Shown one piece after another: positions 1 to 64,000 of a stretch of DNA of 64,000 nt. The stretch spans positions 58,652,001 to 58,716,000 of the forward strand of contig CM068745.1 in the NCBI GenBank assembly GCA_035084275.1. Direction: 5' to 3'. Within the stretch, counting starts at the first letter, position 1; the number at the start of each line of letters is the position of its first letter. Source of the stretch: Hydrolagus colliei. Lineage: Eukaryota. Made by a program: the position numbers and the translations under genes. Under the pieces are notes generated by a model, which was not told where the DNA came from, did not search any database, and saw nothing but the letters and a program-made list of their open reading frames with translations.

Positions 1-1290
1 TGGGGGGGGGGGCGCAGTTTGAGGTTCGAGTTGCGAGATATCCAATAAATGAATGTCCTGAATTTTTCAACATTTAGGATCATGGGGTTTGAAATTGTGG
101 GATGGAATTTATGGCTGGATATGAATTGATTAATCTGGAAAAAGACCTCTTGCTGTGCAGTATATTTTCTTCAGAGAACTGTGTGCAGTATATTTTCTTC
201 AGAGAACTGTGTGCAACATACTGATTTGTGCGACCTGAACTCCAAGAACTTCTCGGGTCAGAGCTGATGTCTTGCAAGTCAATATGACAATATGCAAGTC
301 TATATACAACCCTGCAGAATACTGTACACAGTTTATGTCTTCAGGCACTTTTCTGACAATTAGGAAACTTTATCAGTTTTCCTGAGGATCACCTTTTAAT
401 TCATGTTATTGACATCTATATTGTAAAAAATACTGACCATATTAGTAGCTTTTCATTAATCAGGATTGAGTATGCATCATTTGTTAGTATCAGGAGAGCT
501 ATTAACTCACTTATTCAGTGTCTGGTCCAATTACCACTCACATGAATATTTGGGTGGAAGATTACAATAATGCAGTCTTATTTTGTTTTTCTCATTATAG
601 AGCACTCTCATGTGAGCAAAATGCTTCAGATCACCGATACATTTTGTAGGTACCATTCAGGAAAAATACTTTTGAAACATGGTTAAAGGTTATACTAGTG
701 TGGGTATTTTGACTTTACTGGAATACTTTATGTGGCATTTTAGCCAAACTCATTACCATCTGTTAAAATAGTAAATCTAAACATATTCAATTGGCTTGTT
801 ACTGGAGGTAAAATCAAATGTAATGAATCTGTTTTAATTACATACATTTGTGATAACTGAATAAGAATGAAAGGAATAAAATCATGGGTGGGAATGCTAT
901 ATAACAGGTTGATGCTTCCATCCAGTTACTGTACCATTAATCTGGTTCAACTGACACAAATCTTATAATAAAACATAAGATTTTTACTCCGAACCTTTAC
1001 GTTATATTCAAAAGCTTGAGTCAAAACTAAAATATTTCTTAAGCCCACAGAATGCAATGTGGACTCTATTAATTGACTCACATGAATTGCAGAAATACAG
1101 CTGCAAATACAAGGGGAAAAAAAATTAAGACCACTAGGGGGAATGTTGTCTAAAGAGCTAGGGTGGGAAAGGAAAGGCATGTGATCTACAACAGTTGAAA
1201 ATGGTTAAAGGAACATTTTTATTTTGTCCCATCAAGTGTCTAAGAGCTACAGAAACTCATCACTATGCTTCTCTGTATCCATACCACCTT

Positions 1291-2066
1291 ACAACAACAA
1301 CAACAAAATTGCACTTATATAGCGCCTTTCACGTCAGGAGGACGTCCCAAAGCGCTGAACAGTCAGGTCGTGACCCAAGTGGTAGGGGGAGGGTCAGGGT
1401 GGGGGGAAGGGGAGGGAGAGTGGGAGTGGGGATAGAGTTAGGGGGGGAGCCGAAGGCGTGGTCGAAGAGGAAGGTCTTGAGACCGGCCTTGAAGGAGGAA
1501 AGGCAGGAAGCAAGGCGGAGGGGCTGCGGGATGGAGTTCCACAGTGTGGGAGCGGAGAGGCTGGAAGCACGGCCACCGATAGTTGGGCGGTTAGGGCGGT
1601 GGACGCGGAGTAGCCCTGAGTCTGCTGAACGGAGGGTGCGGGCAGGCTGATGGGGAGACAGTAGGTCAGAGAGATAGGCGGGGCCAAGGCCGCGAATGGC
1701 CTTGAAAGTGAGGACGAGGATCTTGAATTCGATCGGCTGGGGGATGGGGAGCCAGTGGAGACAAGCCAGGGTGGGAGTGATGTGGTCGTGAAGACTGGTA
1801 CGTGAGAGTACATGAGCTGCAAAATTCTGAATGATCTGCAGCCTGTGAAGGGAGGAGCTGGGGAGGCTGACGAGGAGAGAGTTCCCATAGTCGAGCCTGG
1901 AAATGATAAAGCCGTGGATGAGAGTTTCAGCGGCATGTGGGGTGAGGTAGCGGTGGAGTCTGACAATATTGCGGAGGTGATGGAAGGCTGTGCTGGTCAT
2001 GGAGCGGATGTGGGGGTTGAAGGATAGTTCGGGGTTGAACAAGACACCCAGATTCCTGATTGGCTT
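1291..2066 (-). mobile_element. 5'-truncated L2-type LINE (3' end of RT ORF plus 3' UTR and tail)
   Basis: ORF 1329..2096(-) has L2 C-terminal motifs (VRNLGV.F, SRLDY.N, LHWLPI..IEFKIL, WNSIP). The tail reads TGAAAGGCGCTATATAAGTGCAATTTTGTTGTTGTTG on the - strand at ~1291-1331. Confidence 0.9.
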
Positions 2067-3194
2067 ACAGTTCCACATGTGGATGTGAAGGAACAAACAT
2101 TTCTAAGGGCTTCTTAATGGTTTATTTGATTATTTAATATTCCTATGGCGCATAGACTATGATGAATGAAGATAACTGCATATTGTTGGATTCATCAGAT
2201 GTTTAAAAGACAAGAATATGTTTCAGTTAGTTGACCATTTAAGAGTGTGGGTAACTCATTTTATATTTTAGCTATGACAGAATGATACTCTCAATTCTTG
2301 ATGTGGTTGAACTTAGCTGTATAACTTTTTATTTGTGTGTTTAGTATTAAACAACAGGGGATTTCAAAGAATTAAAAATATATAACAAAACGACTTTAAA
2401 ATTAAGATTCTGAGGAAGTCTCACATTTCAAAATAAACAGAAATCTAGCCTTGTCAAAATATGTCTTTTATATTGTCATTTGATAATATAGAAACTTGTG
2501 AGCTCTTGAGAGATTTATGAACATTTTGCTGATACTGTATATGGTTTCCAAGCAAAATACTTTGATCTCAAGCACAGAGTAAGTTGAGTGCACTGGAAAA
2601 TTAGTCGAGTAACTATTAACTGTTCATTACTTGAAATATTACCATATTTATTGAGGTCAAACATTTGAAGAAATTCTCTGACATTTTAACAGCTAGAAAC
2701 CTTTCTCAGATGCAAACTTCCCGTTCAATTCTGAAGCCACAAAATCCTTTGTTCCACAATTTGTACAATACAGTATTACATATTGCATGTACTATATCTA
2801 TTTCCCACTTCTAGTTGGTAAGTATTGTTCTGCCTAGTTTTCCATGATTTGAGTATTTCCTCCCCTCCTCCATTAAAGATGTTGACTCACATGGACGTAC
2901 TTTGTCATGGGTACCAACACCCTGCAGTATCCCACCAATTGTCCATTTTTCTTGTGTGAACCAAAGAGTGCATGCTGGCAGGCTGTATAGCTGAGCCAAA
3001 ATTTATCTTTATCCAACATTCACTTTGCAGCAGGTGTTACGAGATAGCAATCAATTGGAGGAACTCTGGTAAATTACTTTTGTCTCCTCTCATCCAAAAT
3101 CCTGAACCCAATCGAAGAAATAAGATCAGCTAATTCAGCACACACTGTGGATCAAACCTGTGTTCTTCCAGGTTTGTGTGGCTCAGCTTAATAC

Positions 3195-3530
3195 TTGACC
3201 CCTCTTTGGACCACTAAGGCTTTCCTACTTGGCTCCAGACAACTATTCCTCACCTCAGGCACTGATAGGATCACTATTCATGGATGCACACTCTACTTCA
3301 CCAAGCCATCAGTAAAGAACCTTGATATCTTGTTTTATCCACAACTGTCCTTTACACCTCAAATTTGTGCCATGACCTGTTCTGCCTCCCCTCACTGCCA
3401 CAACATTGCCTGGCTCCATTCACAACCTTTCCCCTGAAGCAGCCAAGATCCTCATCTATGGGTTCATCACGTCCAGCCTTCATTATGCTAACTCCCTGCT
3501 TCCCAGAATTCCCAACTTTTTTCTCTGAAA
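3195..3530 (+). mobile_element. Degraded L2 RT fragment
   Basis: Translation resembles TEAILLG...IHGCTL...SVKNL.I.F.PQLSF.PQI, the same region seen in other L2 copies; frameshifted. Confidence 0.6.
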
Positions 3531-4762
3531 AACTACAACAACAACTTAAACTTATGAAGCGTCTTTCACGTCGGGAGGATGTCCCAAGGCACTGCACAGG
3601 AGGCGTGTGACCCAAGCTGGGAGGGGAGTGTTCGGGAAGGGGTGAAACACGTAGGGGAGGTTGAAGAAATTGGGGGGGAACAAAAGGCACGGTCGATGAG
3701 GAAAGTCTTCAAACTGTCCTTGAAAGAGGAAAGGGAAGAAACAAAGCGGAGGGATTGGGGGATGGAATTCCACAGGGTGGGAGCGTAAAAACTGAAGGCC
3801 CAGCCTCCAATGGTGGGGCGGTTTGGGCGTGGAGCTTGGAGCAGGCCAAGTCCTGCTGAACGGAGGGTCCGGGTGGGCTTATAGGGGGAGAGTAGATCAG
3901 TTAAATAGGGCGGGGCAAGGCCTTGAAGGTGAGGACGAGGATCTTGAACTCGATCCTCTGGAGGATGGGGAGCCAGTGGAGAGGGCGAGGGTGAAGGTTA
4001 TGTGGTCGCGGAGGCGGGTGCGGGATCGTACACGGGCTGCAGAGTTTTGGATGACCTGCAGCCTGTGAATGAATGAACTGGGGAGGCCGACGAGGAGAGA
4101 GTATCCGTAGTCCAGCCGTGAGGTGATGTATGTGTGCACGAGTGTTTCGGCAGCGCGGGGGGTGAGATAGTTGCGGAGCTTGGCAATGTTGCATAGGTGG
4201 AAATAAGCGGTGCCGGTCAAGGCACGGATGTGGGGGAGGAAGGAGAGTTTATGGTCGAACGTGATGCCGAGGTTCCTGACTGGCTTTGTGAGGTGGAGAG
4301 TACAGCCTTGGATGTTGAGGCTGGCAGTGCCCGATGTGCGAAGGCGCTGGCTTGAGACAATCAGGATGGCCTCGGTCTTGCTCATGTTCAATTGGAGGAA
4401 GTTGTCCCTCGTCCAGGATTCAATGTCGGACAGACATCCTGTCAGAACATCGATGGTCTGGGGGTTGAGGGATGAGGCAGAAAGGTACAGCTGGGTGTCG
4501 TCCGCATACATGTGGAAATTTACCCCATGTTTGCGGATGACATCGCCCAGAGGGAGCGTGTAAATGGTGAAAAGGAGGGGCCCGTGGACAGAGCCCTGGG
4601 GGACGCCATGAGAAACTGTGCGGGGGTTTGAAGAGAAACCGTTGGAAGATACAAATGTAGGCGGTGGGTCAGGTAGGAATGGAACCAGTCAAGGAATGTG
4701 CCTTGAAGGTTGAGGTGGGAGGAAAGACGTTGGAGGAGGATGGTGTGATCGACTATGTCGAT
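3531..4762 (-). mobile_element. 5'-truncated L2 LINE including RT catalytic motif
   Basis: ORF 3897..4511(-) starts [11 protein letters not shown] (RT YADD box); upstream VDHTILL.RL motif; downstream HWLPI; (AAC)n tail at ~3531-3546; frameshifts present. Confidence 0.9.
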
Positions 4763-5086
4763 CAACTAAACTACAGATTATTTAGAGCTCTAAAGCTCAT
4801 GTACTTTCCCGCATAGAACCATTGGAGATGTAAAGAGACGATTTAGGGGGCAGATCTCCACCATTTGGTTAATTTATTTACCTTGACAATGTGTGAGTTT
4901 ACAAAGAGGGAAAATCCCTTTCTAAAGTAATTTTAGGTTGGTATACTTATCAAACAGATAAAAATCACACCTATATTTCATTGAAGTCTTTACTTTCAGG
5001 CTCTTTTTCAAGTCAGTCTTTCATTTTAGAAAACTAAGCAGTTCACCACCTTATGAAATCCAGAATTCTGCCTTTCCCATATTTTG

Positions 5087-5396
5087 TAATAATAATAATC
5101 CCTGCATTTGATGTAGCGCTTTCACATCTTCTAGATGTCTCAAAGTGCTTCACAGAGTATCCTGTAAAGTGAATTGACTGTATATTTGTGGGCGAATCGC
5201 GGCAGGCAATTATGCACAGCAGTGTCCCACATACGAGTGGAATGGAAGTAACCCATTTATTATCATTATTTTTCTTGAGGAATTATTATCAGGCATGTAG
5301 AGTAAGGAAACTTGCCCAAGATTTCGCCTTGCCTGAATTGAACCCAGGTCTCTCGCTTGCAAGGCGGGAGCTCTAACCACTGAACTACAGAACTCC
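5087..5396 (-). mobile_element. Full-length tRNA-headed SINE with Deu-like body and (ATT)n tail
   Basis: The - strand begins GGAGTTCTGTAGTTCAGTGGTTAGAGC (A box), then CTTGCAA (TGC anticodon-like loop) and GGTTCAATTC (B box). Body TGTGGGACACTGCTGTGCATAATTG; L2-like 3' end GAAAGCGCTACATCAAATGCAGGGATTATTATT. Confidence 0.85.
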
Positions 5397-6725
5397 ACAG
5401 GACTCCACATTTCTTGTTCATAAGGTAGCAACTGTTGAATTAAAGGCAGCTGATGTAAAACAAAAGTCAGCATAAATCTACCAGAGTTCCCATGATGTGA
5501 CAAGAAGACAACAGTTCTTTAAAAAGGATCCTTATGAGAAATACAACAAATTAAATCCTACTCTCTTGGTTTCTCAAACCACATCATGGCCTTGAAATTA
5601 GACTCCAAACATAATTGAAGCAATGGATCAGCATTAGCAGTACACAATACACAGTCTTTAAGATATGTTACAAGTAGTAGAAAGTTGAAGTCCACTGCCT
5701 GCATAGCCGACACTTCATTCTTTATTAAATGTTCCATTCAGCCCACTTTTAAGCATTCATTCCAGATGCGACTTGGTAAAAACAAGTTGCTTTTCTAATA
5801 TGCCATTATGTCACGCTTAGGGCAAATTACCCTCTTGAGTATTAAACCTTCTTTATTACAAGTAGAATAAAACGCTCGCTGCCTACTTGCCAGTTCTTTA
5901 TTGCACAGATGACATGAACAAAAAGTCTTGACAAATGTTACGACACAATGAATTTTATAAATAGTATTCTTAACTGAAAGGCGGATTTCTTCCATTTCAA
6001 ATGCTTTTGCTGCAGAAATACTATTGTTGGCCTGAGAGTGCTTCAGCTGCAGGTCGGCTGTTTTTGTTTAGCCCATAAAATCACTTTCCAGCAGCTGTGA
6101 GGTCAGTCTGCGCATGCAGTATTACAGTCCTACCCAATAGAGAGAGACCAAAGGCGAGATAACAATGAGAAATCATTACTCTTTCTCAAAGTTGTCTACT
6201 TTTAATGAGAATTCATTTATCAACCATATTATATGCATTGATCTGTGGTCCCCGTTTCGCAATTTGAAACAAACTAATCAAGTTTCTAAATGTTTTAATA
6301 ATGCTAAATCCTATTTTGTTATGACACTTCTTCAAAAGGCAAAAACGTTTTAGTTTTGTCGCAACATTTTCTGTAAAGTGTTTCAAAACAGTGGTAACCT
6401 TTTCTCAATTTTCACACATTTGTTTGGACCTCTTGGAGCCAGGAAGCACTTATTGTTTTTAAGTGGCTTTAGTCATGTGATGACGGAATGACATTTTTCA
6501 TTTACAGGAATGGAGCATTTCCTGCTCCAGAGTTTCACATGAGAGTTTCCTCCTCTAATTGAATAGGCTTGAATAAGAAAGTGTACACCATTATATATTG
6601 AGGTGAACAATGCGAGCATGCTCTGCTCATTGTTCAATCTCACATTACTAATACCCAGTAAAAAAAAATGACTTACACAAAGCTTCTTTTGCCAAATTAA
6701 CCCTTTTATTAGCAACTAGAACTAT

Positions 6726-7235
6726 AATAATAATCTTTCCATTCTGTATAGCGTCTTATCACATCTTCAAGATGTCTCAAAGCGCTTTACAGTTTAGTGA
6801 CTGTGTGTTTTGTGGGGAAAACAGCAACCATTTGCGCACAGCATTGTCGCACAAACAGTTATGGATTGGTAGAATTGTTTTTTTGAAAAGCACCGATAAA
6901 CATGAATCTTCAACCTTCCTGAAGTAGAGTCCGGTAGCTTTGTAATTAGCGCACTCACCTCGCAAGCAAGAGAACCTAGATTCAGGTTCCTGGGCAGCTT
7001 TCCTAACTCCACACATCTTTGTTTACCTAGCTGTAAGTAGAAATCCAGTTGTCAATTGATCGATGGAACACTTTTCCAGAGGAAACAATGCCCTCAAAAA
7101 ATATTTTTTTTCAATTATGATAATAATTTGGTTACTCAATCCACGATTGTTTGTGAGATGCGGCTGTCATATTTCACTCACAAAGTGTACAGTCAATGGC
7201 ACTACATCAAATGGAAGGATTATCATTATTATTAT
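6726..7235. mobile_element. Two copies of the same SINE family: 3' fragment on - strand (~6726-6880) and degraded copy on + strand (~6927-7235)
   Basis: Shared tail and Deu-like motifs in opposite orientations; the + copy has a degenerate tRNA head (GAGTCCGGTAGCT...GCAAGCAAGAGAACC). Confidence 0.65.
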
Positions 7236-7239
7236 TCCC

Positions 7240-7700
7240 CACCTCCTTGCCTTCTTTATATCTTCTTTATGTTATTATAACCAAGCAGCTCCATGACACC
7301 ATCACCCTTCCTTGCTTAGCTCCATTGGCTCTCAATTTACCAATGGATTGAAATAAAGATCTTAGTACTCGTGTTCAGAAGCTTTTTTAGCCTCACTCCA
7401 CTCTATGCCTCTTCAAACCTTGGAAACCTATCACCCCAGCGCCTCCTTATGTTCCGCTAACATTGACATGCCCCCAACATTGGTGTGTGAACTTACAACC
7501 AATCTGCAGTCTTTCTCTGGAAATGAATCCTGAATCCCTCTGCCTCGTCCCCACTCCTCAACTTTTCAGACTGACTTAAGACCAAACTTTTTGATTGCTT
7601 TATGGTCACCGTTCTCTTCTCCTCAACCACCAACACCACAATCTGACTTGCCAAGGCATTTTGATATGTCCCTATAGTGAAGGTGCTCTATGGAAGTTGC
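7240..7700 (+). mobile_element. Highly degraded L2 3' fragment
   Basis: CATTGGCTCTCAATT (HWL.I), AAGATCTTAGTACTC (KILVL) and a tail remnant GTGAAGGTGCTCTATGGAAGTTG. Confidence 0.55.
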
Positions 7701-7979
7701 TTGGTGCAAGTCTGAGATGCTGCGGGCAAATGATTGAAGCAGGCATTATTATAGATGTCCTCCTGGTGTAAAAGGCATTATACAAGTGTAATTTTGTTGT
7801 TATTATGTGGTGCACAGTTTCCAACAGTGTCCACTGTCACTTAATGCGGTGTCTCTCACCTTCCAGAGATGTAAGAAATTAGCTCATTTGCCTTGCTATG
7901 TTCTGAAATAGTTCACTGCATACCATTGTTTTTGGGGTAGGTTGAAGTCTGGAAGTTCTTTGTGAGGTCAGCAATCACA

Positions 7980-8160
7980 TAATAATAATCCTTGCATTTA
8001 ATATAGTGCTTTTCACATCTTATTGATGTCCCAAAGCACTTCACAGAATACACTGTAAAGTGAATTGACTGTATATATTTGCGGGCGAATCGCAACAGCC
8101 AATTGCGCACAGCAGTGTCCCACAAACAGTCGTGGATTGAAATGACCAATTTTATTATTG
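7980..8160 (-). mobile_element. SINE 3' half (same family as 5087-5396)
   Basis: TAATAATAATCCTTGCATTTAATATAGTGCTTTTCACATC...GCCAATTGCGCACAGCAGTGTCCCACAAACAG on the + strand. Confidence 0.8.
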
Positions 8161-8877
8161 TGGGTTTTTTTTGTTTGTATTTTTGTTTGGTACATCAGCA
8201 TTATCCCAGAACTCTTTCTAGTGTACCTCAGGTTTGAATGATGATTACAGCTGATGATTACTTTTAAGAAGGAGATAATGAGACAGAATATTGGGAATGA
8301 ATTGAAAATGGCACCGTATCCTGGCAACAATCATGATGTATTAATCCCATGTCACAAAAACCTTCTATATAAAATCCATTTAAACAAAACCTTTCCGTTG
8401 AATAAAACTGTTTATAAATATTTTTTTATTGCCACTGTTATTCTAGAAAGGAGAAACAACTTAAGATCAACATGTTGAGCAATGTAGCAATGTACTGGCA
8501 CATTACCACATACGCACTTGCTTTAATTTTTCAGAGAGCTACACCAGACAAAGTATTTCATTACTTAGATAAACAAATTACGAATTGCCTTGTATCTTAA
8601 TCTCCAAGATAGCACCATGAATCAATATTTTAACATGCTGTCACTGAATAAATAGTCTTTATTTATTTACATGCTTCAGGATGCCACTCAGTGTGAGGAT
8701 CCCTATATAAAATCAAGTAATTGTTGTTGTCATCTTTGTATCAAAAATCATATGACTGATAGTGAAATATTACAATAAGTATTAATGTCATAAATAAAAT
8801 ATAGCCTTTTAAGTAAAATACAATAAAATGTCTCAGCGTATTTCTGTGTGTTTTAACCCCATGTAAAAATGTACTGT

Positions 8878-9716
8878 TTTCTTGCAGCTGAATGTTGACA
8901 AGACGGAGGCCATACTCCTTGGCTCTCGTCAATGTCTCCATTCACATGGCTCTCACCTCCTCCACCTTCCCGTCCTGCCCCCAAAACTCACCGAACCTGT
9001 GCGCAACCTTGGCATCAGGTTTGACCCCCAACTGTCCTTCCTCCCCCACAATCCAGTCCGTCACCAGCACTGCCTTCTACCACCTCCGACGGATCGCCAG
9101 TCTCCGGCAATACCTCACCTTAAAAGCCACTGAAACCTTGGTCCACGCCTTTGTCACCTCTCGGCTGGACTATTGCAATGCCCTCCTCGCCGGTCTCCCC
9201 TCCACCACAATCCACAAAATCCAGCTAATCCAAAACTCTACCGCCCACATACTCACCCGCTCTAAGCTTCGCTCCCCCATTACCCCAGTCCTTGCCAGAC
9301 TTCACTGGCTCCCTATCCCAGAGAGGATCGACTTCAAGATCCTCACCCTTGTTTTCAAATCCCTCCACTCCTCTGCACCCCCCTATCTCTCTGATCTCCT
9401 CTCCCCCCCAACCCAGCACCCGCTGCTTTCGCTGCTCTGGGTCTGGCCTCCTCCATGTCCCCGAAGTCCTCCGCTCCACCCTCGGCGGCCGTGCCTTTAT
9501 CCACTACGCCCCGAGGCTCTGGAACTCCCTTCCTCACTCGCTTCCTCTCTTCTCAGTTTCAGGTCACAGTTGAAGATCTTTCTCTTCGACCGAGCTTTTG
9601 GTCACCTTCCTGCCACTGCCCCTGGCTCGGTCCCGGGATCCGCTACTGTGAAGCGCTCTGAGACGCCGTCTGGCATGGAGGGCGCTATATAAATCAAAGT
9701 TGTTGTTGTTGTTGTT
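8878..9716 (+). mobile_element. 5'-truncated L2 LINE
   Basis: LQLNVDKTEAILLG, SRLDYCNALLAGLP, LHWLPIPERIDFKIL, LWNSLP; tail GGCGCTATATAAATCAAAG(TTG)n. Confidence 0.9.
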
Positions 9717-11282
9717 TTAGGTAAACAAATGCTATTTAACATTAATGGGAAACCACTGATTAAAAAAATGACAGCACAGGGATGATAGAATGAAGGCACA
9801 GAGTGTATGGTTTCAAAATATTTAAAACTCCTCACCACTTTCCTCTAAGTAAAAATCTCTAGTCTGCATCTTGCAGTTTAAAATAAAGGCAGAAATATGA
9901 TGCTTGAACAGAGGCTTAAAGGAAAAAAATTATATAGAAACAGCAGTTTAAATTCAGAACAATTTTGGTAACATTTTTAAATCCCAAAGGTGGCAAATGA
10001 CATCCCTAAGATATAAACACATTCAATATATTCTACTTGCACATGTTCTGCAAATCCCACATTAATATAAAATACAGTAATTGTATCAAAGTGTAAAGAT
10101 TGGAAGGAAGGAATAAATCAGATTAGATCATGCATTATGTGTCCTTCAGTGTGAAATATAGAGACAGACATATTCACAGTAACAACATGGGAAATCAAAT
10201 TATTCTGGAAATGTCTTACGCAACCTGCACTGTTTATAAACCCTGTCTTGAGTTTGCAGCCTTCCGCATGTGGGAAAAGACTTGTATTACAAATCAGTCT
10301 GGGGTGCCTTAAACAATATAACAAGGAAGTAAATGAAAATGATGCAGGGAAACTGCTTGGGTTGGTTACTTGGACAGATTATACAAGGTCTGCAATTAAT
10401 CAGCAAGACAACAATGGAAAGAATACTGAGTTAAACTTTCAAAACGGATTATAACAATAGCACCATTGCCACCACTGTGTGATGCTGTGAGCTTACAAAA
10501 CATACAACACAATTTTACAACTAAGAGCATGGTGTTATTAATAACATGATTAATGAGCATTAATAATTCTCAAGGAAATCAACTGCTGGAGAGGTCAGAG
10601 ATTTGATACAGCAGTTCTGCTTAGGAATCAAATAAACTCAACAGCTGTTCCCTGACCAATTTGTATGTTTAATTTGTACCAAGGTCCCTGGACTGGCTTC
10701 CCTGGCAGTGAGTGAATATCAACATGCCATAATACTCAATTTCTTCAGGATGCAATGAAGCTTTGTACGGTTCTCCAGGAACTTGTTTTTTTTGGAGCTC
10801 TCTCCTTCATGTCTCCTGATCACGCCACCCTACTTCCCCATTTTCAAATCAGACATTCCTTGTAACTGTGCTTGTGGTCACCTCCCCACTCTTTTCCCCG
10901 GTACACCGTAAGGCTCTGCTACAAAACAAGTGCTCTGAGACACTACCTCATGTGATGGGTACTCTATCGTTTAATGGAAATTGTTGTTATTGTTGTCATA
11001 AGAGTTATTTGTGCATAACTTGGGTGCTCTTAAAATATAGAATTATATTTCAACAGCCAAAAACAATGTAACTGAAACCATGGTTGTTACTGTAAAGTAA
11101 AAGGCAGATATTTTACCCTATTCTTTCTCTTCACCGGTGTATGAGGTTAGGAAGGCAGTGGAGGCTGGCACCCTTCCAGTATAGCAGCTTACCACCAATA
11201 TCATATTCCCAGTGTTTCCAGAGTATCAGTGACATCAACTGTAATATATACAAATATATTTGTGTACACTGTAATATATACA

Positions 11283-11581
11283 GAGCTGTGGCTCAGTGGT
11301 TAGAGCACTCACCTTACAGGTGAGAGACCTGAATTAAATTCCAGGCAGGGTGAAACCTTGGGCAGGTTCCCTACCAATAATCCCTCAAGGAAACATTAAT
11401 AAATTGGTCCTTTGAATCCATGACTGTTTGTGGGACGCTGCTGTGTGCAATCGGCTGTTGTGTTTCATCCACATATTTAATAATAATAAGTCAATTCACT
11501 TTACACTTTACAAGAGTTTTGAGACATCTAGAAAATGTGAAAAGCACTATATCCAATGCAAGGATTATTATTATCATTATA
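11283..11581 (+). mobile_element. Full-length tRNA-headed Deu-tail SINE
   Basis: GTGGCTCAGTGGTTAGAGCACTC head, TGTGGGACGCTGCTGTGTGCAATCGGCTG body, AAAAGCACTATATCCAATGCAAGGATTATTATT tail. A second tail fragment lies at ~11741-11854. Confidence 0.85.
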
Positions 11582-12875
11582 AATGCTCCATCTGAACTTG
11601 TCGGCAATAATGATGGTGGATCTGGTAAGAAAATATTCTGTTTATCAAACCAAAGATCAGTTTGATCTTATGATATTCTAGGTGTGATCTTATCCAAGAA
11701 GAATGATTCTTGTGACTTTAGGTCTCAACACATGGTATAATTTCGCCCACAAATATACAGTCAATTCACTTTACAGTGTATACTGTGAAGTGCTTTGAGA
11801 AGTCTAGAAGGCATCCAAAACGCTATTCCAAATACAAGGATTATTATTATTATTAATTGTCTTTTTCAGTGAGTCTCTACTATGTTCACATGTGTAAACA
11901 TTTAAGAGCACATAGGTGTACATATTACATGATTCAGATCCAAGTGTATTACCAATAGAGCTATTACAGCTGAGTAACAGAGCAGCCAAAACCTATTTTC
12001 AGAAATCTATCAATAAAATAATCCAACTCAAACTCAATGTTATCACAGACTGGCAGCAGTGTGCGGACTATTAAAGATTCCTTGACATAAATGGGGCAGC
12101 AAATTCAAGGATTAAGTTGCTATAGTGTTATGACTGTAGCCATGAATGTTGCCACAACAGATTATTTCAGATTCAACACCAAGAAACACAGATTATGCAA
12201 ACATTAATTTAACAGTTGTCCTCAACACAGATTGGTATCAAATTGGCTTATTAAGTAACAACATTGCTTTCAGTTAAACCAACATTTAAAAAATTACGGA
12301 CAGCAAAGAACTTCTGACATAACATAAAATTTTAGTTAAGGACCTTCAGTTATTTAATGGGAAATAGCATGTACATTAACAATAATTTGAAAAAATGTCT
12401 CACATTCTGATTGGAAATATTTTCTGCCTATTACACTCCATTAGTTTATTGTTTCTATAATGGAGAAACATTAAATTTGAACATATATTGAAGCAGTTTT
12501 CAAACACTGAACAGAGAACAATTTAATGTTGCATTGCAATACCTCTGTTTAACTAGCAGTAAGTAGGAACTCGTTGTTAGTCATCTGCTAATAATATTTC
12601 AAAAAATAATAATTATATCACTCAATTCACGACTGTTTGTGGGACAAACTAGTGAATTATGCAGTTACACCTGGAGACTGTACCGGCTGACAGCGGCGCT
12701 GTGGCATCCTGCATCACAAACCGTGCATGTAGCTAAACGGCAGCGGAAACAAAATAAAGAACACAGACGTAGCTAAGTCATGGCAACAACAACAAAATTA
12801 AATTTTTAAAGCACCTTTCACGTCAAGAGGACCCCAGCAATTATAGATTATACATTTATGATGAACATTATCAAG

Positions 12876-13171
12876 ATGCCTAAGTCAAAATCAAACCTTT
12901 CAAGGACGCATGAATATGCTAGATAAAAGAGAGAAGGCCCATTAAATGAAACTGAAGAACAAAGAACAGTACGGCTGAACTTCATTGCTGAAAGGACTGC
13001 AACAGCGCAGCAAAATTAGTTGCCCACTCAAAGAACAGCACGACCAAAATTAGTCCTCCGACATGTGTATAGATAAAGATGAAATATCTGTCTGTTTGTT
13101 TGTCTGTGTGTCAATCTACATTCTATATTGGATCATTTGGTTGGAACCGCAGCTGCAATGGTTACAGCTAT
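12876..13171 (+). mobile_element. Possible Helitron-like relic
   Basis: Frame from ATG 12876 reads MPKSKSNLSRTHEYAR*KREGPLNETEEQRTVRL (stops present), resembling charged N-termini of Helitron RepHel ORFs. It is followed by a TCTGTCTGTTTGTTTGTCTG tract and ...CAGCTATT end reminiscent of non-autonomous Helitrons. Pattern recall only. Confidence 0.3.
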
Positions 13172-13186
13172 TACACTATAATGTAA

Positions 13187-13418
13187 AACAAAAACAGAAA
13201 TCGCTGGGAACGCTTAGCACGTCAATCAGCATCCATGAAGGAAGGAAAGTGAGTCAATGTTTCGGGTCCACGACGCCAGTTCTGACGAAGGGTCGTGGAC
13301 CTGAAATGTTGACTTAGTTTCCCTTCTCCATTAGATGTTGCCTTACCTGCTGAGTGTTCCCAGTAATTTCTGTTTTTGTTTCAGATTTTCAGCATCTGCA
13401 GTATTTTGCATTTTTGTG
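13187..13418 (+). mobile_element. Penelope-like element 3' fragment with inverted pseudo-LTR
   Basis: 13187-13274 is an imperfect reverse complement of ~13293-13380; flanked by a 15-bp TSD TACACTATAA[T/C]GTAA (13172-13186, 13419-13433); contains CTGACGA-GGGTC/GACCT-GAAA. Confidence 0.75.
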
Positions 13419-14366
13419 TACACTATAACGTAATCCATCTTGGACTTTCATCCAGGTTTTTCAATAAAAGGGAGCATTTTGTTAAAGATTGACCAGAAAC
13501 TTGGAGTCATGCTTTTAAGGAATTTAAATCACAGAGTGGTCCATTGTCAAGATTAGATTTCTCTCCAAATACTATTAGACGAGAGAAAAAATAGCGCATT
13601 GTTGCCAACTGGAGTCTTGCTTATTTCAGTTGCAATAGCACAGCTCCCAGATTTTAATTAGTCTTTTATCAACAATTTCCTGTGTAGATTTAAGTATCTT
13701 CCTGTTGCTTATCTGATGTCTCCGTGTGTAAATGGGGTGTGTGGTGAATTACTGAACTGTGCACAACAGGAAGATCCCAAATCTGATCTTGCTGTCTGTG
13801 CTGAGTTTCCTGATTTAGTTCGACAGTAATGGGGTAATGGTACTCATGGAAAGTTTACAACATATAAGTAAACCATTCATGTTTATATTTGGCCTCAATG
13901 TCTCAGAGATAGGAAATATAGTACTGTATACAAAAAGTCCCCACCCCGATCACCAATCCAATGAATAACCTTTTCTAAAATATATGTTGATGTTTGGTTA
14001 TGATGTTGCTACTGGTGATGTTGCTCCTGGACTGTAACAAGCTTTACCGTTGCTTGTCCAGCTACGACTATCTATTAGGGCTATTAGGGCTTTGGCTTAC
14101 AGGGTTAACAGAAGCTGAGTGGGAAGATATCTGGCCCTGCTAACATTTTTATGATATTTTTATATAATAATAATCCTTGTATTTGTTTTAGCACTTTTTA
14201 CGTCTTCTAGATATCTCAAAGCGTTTCGTATCTGCAGAATTGCCGCCCAGAACACTGATTCTCTTTTACAAATAATGCCATGGATTTTTTACTGTTTGAA
14301 GTGTCAGCCTCGACTGTGAGTTCAAGATCCTTATTTGGGGTTTGAACCTACAACTTCTGACTCAAA

Positions 14367-14878
14367 GGTGATGGTACTACATAGCTGAGCCAAGCTGACA
14401 CTTGAAACCAGAGGAGCAGGACTGATGAAAGAACACAATGGGAGCCTTTTGTAGACCAGGGTGTGATCGGAGAGTGATGTCCGGTGCGGCACACAGGGGG
14501 TAATGTCCTCCCAACGTGAAAGGCACTCTATAAATGTAGAGTTCTAACGAAGGGTCGTGGACCCGAAACATTGACTCGCTTTCCTTTATCCATGGATGCT
14601 GCCTGACCTGCTGAGTTTCCCCAGCAACTTCTGTTTTTGTTTCACATTCCCAGCATTTGTAGTATTTTGTGTTTTCTCTATAAATGTAATTTGTTGTTGT
14701 TGTTGTTGGTAATGGTTTGGCTAGGACCTGAGAAACTAGTGTTAAATTTCCCACCTAAACCAATGGCTTAATTCCTTGGGATAGGAGGTGATAAGCAGAA
14801 TAATGTAGGAACAAAGCTGCTAAAATTACTTATTTATACTCAAATATTAGTATGGTATAATAGAGTGAGCGACTAGTA
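14367..14878 (+). repeat. Copy 1 of ~510-bp local duplication
   Basis: Near-identical to 15390-15897. Contains a SINE head remnant, unique sequence, and an L2 tail with a nested Penelope-like fragment (14539-14675, TSD CTCTATAAATGTA). Confidence 0.9.
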
Positions 14879-15389
14879 GATTGTAGATGGTAGACCAAGC
14901 AGAATTCAGAGACAAAAAGACACTGTAAGAAAAATCTCTGAAGGCTGTGAAAACCTGCCATTAAAAAAAACTCAGTTGAGAATTTGCACAGGAAATCAAT
15001 CAATATCTAACATAAAGTGGAGAACTGTAGCTCAGTGGTCAGAGCAATCGCCCTCCTCCATGTCGCCTGAATTCTCCACTCCACCATCGGCGACCGTGCT
15101 TTCAGCCACCACGCCCCAAAACTGTGGAACTCCCTTCCCCAACCCCTTTGTCTCACCTTCAACACCTCCCCACCCCCCCACACTCACAACTTCCCATCTG
15201 CAGCTTATGCCTGAAGACCTTTCTCTTGGATTGCACTTAGTCAAAAATGTTCTCAATGGCAAGCTGTAAGTTTTTAACTGCTTTACTCCAGCTGTATCTC
15301 AATACACATTGAGGTACCTAAGCCTTGGGTCTCGTCAACATGTGTCTCACACTCTCCAGAATTAGGTCAGCGTGCTGTATCCGGGGAGA

Positions 15390-15897
15390 GGTGCTGGTGC
15401 TACAAAGCTGAGCCAAGCTGACACCTGAAACCAGAGGAGCAGGACTGATGAAAGAACACAATGGGAGCCTTTTGTAGGTCAGGGTGTGATCGGAGAGTGA
15501 TGTCCAGTGCGGGACACAGGGGATAATGTCCTCCCAACGTGAAAGGCACTCTATAAATGTAGAGTTCTAACGAAGGGTCATAGACCCGAAACGTTGACTC
15601 GCTTTCTTTTCTCCATGGATGCTGCCTGACCTGCTGAGTTTCCCCAGCAACTTCTGTTTTTGTTTCAGATTCCCAGCATTTGTAGTATTTTGTGTTTCTC
15701 TATAAATGTAATTTTGTTGTTGTTGTTGATAATGGTTTGGCTAGGACCTGAGAAACTATTGTTAAATCTCCCACCTAAACCAATGGCTAAATTCCTTGGG
15801 ATAGGAGGTGATAAGCAGAATAATCTAGAAACAAAGCTGCTAAATTACTTATTTACACTCAAATATTAGTATGGTATAATAGAGTGAGGGACGAGTA
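15390..15897 (+). repeat. Copy 2 of ~510-bp local duplication
   Basis: Aligns by eye to 14367-14878 with an offset of ~1020 bp and scattered substitutions/small indels. Confidence 0.9.
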
Positions 15898-16009
15898 AAC
15901 TAAAAAAGGGCAAGGGTTAAAACCAGTACTGTGATGTAAATAAAAATCAATACATAAAAATAGGCAACAAATAATGCCTTAAAAGAAATATTAAATAAAC
16001 AGCAGAAAT

Positions 16010-16723
16010 TGGCAGAAACTGCAGAATGTGAGAAATTGTGGACAGTGAGACTGTCCCAGATGATCACACCTGTGGAACATGCTTATGTCTTGAGTCACTA
16101 TGGCTTAGAGTCTTTAAGTTGGAGTATATGTTAGAGACACTTTGACACATACAGAGAAGGAACATCTTGTTAGTTTACTCCTGAAACACAGTCATAATAC
16201 ATAGAGACAGGCAGGTACAAGAAGAGGAGTGTGTGGTTAACAATCAGCCAGGTAGGGGCAACCTGTTGGAGGCAGAGAAGGATGAACCACAGGAATGGGT
16301 CCTGTCCAACAGGTATGATCTCCTTGCTCCATGTGAGGACACGGATGAAGGCTGCGGGGAGGATGGTCAGAACTCAGGCAGTTCAAGGGGGGAGGAGCAG
16401 AAAATAAACACTAGTTATTCGCGGATTCAATAGTAATGCGATAGATGGTATCCCAGCAGTCCAGGAGGGTGTGTTGCCTATCTGATGTCAGGGTAAGGGA
16501 TATTTCAAAGCCGCTGGAAAGGAACTTGGAAAGGGAGAGGACGTCCCAAAAGGCTGTGGATGCGGGATCCATTCACATTTTAAGGACTGGTGGATAGATA
16601 TTTGTTAGGTCAAGGTATAAAAGGATAAGATACCAGGGCAAGTAAACAGAGTTGAAGTACAGATCAGATTGATTTTATAGAATGGTGGAACTGGCGTAAG
16701 GGGATGAATGGACTACTCCTGTT
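16010..16723 (+). mobile_element. Internally deleted CR1-like LINE (ORF1 remnant joined to 3' end)
   Basis: LSNRYDLL, DSIV and VCCL...RV.DI motifs typical of CR1 ORF1 esterase, then a CR1-like 3' UTR (GGATAGATATTTG...GAATGGTGGAAC...GAATGGACTACTCCTGTT). Confidence 0.6.
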
Positions 16724-16824
16724 GTGGACAGAGAGGGAGAGCACTGGTGCTCAGCATTGGGGACAGGGAGGGAGGACAGTAATGCTCAGTGTTGGCGAGA
16801 GAGAGAGGGAGGGCACTGGTACTC

Positions 16825-17080
16825 AACAAAAACAAAATTGCACTTAGAAAGCTCCATTCACTTCGAGAGGACGTCCCAAAATGCTGAACAGTCAGGTCTG
16901 GACCTGAGCGGGGGGGGAGGGGGGGGGGGAGGGTCGGGGTAGGGGGAAGGGGAAAGAGAGTGGGAGAGGGGAAGAGGTAGTGGGGCAGCTGAAGGCGCGG
17001 TCGAAGAGGAAGGTCTTGAGACTGGCCTTGAAGGAGGAAAAGGAGGAAGCAAAGTGAAGGGGCTGCGGGATGAAGTTCCA
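16825..17080 (-). mobile_element. L2 3' fragment inserted in minisatellite
   Basis: Highly similar to 1300-1541 (GGACGTCCCAAA.GCTGAACAGTCAGGTC...GGTCGAAGAGGAAGGTCTTGAGAC). Confidence 0.85.
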
Positions 17081-17618
17081 GTGTTGTCGGGAGGGAGGGA
17101 AGTGATTCTCAGTGTTGGCGACTGGGAGGGAGGGCATTGATGCTCAGTGTTGGGGACAGGGAGTAAATGCAGTGATCCTCAGAGTTGGTGACAGGGAGAG
17201 AGGACAGTGGTGCTCTGTATTGCGGACAAGGAGGGAGGGCACTTAACCTTGGTGTTGGAAATGGGAGTGGTGGGGGCAAAGTGTTGCTCAGTGTTGGGGG
17301 TTAGGGAGAGAGTGCAATGATCCTCAGTGTTGGGAGACAGGGAGTGACGACACTGATATTCAATGTTGGGAACAGACGGATAGGGCAATGAAGCTCAGTG
17401 TCGAAGATGGGGAGGAAATGCTGTGATCCTCGGGGTTTGGGATAGTCAGGGATCGCAGTCATACTCAGTATTGGGGATAGGATGAGAGTGCACTGGTGCA
17501 CAATATTGGGGACAAGGAGAGAAGGCAGTGATGCTCAGTGTTGGGGACAGGGTGGGTGCGCACCGAAGCGTAGTGTATGGGAAAGGGAAGGAGGGCACCG
17601 ATGCTCAATGTTGGGGAC

Positions 17619-18910
17619 TTTGCAATCCGGTTTTCATGTTGCCCAAAGCATGGAGACAGCCCTGGTCAAAATCTCTAATGACATTTTAAACATCTGTGAT
17701 CAGGCTCTCTCTGCCTCCTTATCCTCCTTGACCTTTCTTCTGCCTTCGACACTGTCGATCACTCCAACCTACCACATCGCCTCTCCTCCCAGCTCAATCT
17801 TCAGGATTTGCCTTTGCCTGATTCGACTCTTGCCTCTCATACCATCTCCACTTTGTTGCCACCAATGGCTTCTCCTCTAGCCCCCGCACTGTCACTGTGG
17901 GATTCATCTCTGTCCTTGGCCCCCTACTTTTCAATGTCTACATGCTGGTGACATCGTCCGCAGACATGGGGTCAACTTCCACATGTATGCGAATGATATC
18001 TAACTCTATTTTTCTGCCTCTACTCTCGATTCAAGGATCACTGCTGTCCTGACAGACTGCCTGTCAGACATCAAGTCCTGGATGAGAGCTACCTTTCTAC
18101 AGTTGAATGCCCTCCTGATTGGCTCGCACCAACACCATCACACATCTGGCATTAGCAGCATCAACCCCCATTCGTTGCACACTTAACCTCATCAAGTCAG
18201 TCAGGAACTTAGGTTTCTTATCAGATCCTCAACGATTTTTCCTCCCCCATATCCAAGCCATGAGTAGACCCGCTCTTCCTTCCCTCACCTCTGCAAAAGG
18301 CTGCTGAAAACCTCATTCATGCCTTCATCACATCCAGGCTCGACTACGCTAATGCTGTGCTTGTTGGCCTTCCCAATTCCTCCCTCCATAGGCCGCAGAG
18401 CATCCAGAACTCTGTGACCCGTGCCCTCTACCACTCCAAGCTCCACAACCCCATCTCCCCCATTCTCGCCCGACTCCATTGGCTCCCCATCACCCAGAGG
18501 ATTCAATTCAAAATCTTGGTCCTCGCCTTCAAAGCCTTCCACGGACTCACCTCACTCTACCTTTGTGATCTACTAACCCTCTACCAACCTACCTGCTCCC
18601 TCCATTCAGTGGGCTCCGGCCATGTCCCCAGCCCACATTCCCCACCATCGGTGGTCGAGCCTTCAGCCACTCTGCTGCTAACCTCTGGAATTCCATCACG
18701 CAGGCCTTGCCCCCTCCCTATCCTCCTTCAAGTCTCACCTCAAAACCCTCTTTTCGACAGTCCCATCAGTCACCCCAAATCCATTCCTTTCCCTCCACCC
18801 TTCCCGATCTTGACCCCAGCTCCGGTCTGAAATACTGACTGTCCAGCACCTTGGAATGCCTCCCGACTTGAAAGGCTCAATACAATACAATTTTGTGGTT
18901 GTTGTTGTTG
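17619..18910 (+). mobile_element. 5'-truncated degraded L2 LINE inserted in minisatellite
   Basis: QSGF...SMETALVKISND (RT region), HMYAND (decayed YADD), LHWLPITQRIQFKIL, (GTT)n tail at ~18898-18910. Confidence 0.85.
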
Positions 18911-20169
18911 GGAGGGCTAAGGTTCTCAGTGTTGGGGACAGGGAGGGAGTGCAGTGATGCTCAGTGTTGGGGTCACTGAGGGAGGGCAGTGATCCTCAAG
19001 TGTTCAGAACAGGGTGCAGTGTTGCTCAATGTTGGGGACAGTGTCGGAAGGCATTGGTGCTCAGTGTTGGAGGACAGAGAGGGCAGTGATCCTCCATGTT
19101 CAGAACAGGGAGCGCTGTGATGCTCATGTTAGGGATGGGTGTGAGGGCTCTATTCCTCAGTGTTGGAGGCAGGGAAGAAGGACCGTGATGCTCAGTTTTG
19201 GGGAGAAGATGAAGAGCAGTGATGCTCAGTGTTGACGGCATGGAAGGAGGGCAGTGATACCAAGTGATGGGGACAGGGAGGCAGGTAGCGAGGCTCAGTG
19301 TTGGGAGAGGGAGGTAGAGCAATTGTGCTCAGTGCTGGGGACAGGTAGGGAGAGCAGTGATGCTCAGTGTTGCCAATGTCGAGGAAGCGCACTGATGTTC
19401 AGTGTTGGGGATAGGGTGGGATGGCACTGTTGTTCAGTGTTGGGGACAGGGAGGGTGGGCATTAATGGTCAATGTTGTGGGCAGGGATGCTTAGTGTACT
19501 GTATAGGACAGTTGGTTGGGTAAGAGGACTGTGATATTCTAATACTCAGTGTTGGGGACAGTGGGTGGTGGAGGGGCAGTGATGCTCAGTGATGGCGACA
19601 TTGTGGGTGAGGGGGAAAGGAGTGGTGTTCAATGTTGGTTGACAGTGGGTAGGGGATAGTGATGCTCATTGATGGAGACAGTGGGTGGGGAGGGGGGGCA
19701 TTGGTGGGGGTGGGGACTGTGATGCCTAGTGTTGGATGGGGGCAGTGGGTGTGAGGGGGGGAGGGGGGGCAGTGATGCACAGTGTTGGGGGTAGTGGGTG
19801 GGGAGGGGGCCTATGATGTGCAGTGTTGGGGGGCAGTGTTGTCCAGTGTTGGGGATCTTGAGTGGGGACAGTGATGCCCAGTTTGGGGATCGTGTGTGGG
19901 GGAGCAGTGGGTGGGGTGAGATGGGGGGGGAGAGCAGTGTGTGGTTAGTGGGGGGCAGCCCACTACTGATAGGCCCATCACTGCCCATCACTAGTGGGCA
20001 GTGATGGACCACTGAGGTGGGGCTATGATGCTCAGTGTTGGGGTGGGGGGGGCATTATGTGTGTGTGGGGGGGTAGTGGGCGGGCAGTGGGTGTGGGATG
20101 GGGTAGGGGTGTGTGTGGGGGAGTAGTGGGGGCAGTGGGTGAGGTGGGGCTGTGATAGTGTAAGGGGTC

Positions 20170-23100
20170 AATGTGTTTGGGGGGGTCAGTGTGTGTGTGT
20201 GGGGGGGGGGTCAGTGTGTGTGTGTGTGGGGGGGTCAGTGTGTGTGTGGGGGGGGTCATTGTGTGTGGGGGAGGTTAGTGTCAGTGTGTTTGTGTGGGGG
20301 GGTAGTGTCTGTGTGGCAGGGGCTCAGTGTGTGTGTGGGGGGGGTGGTCAATGTGTGTGTGGGGGGGTAGTGTCTGTGTGGGGAGGGGGTCAGTGTGTGT
20401 GGGGGGGATCAGTGTGTGTGGGGGGGGTTAGTGTCAGTGTGGGGGGGGGGTCAGTGTGTGGGGGGGGAGGGGGGTCAGTGTGTGTGGGTGGGGAGGGGGG
20501 TCAGTGTGTGGCGGGGTGTAGTGTCTGTGTGGGGGAGGGGGTCAGTGTGTGTGGGGAGGGGGGCCAGTGTGTGTGGGGGGGGGGTAGTGTCTGTGTGGGG
20601 GGGGGGTCAGTGTGTGGGGGGGGAGGGGGGTCAGTGTGTGTGGGTGGGGTCAGTGTGTGTGGGGGGGGGGGTCAGTGTGTGTGGGGTGGGGGGTAGTGTG
20701 TGGGGGGGGGGTTGTCAGTGTGTGTGTGGGGGGGGTAGTGTCTGTGTGTGTGGGGGGGGTAGTGTCTGTGTGGGGGAGGGGGGTGTCTGTGTGGGGGAGG
20801 GGGTTCAGTGTGTGTGGGGGGGGGGGGTAATGTCTGTGTGGGGGAGGGGGTTCAGTGTGTGGGGGGGGGAGGGGGGTCAGTGTGTGTGGGTGGGGGGGGG
20901 GTCAGTGTGTGGGGGGGGGGGGGGGGTCAGTTGTGTGTGTGTGTGTGGGGGGGTAATGTCTGTGTGGGGGAGGGGGTTCAGTGTGTGGGGGGGAGGGGGG
21001 TCAGTGTGTGGGGGGGGGGTCAGTGTGCGGGGGGGGGAGGGGGTCAGTGTGTGTGGGGGGGGGGTCAGTGTGTGTGGGGGGGGAGGGGGGTCAGTGTGCG
21101 TGGGGGGGGGGGGTCAGTGTGTGTGGGGGGGGGGGTCAGTGTGCGGGGGTGGGAGGGGGGGTCAGTGTGTGTGGGGGTCAATGTGTGTGGGGGGGGGGTC
21201 AGTGTGTGTGTGGGGGGGGGGTCAATGTGTGTGTGTGGGGGGGTCAGTGTGTGTGGGGGGGGGTCAGTGTGTGTGGGGGGGGTGGGGTCAGTGTGTGGGG
21301 GGGGGGGGGTCAGTGTGTGTGGGGTGGGGGATAGTGTGTGTGGGGGGGGGTGTCAGTGTGTGTGTGGGGGGGGTAGTGTCTGTGTGTGGGGGGGGGGTAG
21401 TGTCTGTGTGGGGGAGGGGGGTGTCTGTGTGGGGGAGGGGGTTCAGTGTGTGGGGGGGGGTGGGGTCAGTTGTGTGTGTGGGGGGGGGGGTAATGTCTGT
21501 GTGGGGGAGGGGGTTCAGTGAGTGGGGGGGAGGGGGGTCAGTGTGTGTGGGTGGGGGGGGGGTCAGTGTGTGGGGGGGGGGGGTCAGTTGTGTGTGTGTG
21601 TGTGTGGGGGGGGTAATGTCTGTGTGGGGGAGGGGGTTCAGTGTGTGGGGGGGAGGGGGGTCAGTGTGTGTGGGGGGGGGGTCAGTGTGCGGGGGTGGGA
21701 GGGGGGGGTCAGTGTGTGTGGGGGGGGGGGCAGTGTGTGTGGGGGAGGGAGGTCAGTGTGCGGGGGTGGGAGGGGGGGTCAGTGTGTGTGTGGGGGGGGG
21801 TCAGTGTGTGTGGGGGAGGGGGGGTCAGTGTGTGTGTGGGGGGGGTCAGTGTGTGTGTGGGGGGGGGTCAGTGTGTGTGGGGGAGGGGGGTCAGTGTGTG
21901 TGTGGGGGGGGTCAGTGTGTGTGGGGGGGAGGTCAGTGTGTGTGTGGGGGGGGGTCAGTGTGTGTGGGGGAGGGGGGTCAGTGTGTGTGGGGGGGGGGTC
22001 AGTGTGTGTGGGGGGGGGGTCAGTGTGTGTGTGTGGGGGGGTCAGTGTGTGTGTGGGAGGGGGGTCAGTGTGTGTGGGGGGGGGTCAGTGTGTGTGGGGG
22101 AGGGGGGTCAGTGTGTGTGGGGGGGGGGTAGTGTCTGTGTGGGGGGGGGTCAGTGTGGGGGGGGGGGGGTCAGTGTGTGTGTGGGGGGGGGTCAGTGTGT
22201 GTGGGGGAGGGGGGTCAGTGTGTGTGGGGGAGGGGGGTCAGTGTGTGTGGGGGGGGGGTCAGTGTGTGTGGGGGAGGGGTCAGTGTGTGTGGGGGAGGGG
22301 GGTCAGTGTGTGTGGGGGGGGGTCAGTGTGTGTGGGGGGGGGGGTCAGTGTGTGTGGGGGGGGGGTCAGTGTGTGTGGGGGGGGGGTCAGTGTGTGTGGG
22401 GGAGGGGGGTCAGTGTGTGTGGGGGGGGGTCAGTGTGTGTGGGGGAGGGGGGTCAGTGTGTGTGGGGGGGGGTCAGTGTGTGTGGGGGAGGGGGGTCAGT
22501 GTGTGGGGGGGAGGGGGGTCAGTGGGTGGGGGGGAGGGGGGTCAGTGTGTGTGGGGGAGGGGGGTCAGTGTGTGTGGGGGGGGGGTCAGTGTGTGTGGGG
22601 GAGGGGGGTCAGTGTGTGTGGGGGGGGGTCAGTGTGTGTGGGGGGGGGGTCAGTGTGTGTGGGGGGGGGTAGTGTCTGTGTGGGGGGGGGGTCAGTGTGT
22701 GTGGGGGAGGGGGGTCAGTGTGTGTGGGGGGGGGTCAGTGTGTGTGGGGGAGGGGGGTCAGTGTGTGGGGGGGAGGGGGGTCAGTGGGTGGGGGGGAGGG
22801 GGGTCAGTGTGTGTGGGGGAGGGGGGTCAGTGTGTGTGGGGGGGGGGGGTCAGTGTGTGTGGGGGAGGGGGGTCAGTGTGTGTGGGGGGGGGTCAGTGTG
22901 TGTGGGGGGGGGGTCAGTGTGTGTGGGGGGGGGTAGTGTCTGTGTGGGGGGGGGTCAGTGTGTGTGGGGGGGGGGTCAGTGTGTGTGGGGGAGGGTGGTC
23001 AGTGTGTGTGTGGGGGGGGGTCAGTGTGTGTGGGGGAGGGGGGTCAGTGTGTGTGGGGGGGGTCAGTGTGTGTGGGGGAGGGGGGGTCAGTGTGTGTGGG

Positions 23101-23757
23101 GGGGGTCAGTGTGTGTGGGGGAGGGGGGTCAGTGTGTGTGGGGGGGGGGTAGTGTCTGTGTGGGGGGGGGTCAGTGTGTGTGTGGGGGGGGTCAGTGTGT
23201 GTGGGGGGGGGGTAGTGTCTGTGTGGGGGGGGGGTCAGTGTGTGTGGGGGGGGGGGTCAGTGTGTGTGGGGGGGGGGTCAGTGTGTGTGGGGGGGGGGGG
23301 TCAGTGTGTGGGGGGGGGTCAGTGTGTGTGGGGGGAGGGGGGTCAGTGTGTGTGGGGGTGGGGGTCAGTGTGTGTGGGGGGGGGGTCAGTGTGTGGGGGG
23401 GAGGGTCAGTGTGTGTGGGGGGGGGGGGTCAGTGTGTGTGGGGGGGGGTCAGTGTGTGTGGGGGGGGGTCAGTGTGTGTGGGGGGGGGGATCAGTGTGTG
23501 TGGGGGGGGGTCAGTGTGTGTGGGGGGGGGTCAGTGTGTGGGGGGGGGGTCAGTGTGTGGGGGGAGGGTCAGTGTGTGGGGGGGAGGGGGGGTCAGTGTG
23601 TGGGGGGGGGGTCAGTGTGTGGGGGGGGTCAGTGTGTGTGGGGGGGGGTCAGTGTGTGGGGGGGGGGGGGTCAGTGTGTGTGGGGGGGGGGTCGGTGTGT
23701 GTGGGGGGGGGTCAGTGTGTGGGGGGGGGGTCTGTGTGTGGGGGGGGGGATCAGTGG
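20170..23757 (+). repeat. G-rich simple satellite, unit approximately TCAGTGTGTGT(G)7-12
   Basis: Directly visible ~3.6-kb tandem array with variants TAGTGTCTGTGT and GGGGGAGGGGGG. Confidence 0.97.
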
Positions 23758-24032
23758 TTGAGGGTGGATTGGTGTGGAGGCGGCGCGGTGCAGTGTGGGA
23801 GGCGCTGTGAGCTGAGCCGCCATTTTGTTGCTGAGCGGAGTCGCGCCGTTTCGGTTGTTTTGTCTCTTCCTCTCTCTGTGTTGAAAGTGGTGATCATTTC
23901 CAAAAGGCCCGTGAGTGTGTTATAACTACTGTTATTGTACACACCCCGTATAATAAGACAGATCTGCTCAGGAGGAAGGCCTCTGAGTGAGAGGGAGAGA
24001 GTGTGTGAGGCGGCGGCGCCTGGGCCCGGACC
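23758..24032 (+). promoter_or_regulatory. ARGLU1: ARGLU1 core promoter / 5' UTR
   Basis: Inverted CCAAT (ATTGG 23768-23772) and YY1-type motif GCCGCCATTTT (23816-23826), CpG-rich, just upstream of the start codon in good Kozak context (ACCATGG). TSS not determinable. Confidence 0.6.
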
Positions 24033-24394
24033 ATGGGCCGCTCTCGGAGCCGGAGTTCGTCCCGCTCCAAACACAGCAAAAGCGCCAAACACGGCAAGAG
24101 GAGGGCCAGCCGGTCCCGATCCCGCGACAGAGACAGAGACCGCGACCGCGACAAGGAGAGGCCCAGGAAACGCTCCAAGTCCCGGGAGAAGAAGAGCCGG
24201 CGGCATGGCGGGGGCGCGGCGGGAGGCGGCAGCAGCAGCCGGGAGTCGCGCTCTCGCTCCCGCTCCACTCGCCGCACCACCCCCGAGAGGATCGACATCT
24301 TCGGCAGGAACCTGAGCAAGAGGAGCAGTCTGGACGAGAAGCAGAAGCGAGAGGAGGAGGAGAAGAAAGCAGAACTGGAGAGGCAGCGCAAGAT
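24033..24394 (+). CDS. ARGLU1: Arginine and glutamate-rich protein 1, coding exon 1
   Basis: MGRSRSRSSSRSKH...RIDIFGRNLSKRSSLDEKQKREEEEKKAELERQRK matches ARGLU1; donor AT|GTGAGT at 24395, phase 2. Confidence 0.97.
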
Positions 24395-27300
24395 GTGAGT
24401 GTAGGCGAGACACACACACACACACACACACATGGGACTGGCTCACTTTAGCCCCCGGCCTCAGCACAAGCACCAGGCCCCGGCTACACCAGCCCCCCCT
24501 CCCCCTTCCCTTCCTCCTCCTCCCCCCTTCCCCCCTTCCCTTCCTCCTCCTCCCCCCTTCCCCCTCCTCATCCTCCCCCCCCCCCCCCCCCCCCCCCCCC
24601 CTCCTGCAGATACGGGCAGGTATCTGTCCCTCTGATCGGGATGGGGTGTGTGAAGCATCCTGTGTGAGACATCATTGCCCCTGTGGCTGATGCACCTCCT
24701 TTCCAAAATGTCATTTTGTTGTTCTCCAAACCTCCAACACATTTCTTCACCCAAATCAGTCTCGTTGCTTCGTGATATATGTAGATCTGCAGGATAAGTG
24801 CTTAGTTAGGGGTTCATATTCCATATTGGTGCAGTAAAACTCACAAGTTGTATATCAGATGCAAGGATTCTTATCATTGTAATACACCGGGACCGTAATT
24901 CTATATATGACTTATGCAAAGTCTGAGGTGTAGGCAAACTTGTATAAATCATATAGAATCCAATTAGCTTGCACTGCACATGCGTAATTCAGTGGAGCCG
25001 GTAAGTGTGCATGAGGTAATTCTTCACTGCAGCAGAAAAGTGCAGCAAAAGTGTCCTGCAATCCAATGTACCTTGACTAGACTTTCTCCTTCAATCATGC
25101 CTTTGGTCATTGGGCCTTTGGGCCCTCTGAGACCCATGTGAAGGGCGCTATACAAATGTACGTTGTTTGTTGAATTGTGCAGGTGATACCTTAGTCAATT
25201 TGCGTACAACACTGCCCAACAAACAGCCATGAAAGGTGTTTTCCTTGGTGATAACACAAGGAGAAACCTTCCTTTTTGAATTCAGTTGGAGTTCAAGTGA
25301 CTTCTTAATTGTGACAACAACATTCTTACAGTTTGAAATTGCTCAAGTCTCTCACTTTAAATTGTGATTGCATAGCTTGTAAAACTAACTTTTACGTTTC
25401 AGGGCTTCAACACGTTAAGTATCAAATAATTACTTGAAAAGCTTTTTCTCATATTAACAATTATGGCACTCACAAATGAAATAAGGTGAAGTAATGAAGC
25501 TCTTCACCAGTGTCCTGCTGTGGGTTTGTCTGCTGGTAGCTGTGCTGACTATCTGATTGCTAAATGCATGTTTCCTGAGCCTGAAGACATAAATATGCAT
25601 GTGAATCTATCATATCCTGTGTGTGCTCTTGACACAGCTGGTAAGTAAATTGAGCTGTGCAATAACAGAAAGGCGTTCTTATGTTTGCACTGCTTACTTG
25701 CCATTTAAGACTTTTGTGCGTGCCCAATAACATCAATTTAACAACAATAAAATTACATTTGTACAGCATCTTTTACATTGGGAGGAATAATAATAATCGC
25801 ATTTGATATAGCACTTTTCACATCTTCTAGTCGACTCCAAACGCTTCACAGAAAATACTGTAGAATGAGAATATTCAGAGCACTCACTTTGCAACTACAA
25901 CAAAATTACATTGTGAGATTCTCAATTGGGTTTCAGGAAAGGGATGACCCCGTTTAGCACACTGATGCACTAATTACTGATGGCATTTGTCAAGATGTTT
26001 ATGCACAAATAGAACATTTTAAGGTACAACATTAAAACCTTAAAGTGTTAGATTGACAGGGCTATTTGGCCCATCAAAACCTCTTCCTATACATCATGCA
26101 GAAACATTCTTATCTTGACTTCACACCACACACTGTATCAACATTTTGTTCTTGAATCACAACTTGCTCTGAGAACATGATGGGCTAAATGGCCTCCAGT
26201 GCTGCATTTCTGAGATTTCTGATGTTCATTGAGTCCCAAAGTTAATAAAGTCAGTAATCAGTGGGTTCACAATTGTAAGTCAAACCTGAGTACATTCCAT
26301 CTGTCGAGAGCAATCCAGTTCTTCCTTCTTTCAGCATTCATTGTGCTGTGTCCAATATACAGTAGTTCTCAAGCTGATATTTAACCAGATTTTTTTTTCC
26401 AGACAATCATTTATTTGTTGGAATCTATACCACATATCTACGCCTTTGTGTATAATTCTTTATTGTTTGTAGTCTTGCTGAAGGTTTTTGAATTTGAAAC
26501 TTTTTGAAGCTCTTTTATTACCAAAATCAAATAGCCTGCTTAGTCCTTCAGGTATACGACTCGTCCTTTGAATGGCTTGGATCAACTCTTTCTTCTCACG
26601 AGAAAAAGTATGGTCCCACGTGTATCAGCAAGAATACGCTTTGTAAACAAACTACAGTACTGTACGTACTGTACATAGTTAGTGTTGTCGCAGTGTTTAG
26701 GGTAAGAAAAGCCCTGTACACATTCCAGACAAAAAGAATGTCTGTGTCATTGTTGCATTTTAGACACACAAAAAACAAAGGTTGCTATTCTGATGTTACC
26801 CAGAGTTTGCCTCTTCTGTTTAATAATAATAATCCTTGCATTTGATATAGCGAGAATAAGGAAACTGGCCCAAGGTTTCACCCTGCTGGGAATCAAACCC
26901 AGGTCTCTTGCTTGGATGCATTGGGACATATTTGTATAGCGAAAGGCGCTACACAAATGTAATTTTGCTGTAGTTGCAAAGTGAGTGCTCTGAGCACTCC
27001 GCAGTGCTGTAATTGCATTGCAGAATATATTCGTCAACAATACATTGGATGGAAAAAGTGAAATGAATGCAGGAATTGATAGACAATCTAGCTGGTACAG
27101 ACATCTATTGGGGTGCAGTTGGCTGCGTCTGAGGTACATAGGCAATGAATGCAGATCGACTGATGTAGCATTTAACCTTTTAAATAAGTAGGATGATTTT
27201 TGTCTTTGTTTCGATGTGCTTGATGTTTATTGTGGAGAATCTGTACAAATATCAAACTATGATGAATTACACCTGTGGTAAACACACTTTTGCTGTTGAA

Positions 27301-29249
27301 GTTGCCTTACATTGAGCATTAGTTGATTGAAAGAAAATATGGTGGTAGTAAGTAAATTTCTCTCTGTGACAGCAAATTCTGAATTGTTTAGGGTACGTAC
27401 TTAATGCTATGGCATGATACACAGTTATAATGTAATTCTGATGATTCAAGCTAATATGTTTAATTATTTTTTATCAGACCCTAGTTTTACTTAGCTTAAA
27501 TAGTCTTGCTGCCTTTTTTGGTGTGACCATCTTGATAGGTGATATTACTGTTGAACAAACACTTTTTGGTGGAATTAAACACATCTATTATTGCATGAGT
27601 CAAATATAGGGTGCTGTTCTTTCATAGTGATCCGCAGCATATATCAATCGCACCCCCTAACATGTTAGTATAGCAATTTTAGTCTCTTATTGATGGGCAG
27701 TTCTGGAATTTTACTTATCAAAAATTATTAGTGGATTGCCCAGCTGTTAACTCATCTCATCTCATTCTGCTTTTTCCATACTCTTGAATATGACTTCTTC
27801 ATTTAGTTATCCTAATTCTCATTCATGTGGTATTGTATACTTAGCTTTACCAATTACAAATTTGCTTGTACCACAGTTGTGCCACAGATAGTACATGCAT
27901 GCAACTGAACCACTTTCTTCCTGTGTGCCGTCTGGCTTTTCGCTCTAAAATTGTTGACTTCCAGGTCGCAGGGTTGCCTCTGACATAACTTCCTGCTTTG
28001 CTGTTCACGCATAAAGCAGGAGGAGACTGGAGTTGCAAACTTCTGATTCATCAGATCACTGGTCACTTCATGTTTTGTGCATACACAGAAAATTAAAGTG
28101 ACATTTGTGGTAATTGATGAACCTGACTTTGGCCATTGGTTCTTTTAAATATGTGAATCTGAAGTGAGTTTTGTGCACAATGAAACCAGCCAATGTGTGT
28201 CTAGTGGCTTGGAATTTTATGTTTGCTAGGCACCATTCTAACATGGGTAAACTTAGAATGATCAAGCATTGTATACTCAATGAATCCTATGAATAATTTT
28301 TCTCACCTTTTTTCCTCTGCTGGTAATCATTATTATGTGTTGACATTTTACTCATTCATCAATCAGTTGAACTTGTTTTTTCTATTTACTCCTATCAAAA
28401 CATTTATGATTTTGAACACCTCTTTGATTTTCTTTCTTCCTCCCCAAGTTTCTCTTGTGGTAAAAGGGGCTGGACATATCAAATTTCTCCACATACTTTA
28501 TTTGTCCACAAAATATAGTCACTCCATTTTACAGGATATCCTTGTTTTGAGAGATCCCCCCCACGTTAAAGGCACTGTATCAGATGTAAGGATTAGTAGT
28601 ATTATTACAGTATAACTATCATCTTTGATTCCTGGTTTCCCTTAGTGAATTTCCACTGTGCCTACTCCATGACTGATGAGCAATGACTTTTCCATAATGG
28701 GAGGAGGCGAAACTGCATGCAATAATGCAATTGAAACACAATATCTTCTACAAATTTTGCATTGCTTTCCTCAGGACTTGTGAGTGCTGCACTGTCAAAG
28801 ATGTGGCAATATTAGTGTAAATTGCTGCTAGTACATTTAGCTCTGAGGCTATCAAAATTGTGATTCCCTCAAGATATTGTTGTATTTGATGAAATAATAA
28901 CTTGGTCACCCAATTTACAATTATTTGTGGGAAACTGTCATGCGCAATTGGCTACCACCCAGAAAGTACACAGTAACTACACTTTACAATATATTCTGTG
29001 AAGCGCTTTGAGACGTCTCATCCTCCCTAAGGATTAGTATTATTATTGAATGTTTGGGTCGAATAATTGAAGTCATAATTTAGCATAAATGGAATACATT
29101 TGATTTTAAGTATAGCAGAGTATAGTGTTTTAAATATGCAGATTTGCTGGACCTATGTGCTTTGTTAATGTTTCCTGAACAGTTTTGGATTTTTTCTTAC
29201 GTATATTTAACTGAAATACTATAAGATTAAGGACTATTAGACCATCATG

Positions 29250-29570
29250 ATCACTCACCTTGCAAACGAGAGAGCTGGGTTTGATTTGCAGCAGGTTTAA
29301 ATGTTGGACCAGTTTCCTTATTCTACACGCCTTTGTTTACCTAGCAGTAAGTAATTCATTGGTATTTTGCTTTACCAGCCGTAATAATTCCTTTAAAAAA
29401 AATGAATTGGTCACTTCAATCCACAACTATTTGTGAGACACTGCTGTGCACAATTGGCTGCCGAGTTTTTCGCACAAAAATAGTCGATTCACTTTACAAT
29501 ATATTCTGTGAAGTGCTTTGAGATGCCTCGAAAACGTGTTAAAGCGCTATTATCAGGTTATTATTATTGT
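29250..29570 (+). mobile_element. tRNA-headed Deu-tail SINE in ARGLU1 intron 1
   Basis: CACTCACCTTGCAAACGAGAGAGCTGGGTTTG head, GAGACACTGCTGTGCACAATTGGCTGCC body, AAAGCGCTATT..ATTATT tail. Further fragments lie near 25790, 26820, 28900 and 29865. Confidence 0.75.
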
Positions 29571-30287
29571 TACTTATTACTCTCATGAGAGGAATTTCAC
29601 TCTTGCTAATCTGGTAATTAGTTCTGAAATTGTGCTATTATGAGGAAAAACAAATTAATGTGAATAATTATCCAGGTGACACATTGCAGTTCCAAGAGAT
29701 TCTTCCATGTCTTTCAAATGCAAGGATTATCCTAACCAGTTACCTCAAGACCACACCTTACTCTGACACAACTGAAACAAGTATACAGTTGGCTTTCCTA
29801 CTCTCCTTCCCCTTACCCTGACCCCTCACCATCTTCCCCCCCCTTTTCCCCTAATCCCACTTCCATGACTGTTTGTGGGACACTGCTGTCCGCAATTTGG
29901 CTGCCACATTTCGCCCACAGGTATACAGTCAATTTTCCTACTCTTCATCCTTTCCCGACCCCTCCCTCCCTGCTCTTGAACTTAGCTTTTCTGGGTAACC
30001 GGAATATTGCATTAAAGAAGGTAGTGTATCTATATCTCGACATAGTTTGAATCTGAATTGATTTTCTACCTTAAATTGCACTTTTGAGAAAGTGCTGTAA
30101 TATTTCACAATATCACTGTCATGAACAATAGCAATGTAATTTGGCAGCTCAACACTGATTTGCTTATGAGGTTTATCAAATCCTTGATGGCTTTGAAAAA
30201 ATCAGTTTGAGATTATGGTGAATTCTTATTCTACCAGATTCTACCAGATGAGCCAATTTTAGCAACGCTAGGGAAATGCTTCATTGC

Positions 30288-30470
30288 AGGAGGTGGCATT
30301 GTTTGGGTGAGATGTTGAAACTGGTCTGGTTTTCACTTTCAGATGTTAAAGATCCCATAAAATTATAGAGAAGGGAATTTCTCCTGTTGCCTTGGCCAGA
30401 AAACTTCCAGATAACACTGTCAATCACATTACATTACAGTGCTCAAATTGGCTTCCATGTTTTCCTACAA
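30288..30470 (+). mobile_element. Ancient SacSINE1/AmnSINE1-like Deu-domain fragment
   Basis: GGAGGTGGCATTGTTTGGGTGAGATGTTGAAAC...AAAGATCCCAT...CCTTGGCCA...CAAATTGGCTTCCATGTTTTCCTACA resembles the recalled DeuSINE consensus. Confidence 0.55.
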
Positions 30471-30814
30471 ATATATACAACTTATGGGCAGGTGATTAGT
30501 TCCCAGGTCACTAGCTGTCATGTTTTCTGACTGGACACTGGGTTATGTGCAAGAGTAGTCTGCAGTCTCTAGACACCTTTTCTTTCTTCAGCCACTTCAC
30601 TTCGATTTTTACAGAGACAAAAAATGTGGCTGATTTTTACAGAGACAAGAATTGGGTTGATATAACTACTTTTAGGCGTAATCACTATACTGAAGCTAAT
30701 TCAAGAAACTGTTAGGTTAATATCTGTGACAATGTATTAATGTATTGGCATCAATAATAAAGAATGAAATAATTAAATATCTTGATGCTGAATAAATATC
30801 ATCAAATAAATAAC

Positions 30815-31030
30815 CAATATAGGTTTCTAGAAGGAAGGTCGTGCTTGACCAACCTTATTGAATTTTTGAAGACAACAAATGTAGCAAAGAAAAAGGATCA
30901 TGTCTGACATCAGGACTTGGGAAGGTAGCAGAATGGATTGGCTAGAAAATAAAGAACAACTTCTTAGACTGGCTGTAAACGATGTTCATAGGGATACAAT
31001 CGTATACTCGTGACTGCTCATCATCTATGT
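30815..31030 (+). mobile_element. Degraded CR1 RT fragment
   Basis: GGTTTCTAGAAGGAAGGTCGTGCTTGACCAACCTTATTGAATTTTT encodes GRSCLTNLIEF, a CR1 ORF2 motif. Confidence 0.65.
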
Positions 31031-34000
31031 GCATTTGTGTGTGTGTGATTCTGATATTAAGTTAAGAGTAGTTGCACCTGCAATGTTTATTAATAGGTTT
31101 GATTTCATAATTATCACATTAAATCAGTTTAAACATTCCCATTTTCTTTGCCTTGTTGCATTTTGTAACCTATTGCAGCTTACCTTGTTACGGTGAGGTT
31201 TTTATTACGTCTGTACAGATGTATAAGATTTAACATTACAGATGATTAATCCTCTGTCCATTACCCCTTTTTGGCCCCTACTCTCAGAATACCTTCTCTG
31301 TTCCCTCCTTTTTATTAGTTACAGCTGTTTTTTGTGCTACACCTGTCCTCTATTGACCTTCGATTCTTGGCAGTCACCCAAATTACTATCCAATTCCCTC
31401 AACTTCCCTTGATGTTGGAGCCTGGGCCTCACCCAATAAAGTACCCTCTTTTACTGCCTCCCATAACAGTCCTTAGGTATATTTGATGTACTGTGCATCC
31501 TTTATGGTAGATTGTTACTTTATTTTCAAGCATCCAATTTGATTCCTCAATATCTTCCAGTGTGGTGTATTTCAACTATGATACTTTATACTTTTTTATT
31601 TTTGGTTCCATTATTCTATAATTATTATATTTTAGAAACTCTTAAATGCTGACCTATGCGAATGAAAAAATCTCAAGCAGATTTAGCACATTAAGATGCT
31701 GTTGACTCAAGTGGCTCAATTCCATATTTAATTATGAGGTAATTATAGAAAATGTTAGAGAACCTTTTTATATGGAACAAAATATTATATGGGCAAAAAT
31801 GTGGATAAGATACCAAGACTGTTCGCTATCATAACAATGTTTTAAAGTTCTTTTAACTTGTTGTTTTCTCCTCTCCTGAATACAGCATTTGACTTTTTTC
31901 CTTCCATTGTTGCTTTCCACATATGATTAGCCTCATGGAATCTTTCTCTGAGTGATGGTTGTGGTGATGGGGACAAGAGGGTGAGAAAAATAAGTATTTT
32001 TTCAGCAGAGTCTCTGGTTAGCAATCAGGAATAGGCCAATATATGGAATTCAACCTAATTATATTTATTTTAAAATTTACTGTAAAATATAACCATATAA
32101 CATTTATATGGTTGCTCAGATTATTTCAATACTACTACTTGCACTAGTAACAGTAATGCCCCTAGTAATGCAGAAGAATGATTGCACCTTAAACATTGTT
32201 CTTTTGTCATTGCTGGATGTTGTGGTTTTGGTTTTCATCCACTTTGAGGAATGTTTTATGTCATATGTATATTGAATTGTTGAGTATGTAAATTATATAA
32301 TTCAATATATTGAGTACATGTAATTTTTGGAACCTAACATGTCCCCATAGACTTATGTCTCAAGTAATAAACATAAAGTAATAAATTAGAAACCATTGCA
32401 ATTTAAAAAAAGTAACGATGGTGTTTCTACATGGAAAGCTTGAATACATTTGTAACATTTGTCCAATTTAACATTCATTGGTTTTGTTTGGTGTTTGTGA
32501 TTTTACGTTTACTTTTAGATATCCATTGATTACTGTTTGAATCCTGAAAACAGAAGTAGTTGACCCTATTTGCAGCAACAGTATAATAGCCCTTTCATTT
32601 GTGTTTATATTCAAAGTGTTGCAGTAAAATAATATAACTTAAGAATTTAAGGTGCTACCTTGCAGTTGTGAATGAAATATAAGAGTGTGCATACTGAAAA
32701 AAAACAAAATTTCGTACTGTCCAGATATAGTAGTAGTGGATTTCATTCTGCTGACTTGCAGGCTGTAGTTCAAAAAAATACAACTTCAGACATTGCGCAG
32801 AAATATTTTACCTCAACATAATTTGATTTATGATGTATGAATAGAAATGAGGGTTTTTCCAAAATGGAATTTTGCAGTTTAAGATATGTTGACTACACTA
32901 CATTATGTTGCAATTGATTGATTATAATTGATGCTGCCTATTAGGCTGATAATGTAACTCATCTGAAGACCTGTATTAGTATAAATGGCTGCATAATCCA
33001 TCTGCTTCTCCACATGAAAGGAGTGTAGGTGATAGGAGACTGTAACCTACAGTTATTTCAAGAAAGATAGTGAGAGTAAAAACTTATTGTCTTATGTGAC
33101 ACCTTGCATGTACGATAACATTTTGATGCAATTCAAGCATTTCAGAAAGGCTTTTAAATCCCAGAAATTTTGGTATTTCATCCAAGTGAGGTCCTTGTGG
33201 CTGTGCTACATCGATGATAGTGAGGCTGTCCACCCTCTGATTTCCTACAGAATCACTCCCTCCTGGGACTGCAGGAGGTCAGAAAATGGAGCAAGAGCAT
33301 GGAGGTATTTCAATGTTAGAATGAGGATCCTAAAGTTGATTAACTTAAAAATAAAGAGCCAGTGCATCCTGGCAAGGGTGGTGTGATGCACTTGTGGGGC
33401 ATGACATTAAAATTCTTAAACTTATGGTCCTTGAGCATTGTATATTTTGCCTTCCATGGGCTACGGTTGCACCACTTGTGAAAAAATATATAAAAATTTT
33501 GCATTCTTTTTGAATTTCCAGAATCATTATTTTGCAAACCTTTGTCAGTACTTTGATATGTTTACATAGTTGGTTAACTTGCAGTTCTGGTATGGTGCAT
33601 AAAGAGAAAAATTAGGAAAAGCCTGGAAAACTTCCACTTCAGTTTTTAAAAACAAATTTTCCCAAGTATAAAACTAACTTTTATTTATTGTTATCATGAA
33701 ATTGTGTACCTAATAGGCAGAATTACCTGAATAGACAGAACTACGCTCATTTGTGACAGAAATTATTTTAGAATGATGATGTGATCTAGATCCATTTTCA
33801 AAAACCTTTATGCAATTCCATCAGCTAGCCTCCAGAGAGAATAGATAACCATTCTATTGTTGGTGATTCTGTTGGAGTCAGTGACCGAATGCCCATTCCT
33901 GTCAGATTTCCATTCGTTATGTTCAGCCATTGAGTCAAATAAAAATTTCTGTTGAAACCATGGGTTATTATATAGTAAATTAGGTTTTCTGTTGAAACCA

Positions 34001-34639
34001 TGGGTTATTATATAGTAAATTAGGTTTTTAATTAATGAGAACATCACAACAATTTAGCATGACACACTGAAATAGAAAACAGTTCAGGTGTACTATTGGT
34101 GTACAATGGATTTGACCTACTTGAAATCTAGAGCAATTTTGAGAATCTACATTGTCTGATTACATTAAGTAGTGTAGATCTGCTGTTACCAAATGTAATG
34201 GGGGGAAAAATGCCACTTGGTAAATTTGTCAATGTTGGCATTATTCTCTGGTTTTTGATCAGTTTATCAAACAGCAGTGAATAATGTTTGCTAAAATTAA
34301 TATAATTACTCAGGTATTGTTTCACAGGCGATGGTCATCCTTGAGCACCTTGCCAAAACTGCTGTTGTTAATGTACAAGCCTTGACGGTTTGTGCCTAGC
34401 TCACTGCTTACTTGGCTTTTTATATAAGCTGATAATATGACTTGTTTTCTTATTTGACTAATTTTTCTATGACTGAAAGAGACTGCATAGTGTGAAATTC
34501 TGCTTGGAAATTACTGAGGAATAAAGTGAATTAAAAAAAAAAAATTCTACCAGTAATTACTTGCTGAATTGTTCAAGAAAAACACACATTTGCTTTATTC
34601 AATGAAGCCTATTTACTTTATTCTGTTCATCTATTTTAG

Positions 34640-34865
34640 CCGGCAGCAGGAAATAGAAGAAAAGCTTATTGAAGAAGAGACTGCAAGGAGAGTGGAAGAA
34701 CTTGTGGCGAAACGTGTAGAAGAAGAACTTGAGAAACGGAAAGATGAGATTGAGCGTGAGGTGCTCAGGCGAGTCGAAGAGGCTAAGCGCATTATGGAAA
34801 AGCAGCTGTTGGAGGAGCTTGAGCGACAGCGACACGCTGAGCTTGCTGCACAGAAAGCCAGAGAG
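34640..34865 (+). CDS. ARGLU1: ARGLU1 coding exon 2 (226 nt)
   Basis: Acceptor TTTTAG|C completes the Ile codon; [75 protein letters not shown]; donor GAG|GTAACG at 34866. Confidence 0.97.
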
Positions 34866-37299
34866 GTAACGCTCAATCGTTGGAAAAGCAAACGACAGTC
34901 CATGGCAAAACTTTCAGTCATAATCAATGGTCACCACTTAATCATCATCGTTAGATGGAATCGGAATGATCTCTTCCCTTTTCCAGCAGCCTGCAATATA
35001 ACAATATGTTCTTCTTTTAAAAGTTGCATTTCTTTTGATGTACACATAATCTACACTTTAAACATCATAATAGTATAAGATGCTGAATGTACTATTTCAT
35101 TAGACTACATCAAGCATTGTTCTGTGACGTTTGCTGTTTAAATTTAAAGAATTTGGGGGCAAATAGTACTAATAATGCACCAGACTATCAGTACATGTTG
35201 AAAATCTCTTTCCACACTTTAGTTCAATTGAAACTTTTGCCATGGCTGCAGACTTTTAATTACTTAACCGTGCAAAAATCTTTTTTTACGGCTGTTTGAT
35301 CTAACAATTTGCCCTTCATTTGTATAATCACGCTGTATTCCATCCTGTCTCAAGTGACTTTGTCTTCCTTTCGCTGAAGCAGGGCAAAGTATCTGCGCTG
35401 AAATGCCTGCTTTGGGCAAGTGGTCTTTTTTTAATGTCCAGTCTAAATTAGATTAAGACGGGGTAACTTGATCATTAGGAATCTGACATCAGCCTCCATT
35501 TTATTCAAAGGAGCCTTGTGGGACTGGAACCAGTCCGTTGTAATCTACCACCAGCGTTTAGTTATAAGTACCTTTTCCTCCCAAGAGAATTATTGATGAT
35601 TGGTGAGTCCAGACTGAATGTGAAGCTAGATGTCCTGTATTTTTTAAGCTTGTTGAACAAGAAGCTGAAAAATGTCTTCCTGTGAAATAGTGATTTGCTA
35701 CTATATTGAGTTTTGCTGACACTCATCACCTCTGGTTTCTGAAATGAAATACTCAAAAGTCTTGCAGTGCAGTGTTTAGCCATCCATAACAACTTCCCCA
35801 AATCTAACATTAACCCTTTGACCATTGAATTTCCTAGTAGTTTCCCAATCTACACTTTTTTGTCACTTTTTTTTATAAATGCGGTTGTACATTTCTAATG
35901 CTGGACATCATTTTATAGAATTAGAAAAATGTGAAGAGACCAAATATTGCTTCATTTGCAATATTCCAAGAAGAAAATTAAATGTGAGTTTTTATTTTCA
36001 GCACAATCATTTTGCAAAGACTTCAAAGGGTTAGTGATTAGTTCATATTTTTATTGCTGTTAATATCATACCAGCTATAATTTTACAAGTAACATCACCT
36101 GCATTTTTGGCTACATTGACCTAAAATCTATTTTGCAAGTTTCATAACTATAAGGTTCCCAAAATTAACGTGCAATTACACGTTCGTCTGCAGAAGTTAA
36201 GCGAAGGAACATTAATGGTGTTTAGTTTGTCTGTTGGAATCAAAGACTTATTTTCATTTCAGAATGCTATATCTATTGTCTTAAAGGGAGAACCCACTTT
36301 TTCCTCTTTACATTTAATGTAGACACTAGCATCATAGAGTTTTAGGAAATTAATGAAAAGTTGATGTATGTGCTATTTTTCTAAAACTGAAGCGCCTTTA
36401 GAGTGACTACATTATTCTACTGTATTATACATTGTATTGCAGTCAGTGCTTTTTTATGTGCTTTAATTTAGTTTTGTTTTCACACACTTATCTAAGCCAG
36501 ACTTGTAAAGTATTCAGAGTGTATTGATTATAACATACTGTAAAATAATGACTATTGTATTATGATTTGCACTCTTACTTGCTTGTATTCAGATTATTTA
36601 AAATTCCAGGGTTGATGTGTGTCAGCTTGTAGCATGTTACTGATCAGAGTAAGATTTTTTTCTCTTTAATGTATCTACCAATAGCTTTGCTTGGCTTCAT
36701 GTTAACATTGTCATCCAACAGACAAGGAGTATATTTTCAGGTCCGTTCACAGTACTGAAAACTTCATTTTTCCGTTCTGGGCACGTTGCAGATTGTTTAA
36801 TTTCAAGTACTGGAGAGGCATTCTATTTCCATTCGGGTTCTGGTTTATAAAATGGGATGGTCTGTGGACAGATTGGAATTCAGAGTTGTGACACTAAATT
36901 TGTCACTGTATCTAGAGACATGACACAAGCTCAATATAAAGTAGACAATATGGTTTTAGGAAGTCAGTCTAGTTTATTCAGTGAATGAATGCCTGTTGGA
37001 CTTGTAGAACAGCAAATAATTCCTCAGGAAAGTTATTGGGTAATTAGCAGCTTTTAATGACGTCTCCATGTTGTACCATGGTTTGGCGCCCTCACCAATT
37101 AGTCTAGTGACTGCAGACTCTGATATGATGAAGGTACGTGTTCTCAGAACGGAACAAATCATCATTTCTTCCTACTGTGAAAGAGGTCCTCAGTTCCACA
37201 AAAGGATCAATTGAAGTTTGTATTTTTCACTAACAGTAAATGTATCTTTCTTATTAATTGTTTGCCTTAGGAATGGTGATTTATATTGTTTCTTCTTAC

Positions 37300-37545
37300 C
37301 GTAAACATCTGCATTCCTCAGCTCAGCCTGCGTTGTGTTGTGTTTCTTGTTATTGGCTGAGCTGCTGATGCAGGTGTTGCCAAGCTAACAGTACAAATCA
37401 GTTTAAAGAGGAAGCTGGCGCATATGGCAGCCGAGGAGCACACTCTGCAGGACACTGGACGAGACAGTAAATATTCAACTTTTAATGCTGATTAATGGAG
37501 TTATAGGTAAAGAATACGTAGGTATTTGTAATTGGTGAGAAAAAT
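37300..37545 (+). promoter_or_regulatory. ARGLU1: Putative ARGLU1 intron-2 conserved splicing-control element with poison/decoy exon
   Basis: Candidate acceptors before 37411 and 37451, branch-like CTAAC at 37385-37389, GT donors at 37507/37518/37522/37528/37535; both exon starts give in-frame TAA. The position matches the known mammalian ARGLU1 intron-2 ultraconserved element. Confidence 0.75.
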
Positions 37546-37881
37546 CTATTCATTTTATTTTATTTTTTTATTAATGTAATGGATAATGTTTCTGTAGCTG
37601 TTGTTGTATTATGTGTGCTTTAAAACAATTCAGTAATAACTATCAGCAAACCTGACTAAAGAGGGTTTGGATCATTGCTGTTTGAGGGCTGGGAGGGGTG
37701 AATTAAACCCAGAAAGAGTTTAAGTAGGGGCAAAATAGTTCACATGAATGATTGGCAATAAAAGGTGGCTGTCTTGGGCATAGTCAGAGCAAGAAAAATA
37801 TACTAAAGGGAAGAAACAGCTAGTCTAGATACAATTTTAAAGTAGCTTCTTTCTTTTAACATTTCATTGTCTCCTACTTAG

Positions 37882-37965
37882 GAGGAAGAACGAGCTAAAC
37901 GAGAAGAACTTGAGCGAATATTGGAAGAAAATAATCGAAAAATAGCAGAAGCTCAGGCTAAATTG
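37882..37965 (+). CDS. ARGLU1: ARGLU1 coding exon 3 (84 nt)
   Basis: Acceptor CTACTTAG|GAG; EEERAKREELERILEENNRKIAEAQAKL; donor TTG|GTAAGT at 37966. Confidence 0.97.
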
Positions 37966-38456
37966 GTAAGTGTGTTTCTAAAATGGTAGTTTCGGTAATA
38001 AAACATGCATTTTGTTCTCTTCTTAAGCATTTTACAATAGGCGATTGGGAACATATCTAAGAAACAAAGGCAAATCTCTTGAATAGTGAAGCCTAAACAT
38101 AGTTTACAATTTGTGGTTCAATTTTACATTGATTACCAAGGTTGTTCTCAGTGGTATGTCTCACCATGTGCATACACTGGGCTGGCAAATTTAACAAATT
38201 AACAAATTTAACAAAGTGACTATTTCTGCTCGGTATATTTTCATAAGGCTTTACTATTCCCATGTGGACTGGCAAAACTAGTTTGTGGAAACATCATATT
38301 TCTGCCAATCTGCTGTGACCAACCATGCTGACCAACCCTTCCATGCTGAAGCAAAAAATGCAAGATTTCCTGCTCAAAAGAAGAGCTTCGATTTCTCTAA
38401 AGTCTAAGAGTAAAAACTACTCAAATGAATCTTTGCATCTATTAAGTATTGATACA

Positions 38457-38930
38457 ATCATAGAATTTTACGGCACAAAAGGATGCCATTCGGCCCATCT
38501 AGTCTGTGCCAGCTCTTTGAAAAGAGCAACTCAATCCGACTGCCCAGCTTTCTCCCCATAACCTAACCTTTCTCCCTAAATAAAGATCTAATTCTTTGTT
38601 AAAAGCTGTTATCATAGAATCATAGAATGTTACGGCACAGAATGAAGCCATTCGGCCCATCGAGTCTGTGCCGGCTCTTTGACCGAGCAAGTCACTTTCA
38701 TTAACCCCAGTCACCAGCTTTCTCCCCATAATCCTGCAAACCCGTCTCGCCCAGATACCTATCTAGTTCTCTCTTAAAAGCTGCTATCGAATCGGACCTC
38801 ACTACCCTTTCAGGCAGATCATACCAAATTTGAATAACTCGCTGAGTAATTTTTTTTTTCTAACCTCCCCTCTGCTTCTTTTGGTAGATATCTTAAGACT
38901 GTGACCATGGGTCACAGACACACCTACCAC
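38457..38930 (-). mobile_element. Two adjacent CR1 3' ends in ARGLU1 intron 3
   Basis: ATCATAGAATTTTACGGCACA...GCCATTCGGCCCATC at 38457 and ATCATAGAATCATAGAATGTTACGGCACAG... at 38611 are the reverse complement of the CR1 (ATTCTATG)n tail. Confidence 0.8.
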
Positions 38931-40014
38931 CTTATCTGTGTACAATTTATGCACAATCTATCCAAGTTGTCTTTGCTACTGCTGTAATAACATTTCTTGT
39001 CTCGTTAAAAATAGGGTTTGCTTAAGTAGCATTAGCCAGAAATTTATGCGTAGTTCAAGAAGTCTACCTAATCTATTCTCTACATCACCATTTCATGTAA
39101 AGGAATTGGCATGTAAAAGAATTGGCATTGCTGATGAAGGTTACAGGAAGATTTGTCCTGTAATTTACAGCAACAACTTGTATTTATATAATGCCCTTCA
39201 TGCAGGATAGCGTTTCAGACCGTTGGTTTAGTCACTAGGTGGGTACAGCTCTTAACAGGCATGTTTTAAAAATGTGATCCAAGCTCACAGGCAACTTGCC
39301 AGGCTTCCATACCAACCCTCTTGGCTCACAATCTCTTCATTCTTAAAATAAAATAGTTTTTATCTTAAATGAGAATTCACCTTGGTAGCTAAACATCCCT
39401 GAATAGATCAGGGTTGAAAATGCTCCCATTTGAGTGCAGAGTAGAGATAGCTTATTAGCCTTAATGCCTCTACCAACCTCGCCATCCTTGCTCAATACAA
39501 CAACAATAAAAATAAACTTGCATAGCGCCTTTCACGTCAGGAGGACGTCCCAAGGCACTGGATACATTCTATCTATTCTTACAAGAAATCATTATCTCCA
39601 ATGCTGTCAGATTCTTGAACAAGAAAGAACAGAGAACAGATGTTCCCTTCATTTTTAGGCTCTCTGCTGGAATACGGTTGACTAGCTTTTGAACAAGATG
39701 TGTCAAGCTGTTCCCTCAATTCTTCAATGCTGCACTTTTGCTTGACATTGCCTAGATGGGCTCTTGGTATTGATATGCTATTGAGCTATATTAAGATAGT
39801 GAGACCTGCAGCTCTCCCCATACTTAAATGATATTTTTTTCACGGTGCTGGAACTTCAGGGATTTATTATTGGTGAATCCTGTTATATTTCACACTGGAT
39901 CAGTCACTCAGTCACCGTGTTTTTGCACAAAGTAAAATACTATAATGCTGTCACTGTTTAGTTTTATAATCATAAAAGCAAAATACTTTCTGATTCAGGT
40001 GAGATGACAGATAG

Positions 40015-40155
40015 TAGTGTCCGGCGATATGGAATTTTTCCGATATCGATATATCGGTGGGCTCATATCGATATATACCGACATATCGATACCACCAGGT
40101 TTTTTTTATCCTGTATATGATATGCGCATTCGGGTGTGCGCGCGAAGTCGGGTGA
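40015..40155 (+). mobile_element. Left end of hAT-type MITE (same family as 43640-44368)
   Basis: TAGTGTCCGGCGATATGGAA...ATATCGAT subterminal repeats nearly match 43640-43720; no right TIR seen. Confidence 0.75.
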
Positions 40156-40758
40156 TGTCTACTAAAAAAAGCTTACGTTCTCCAAAAGTCCTCTGCTACT
40201 CTTCCAAATTAATAGATATTGAGTTCTGGGTTTCTTTGAAGGTTCATGAAACCATTATTCAATAGCAGGTGCCATTCTTGATTTTATAGAAATGACCATG
40301 GTTATATTTCTCAGTTTGTTCAAAACTTTCAAAATGACACATAGTCCACATATTAAAAGTATTTAAGGAATAGGTATAGTGGATCAGCTATTGGTGCAAC
40401 ATGGAGATCTGCTCACAATATTTTTATATCCACCTGACATAACATTGTTTTTAATATACTCCATTCTTCCTATATTGGTATATTTGACTGTTTCAGACAA
40501 TACATCCCAAATAGATTCAATTTGTTGTTCCCTCAATTCTTCAATGCTGTGCATTTCTGTAATAGATTGAGCATTCAACTTTAGATCAGGTTAATTTTGG
40601 AAGCGACAATTGTCCTAGAATCAGACACGCCCATATTTTCAGTTCACCATTTGAAGAACACCCAGCATCACTTGACTAACTCCTTTTAGATTGGATCTGA
40701 ATGTTGCTTGTGCTTTTCATGTATGTGGTAGTTTACGTTTAACCATTGTAATTTACAG

Positions 40759-40926
40759 GCTGAGGAGCAATTGAAAATAGTTGAAGAGCAAAGAAAAATC
40801 CATGAAGAAAGGATGAAGCTAGAGCAAGAACGACAGCGTCAACAAAAGGAAGAACAAAAACTGATCCTGGGCAAGGGGAAGTCCAGGCCAAAGCTGTCCT
40901 TCTCATTGAAAAGCTCTGTTGGATAA
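40759..40926 (+). CDS. ARGLU1: ARGLU1 coding exon 4 with stop codon
   Basis: Acceptor TTTACAG|GCT; [55 protein letters not shown]; the four exons total 840 nt, giving 279 aa in frame. Confidence 0.97.
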
Positions 40927-41659
40927 CTTTGTGCTTGTATTCGTTTTCTCTTTTTTTTTTTACCTTGTAGCTTCATGTTGAAGTGTTTTTGGGAAAGAAC
41001 AACAAAGTTAGAATGGTCAGATGTGGGCTGTGCTCTACAACATTTCTTAACAGAACAAGAAATGTGATTTTAAAAGTGAACTTCAAACATCCTGGTTATC
41101 AATACAATGGAACCCTGTATAGAGCATCTCTGATTTGTGAACTTAAACATTCTCCTAAGCAAAAATCAGTTTTCTTAATAAATTAACGGAAATAATAATA
41201 GATTGGCATGAAAAGATTACTGGGATCTTCATAGAGATGATCTAAAGATGGGTTCCGCTGTAGTTATCTTTAGCAAAACCCAATGTGATGTAAATGTTTA
41301 GTAGTATTGGGATGATGTAGTTATATCAACTGTAAATGAAACAATTTACTAACGGTGCCCATTTTAAAAAAGTTGTGTTTAAAGTTTGATCTGTAATCAA
41401 ATTGGTCGCCCCCAAAAAACTGAAGTAAATGTGCAGTCTGTTCTGATGTGTTAACAAATACAATGCTATTGTCGACAGAATGGCTCCAAACATTCACAGG
41501 TAAGGGAAAATTTAACCCACGGATTTTGGGAAGGTGGTGGGGGGAAATTACTGTTTAGGATTTGCAGTACATATTACCTCTTCAAGTTCTAATTTTGTTT
41601 TCATCCAGCACACGTTAACCTGCTTTTTTCCCCATAATGTAAATGTACAAACTTCACAA

Positions 41660-41665
41660 AATAAA
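41660..41665 (+). terminator. ARGLU1: Probable ARGLU1 polyadenylation signal
   Basis: AATAAA preceded by two TGTA elements and followed by GT-rich GTGACTGTGTGTTT; alternative AATAAA at 41712 and 43204. Confidence 0.5.
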
Positions 41666-43639
41666 ATACGGTCTTAAACGCAATCCAAAGCTGGTGACTG
41701 TGTGTTTATTAAATAAACTTTCGGAGGTAACTTCACATGCCATGACTACTGACTGTATTGCATAACTGAGTGTAAGAAGTAAAGAATAATTGCAGGATAC
41801 TGGGAAGGGATTCTATTGAAAATATTTATAAAATAAATGGCCATGACTAAAAACAAGTGATAAAGTTGTGAGGGAGTTTAGCCAGATATCTAATTACAGT
41901 ATTTGGTGAGAATTTTACAATAATTCTTGCATTTAATATAGCGCCTTATGTCGTTGAGATGTCTCAAGAGCGCTTCACAGATTAATCTGTAGAGTGTAGT
42001 GACTATTATGCAGTGTACACTTGTAGTGTTTTCTATTAATTCCATAGTTTGGTGACTCCTGGTGATCATGGCTGCTGGAATATGATTGCAATAGTTTGTG
42101 AAGGACTTGAAAGCTGTTCTAGGTCCAGAAGGAAAAAAAAAGTGTTGTTAGAATTTCAATATGTAGCAAATATTTTGGTAGCGGTGGGAGAGATGGACTG
42201 AGCCAATTTAAAAAAATGAATGCAATGGATTAAGACCTTTAATAAGCAGCTACAATGTGTTCAATTCAACTGATGCAAGAGATTTGCATCTTTGTGCACC
42301 AGAAGATTCTTGATGGCAAGCTGCTAAATATGGAAATTGCACAAGAAGCATTACAAGTGATTTGTGTAGGTCTCACAGTTTAAACATATTTTGCATTCAA
42401 TGGTTTGCCATTGAGTATTCTGTTCAAGCACAATAGTGATATAAATGTAATTGAATTCAATCTTATATCATTTAATTTTAATCTGGCCTGCTACAAATAT
42501 GAAGAATCACTTTTAATATATTGCACATTTTAATGTGAAGCAGATCTTTATCTCTCACCAGAGTACTTCATCTGCTGTCTTAAATTCCATTAGTAGGAAG
42601 TAAACTGAATTTATTAGCAAGTATCGTTCAAACTCGTGTTTTGATAACTGGTTAAAAATTTCCAGATTCAAGCCTTTGAAGACTAGATATGAGACCTGAA
42701 TGTTATCCATGCCCAAAATATGGTATTACAACAGGATTGATTAAGTGGAACAAATTGCTTCAGTTCTTTCTCAACTTGATGAACTTCAAACTTATCTTTG
42801 TCATTTTTTATTCCAGTCAGTCACAGACAGGAAATTAGAAAGGTTTCTGACTTTAAAACACAGCTTTTGGGGGGAGCACTGCATGATGGGAATATAAGGA
42901 AGTTTGTCCTTGTACCAATGCTGTATAGGTTGCATAGGTGTTGATAACTGGATATCCAATGACATCCTTGATTAGAAGCATGGTTTAAATGTTAATATGT
43001 ATTTGCTCTGAAAAGTTGGTCTCTTGTATTGGTTGTGTGTAGCATGTGGAAATTTGTAATGCATACTAACCTTGTTCATGCCTGGCAAACTACTTGACAT
43101 TTGCTGGTATTATGTGCTTTAAAGTATTTAATCATTTTTAATGAAATTAGTTCACATTTTATTACGTTTCTTTTTAACAATGGGTCTTTGAGAGAATGCA
43201 TTGAATAAAGTTTGTGATATACCATAATACAACATTGTTATTTTATTATTCCTGAATGTTAAAATTTCAACCTGGAATGACAAATCTGAAAAATGGTCTC
43301 ACACCTGCTGCAATATGAAAGCAGTTTGTTGCAAACCTGTGTTGAGAAGTGCTTTCCGCAAGTGATAATTAACTTTACCAGTATCCTGTACTGTAATTTC
43401 TGTGTTATGGGTTTAAATGTAGAGCTGCTTACTAAAATCAGCAGAGAAGGAATGAACATAGCTATATTATGCTGTGAGAAATGACAACTTCTGGAATTAC
43501 GCCTGGAATTACAATTTCTACAATCATTTACACCATTGTGAATGTGCAGGTCGTGAATAAAGGGGTTGTAAGTAATCAAGATATACTGTGGGGGAAAGAG
43601 GAAGAAATTGGATCATAGCATACAAAATCAGTTGGATAC

Positions 43640-44368
43640 TAGGGTCCGTCGATATGGAAATTTTCCGTTTTAGATATATCGATGGACTCATATCGAGATA
43701 TACCGAAATATCGATATTTTCGGTTTTTATCGTACTGCGCATGCGTGTGCGGTGTGCACATTTGGGTGCGCGCGCTTTCGGGGTGCGCGCGCATTCCGGG
43801 TGCGCGCTCATTCAGGGCCTATCTCCTCAGGAGGTAAATATCTTTCTGTGTCTCACACTCACTCTCCATCTCAGTGTTTTTCTGTCTGTGTCTCTGTGTC
43901 TCTCTCCTCTCTCACATCCCCCCCCCCATCTCTATCTGTATATTATCACATCCATCCCGTCTCTCCCCCCGCCGCCGTCCCTCTCTCCTCCCCCCCCCCC
44001 CCCCGTCGTCTCTCTCCCCCACCCACCCCCGCAGCCGTCTCTTTCCCCCTCCCACCGCCTCTCTCTCCCCCCACCCCAGCCGTCTCTCTCCCCCTCCCCC
44101 CCCCCCCCCCCCTCCCCAGCCATCTCTCTCCCCTCACCCCTTGCACACCTGTAAATTGTATTCTAGGACTATGAATACAATATGGCGGCTTTGCACCTCG
44201 GTCTGTGCATTGTGTATAGAGATGAGCATTCTGGGTCTTGTATACGCGCATTCCGATTTTTTCCCTCGATATATTGATTTTTCGATATATCGATATTTTT
44301 GAAATGCCTATATCGGCGTATCGATATGAAAATTATATCGGGTTTTAGCGATATATCGCCGGACCCTA
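43640..44368. mobile_element. Non-autonomous hAT-type DNA transposon (MITE)
   Basis: 16-bp TIRs TAGGGTCCG[T/G]CGATAT (43640-43655, 44353-44368), 8-bp TSD TTGGATAC/TTCGATAC (43632-43639, 44369-44376), ATATCG subterminal repeats. Confidence 0.9.
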
Positions 44369-44376
44369 TTCGATAC

Positions 44377-44535
44377 TGTATCCAGTTGGGCTCCTTACTG
44401 TAGAAAGAATATCAAGTCCATAGAGCAATCAGGATATTTACTAGGATGATAATCGGATTTTATGTATGATTGGATAACATTGGGCTACTTTCTCTGTAAC
44501 GGAGAAGATTGAAAAGATGATCGAGGTTATTGCAA
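44377..44535 (+). mobile_element. Degraded CR1 ORF2 C-terminal fragment
   Basis: Remnants of FTRMI and LGLLSL..RRL..D.IEV motifs; apparently continues at ~45315-45400 after an L2 insertion. Confidence 0.55.
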
Positions 44536-44654
44536 CTGAAGAGTTGATGGACTCGCCATCAGCTCCTATCACAGCCGCATACTCTTTAGCTCCCGTGAAT
44601 GCTTGCAATGCTGCCCAATCTGTTTTTAAAATTGCACCATGTGCAATTTAGGCG

Positions 44655-45309
44655 GCCGTTTCAATCCCTAGTTATTTTTCCTTCCCCACAACCAATCCTT
44701 GGCCAATACCACTTTCCTCCACCTCTGCCACATTGACACACTTACAATACCTCACTCCACAAGCTGCCGAAACCCTTCATGCTTTCATTACCTTTCGGCT
44801 GGACTACTCAAACATCCTATTTGCAGATCTCCCCTCCACTGTTCACAAAATTCAACTCATCAAAACCTGCCAGGTGCGTTTTCACCCGCTTTCCAACCCT
44901 GATTATCCCAGTCCTTTACAAATTTAATTGGCTCCCTGTGACAGAGTGGTTCAACTTCCGAGAGTCTCACTCCAGTGTTTAAATCCCTCCATTCCTTGGC
45001 ACCTCTCTACTCACTCCTCACAGCATCATCTGCTGCCTCCACTCTACTGGCTCTAGCCTCGTCCTTTGAATCCTGCGCTCCACCATCTGCGGCCGTGCCT
45101 TCAGCCACTATGCCGCAAAGCTATGCAACTCCCTTCTTCAATCCCTTCACCTTGCCCCCTCTTTCCGCAATTTGATTGGTCCTGAAGACCTTCCTCTTCG
45201 ACTGTGCCTATGATCAACTTCCCCTCTCCATGGATCAGCTTCAGGCTCCCCCATTGTTTAGTGCTCTGGGACATCGCCTGTTGTGGTGAGTGCTGTATGC
45301 AAGTTGTTG
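44655..45309 (+). mobile_element. Degraded 5'-truncated L2
   Basis: LQYLTPQAAETLHAFITFRLDYSN, NWLPV, KTFLFD, tail GTGCTGTATGCAAGTTGTTG. Confidence 0.8.
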
Positions 45310-45564
45310 AGTAAATAATGAGAGCATAGAATTAAGGTAACCAACTAAAAGAGCAATTGGAGAGATTAGGAGAAATTTATTAACACAGGATTGTTAGGAA
45401 GGACTTGAAATTATTGTTCCTTTCCCCATTGGAAGGATATCTCAAAGTGCTTCCACAGATTTACTATAAAGTATGACTATATTGTATTTTATTGGTGAAC
45501 TTTGCCAACTAATTTGCACAAAATTATGGTTTCTGTATAATGTGACTGAATGAAGAAAATAGTA

Positions 45565-45762
45565 CAGTAAAAGCCTGTTTATCCGGCACCCGATCAACCG
45601 TAACTTCCGTATAACTGGCATCACTGGAATTTATCCGGGAAAATGCAAAGAAATTTTTGTTTGTTTGTTTTTGGTGGGGGACGTTTTCAGCCGAATATCC
45701 GGAAGGCGCTTTAACCGGCATTGGCCAGGTCCTGAGGGTGCCGGATAAACGGGCTTTTATTG
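45565..45762. mobile_element. Tc1/mariner-pogo (Tigger-like) MITE, short copy
   Basis: TIR CAGTAAAAGCC[C/T]GTTTATCCGGCACCC at both ends; TA flanks at 45563-64 and 45763-64. Confidence 0.88.
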
Positions 45763-45887
45763 TAGTTAGTAAAAATGAAGCCTGTAGTTGTGATCGGTTA
45801 CAATAATATTCCTTGCATTTGATATACCACTTTTCATATTTTCTAGACATCTAAAAGTGCTTCGCAGAATACAATGTACTGTAAATA

Positions 45888-46688
45888 ATAATAATAAGAA
45901 TCCTTGCATTTGATATAGCACTTTTCATGTCTTCTAAATGTCACAAAGCACTTCAAAGGATATACTACAGTAAAAGCCCGTTTATCTGTGACTTGATCAA
46001 CCGGAACTTCCATATAACTGTCAAAAAAAAAAGTCCCCATCCGATTAACCGGATGTTATCCAGCACAATCGCGGTGGCACATTTAATGAATCGATTGTCG
46101 CACAAGAGTACTGTACAGGTATTTTGGCTTGCTGCTAGTGGAGCCTTAAAATCGCGCTGCCATCTTTTTTCCTTGCATGGCATCCACCATTGCAGAAGTT
46201 ATTGATAAACTGTACACCTCTACCCTAGCATCATGGCTTCAAACCAGGCATCTACCAGCAAAGGTGATTTTTAGGTGAATTCATAGGTGAATAACAAAGG
46301 TCTGTTAATATTTAGTCTATTATTAATATGGTATATGTTAAAATAAGTTAATTTTTTTTGTGTTGGATCCGACCAAATATCCAGCATACTGCTTAACTGG
46401 CATTGTCCAGGTCCCGCGGGTGCCGGATAAATGGGCTGGATAAACGGGCTTTTACTGTATAAAGTGAATTAAGTGAACATTTGTGGGCAAAACGTGGCAG
46501 CCAATTGCACACAGCCGTGTCCCACAAACAGTCATGCGTTAAAATGACCAAATTATTATTGTTTTTTTGAGGAATTATTATCAGGTGTGTGGAGTAAGGA
46601 AACTTGCCCAAGGTTTTGTCCTGCCTGGAATTAAATCCAGTCTCTCATTTGCAAGGCAAGTGCTCTGCCGTTGAGCTACAGAACTCCC
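45888..46688 (-). mobile_element. tRNA-headed SINE split by a MITE insertion
   Basis: Tail at 45888-45967; body and head at 46458-46688 (...TTGCAAGGCAAGTGCTCTGCCGTTGAGCTACAGAACTCC). Confidence 0.85.
45968..46457. mobile_element. Tc1/mariner-pogo (Tigger-like) MITE, long copy
   Basis: CAGTAAAAGCCCGTTTATC ... GATAAACGGGCTTTTACTG with TA flanks (45966-67, 46458-59). Confidence 0.88.
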
Positions 46689-47121
46689 AAAATTATAAAG
46701 TGAATAACCAAATTTATCAGGGGGGGGTTGTTTGCCAGAATGCTGGAATAAGTTCCCATTGGTATGAAGAGCATTTATGAATAGATGTTTAACATCCACC
46801 TGAATAGGCAGACAGGATCTTGGTTAATGTCTTATTCTGGACAGTGCTCTTCCAGCAGTGCAAACATCTGACCCACTTGCGTGTTTGCTATCAGCTGAGC
46901 CAGTCTGACACGCTTAGCTTTAGGTTTTAAGAGGGGTGTAGATAAATATCTAAGAAATAATAAAAGTGTGTGTGGGGTGAAATGAATGAGCGAAACAGCT
47001 CTTTCAGAGATCTAGACCAATACAATGGCCCAAATAGCCTGTGCTGTACGGATATAAGTAATTTGAACAAGAAACTGATCACAACTACAGGTTTCATTTA
47101 CTAACTAATACTTTCTTAATT

Positions 47122-47405
47122 CAACAACAACAACTTGATTTATATAGCGCCCTCCACGCCAGGCGGCGTCTCAGAGCACTTCCCAATAACGGATCCCGGG
47201 GCCAAGCCAGGGTGGGGGGGGTGGGGGTGGAAGGTGACCGAAAGCGCAGGCGAAAAGAAAGGTCTTTAACTGAGACCTGAAAATAGAAAGAGAGGAGATG
47301 AGGTGAAGGAAGTTTGGAAGGGAGTTCCAGAGCCTCGGGGTGTAATTGCTGAAGGCACAGCTGCCGATGGTGCAGCAGGGGATTCGGGGGACAAGGAGGA
47401 GGCCA
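47122..47405 (-). mobile_element. L2 3' fragment
   Basis: Closely resembles the reverse complement of 9445-9716 (same subfamily 3' UTR, GGATCCCGG..CC.AGCCAGGG). Confidence 0.85.
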
Positions 47406-49212
47406 GTCACATTACACAGAAACAAACCATAATTATCCCAATGAGGGTGAATCATGTGGGAACACTATATATATACAAACTTTACGTTTCCTTGGTCAGT
47501 TGAGGTTTTCTAATAACTGCTCGAAAGTACTCAACCACTAAATTGGTTCTCAGTAATTAAGTTTTTTTTTGCAGGTTTAGTTAATATTAGCAAGTCATCC
47601 GAGCACTCAGCACACAAATTATGGTTTTAAAAAGCACTGTTGTGCGATTTGGGAAATGACCTAAAAAGACAGACGTGTTAAGCATCACAAAGACTGAATA
47701 TATCTACTGAAACAAGAAAGGCACCCAAGCTCAATATGAGAAACATCTGATGATATCAACAGAGAACAATGAGAAACCATGCAAACTATGAGAAACTGAC
47801 AGTGAAATGGCAAAGAAACAGCTGATGTGGGAAGAGAAGCTAAGAAAACACAACAAATCAACTCAAACTGTGAGAAAAATAGAAAAAGAGCCAAAGAGAG
47901 CTTAAAACCAGGAGCAATCTGCAATAACTTCCTTGTGTTCAGCATGTGAATTTTGTTTGTATCCTCAGTTACCATATACCCTATTGGAATAGGAGGTACA
48001 AAACAGAGCAGTGGGATGTGATAGGTCCTACACTTTATTAATAATTGAATGTCTTACTTTATGAAATTCAAAGCCTAATCATTAATATATTTGTGTCAAT
48101 TGCCCAAGCCTGGCTAAATTGGTACCACTGTTACACTGTTATTGGTCAGAAGGGTGTGGATTTGAGTCTCATCTCAGGACTTGGAACACACTAGCGCTCC
48201 AGTGCAGTGTTGGAGGTATGCTGCATAACTGTCCAANNNNNNNNNNNNNNNNNNNNNNNNNNNNNNNNNNNNNNNNNNNNNNNNNNNNNNNNNNNNNNNN
48301 NNNNNNNNNNNNNNNNNNNNNNNNNNNNNNNNNNNNNNNNNNNNNNNNNNNNNNNNNNNNNNNNNNNNNNNNNNNNAAAGGTATTTGCCTTTGACAGTGA
48401 CTGGAGAGATTAGGCTGAATTTCCAACTGTTGTAAGAACGGTGAGGGTGAGGGTGAGGCCAGGATAAAGGAAGGGAAGAAAAATAAAGTCTTTTAAAACA
48501 GCACAGCAGCACCACTTGAAATAATTTGGGTACTCTTCCTCGACACAAAGCCATTAATGGAGAAAATTCAATGCTGTTTTATTTCACACTTGGATTGTAA
48601 CACACAACCTTGTTTCAAAGGTGATTTATTGATTCTGAGAGACAGATGGCTTACCATGTGTTCAATGAGTGCTCTGATGTTTTATCCATTTCTTATCGAG
48701 GCGCAAAGCCATTTTATTGCATGATCTCTCCGAGTGGGTGAAAATATATTTTCTTCTAGATATTGTTGTGTTCTTATAATGGTACTGTTCAGTTGGATGG
48801 CACAAATATTATTAATTTCCTAGTCAATGATCACAATAATATATACTATTATTTTGCACATACATCCTGCAGTGATCACATCACCATCACTAAATCTTCA
48901 ATGTACTTATCATTGACAAGGCTAATGATATATTTATCATTAGTTTTCTGTGTGCAAATTATTATCAGCAGATAATTAAAACTAGTTCTGATTGAAAGCA
49001 ACCCTCTGAACTTCACAGCATTACGCTTGCACACACGTCCACACACAAATTTGTGTAAGCTATTCTGGAGTGATTTGGTACCCGTGATTTCCATGTGAAA
49101 CTATAACTCAATTGAGTTCCAATTCTATGGGTTATGTATGACATGATCAAAATATGCTGCTTGTTCATTCAGATATTAAAAAAATCTATATCCTGAAATG
49201 TGTCAAAAATCC

Positions 49213-49536
49213 GCTGACTCCCTATCAACCTCCCCGCCCCCTCTGTTCAGGGGGCTCCGGTCTGCTCCATGTCCCCAGCCCGACCCGCTCTACCATTGGT
49301 GGCCGGGCTTTCAGCTTCTATGCCTCAACCTCTGGAACACATCCCAAAGTCCCTTCGTCTCGCTTCCCCCCTTTCCTCCTTCAAGGCCGGTCTCTTCGGT
49401 CGTGCCTTCTGCTGCCCTCCCACCTCTTTCCCTCCCCTTCCCCGCACTCGAGTCCTGACACATGCCTGTTCAGCACCATGGAATGTCCTCCCGATGTGAA
49501 AGACGCTCTAGAAATGTAATTTTGTTGTTGTTGTTG
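49213..49536 (+). mobile_element. L2 3' fragment
   Basis: LTPYQPPRPLCSGGSGLLHVP...TIGGRAFS; tail GTGAAAGACGCTCTAGAAATGTAATTTTG(TTG)n. Confidence 0.85.
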
Positions 49537-49862
49537 TGTCATGTCTGATAGTCTAATGCCCATTATTATTTGGTAAACATACAGTGACTATTCCTGTAAC
49601 ATGTTATGTATTTGTGGCATTGAATGAGTAGTACTGCTTGTTAATATCTGCCTCAATACTGTACTTGTCACAATATACAACACAAAAAATTCTAAAAATT
49701 ATTTTTTTTAAAAAAAGAATACCTATACAACAGTTCAAGCTACAGTCTCATCTCAATGTCCAGATGGTAGTTATGATGTTTCTTATTTGCTTTTTCTTGA
49801 TAATTTAAGATGATCATTATTATGTTGTAGAGGACCACTGTCCAGCAATCATGTCCAGGTCA

Positions 49863-50166
49863 TAATAATAACTCTTGGTATTTGGTATTTTCACATCTTC
49901 TCGACTTCTCTAAGTGTTTCACAGAATATGCTGTAATGTAAATGGGACTGTATATTTATGGGTGACACACACAACAGACAAATGCACACAGCACTGTCCC
50001 GCAAACAGTCCTGGATTGAGTGACCAGTTTTGTTTGAGGGATTAGTATCAGGTGTGTGGAGTAAGGAAACCTGGCCCAGGTTTTGCCCTGCCAGAAATCG
50101 AACCCGTTTCTCTGACTTCTCTTGCTTGCAAAGCGAGTTCTCCAACCATTGAGCTACAGGACTCCA
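49863..50166 (-). mobile_element. Full-length tRNA-headed Deu-tail SINE
   Basis: Same head, body and tail order as 5087-5396. Confidence 0.8.
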
Positions 50167-53100
50167 CGATGTATACTGTAGCTCACAGTCACAGATTATA
50201 GCTTTAGTCTGTCTTGCTAATAAATGATGCTCCATCTGTTCAGTAGAGTTTATCCCGTTTCTTAAAACCCGCGTTGTTGCTGAACAATTATTAAGGTAAT
50301 GAATTTCAGATCAGCTGGTTTAGCTTAAACCCATAGGTTACCTCCACGTTTGGAAATTGGGTCGTTGGTGACAGATAAGGGTTGCTTATACGTACAGGCG
50401 ACAATAAGCACAGTGTGTAAAACCAAGAGGGTAGCTATCGTTTGTTGGAATCGATATCTTGTTGCACACAACATGATATATTTTTTAAAAAGTTGCTGTT
50501 TTGGGCGGACTGGTCTTTTAAAATTGTGTTGCCTTTTTTTTTCTTGAGCAACTCATTTACAGTCTGGCGTCTGTTCTGCCCTCCTCCTCCTCCTCCTCCT
50601 CCTCGCGAAACATGTTGTTCCAAAGCGAAATATTTACTTTTAATGATTTCCAAGAATCCAGATAATCCTCTCTCTAAAATGATATGTCTAAGAATAACAT
50701 CACTGGCGCGGTCATATCATGTGTTGACACAAGTCTGTGATGTGTTGACAAAGAGTGTGTGTATATATATTTATATATATATATCTATATATGAAAATTG
50801 TATTTTTAAGTTACTGTATTGTTCACTAAAAGATTCACTCCGCCCTATTCAATTGGTGCTGAGAATCATTTTCAGTCTCACTGAAATTCTAGCTGTGTGT
50901 TTTCCAAACGTTCAAAGAAAAGGTTTTGCAGTTTTTTTTCCCCTGATGTGTAGTGGAATAATTCACAGTCCAGAGTATTTCTATCGTCTTTTCATTGTCT
51001 ATCTTGTCTGGGAAACTTATACGCAGCCTCTCGCAGGTTTGCTCGTGTCTCATTCCATCCAGCATGTGCCATGTCATTGCTTAAGTCCTTCCTCGTTAAA
51101 GAGTTTCATTACTTTAAAGGGAACTAGAAATTGAAGAACTGAGATGTAAATTTAAAACAAACCAAACTTGGGCATTTTATGAACAACTTTAACAATCAGG
51201 CGCCGCATTAACAATCTTTTTGTACGATATATTTCATTATTACAACAAACGTTAAACAACACATTTTCCAATTAAGACCCATTTTATTCGTTCCGTGTTG
51301 GACGAGACATGATAGGTGTGTCACTCTGTAAGCGTCTCTGATTCTAGGCTGTTTTACATTCCACTGCTTGATACTTGCAATAGAATTGAAAGTAATGGAC
51401 ATTATTTCAATAGAAATAATAGAATTTACCTATTTCTTAGCAAATCCACGATTTCAATACAATAACCAATATCAGCGTGTTTATCCTCATTATTTCGTTA
51501 TTGTTTTCTGGGATTACTATATATTTGCGAATAATAAGCGCAGAAGCAAAGATGTTAAATAAGGAAATAATTTATATTGTAATACATAAATGTCCTAATC
51601 AGATATTTCTCACAGCAAACACACTTTTCTGAGCAAAGAAATCGTGCAGCGAAGGCTTCCTAAAAAAACAAATCTGACACGAATAGCCCAAGCTTTGACG
51701 TAATGAATATTATAATACAGGTATTCAATATTTTCTGAAATGGCCTCTTTAAAAGACAGCAAAATGTGCACCGTGTATGCAGTGTGCCATATATGTAGCA
51801 CATTAAGTGAAAACTAAACATTATCATTATAACCGGTTAGAAATAAAGCACCCCATATTGGAGGCCTCTATAATACTATATATACATTACACTATAACCT
51901 TTATAAACACACACGGTGCAATTACATTTCCAACTTAATGACTATGAACTCTTAAAATACTGTTCTCCTAACCTGCTGGCTACTTTCCAACACAGTATCT
52001 CTTTATTCAACCATTTGTTTTGTATATTTACACAGCTCAAAGCGGGCTATATAATTCAACGGAGTTGACCAAAATGAAATAAAAAATTATCAAGAATACT
52101 CACAGTAAAAAATGTTGAACTGTCCTGTCAACGCACGGCTATTAAAGACGAATATTTATCATCTGTTGAATTGAAACTGTAAACCTGTCCGGTCTGTCCA
52201 ATACATTTCAAGATGCGATCTTTTGAATTCTTGTTTTTTAATTGTTTTTTAAAGTGAGAATCCAACTCACCCACGATTTGAATCGAATTTGAATTAACAT
52301 AACCTTTTCTCTATTTTGAATTCTGCCACCAAGCGCATCGCAAAATCGGACAGGTGCTTTACAGAGGCTATTAACTCTTACCTGGAACATAATCTGAACT
52401 AATTCTGGTCATTATGACAGGCAATAATAGTGATTTGTTAACACTCCGCTCTGCAGAAGGAAAACACAGAGGGTAATGGGGATTCCCGCTTGTGGCTTTG
52501 CTGTTTGTTTTTGATCCCGGCGCTGTATGTTGCCGATACTCTCTCTTTGTTTCATTACATTTCATTAAGTTACATTACTCAGTATCACACGCGATGAAAC
52601 CTCAACCGTTTGGCAATTTCCTACAAGTTCTGCCGAGTTTACACGGATTTGTGAAGCATCACAAGCCACATACTGTACAAGGTGCAAATCGGTCTGCATT
52701 GCACTGACAGATATTTACAATCCAGGTCGGGATACATTTTGAAATGAGAGAAAACAAAGTTATTTCACAATGTTGTCAATTAGTCTCGTTGGCCGAAGGC
52801 ACAACAATGGAAAGGTTCAGACTCTTATCAAATTCACTATTTCCTGCCAACCAACCATTCAACAAACCAGATAAAAGTAACATTTTATTCCAGCAATCTG
52901 TGGCGGAATAAATCAATCAATCCATCTCAGTGACTTGCTGTGTACGTGACATTTTTTTTCCCAGAGAGTCTTGTTTTGAAATTGTAAGAACTGCACTGGA
53001 TAATAAAGCTCTTTACAAGGTTCACAAGGCGGGCGGGCGGAGCTGGGTCTGCAGGCGCTTTCTTACTTAAGGATAAAGACTCGTTATTGGGGGAGGGGGG

Positions 53101-56100
53101 GGGGACGGTTTTGAAGAGATTAAATGTGCACAGAGTCACTGCAGAGTCTACAGTACAGAGTCCCCGTGGAAATGTGCCATTGCCATCAGCGTGTTCACAT
53201 CCACGTTCATCGTGAAAGGGAAATTTCGGGGTGGGGGGCGGAATAAAAAAATACCTTCTCGCTGTTTCAAGCTATTGACTGAAGTCAGACGGTGATCTGA
53301 GCCGCTCCTAATTGATGAACAAGCTAATGTTACTCAACTCAATTCTCTACCACCCCCCCCCCCCCCCACCTTGTGTGTGTGTTGTGTGGGCGAGTAACTG
53401 GATAACTTTACACTCTCTAAACGCATGTTTCCACATGCCAACATCTATATTCTTCATTATCAAAGGGCAGAGCGATTTACGGCCTTGGCGATTGCTGTGA
53501 TTTTGTCGCCTAACATTTTGTAATAAACATGTCGACATTGGCAGTATTTAGGGGCTGTGTTGAAAGGCTTTACGATCGTTCCTAATGCCTCGCCGGTATC
53601 GGGAGTCACGCGTGTCCATTGCTGTTTAACCCATTTCTTCTCCATTCGGAGGATTGGGCGGAATCAATGAATTAAAAATAACACACACAAGAATAACGAT
53701 GACAACGATTACGGTATTTTGCGGTAAAAATAAAGTGCCCTCCCCACCACCACCACCGCGCTGTAGGGGGAATGTGTATTATTATTGACTGTGTGTTTCT
53801 CACCTGTCCATTGTTGGAACATTTTAATTTGACAAAGTCACACTTGTTCGGCTCTGAATGCGAGCGATTGATCAAATCGATTTCCCTCAATAAGAGAACA
53901 TCTAAATTCACCACGGAGGGAACATCTCAATTCTCATGGAAATGTGATTTGATTCATCAGTCCACAAAAACAACTGAGGGAGAGTAAAATACTGTGGTAC
54001 AAATGTTAACACGTCCGCTGTTACATCAATTACTGGCTTCAGCTGCTAAAATAGACAAATACATTTATTTTCAGTCTTTTAGTTGATTTTCAGTCTTTTA
54101 TCTCTCCTGTTATCACTGGTCGACTCCTGTACAAACTAGTCACAGTAATGGTGTTTGGGCAAACGCGTTTTCTGTGTACAATTTACTATTTTTCAGCTGG
54201 TTCCCGGCTATCTATGTTTGCGTATAGAATTGTTGTTTCATTGTTGGTGTTTCAATGAGAGTTGATCATTTCAATGAGAGCCAACAGAGTTTATCAATCT
54301 GGATGATTTCGCCTTGGGGGGGGGAAAGCAGCTTCGTTAAACAGAAAGTAACGGTATGCTCTACTCTGAATAAAACTGTTAAGCGTATCTACAGTGATCA
54401 CATCGCTATATAATCTCATTTGAACATATTCAGAATGAGCGAGTCTTCCCGTTTTGTGTTTGTTTTTGTTATTATGAATTTACCCGAATGCCGCAGCCTA
54501 AATTCACCATCACATTTGGGAGACAAACTCATTTAAAACAAACTGGATTAACTGCACGGGATTCCGGGTGCCCTGGGTCGTGTAACTATAAATTAGATTG
54601 CGTTCGTGAGGTGGAAACTGCGTTTGACTGTGAAAATCCAAAGCTAAACCAAACAGCTTATTGCTCCCCTTTTAGCATTTCCCCGTTGTTTTAAAGCTGC
54701 ATTTGCAAATTAATATAGAAACCGCCGACCGGATTCTGCGTTTATTAATTGTTAAGTTGGTAGTCTTTGTTCGGCTTTAATGTACTTTCATCGGAATAAC
54801 TCGAAATGACGACTGATTGATTTTGTTTCGATTCACAAGTACGTTACTTGATATATTACGGATTATTTGAAGCCAATATCGCCGTGTGCTTCTTTTTAAC
54901 AAAAAAAGGAATCCGCGCGGGGTCCCCGAACACACCCCGGAGAGTTTGCTGCACCGCGGGCTCGTTCAAACCCGGGTTAATGGCCGGTTGTTTCACATTG
55001 AAGCTAATTTTAACACAAACCAGACATAGCGGTCGGTATTCCGGGGGGTGCCGTGCCCGCCTGTCTGTCTGCCCGTCTGTCTGAGTCCCACAGTCCAGAG
55101 TTTACAGAGAATATCCCGACCACAGCCCAAGTCATCAGAACTGTTACACTGGCTCTCGGGTCTCTCTGGAGCCCCCGCGCGGTGCTGATCAAACCTCACA
55201 CGGTGTATACTGATTGCCATCCTAACGATTTCTGTTTCCTGATTTTTTTTCTCTCGCAATTCGCAAGAACTTGGAAAGTTGGAACACTCACTCCCATTCT
55301 CCCAAATAGGTTTTAACGCCTGTCACTTCGTGCGCTTTAAAATTGCAGTGAATGCAACGACACGTTTTATGGGAGGAAAGTGTCAGTGATGTTCATAATT
55401 CAGAAAAAAATATGAAATCAAACAGCCAGTTTTGTTTTAACCCTTTTTTTTTGGGGGGTGGGGGGTGGGGGGGGGGGGGGGGGGGGGCGGATAGACACTC
55501 GATGCCGGGCTATGGATGGGAAGGGCGGTAAGACCAGAGGAATCCACTGTAAGATTGGGAAGGTTTCCATTATGAACTCTAGTGGGCACTGTTGATCCAT
55601 GGAAGAAAATGTAACGCAACACACCCGACCCCAGCCTCCCTCTGTCTGGAGCTCCACAGATCATACCTTTACACCCATCAGTGCATTTAATAGCCGGCCG
55701 ACAGCACAGCCTCCTTACCCAATCCCCAACTTATACACGACACCACCGTTTGGAGATGCAACCAAGCCAGTACTTGACACAGGGCACCATTGGTTAACGT
55801 TATGCCGTGATTGTAAAAGTCGTGCGTTCTCATTCATAAGAAGCTTTAGATTTGTAGTTGTGTCCCCTCCACCCCCCCCCCCCCCCCCCCCCCACCCACA
55901 TGCAATGCGAGAGAAAGCAATTGTTTCATTGAAACGGGTGCCAGTTAACATAAACTTTCGTATAAACGCCTCGGCATTTCTGATCTCTCGCTGTGACGCA
56001 TGAGAAAACTTTTATTTGTTGCTCGAGCGATGCCCAAGTCGGTGAACGCCGACGGCTGATGCGAAACCGCGGTCATTTTGCAGATTAAATCTTCATCGGG

Positions 56101-56279
56101 AGGGTAATGGGGTTTGCGCCAAAGATGGGTTCCTCCCAACGATCAGGTGCTTGTTAATGGACGCGTTGAAATTGCGTGAGGATTTTGCATTTGGAAACCG
56201 AGTTTCGCGCCGGTGGTATTTATTCGCATGTAATGTATACATCTGCGTGTGCGTTTTCACGGGGATTACCTGTGCAGAG

Positions 56280-56530
56280 CTCCGCTAACGCGCTCGGCAA
56301 CGAGGCGCCGCCGCCGCTCAGGGCCAACTCCACCAGAGCAATAACATTGCGAGCAGGGAGACGGGCGGCGCCTGCGGCCAATGGGAGAGGGGATGCGGGT
56401 GTCAGTCAGGGGGGGGGCTGGCCCGGGTGGCGGCCTAGCCCAATGAGGAGAGGCGGGGGAGAGGCGGGCCCGGCCCGGCACAGACGGTAGGTTGTCCGGA
56501 GGTATATAGCTTTATTGCAAAGGGCTGGAT
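56280..56530 (+). promoter_or_regulatory. EFNB2: EFNB2 core promoter in CpG-rich region
   Basis: CCAAT at 56378-56382 and 56440-56444, GC boxes (GGGCGG, GAGGCGGGG), TATATA at 56503-56508, upstream of the EFNB2 ATG. Confidence 0.7.
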
Positions 56531-57185
56531 CATCACGTCCTGGATGGTGAAAGTCAGCAAGTCGATCAGGGAGAGAAAGACTCACATACGCAGAGAGAGA
56601 GAGAGAGAGAGAGGGAGGGGGAGAGAGGGAGGGGGAGCGAGCGCTACATGCACAGAACCGCACAGCGATCCACAAATCGCTTCCCCACAGCCCAGCGGAC
56701 CGACCGACCGACCGACTGGCGTTTGTTCGTCGCAACCGGGAGAGAGTGAGAAAGGCTGCGATTGAGAAGCAAAGCTGTTTCCATCCAATGGTTTGAATGC
56801 GGACAAGTGTCTGCCTCGGCCGGCGGTGCCAGTGATCTGCCGACAGCCCTGAGAGGCTTGAGAGCAAAGCGGGCCCGAGTGTGAGCCCCGATTGCCTGCT
56901 CCACACACACACACACACACAGAGAGGGAGAGAGAGAACAGCAGCGACTCGGATCTCTCTCTCTCCCCCCCCCCCCGCCAGCAGAGAAGACAGGCGAATT
57001 GCAACTTTCAGTTAAACCGAGATAAGCCACAGCCTTGGATCAAAAGTGTGCTCGGTGGCCAGAAAGAAAAGGGGATATCGTTTCCAGACAGTTGAGCGAA
57101 GACGCGCCCAGACGAGAACCACGCTCTTCTCTGTATATTTATATCCAGTACCTTATATTGTCCAAGGACAAAGTGACCGGGGACG

Positions 57186-57304
57186 ATGGCGACGAGGAAC
57201 TCAGTTTGGAAATACTATTTGGGAGTTGTTTTCCTGGTGTGCAAGGCGGCTGTGTCCAACTGTGTCATTTTGGAGCCTATATATTGGAATTCCTCAAATT
57301 CTAA
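57186..57304 (+). CDS. EFNB2: Ephrin-B2 coding exon 1 (signal peptide and start of ephrin domain); rest of gene lies beyond the window
   Basis: MATRNSVWKYYLGVVFLVCKAAVSNCVILEPIYWNSSNSK matches the ephrin-B2 N-terminus (SVWKY...VLEPIYWNSSNSK); Kozak ACGATGG; donor AA|GTAAGT at 57305, phase 2; synteny with ARGLU1. Confidence 0.95.
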
Positions 57305-58538
57305 GTAAGTGAAACAAGTTGTCAGCCTGTCCGTCCTCAACTTCAGGTTATTTTTTTCTCCCCCCCCCCCCCCCTCCCACACACACACATAAATATACAA
57401 TACATAGTTCGAGTGACTACAGTAGCCATCCCCACCTGAGAGCCCGCGCTAATTCACATCTAAAATAAATAACTCGGGGGGTCTCTCTCTACCATAAAAT
57501 GCGCCTGGAGGGTGGGGAAGAGGGTGGTGGTCTCTTTAAACTGTCCCAAGACTTAATCGCAGTCGGCGAGGGTTAAGATACGATGTTCGTGTTGCAGGGG
57601 AGAAGAGGGAAAATTGTTGGCGGTGGGGGGTGGGGGGTGTCGATGGCTGGGTCTTTCGGTTACTAATGTTTACTGTGAGACTAACGCAGTCTCAGGTTGG
57701 TTGGCTGAATGTCGCTTTGATGCACTGAAGGGAATCGTATTTCGCAAATAGATGGGGGTGGGGGGGGGGGGGGGGGGGGAATGAATGGTCCGGAGCCTCG
57801 GGGAGCCTGTCTGTGTCTGTCTGTCTGTCTCAGGGCTCTGGCGTTGGCTGCGAAATCTGCAAGGAATGAGAGGGAGAGGTGTAAAGAGAGAGAAAGGTGG
57901 GGTGGGGGTGGGGGAGAGGTGGATATAGAGAGAGGGAGAGAGAAATAGAGAGAAAGAGGGGGGAGATAGATAGGGAGGGAGGGACAGATAGAGAGAAGGA
58001 AGGGGCGAGGGAGATATAGAGGGAGAAAGGGCGAGACACAAACAATCTCAGCAATCGCGATTTCTTCCAAACCCCAACCCCCAGAGAGAGAGAGAGACCT
58101 CAGTCCCACAGCGATCTGTGATTTCAGGATTAATCTCACAGATGAGAGAATCTCAGAGGTGGTGCTGATGTTTGTGGATCTTGCGGGGTTGAGCTGCTAA
58201 TGTTTGAGAAGATAAAGTGATTTGACCCACCTGGCTGTGACTTTCCCAGAGATATGTGGATTAGCAGAATATTCCCTCGCCAGGCGAGGCGAGCGAGTCT
58301 CTCCTGGAGAAAAATCTCAGCAGTTATCTCTCATATCGGTTTTTTGTCACAAAACGTGAAGCTCTATCAAGTTGTTCTCTCCAGTAAGTATTGGTTAAAT
58401 GTCGTGTCCTTACCCCCCCCCCCCCCCCCCCCCCTCACACACTCACGGAGCTGTGTTGCTTCTGCGAGAGGAGTGTTGAAAAACAACACCGCTTCAAGCC
58501 TGCGCTACTGCTAGACAGCTGCTCTCTCTCTGTGTTCT

Positions 58539-60430
58539 NNNNNNNNNNNNNNNNNNNNNNNNNNNNNNNNNNNNNNNNNNNNNNNNNNNNNNNNNNNNNN
58601 NNNNNNNNNNNNNNNNNNNNNNNNNNNNNNNNNNNNNNNNNNNNNNNNNNNNNNNNNNNNNNNNNNNNNNNNNNNNNNNNNNNNNNNNNNNNNNNNNNNN
58701 NNNNNGTGTGTGCTCGGTGAGTGTGTGTGTGTATGTGTGTGCTCTGTGTGTATGTGTGATGTGTGTGTGTGTGTGCTCTGTGTGTATGTGTGCGTTTGGA
58801 AAAACAAGTTATTCCAAAGTAACTGCTTCACTATTATTGGTGTTTTTAGTTGAGAATGATCATATCCAACACTGTCTCCAAAGTGCAACTGGTAAATAGG
58901 TTAAGGGGTAGGTGGGGGGTGGGGGGGGGGGGGGAGGTATTGAGAGGATAGGAAGCTTTAAGGTGCGAGTTAATTCTGAAGTCGATTGAGTCCCGGGTTG
59001 CACCTTCTCTCCCGCAACTCATGGTGTTTTGAACTGCGGTCACAACTTCAGCCGATTCACTTCAATCAAAAGCTGGCACGCAGTTCAACTGTTTCGCATT
59101 ACGAAACGTTTTGTCTGCCAGCCGGCTTCTTATCGTCGATGGGGTTCAACCTTTCGTCGGGAACTGAATGAGCAAATGTTTGTTCAAAGTGTTAAAGCAA
59201 ATGGTCTGTCCATTTTAAAAAAAAACACACAGCCCAAGGTAAAGAAATTCGATGACACATTCAAATAATCTCATCTTCAGTGCATATTTTGCCCCTAAAA
59301 TTGATCAGCTCACGGTTTTAAAGGTTAGCTAACTGCCAGCTACATATTTCAAACACCTGGCTATTTTCTTGGGAACATTTTAAACCAGCTTTTTTCAAAA
59401 AAAATTAAAGAGAGTGCGAGGGCAAATTTTTATAATGCAGAGAAGTTCATATAATATATATTTAAAGTATGGGCGTCGTTATAACAGTCGTACAATTTTA
59501 CACTATATTATACTATTTCAAATACCAGTTTAGTCCCATTCTGAGAATTTTTTTGGCGTTGTGTTTTGGGCGCAGTTGTGCTGTTTTTTTTAAAGAAAAT
59601 ATACATGCGTTGATTTAAAAACAAAAACAAATTCTGTTTGTTATTCCACCATCTGGTTTACGTGAGCACAAGAGCAATCGTGTTCATTTGAAACACCCAT
59701 CACGTTTGGAAGAAGCAAAGCGGAGAGGTTTCCGCCGATCCATTTGCGGGGGGAAATTTGGAATAAGGACTCGAGGTGTAACTTTTTTACATCTGAGGTG
59801 TCTCTTTGTCAGAAGCTGCGAGCNNNNNNNNNNNNNNNNNNNNNNNNNNNNNNNNNNNNNNNNNNNNNNNNNNNNNNNNNNNNNNNNNNNNNNNNNNNNN
59901 NNNNNNNNNNNNNNNNNNNNNNNNNNNNNNNNNNNNNNNNNNNNNNNNNNNNNNNNNNNNNNNNNNNNNNNNNNNNNNNNNNNNNNNNNNNNNNNNNNNN
60001 NNNNNNNNNNNNNNNNNNNNNNNNNNNNNNNNNNNNNNNNNNNNNNNNNNNNNNNNNNNNNNNNNNNNNNNNNNNNNNNNNNNNNNNNNNNNNNNNNNNN
60101 NNNNTACTCTCACACACACACAGAGACACTCTCACACACAGAGACACTCTCACACACANNNNNNNNNNNNNNNNNNNNNNNNNNNNNNNNNNNNNNNNNN
60201 NNNNNNNNNNNNNNNNNNNNNNNNNNNNNNNNNNNNNNNNNNNNNNNNNNNNNNNNNNNNNNNNNNNNNNNNNNNNNNNNNNNNNNNNNNNNNNNNNNNN
60301 NNNNNNNNNNNNNNNNNNNNNNNNNNNNNNNNNNNNNNNNNNNNNNNNNNNNNNNNNNNNNNNNNNNNNNNNTCTCTCACACACACAGATACTCTCTCAC
60401 ACACACAGATACTCTCTCACACACAGACAC
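58539..60430. other. Assembly gaps flanked by GT/CA-rich microsatellites in EFNB2 intron 1
   Basis: N runs at 58539-58705, 59824-60104 and 60159-60372 (another at 48237-48376). Confidence 0.95.
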
Positions 60431-63366
60431 TCACACCCAGAGCAGACTGCGTGTTACATACACCGTGTGAGGAGGAGTCGGCTGCTGGCTGGAATCGCTT
60501 GTTCCTGTAAGTGAAGGATCGATGAGGTGTGATCGAACCTAAACGGGTTTGCAATCGCGTTTAAGAGCAAAAAGAATCCGAAAATATCGACTGAGATATC
60601 ACATTACAGCTTCACCATTTATCACCAGTCCAAGGGACGATTCGTTCAATTTTTTTTTAGTAAAAGCGTCCTTTATTCTTCCCGTGCATTCAAAATAAAG
60701 TTGCGTTGTTTGTTAACGCGTTTAAAAATAATACACCTACATATATATATATATATTATATACAATGGTTAATATTTAAAACAGATTCGAGACGGGATTA
60801 GGACTTTGATGGGGAGGGGGGATGATCCATTTCAGAGCTGCTGGGCAGGTGGAAACTTTCCTGTCCAGTTTGGATTGAAGATCAATTTAAATCAGACTTT
60901 TTTTAAAAAAGAAAAAAAAATCCACAATAGAAAATCATGATTTTCCTAAGAGACACGAAAGGTGATCGACCTGCCGAGCTCCTGGTGTGGTTTGTTGGTT
61001 AGAACATTTTCGCTGCGATTTACTTCAGCTGTGGAAAGTCCTCCCATCAGAGGTTAGGGAGGAAAATCAGGGAGTTTCTTAAGAAGTTTGTGTTTTTTTT
61101 ATAGTTTCAATGTGTTCGAAACAAGCACCGTGTTCCCATCAGAGGGAGGATTCAAAGGGTGTGTGTGGTGGGGGGGGGGGGGGGTGGGGTGGGGGGGGAG
61201 TGGTAGGCAAACAGGAGTCGCTGGATACACTTAATTGGTTAAATAAATACTTGCTCCCGAATGAACAAACAAAATAAGTCTGTGAACAGGGAAGTGAGAA
61301 TGAAACTCCTGAGAGAAGTAATTGGAATCAGCTTAAATTTGACCAGTCTGAGCAGTTTACAGCTTGACATGCGAGCGCTGGCGTTTGTGAACGAAGCTCA
61401 ATATTTATTTGTCTGTTTTTATGTTTGTTTTTGCATTACATTTAAATTAATGGGCACAATAAATCAAGACAACTCAGGGAAAAAAAAGAGGAATTATATA
61501 TGTTCCAGCAATTTTTGGATTTGACCATTTAAATATTGACATTTTTCTAAGCGACTTTGATAATTTTAAGGAAATCTTGTTAGTTACTTGGTGATATTTA
61601 AAGTATCATCTAAATTAATCTACAATGTGAACTGATTGGGTTTTGAAGAAAAAAATAATTCTAGGGCCCACTGCAGGATTGCATCTCGATAGTTGTTCTA
61701 ATAAGAGGTTTCGTTGTAGTATTCAACATGCAAATGAATACAAATAATAGTCATGCAATATTGTTTTTTGATCCATCTATAAAATAAATGGGCTATAATG
61801 AATAGAATTCTAGAATAATCGACCTGAGGTTACTCTGTTGTTTGCATTTTCTAAACGCTACAAAGGAAATAATTACATTCAAAGAAGATTCTTATTAAGA
61901 AATGTAGAAATCAGGTATAAAAATAATATTAATGAACTTGCATTCATTGTAATGCAAATACATTTTGAAGTGAAATTTATGCTGATGTTTAAGCTTTCTC
62001 TTTTTAAAACTTACAGTTACTCAAGGCCATAAATAGGGGAAGTGTACATTTTTTTCCCCACACAGCACAATCCTACAGAGGTCACTCTTTAGATACTCAA
62101 GACAGCCAGCCTCTCAGACACATGAATTCTCATTCAGTAGCTATTTGCAGCCATTTTCATTCCCGGCAATCATTGGTATCTTCTCAGCTCCTGGGTGTGA
62201 TAGTTCCCTGAAGAGAAAATTAAAGAACTGATACTTGCTGCCCTACTATATATTCCACAACCTTATTTTATAATGTAAAATATTCCAAAAGGTTTTTAAA
62301 ATCTAATCTGACTATTGTCACTACATAAATAAAATGATTGGCACTGATAATTATATTTTACCAGGTTCTTTTACTTGCAAGAAAGATCTTGGGCAGTTAT
62401 GAGTTATAGATTTTTTTTTAATAGTCAGAGAATAGCGCTAATGCTCCATCACTGACCCATCTGTTAATGCCATGATGTAGATAAAAAGGCGTGGATTCCA
62501 TGTTGTATTTGGTGTACTTTCACTGCGCAGTTACATCTGTCTTAAGGGCCTGCTTTATGGTGGTTCCGAAGCTGCCTGACAGAATGAGCCATCAGAGGTA
62601 TACTGGGATGTGTGAGGATGCAGTGTTGGCTCTGTGATGCCATTTCTTACACTCGAGTCCTGTATAGCATTCTGTACTATGCATAAGTTAGGCGCGGCAA
62701 AAATACGCCAGCAAAAAATTTAATGTGACATCTTAAAAATTAATGAGCATCCTGTTGATGGGGACATTAGCTTAAATGGAGCATTTGCTCAGGCACATCA
62801 ACAACAAAATTACACTTGCAAAATGCCTTTTGTGTCTGGGGGGTGGGGGGGGGCGTAAAGAGGCGTACCTTCATTGTCTGCAGTGTAAGCCCGATAGTAA
62901 GGAAATAAAGCTTCTGCTTGCTTATTGAAATATTGCTTCAAGGAGGCGCCTTATGTGTTGCAAGAATTGAAGAGAAGTCATTGTGAAATTCATTAACGCA
63001 TATAACTCTGTTCATCTGTCCCTGAATCTGTGTGCCCAGCTGGATAGTTTACTGTCTTTGTAACGCTTTGAATCTGAAGAGATTGGTAATGAAATATTTC
63101 AAAATTATTAATGCTCTTAAATGGGCAACTCTGGGCAACTACACACATTTGCTGTTGTCTACGGGCTGCTGTTTATTCACTTTTATAACCATTCACTGTA
63201 TTGATCTGAAACATCAAGTAAGATATAACAGATTATTTGGACAATTTGCCAATTAACATTTTGTTGATGTAGATTTATGAGTGAAAAATGTTCAATGACA
63301 AACACTGTAATGTGATGATCTGGTCTGCAAACATCAGTAAATTGACTATTTATAGGGAGCTGAAAT

Positions 63367-63670
63367 AACAATAATAATAATAATCCTTGCATTTGACATA
63401 GTGCTTTTCATGTCTTCTAGATGTCTCAAATAGCTTCACAGAATATACTGTAAACTGAATTGATGTATATTTGGGTGGAAAATGGCAGTCAATTGCTCAC
63501 AACATTGTTCCATAAACAGTCATGGATTGAGTGATCAAAGTTTTTTTCTTGAGGCATGTGGAGTGAGGAAACTTGCCCAAGGTTTCATCTTGCCAAGAAT
63601 CGAACCCAGGTCTCTTGCTTGCAGGGCTTTTGCAAGGCGAGTGCTCTAACCACTGAGCTATAGGAATCTC
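63367..63670 (-). mobile_element. Full-length tRNA-headed Deu-tail SINE in EFNB2 intron 1
   Basis: AATAATAATCCTTGCATTTG tail through ...GCAAGGCGAGTGCTCTAACCACTGAGCTATAGGA head on the + strand. Confidence 0.85.
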
Positions 63671-64000
63671 AAGAACATTAAAAGAACATTTTACGTATGC
63701 ATTAAACAGGACCTTTCACATTGGGACAGTATTGCAAAGTGCTTCACGTGATTTACTGATAGAGCCCATGTTGGGGAGTTCAGTAGAGTAGGGGGGTTCA
63801 AAAAGATCTTAAGGTAGTCATTCAAATGATTACAAATTGGGGGGTGAGGTTAAGAAACATTCCAGAGAGTGAGTCTGGAATTGCTAAAAACACACCCACT
63901 GATTCTCTGAATCTTCACATTTTCTTTCATTGCTCATAAGAAATGGATTCAAATGCTAGCAGCAAAGATTGGTTATTCAAAAAAATCTCATTCATTAATA

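Follow-up and report, generated by a model that had tools for sequence, protein, structure and literature searches.

The known ultraconserved element in intron 2 of ARGLU1 has at its 5′ end a 75-base inverted repeat (37304-37378, 21 bp) that is predicted to fold as one stable hairpin. Positions are those of the window, the whole 64,000-nt stretch of Hydrolagus colliei DNA that was analysed; ARGLU1 is encoded on its + strand and the hairpin sits between exons 2 and 3. It is a real, deeply conserved hairpin within a known regulatory element, its function is putative, and some published evidence argues against a strong effect. The reading that we tentatively prefer is that these conserved bases form a fixed element that fine-tunes a weak acceptor, and not a switch.

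The hairpin and its setting in ARGLU1 intron 2

Conservation was assessed by comparing the window with one homologue, L002, the single locus provided by a metagenome scan. The features of the region, all on the + strand, are as follows.

34640..34865, + strand: ARGLU1 exon 2 (PF15346 match, E 2.4e-19; phase 0 end at donor gag/GTAACG)
37285..37299, + strand: pyrimidine-rich tract close to the hairpin, on its 5′ side (start positions of the best T-rich 12-mers, 37285-37289)
37304..37328, + strand: 5′ arm (outer strand 37304-14, internal loop 37315-18, inner strand 37319-28; CAG at 37319 and 37324; 0/25 differences from L002)
37329..37354, + strand: U-rich terminal loop, 26 nt (27 nt in L002 and human; 9/27 columns differ)
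37355..37378, + strand: 3′ arm (GAG at 37359, CAG at 37371; 2/24 differences from L002)
37385..37389, + strand: branch-point-like CTAAC (candidate branch A at 37388; identical in L002)
37407..37408, + strand: acceptor AG of the 58-nt decoy exon (AAG, without a pyrimidine tract; counted back from the donor)
37409..37466, + strand: predicted 58-nt decoy or poison exon (2/58 differences from L002)
37467..37540, + strand: weak donor aca/GTAAAT and competing donor cluster (human SS1-SS6), by match to Table 1 of PMC5389617
37882..37965, + strand: ARGLU1 exon 3 (PF15346 profile positions 72-98, E 2.4e-05)

The outer helix pairs 37304-37314 with 37368-37378 (11 bp, one G-U) and the inner helix pairs 37319-37328 with 37355-37364 (10 Watson-Crick pairs). 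All of the pairings proposed in the initial annotation of this DNA are therefore present, as are its 26-nt terminal loop and its 4x3 internal loop, to which ViennaRNA adds one U-G pair, reducing it to 3x2. The annotation had also described three CAGs (37319, 37324 and 37371) as buried in the stem; these have a predicted unpaired probability of 0.00 each, as does the GAG at 37359, which is buried too. Composed of 16 T, 7 G, 2 C and 1 A, the terminal loop has a mean unpaired probability of 0.88 here and 0.64 in L002, and is one of the two most U-rich tracts in the region, lying upstream of the branch-like motif. The CTAAC motif starts 6 nt beyond the end of the stem, where it had been annotated, and presumably serves as the branch site; its candidate branch A lies 20 nt before the acceptor G, and only 7 of the 16 bases between this A and the acceptor are pyrimidines.

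With PF15346 matches on both flanking exons, the poison exon suspected from the sequence is the ARGLU1 decoy exon. Intron 2 is 3016 nt long, and its exon 2 donor gag/GTAACG is the human 9-mer listed in Table 1 of PMC5389617. Sequence features that define the ARGLU1 decoy element were found: inclusion of the predicted 58-nt exon would shift the frame so that translation stops in exon 3 at 67 nt upstream of the last junction (more than 50-55 nt), the acceptor is weak and there are several donors. Decoy function and a weak acceptor have been shown in human by Parra et al. 2018 and Pirnie et al. 2017 (PMC6097662, PMC5389617), and a better pyrimidine tract at the human acceptor leads to strong exon inclusion (PMC5389617). 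The human exon is given as 58 nt in PMC6097662 and as 57 nt, after a 1-nt deletion, in the legend to Fig. S8 of PMC5389617. Since the human exon is 58 nt and ends at aca/GTAAAT, the acceptor is placed here at 37407-37408, two bases earlier than the AG at 37410 first put forward; the latter was rejected, as the exon would then measure 56 nt and the stop would fall only 20 nt upstream of the last junction, which does not match the human exon. The accompanying remark that the acceptor is without a polypyrimidine tract proved correct, its pyrimidine fraction being 0.50 against 0.81 at the acceptors of exons 2 and 3.

The four AGs buried in the stem (37321, 37326, 37361 and 37373) have pyrimidine fractions of 0.62, 0.69, 0.69 and 0.50, so that three of the four have a better pyrimidine context than the decoy acceptor. 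Human decoy exon sizes range from 58 to 200 nt (PMC6097662). When 54 acceptor-donor pairs were counted on L002, starting at the 5′ arm, the 200-nt size was obtained only from the first 5′-arm CAG combined with donor SS5, which is one hint, from sequence, that a buried AG may be used; the 200-nt human exon could alternatively arise from an upstream AG at 37269-37270 (201 nt counted on Fig. S4). That AG, also seen by eye in L002 and in the human sequence of Fig. S4 (PMC5389617), is a candidate upstream acceptor, preceded by a branch-like motif and a pyrimidine-rich tract. Its use would give an exon of 196 nt here and of about 201 nt in human, the hairpin then being exonic; each of the three sequences would meet an in-frame stop within the first three codons. 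Deletion 168-1 of Pirnie et al. removes this AG, and no change in retention is reported for it (PMC5389617).

Folding stability and chance controls

The exact 75 nt fold with -34.0 kcal/mol and a z of -5.25, a score that is to be read with the fact that the boundaries were chosen afterwards, and none of 200 shuffles was as stable. No dinucleotide shuffle of the 256-nt core (0/311) gave an 80-nt window as stable as the hairpin, and the L002 hairpin, at -28.5 kcal/mol, was matched by 7 of 298 core shuffles. The arm-to-arm duplex, set against shuffled arms, was matched by 0 and 2/1000. Pair probabilities in the inner helix were 0.99-1.00 in all five sequence contexts used here (up to 620 nt) and in all four used for L002. 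The minus strand also folds (-30.6 kcal/mol), and the substitutions leave the strand unsettled, one wobble and one mismatch being gained on each.

A scan of 6268 windows on the + strand, with N-containing windows and 15 just 5′ of the hairpin left out, showed that the hairpin is strong but not unique in the 64 kb: 6 of 1246 80-nt windows of similar GC, at three places, have an equal or better folding energy. At 13241-13320, outside ARGLU1, lies the most stable 80-nt hairpin of the window (-45.7 kcal/mol), possibly a repeat-derived inverted repeat. Two further features of the window are a partial tRNA match at 11289-11344 (31.5 bits, model positions 8-63 of 71), probably a tRNA-derived repeat, and a GC-rich, strongly G/T-skewed stretch at 20001-24000 (GC skew 0.81-0.85), directly upstream of ARGLU1 exon 1 and likely a simple tandem repeat.

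In the 1.0-Gb assembly the hairpin region was single-copy at the sensitivity of the search. A second site containing both 10-nt inner arms with a 16-nt spacer was observed (L010, G000:C3:90121654-90121689); it was rejected as a second copy of the hairpin, as only short words are shared and there is no ARGLU1 exon-2 match.

Conservation

By eye, L002 is identical to the human sequence of Fig. S4 in PMC5389617 over 228 nt, the hairpin and its loop included; this stretch begins 4 nt ahead of the stem and runs to 60 nt past the donor. Since 228 nt is the length that Pirnie et al. give for the human-chicken identity block (PMC5389617), L002 is probably from a bird. The first third of this strict element consists of the hairpin, loop included. 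Searches for further vertebrate homologues returned none from genome contigs, and none from viral contigs for the exon pattern; seven viral-contig loci that matched the arm pattern were rejected, none having the exon core or the branch region.

L002 keeps 20 of the 21 pairs, and over both sequences 41/42 cells are paired. Between the window and L002 the stem differs at 2/42 bases and the loop at 9/27 columns (Fisher p = 0.002), which, for this one homologue, is the pattern of conserved arms and a more variable loop that had been anticipated. The internal-loop bases are unchanged (0/7), and differences are found at 3/18 columns of 37286-37303, upstream of the stem, and at 5/74 columns of the donor cluster. 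The loop is the most divergent part of 37304-37540 (9/27 versus 8/162 in the downstream core, p = 8e-5); U-rich sequence diverges elsewhere too (49/116 columns at 37541-37640), and the loop is not freely variable, human and L002 being the same by eye. The description of the loop as GU- or U-rich was borne out for U, with 16 T in both sequences, and failed for GU: there are 7 G here and 3 G in L002, and TGTGT occurs twice here and 0 times in L002.

The stem is no better conserved than its neighbours (2/42 versus 8/162 in the downstream core, p = 1.0). One of its two changes, at 37357, keeps the pair as G-U and the other, at 37376, breaks a C-G pair in L002; one kept and one broken pair is the outcome expected of random transitions. 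Compensatory changes number 0 in 21 pairs, a count that, with two distinct sequences and two stem changes, has no power for covariation. As read from these sequences, the conservation pattern fits a conserved hairpin, and sequence constraint alone could also explain the conservation of the stem.

Published human deletions covering the hairpin

Three published deletions already dissect the hairpin as arm, loop and arm. According to the primers in Table S1 of PMC5389617, the 25-nt deletion 2 is exactly the 5′ arm, deletion 3 takes 25/27 loop bases and deletion 4 takes the 3′ arm minus its last base. In the text of Pirnie et al., effects are attributed to deletions 6-8 (exon), 9-11 and 13, and 1-5 go unmentioned (PMC5389617); these outcomes are taken from the text of the paper rather than from the gel and apply to one cell line. 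As far as that text goes, deletions 2-4 argue softly against a large basal role of the hairpin in HEK-293T cells, and they weaken the original proposal that it controls exon inclusion versus intron retention. This silence is soft evidence because deletion 5, which removes CTAAC, is equally unmentioned and because ARGLU1 feedback was tested, in the account given in PMC5389617, solely with the whole 504-nt deletion. Removal of an arm is predicted to expose the buried AGs (unpaired 0.3-0.8). In the transplant made by Parra et al., 103-104 nt of upstream flank accompanied the decoy (PMC6097662), a length that takes in the whole hairpin except its first 2-3 nt; because this flank includes nearly all of the hairpin, the transplant does not address whether the hairpin is necessary.

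A proposed fixed element tuning a weak acceptor

What the analysis establishes is the sequence, its capacity to pair, its positions and how it is conserved; that the hairpin folds in cells, masks AGs and has any effect on splicing is an inference. When folded it would bury the four AGs at 37321, 37326, 37361 and 37373, and its loop would hold a U-rich tract upstream of the branch-like motif, where it would be unusable as the tract of the decoy acceptor. What remained for the spliceosome would be a branch site and a tract-less AAG that is recognised and poorly spliced. Because such an AAG splices poorly, the intron would mostly be detained and the 58-nt poison exon only sometimes included.

Stability beyond that of shuffles in both species (0/311; 7/298), with 41/42 cells paired, is consistent with a fixed fine-tuner, as are the pyrimidine fractions of the buried AGs when compared with the 0.50 of the decoy acceptor, the start of the human 228-nt identity block 4 nt before the stem, and the strong inclusion that a better human acceptor tract causes (PMC5389617). 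Against it stand the 0/21 compensatory changes, stem changes of the kind that random transitions would give, and a stem that is only as conserved as the rest of the element; in addition, the human arm or loop deletions go unmentioned in the text of PMC5389617, despite the AG exposure predicted for them.

Alternative explanations

The silence on deletions 2-4 would be consistent with a somewhat unlikely but credible alternative, that the hairpin was selected as a protein-binding platform whose main effect lies outside basal acceptor choice. The loop would display its sequence to binders of the U2AF2, PUF60, TIA1, ELAVL or hnRNP C type, and the consequence would be felt in ARGLU1 feedback or in the detention or stability of the intron-retained RNA; the use of the whole 504-nt deletion as the only reported test of feedback (PMC5389617) leaves room for such a role. 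The loop is predicted to be open, has 16 T in both lineages and is identical in human and L002. A passage of PMC6097662 places U2AF1/2 crosslinks, in approximate terms, near the acceptor of the ARGLU1 decoy, and ARGLU1 co-precipitates with PUF60 and U2AF2 (PMC6451108). However, no binding data mapped to the loop were found, neither species has the ARGLU1 RNAcompete motif within 37285-37560, and the GU repeats are not conserved.

It is unlikely that the complementarity is incidental, the arms being kept as linear protein-binding or splice-site motifs and their pairing being unselected. Such an origin would account for the lack of covariation, for the one pair broken in amniotes and for a stem conservation rate equal to that of the unpaired parts of the element, and, at similar GC, the window has two other places of equal folding stability. 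It is harder to reconcile with the small number of core shuffles (0/311 and 7/298) that reach the stability of the hairpin, and with the fact that divergence falls at both loop borders and the block of strict identity starts at the base of the stem.

The initial annotation had favoured a structural switch, and a regulated two-state element that shifts retention to poison-exon inclusion now appears quite unlikely. By one route a protein or helicase would open the stem, yielding a complete acceptor made of branch-like CTCA motifs in the 5′ arm, the U-tract of the loop and an AG of the 3′ arm, and these elements do occur in canonical order inside the hairpin; by another, the 5′ arm would be freed to pair with the exon, and a fold with this pairing is present in both species. 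Four buried or nearby AGs would, if used, give stops inside the exon, two YGCY motifs flank the 3′ arm (37363, 37378), and cTNT exon 5 offers a precedent (PMC7404189). However, when the arms are kept from pairing with each other the fold becomes less stable by 5.8 kcal/mol here and by 4.6 kcal/mol in L002, and the rival fold does no better than shuffles: its helix between 5′ arm and exon is equalled by 288 and 272/1000 shuffled exons, and 18/60 downstream shuffles give as small an energy gap. That fold is, moreover, common to both species only because the sequences are identical there, and the arm deletions are without an effect reported in the text of PMC5389617. Modelling thus gives no sign of a designed second state, and a protein may yet open the stem. 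An extra helix between the upstream pyrimidine tract and the acceptor (141-nt fold) was rejected as context-dependent and unproven, with 9.0 expected pairs in short contexts and, in long contexts, 0-0.6 here and 0-3.2 in L002.

An ADAR substrate or small-RNA precursor is very improbable: position 37376 carries a genomic G here, as is sometimes the case at edited sites, and an A opposite C in L002 and human, but it lies only two pairs from the helix end, the 21-bp stem falls short of the stem sizes needed by ADAR and Drosha (a pre-miRNA stem has ∼35 bp), and no Rfam family is reached at the gathering threshold, the best E over 37280-37700 being 7.6. No report of A-to-I editing of ARGLU1 at the hairpin was found in literature titles, and the mouse Arglu1 miRNA candidate described in PMC3597668 is a different, GC-rich hairpin in the coding region. 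Rfam-family, miRNA and K-turn readings were likewise rejected. So was an H/ACA snoRNA, for which the box is expected 14-16 nt from the internal loop; ANANNA at 37388 and 37395 lies at least 24 nt from it.

Relation to known systems

The ARGLU1 intron 2 element of Pirnie et al. and Parra et al. (PMC5389617, PMC6097662) shares with the present locus the gene, the intron, the 58-nt exon, the weak acceptor and the donor cluster, and the model proposed there builds on splice sites that are weak and in competition. In the main text of PMC5389617 the words 'hairpin' and 'branch' are absent, and 'structure' and 'stem' occur only in references; the passages available from PMC6097662 mention no RNA structure. 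No description of the hairpin was found in the titles and opening abstract lines examined for ARGLU1. The hairpin is apparently undescribed, and its prior prediction in genome-wide structure catalogues, which give their hits as coordinates, is quite possible.

In cTNT (TNNT2) intron 4, as here, a stem-loop lies beside the 3′ splice site of an alternative exon, where it may govern whether U2AF65 gains access (PMC7404189). Two mutually exclusive structures were shown in cTNT, MBNL1 versus U2AF65 (Warf et al. 2009, via PMC7404189). The ARGLU1 hairpin is unlike cTNT in that no designed second state was found and in that its tract lies upstream of the branch motif; the pyrimidine tract of cTNT reportedly sits in the loop. 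Conserved pairing beside poison exons of self-regulating RNA-processing genes is also known from hairpins of BRD2/BRD3 and of helicase genes. Hairpins of the BRD2/BRD3 type mask a splice signal that is used, whereas the main acceptor and the branch motif of ARGLU1 lie outside the stem, and ARGLU1, unlike the hosts of the helicase-gene hairpins, is not a helicase.

Significance

The decoy exon of ARGLU1 serves as a model for intron detention, and the ultraconservation of its flanks lacks an explanation. With the hairpin, a concrete shape can be put to the first 76 of the 228 invariant bases; should its role be limited to fine-tuning, the addition to a well-studied locus would be modest. More speculatively, and improbably on present evidence, the hairpin might be a sensor of ARGLU1 autoregulation, the arginine-rich N-terminus of the protein binding the stem and internal loop while PUF60/U2AF2 hold the terminal loop. 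ARGLU1 has, to our knowledge, no RNA-binding domain, and viral arginine-rich motifs bind structured RNA. Should the hairpin be such a sensor, the level of ARGLU1 would set the engagement of the decoy acceptor, and the first third of the ultraconserved element would have a structural explanation.
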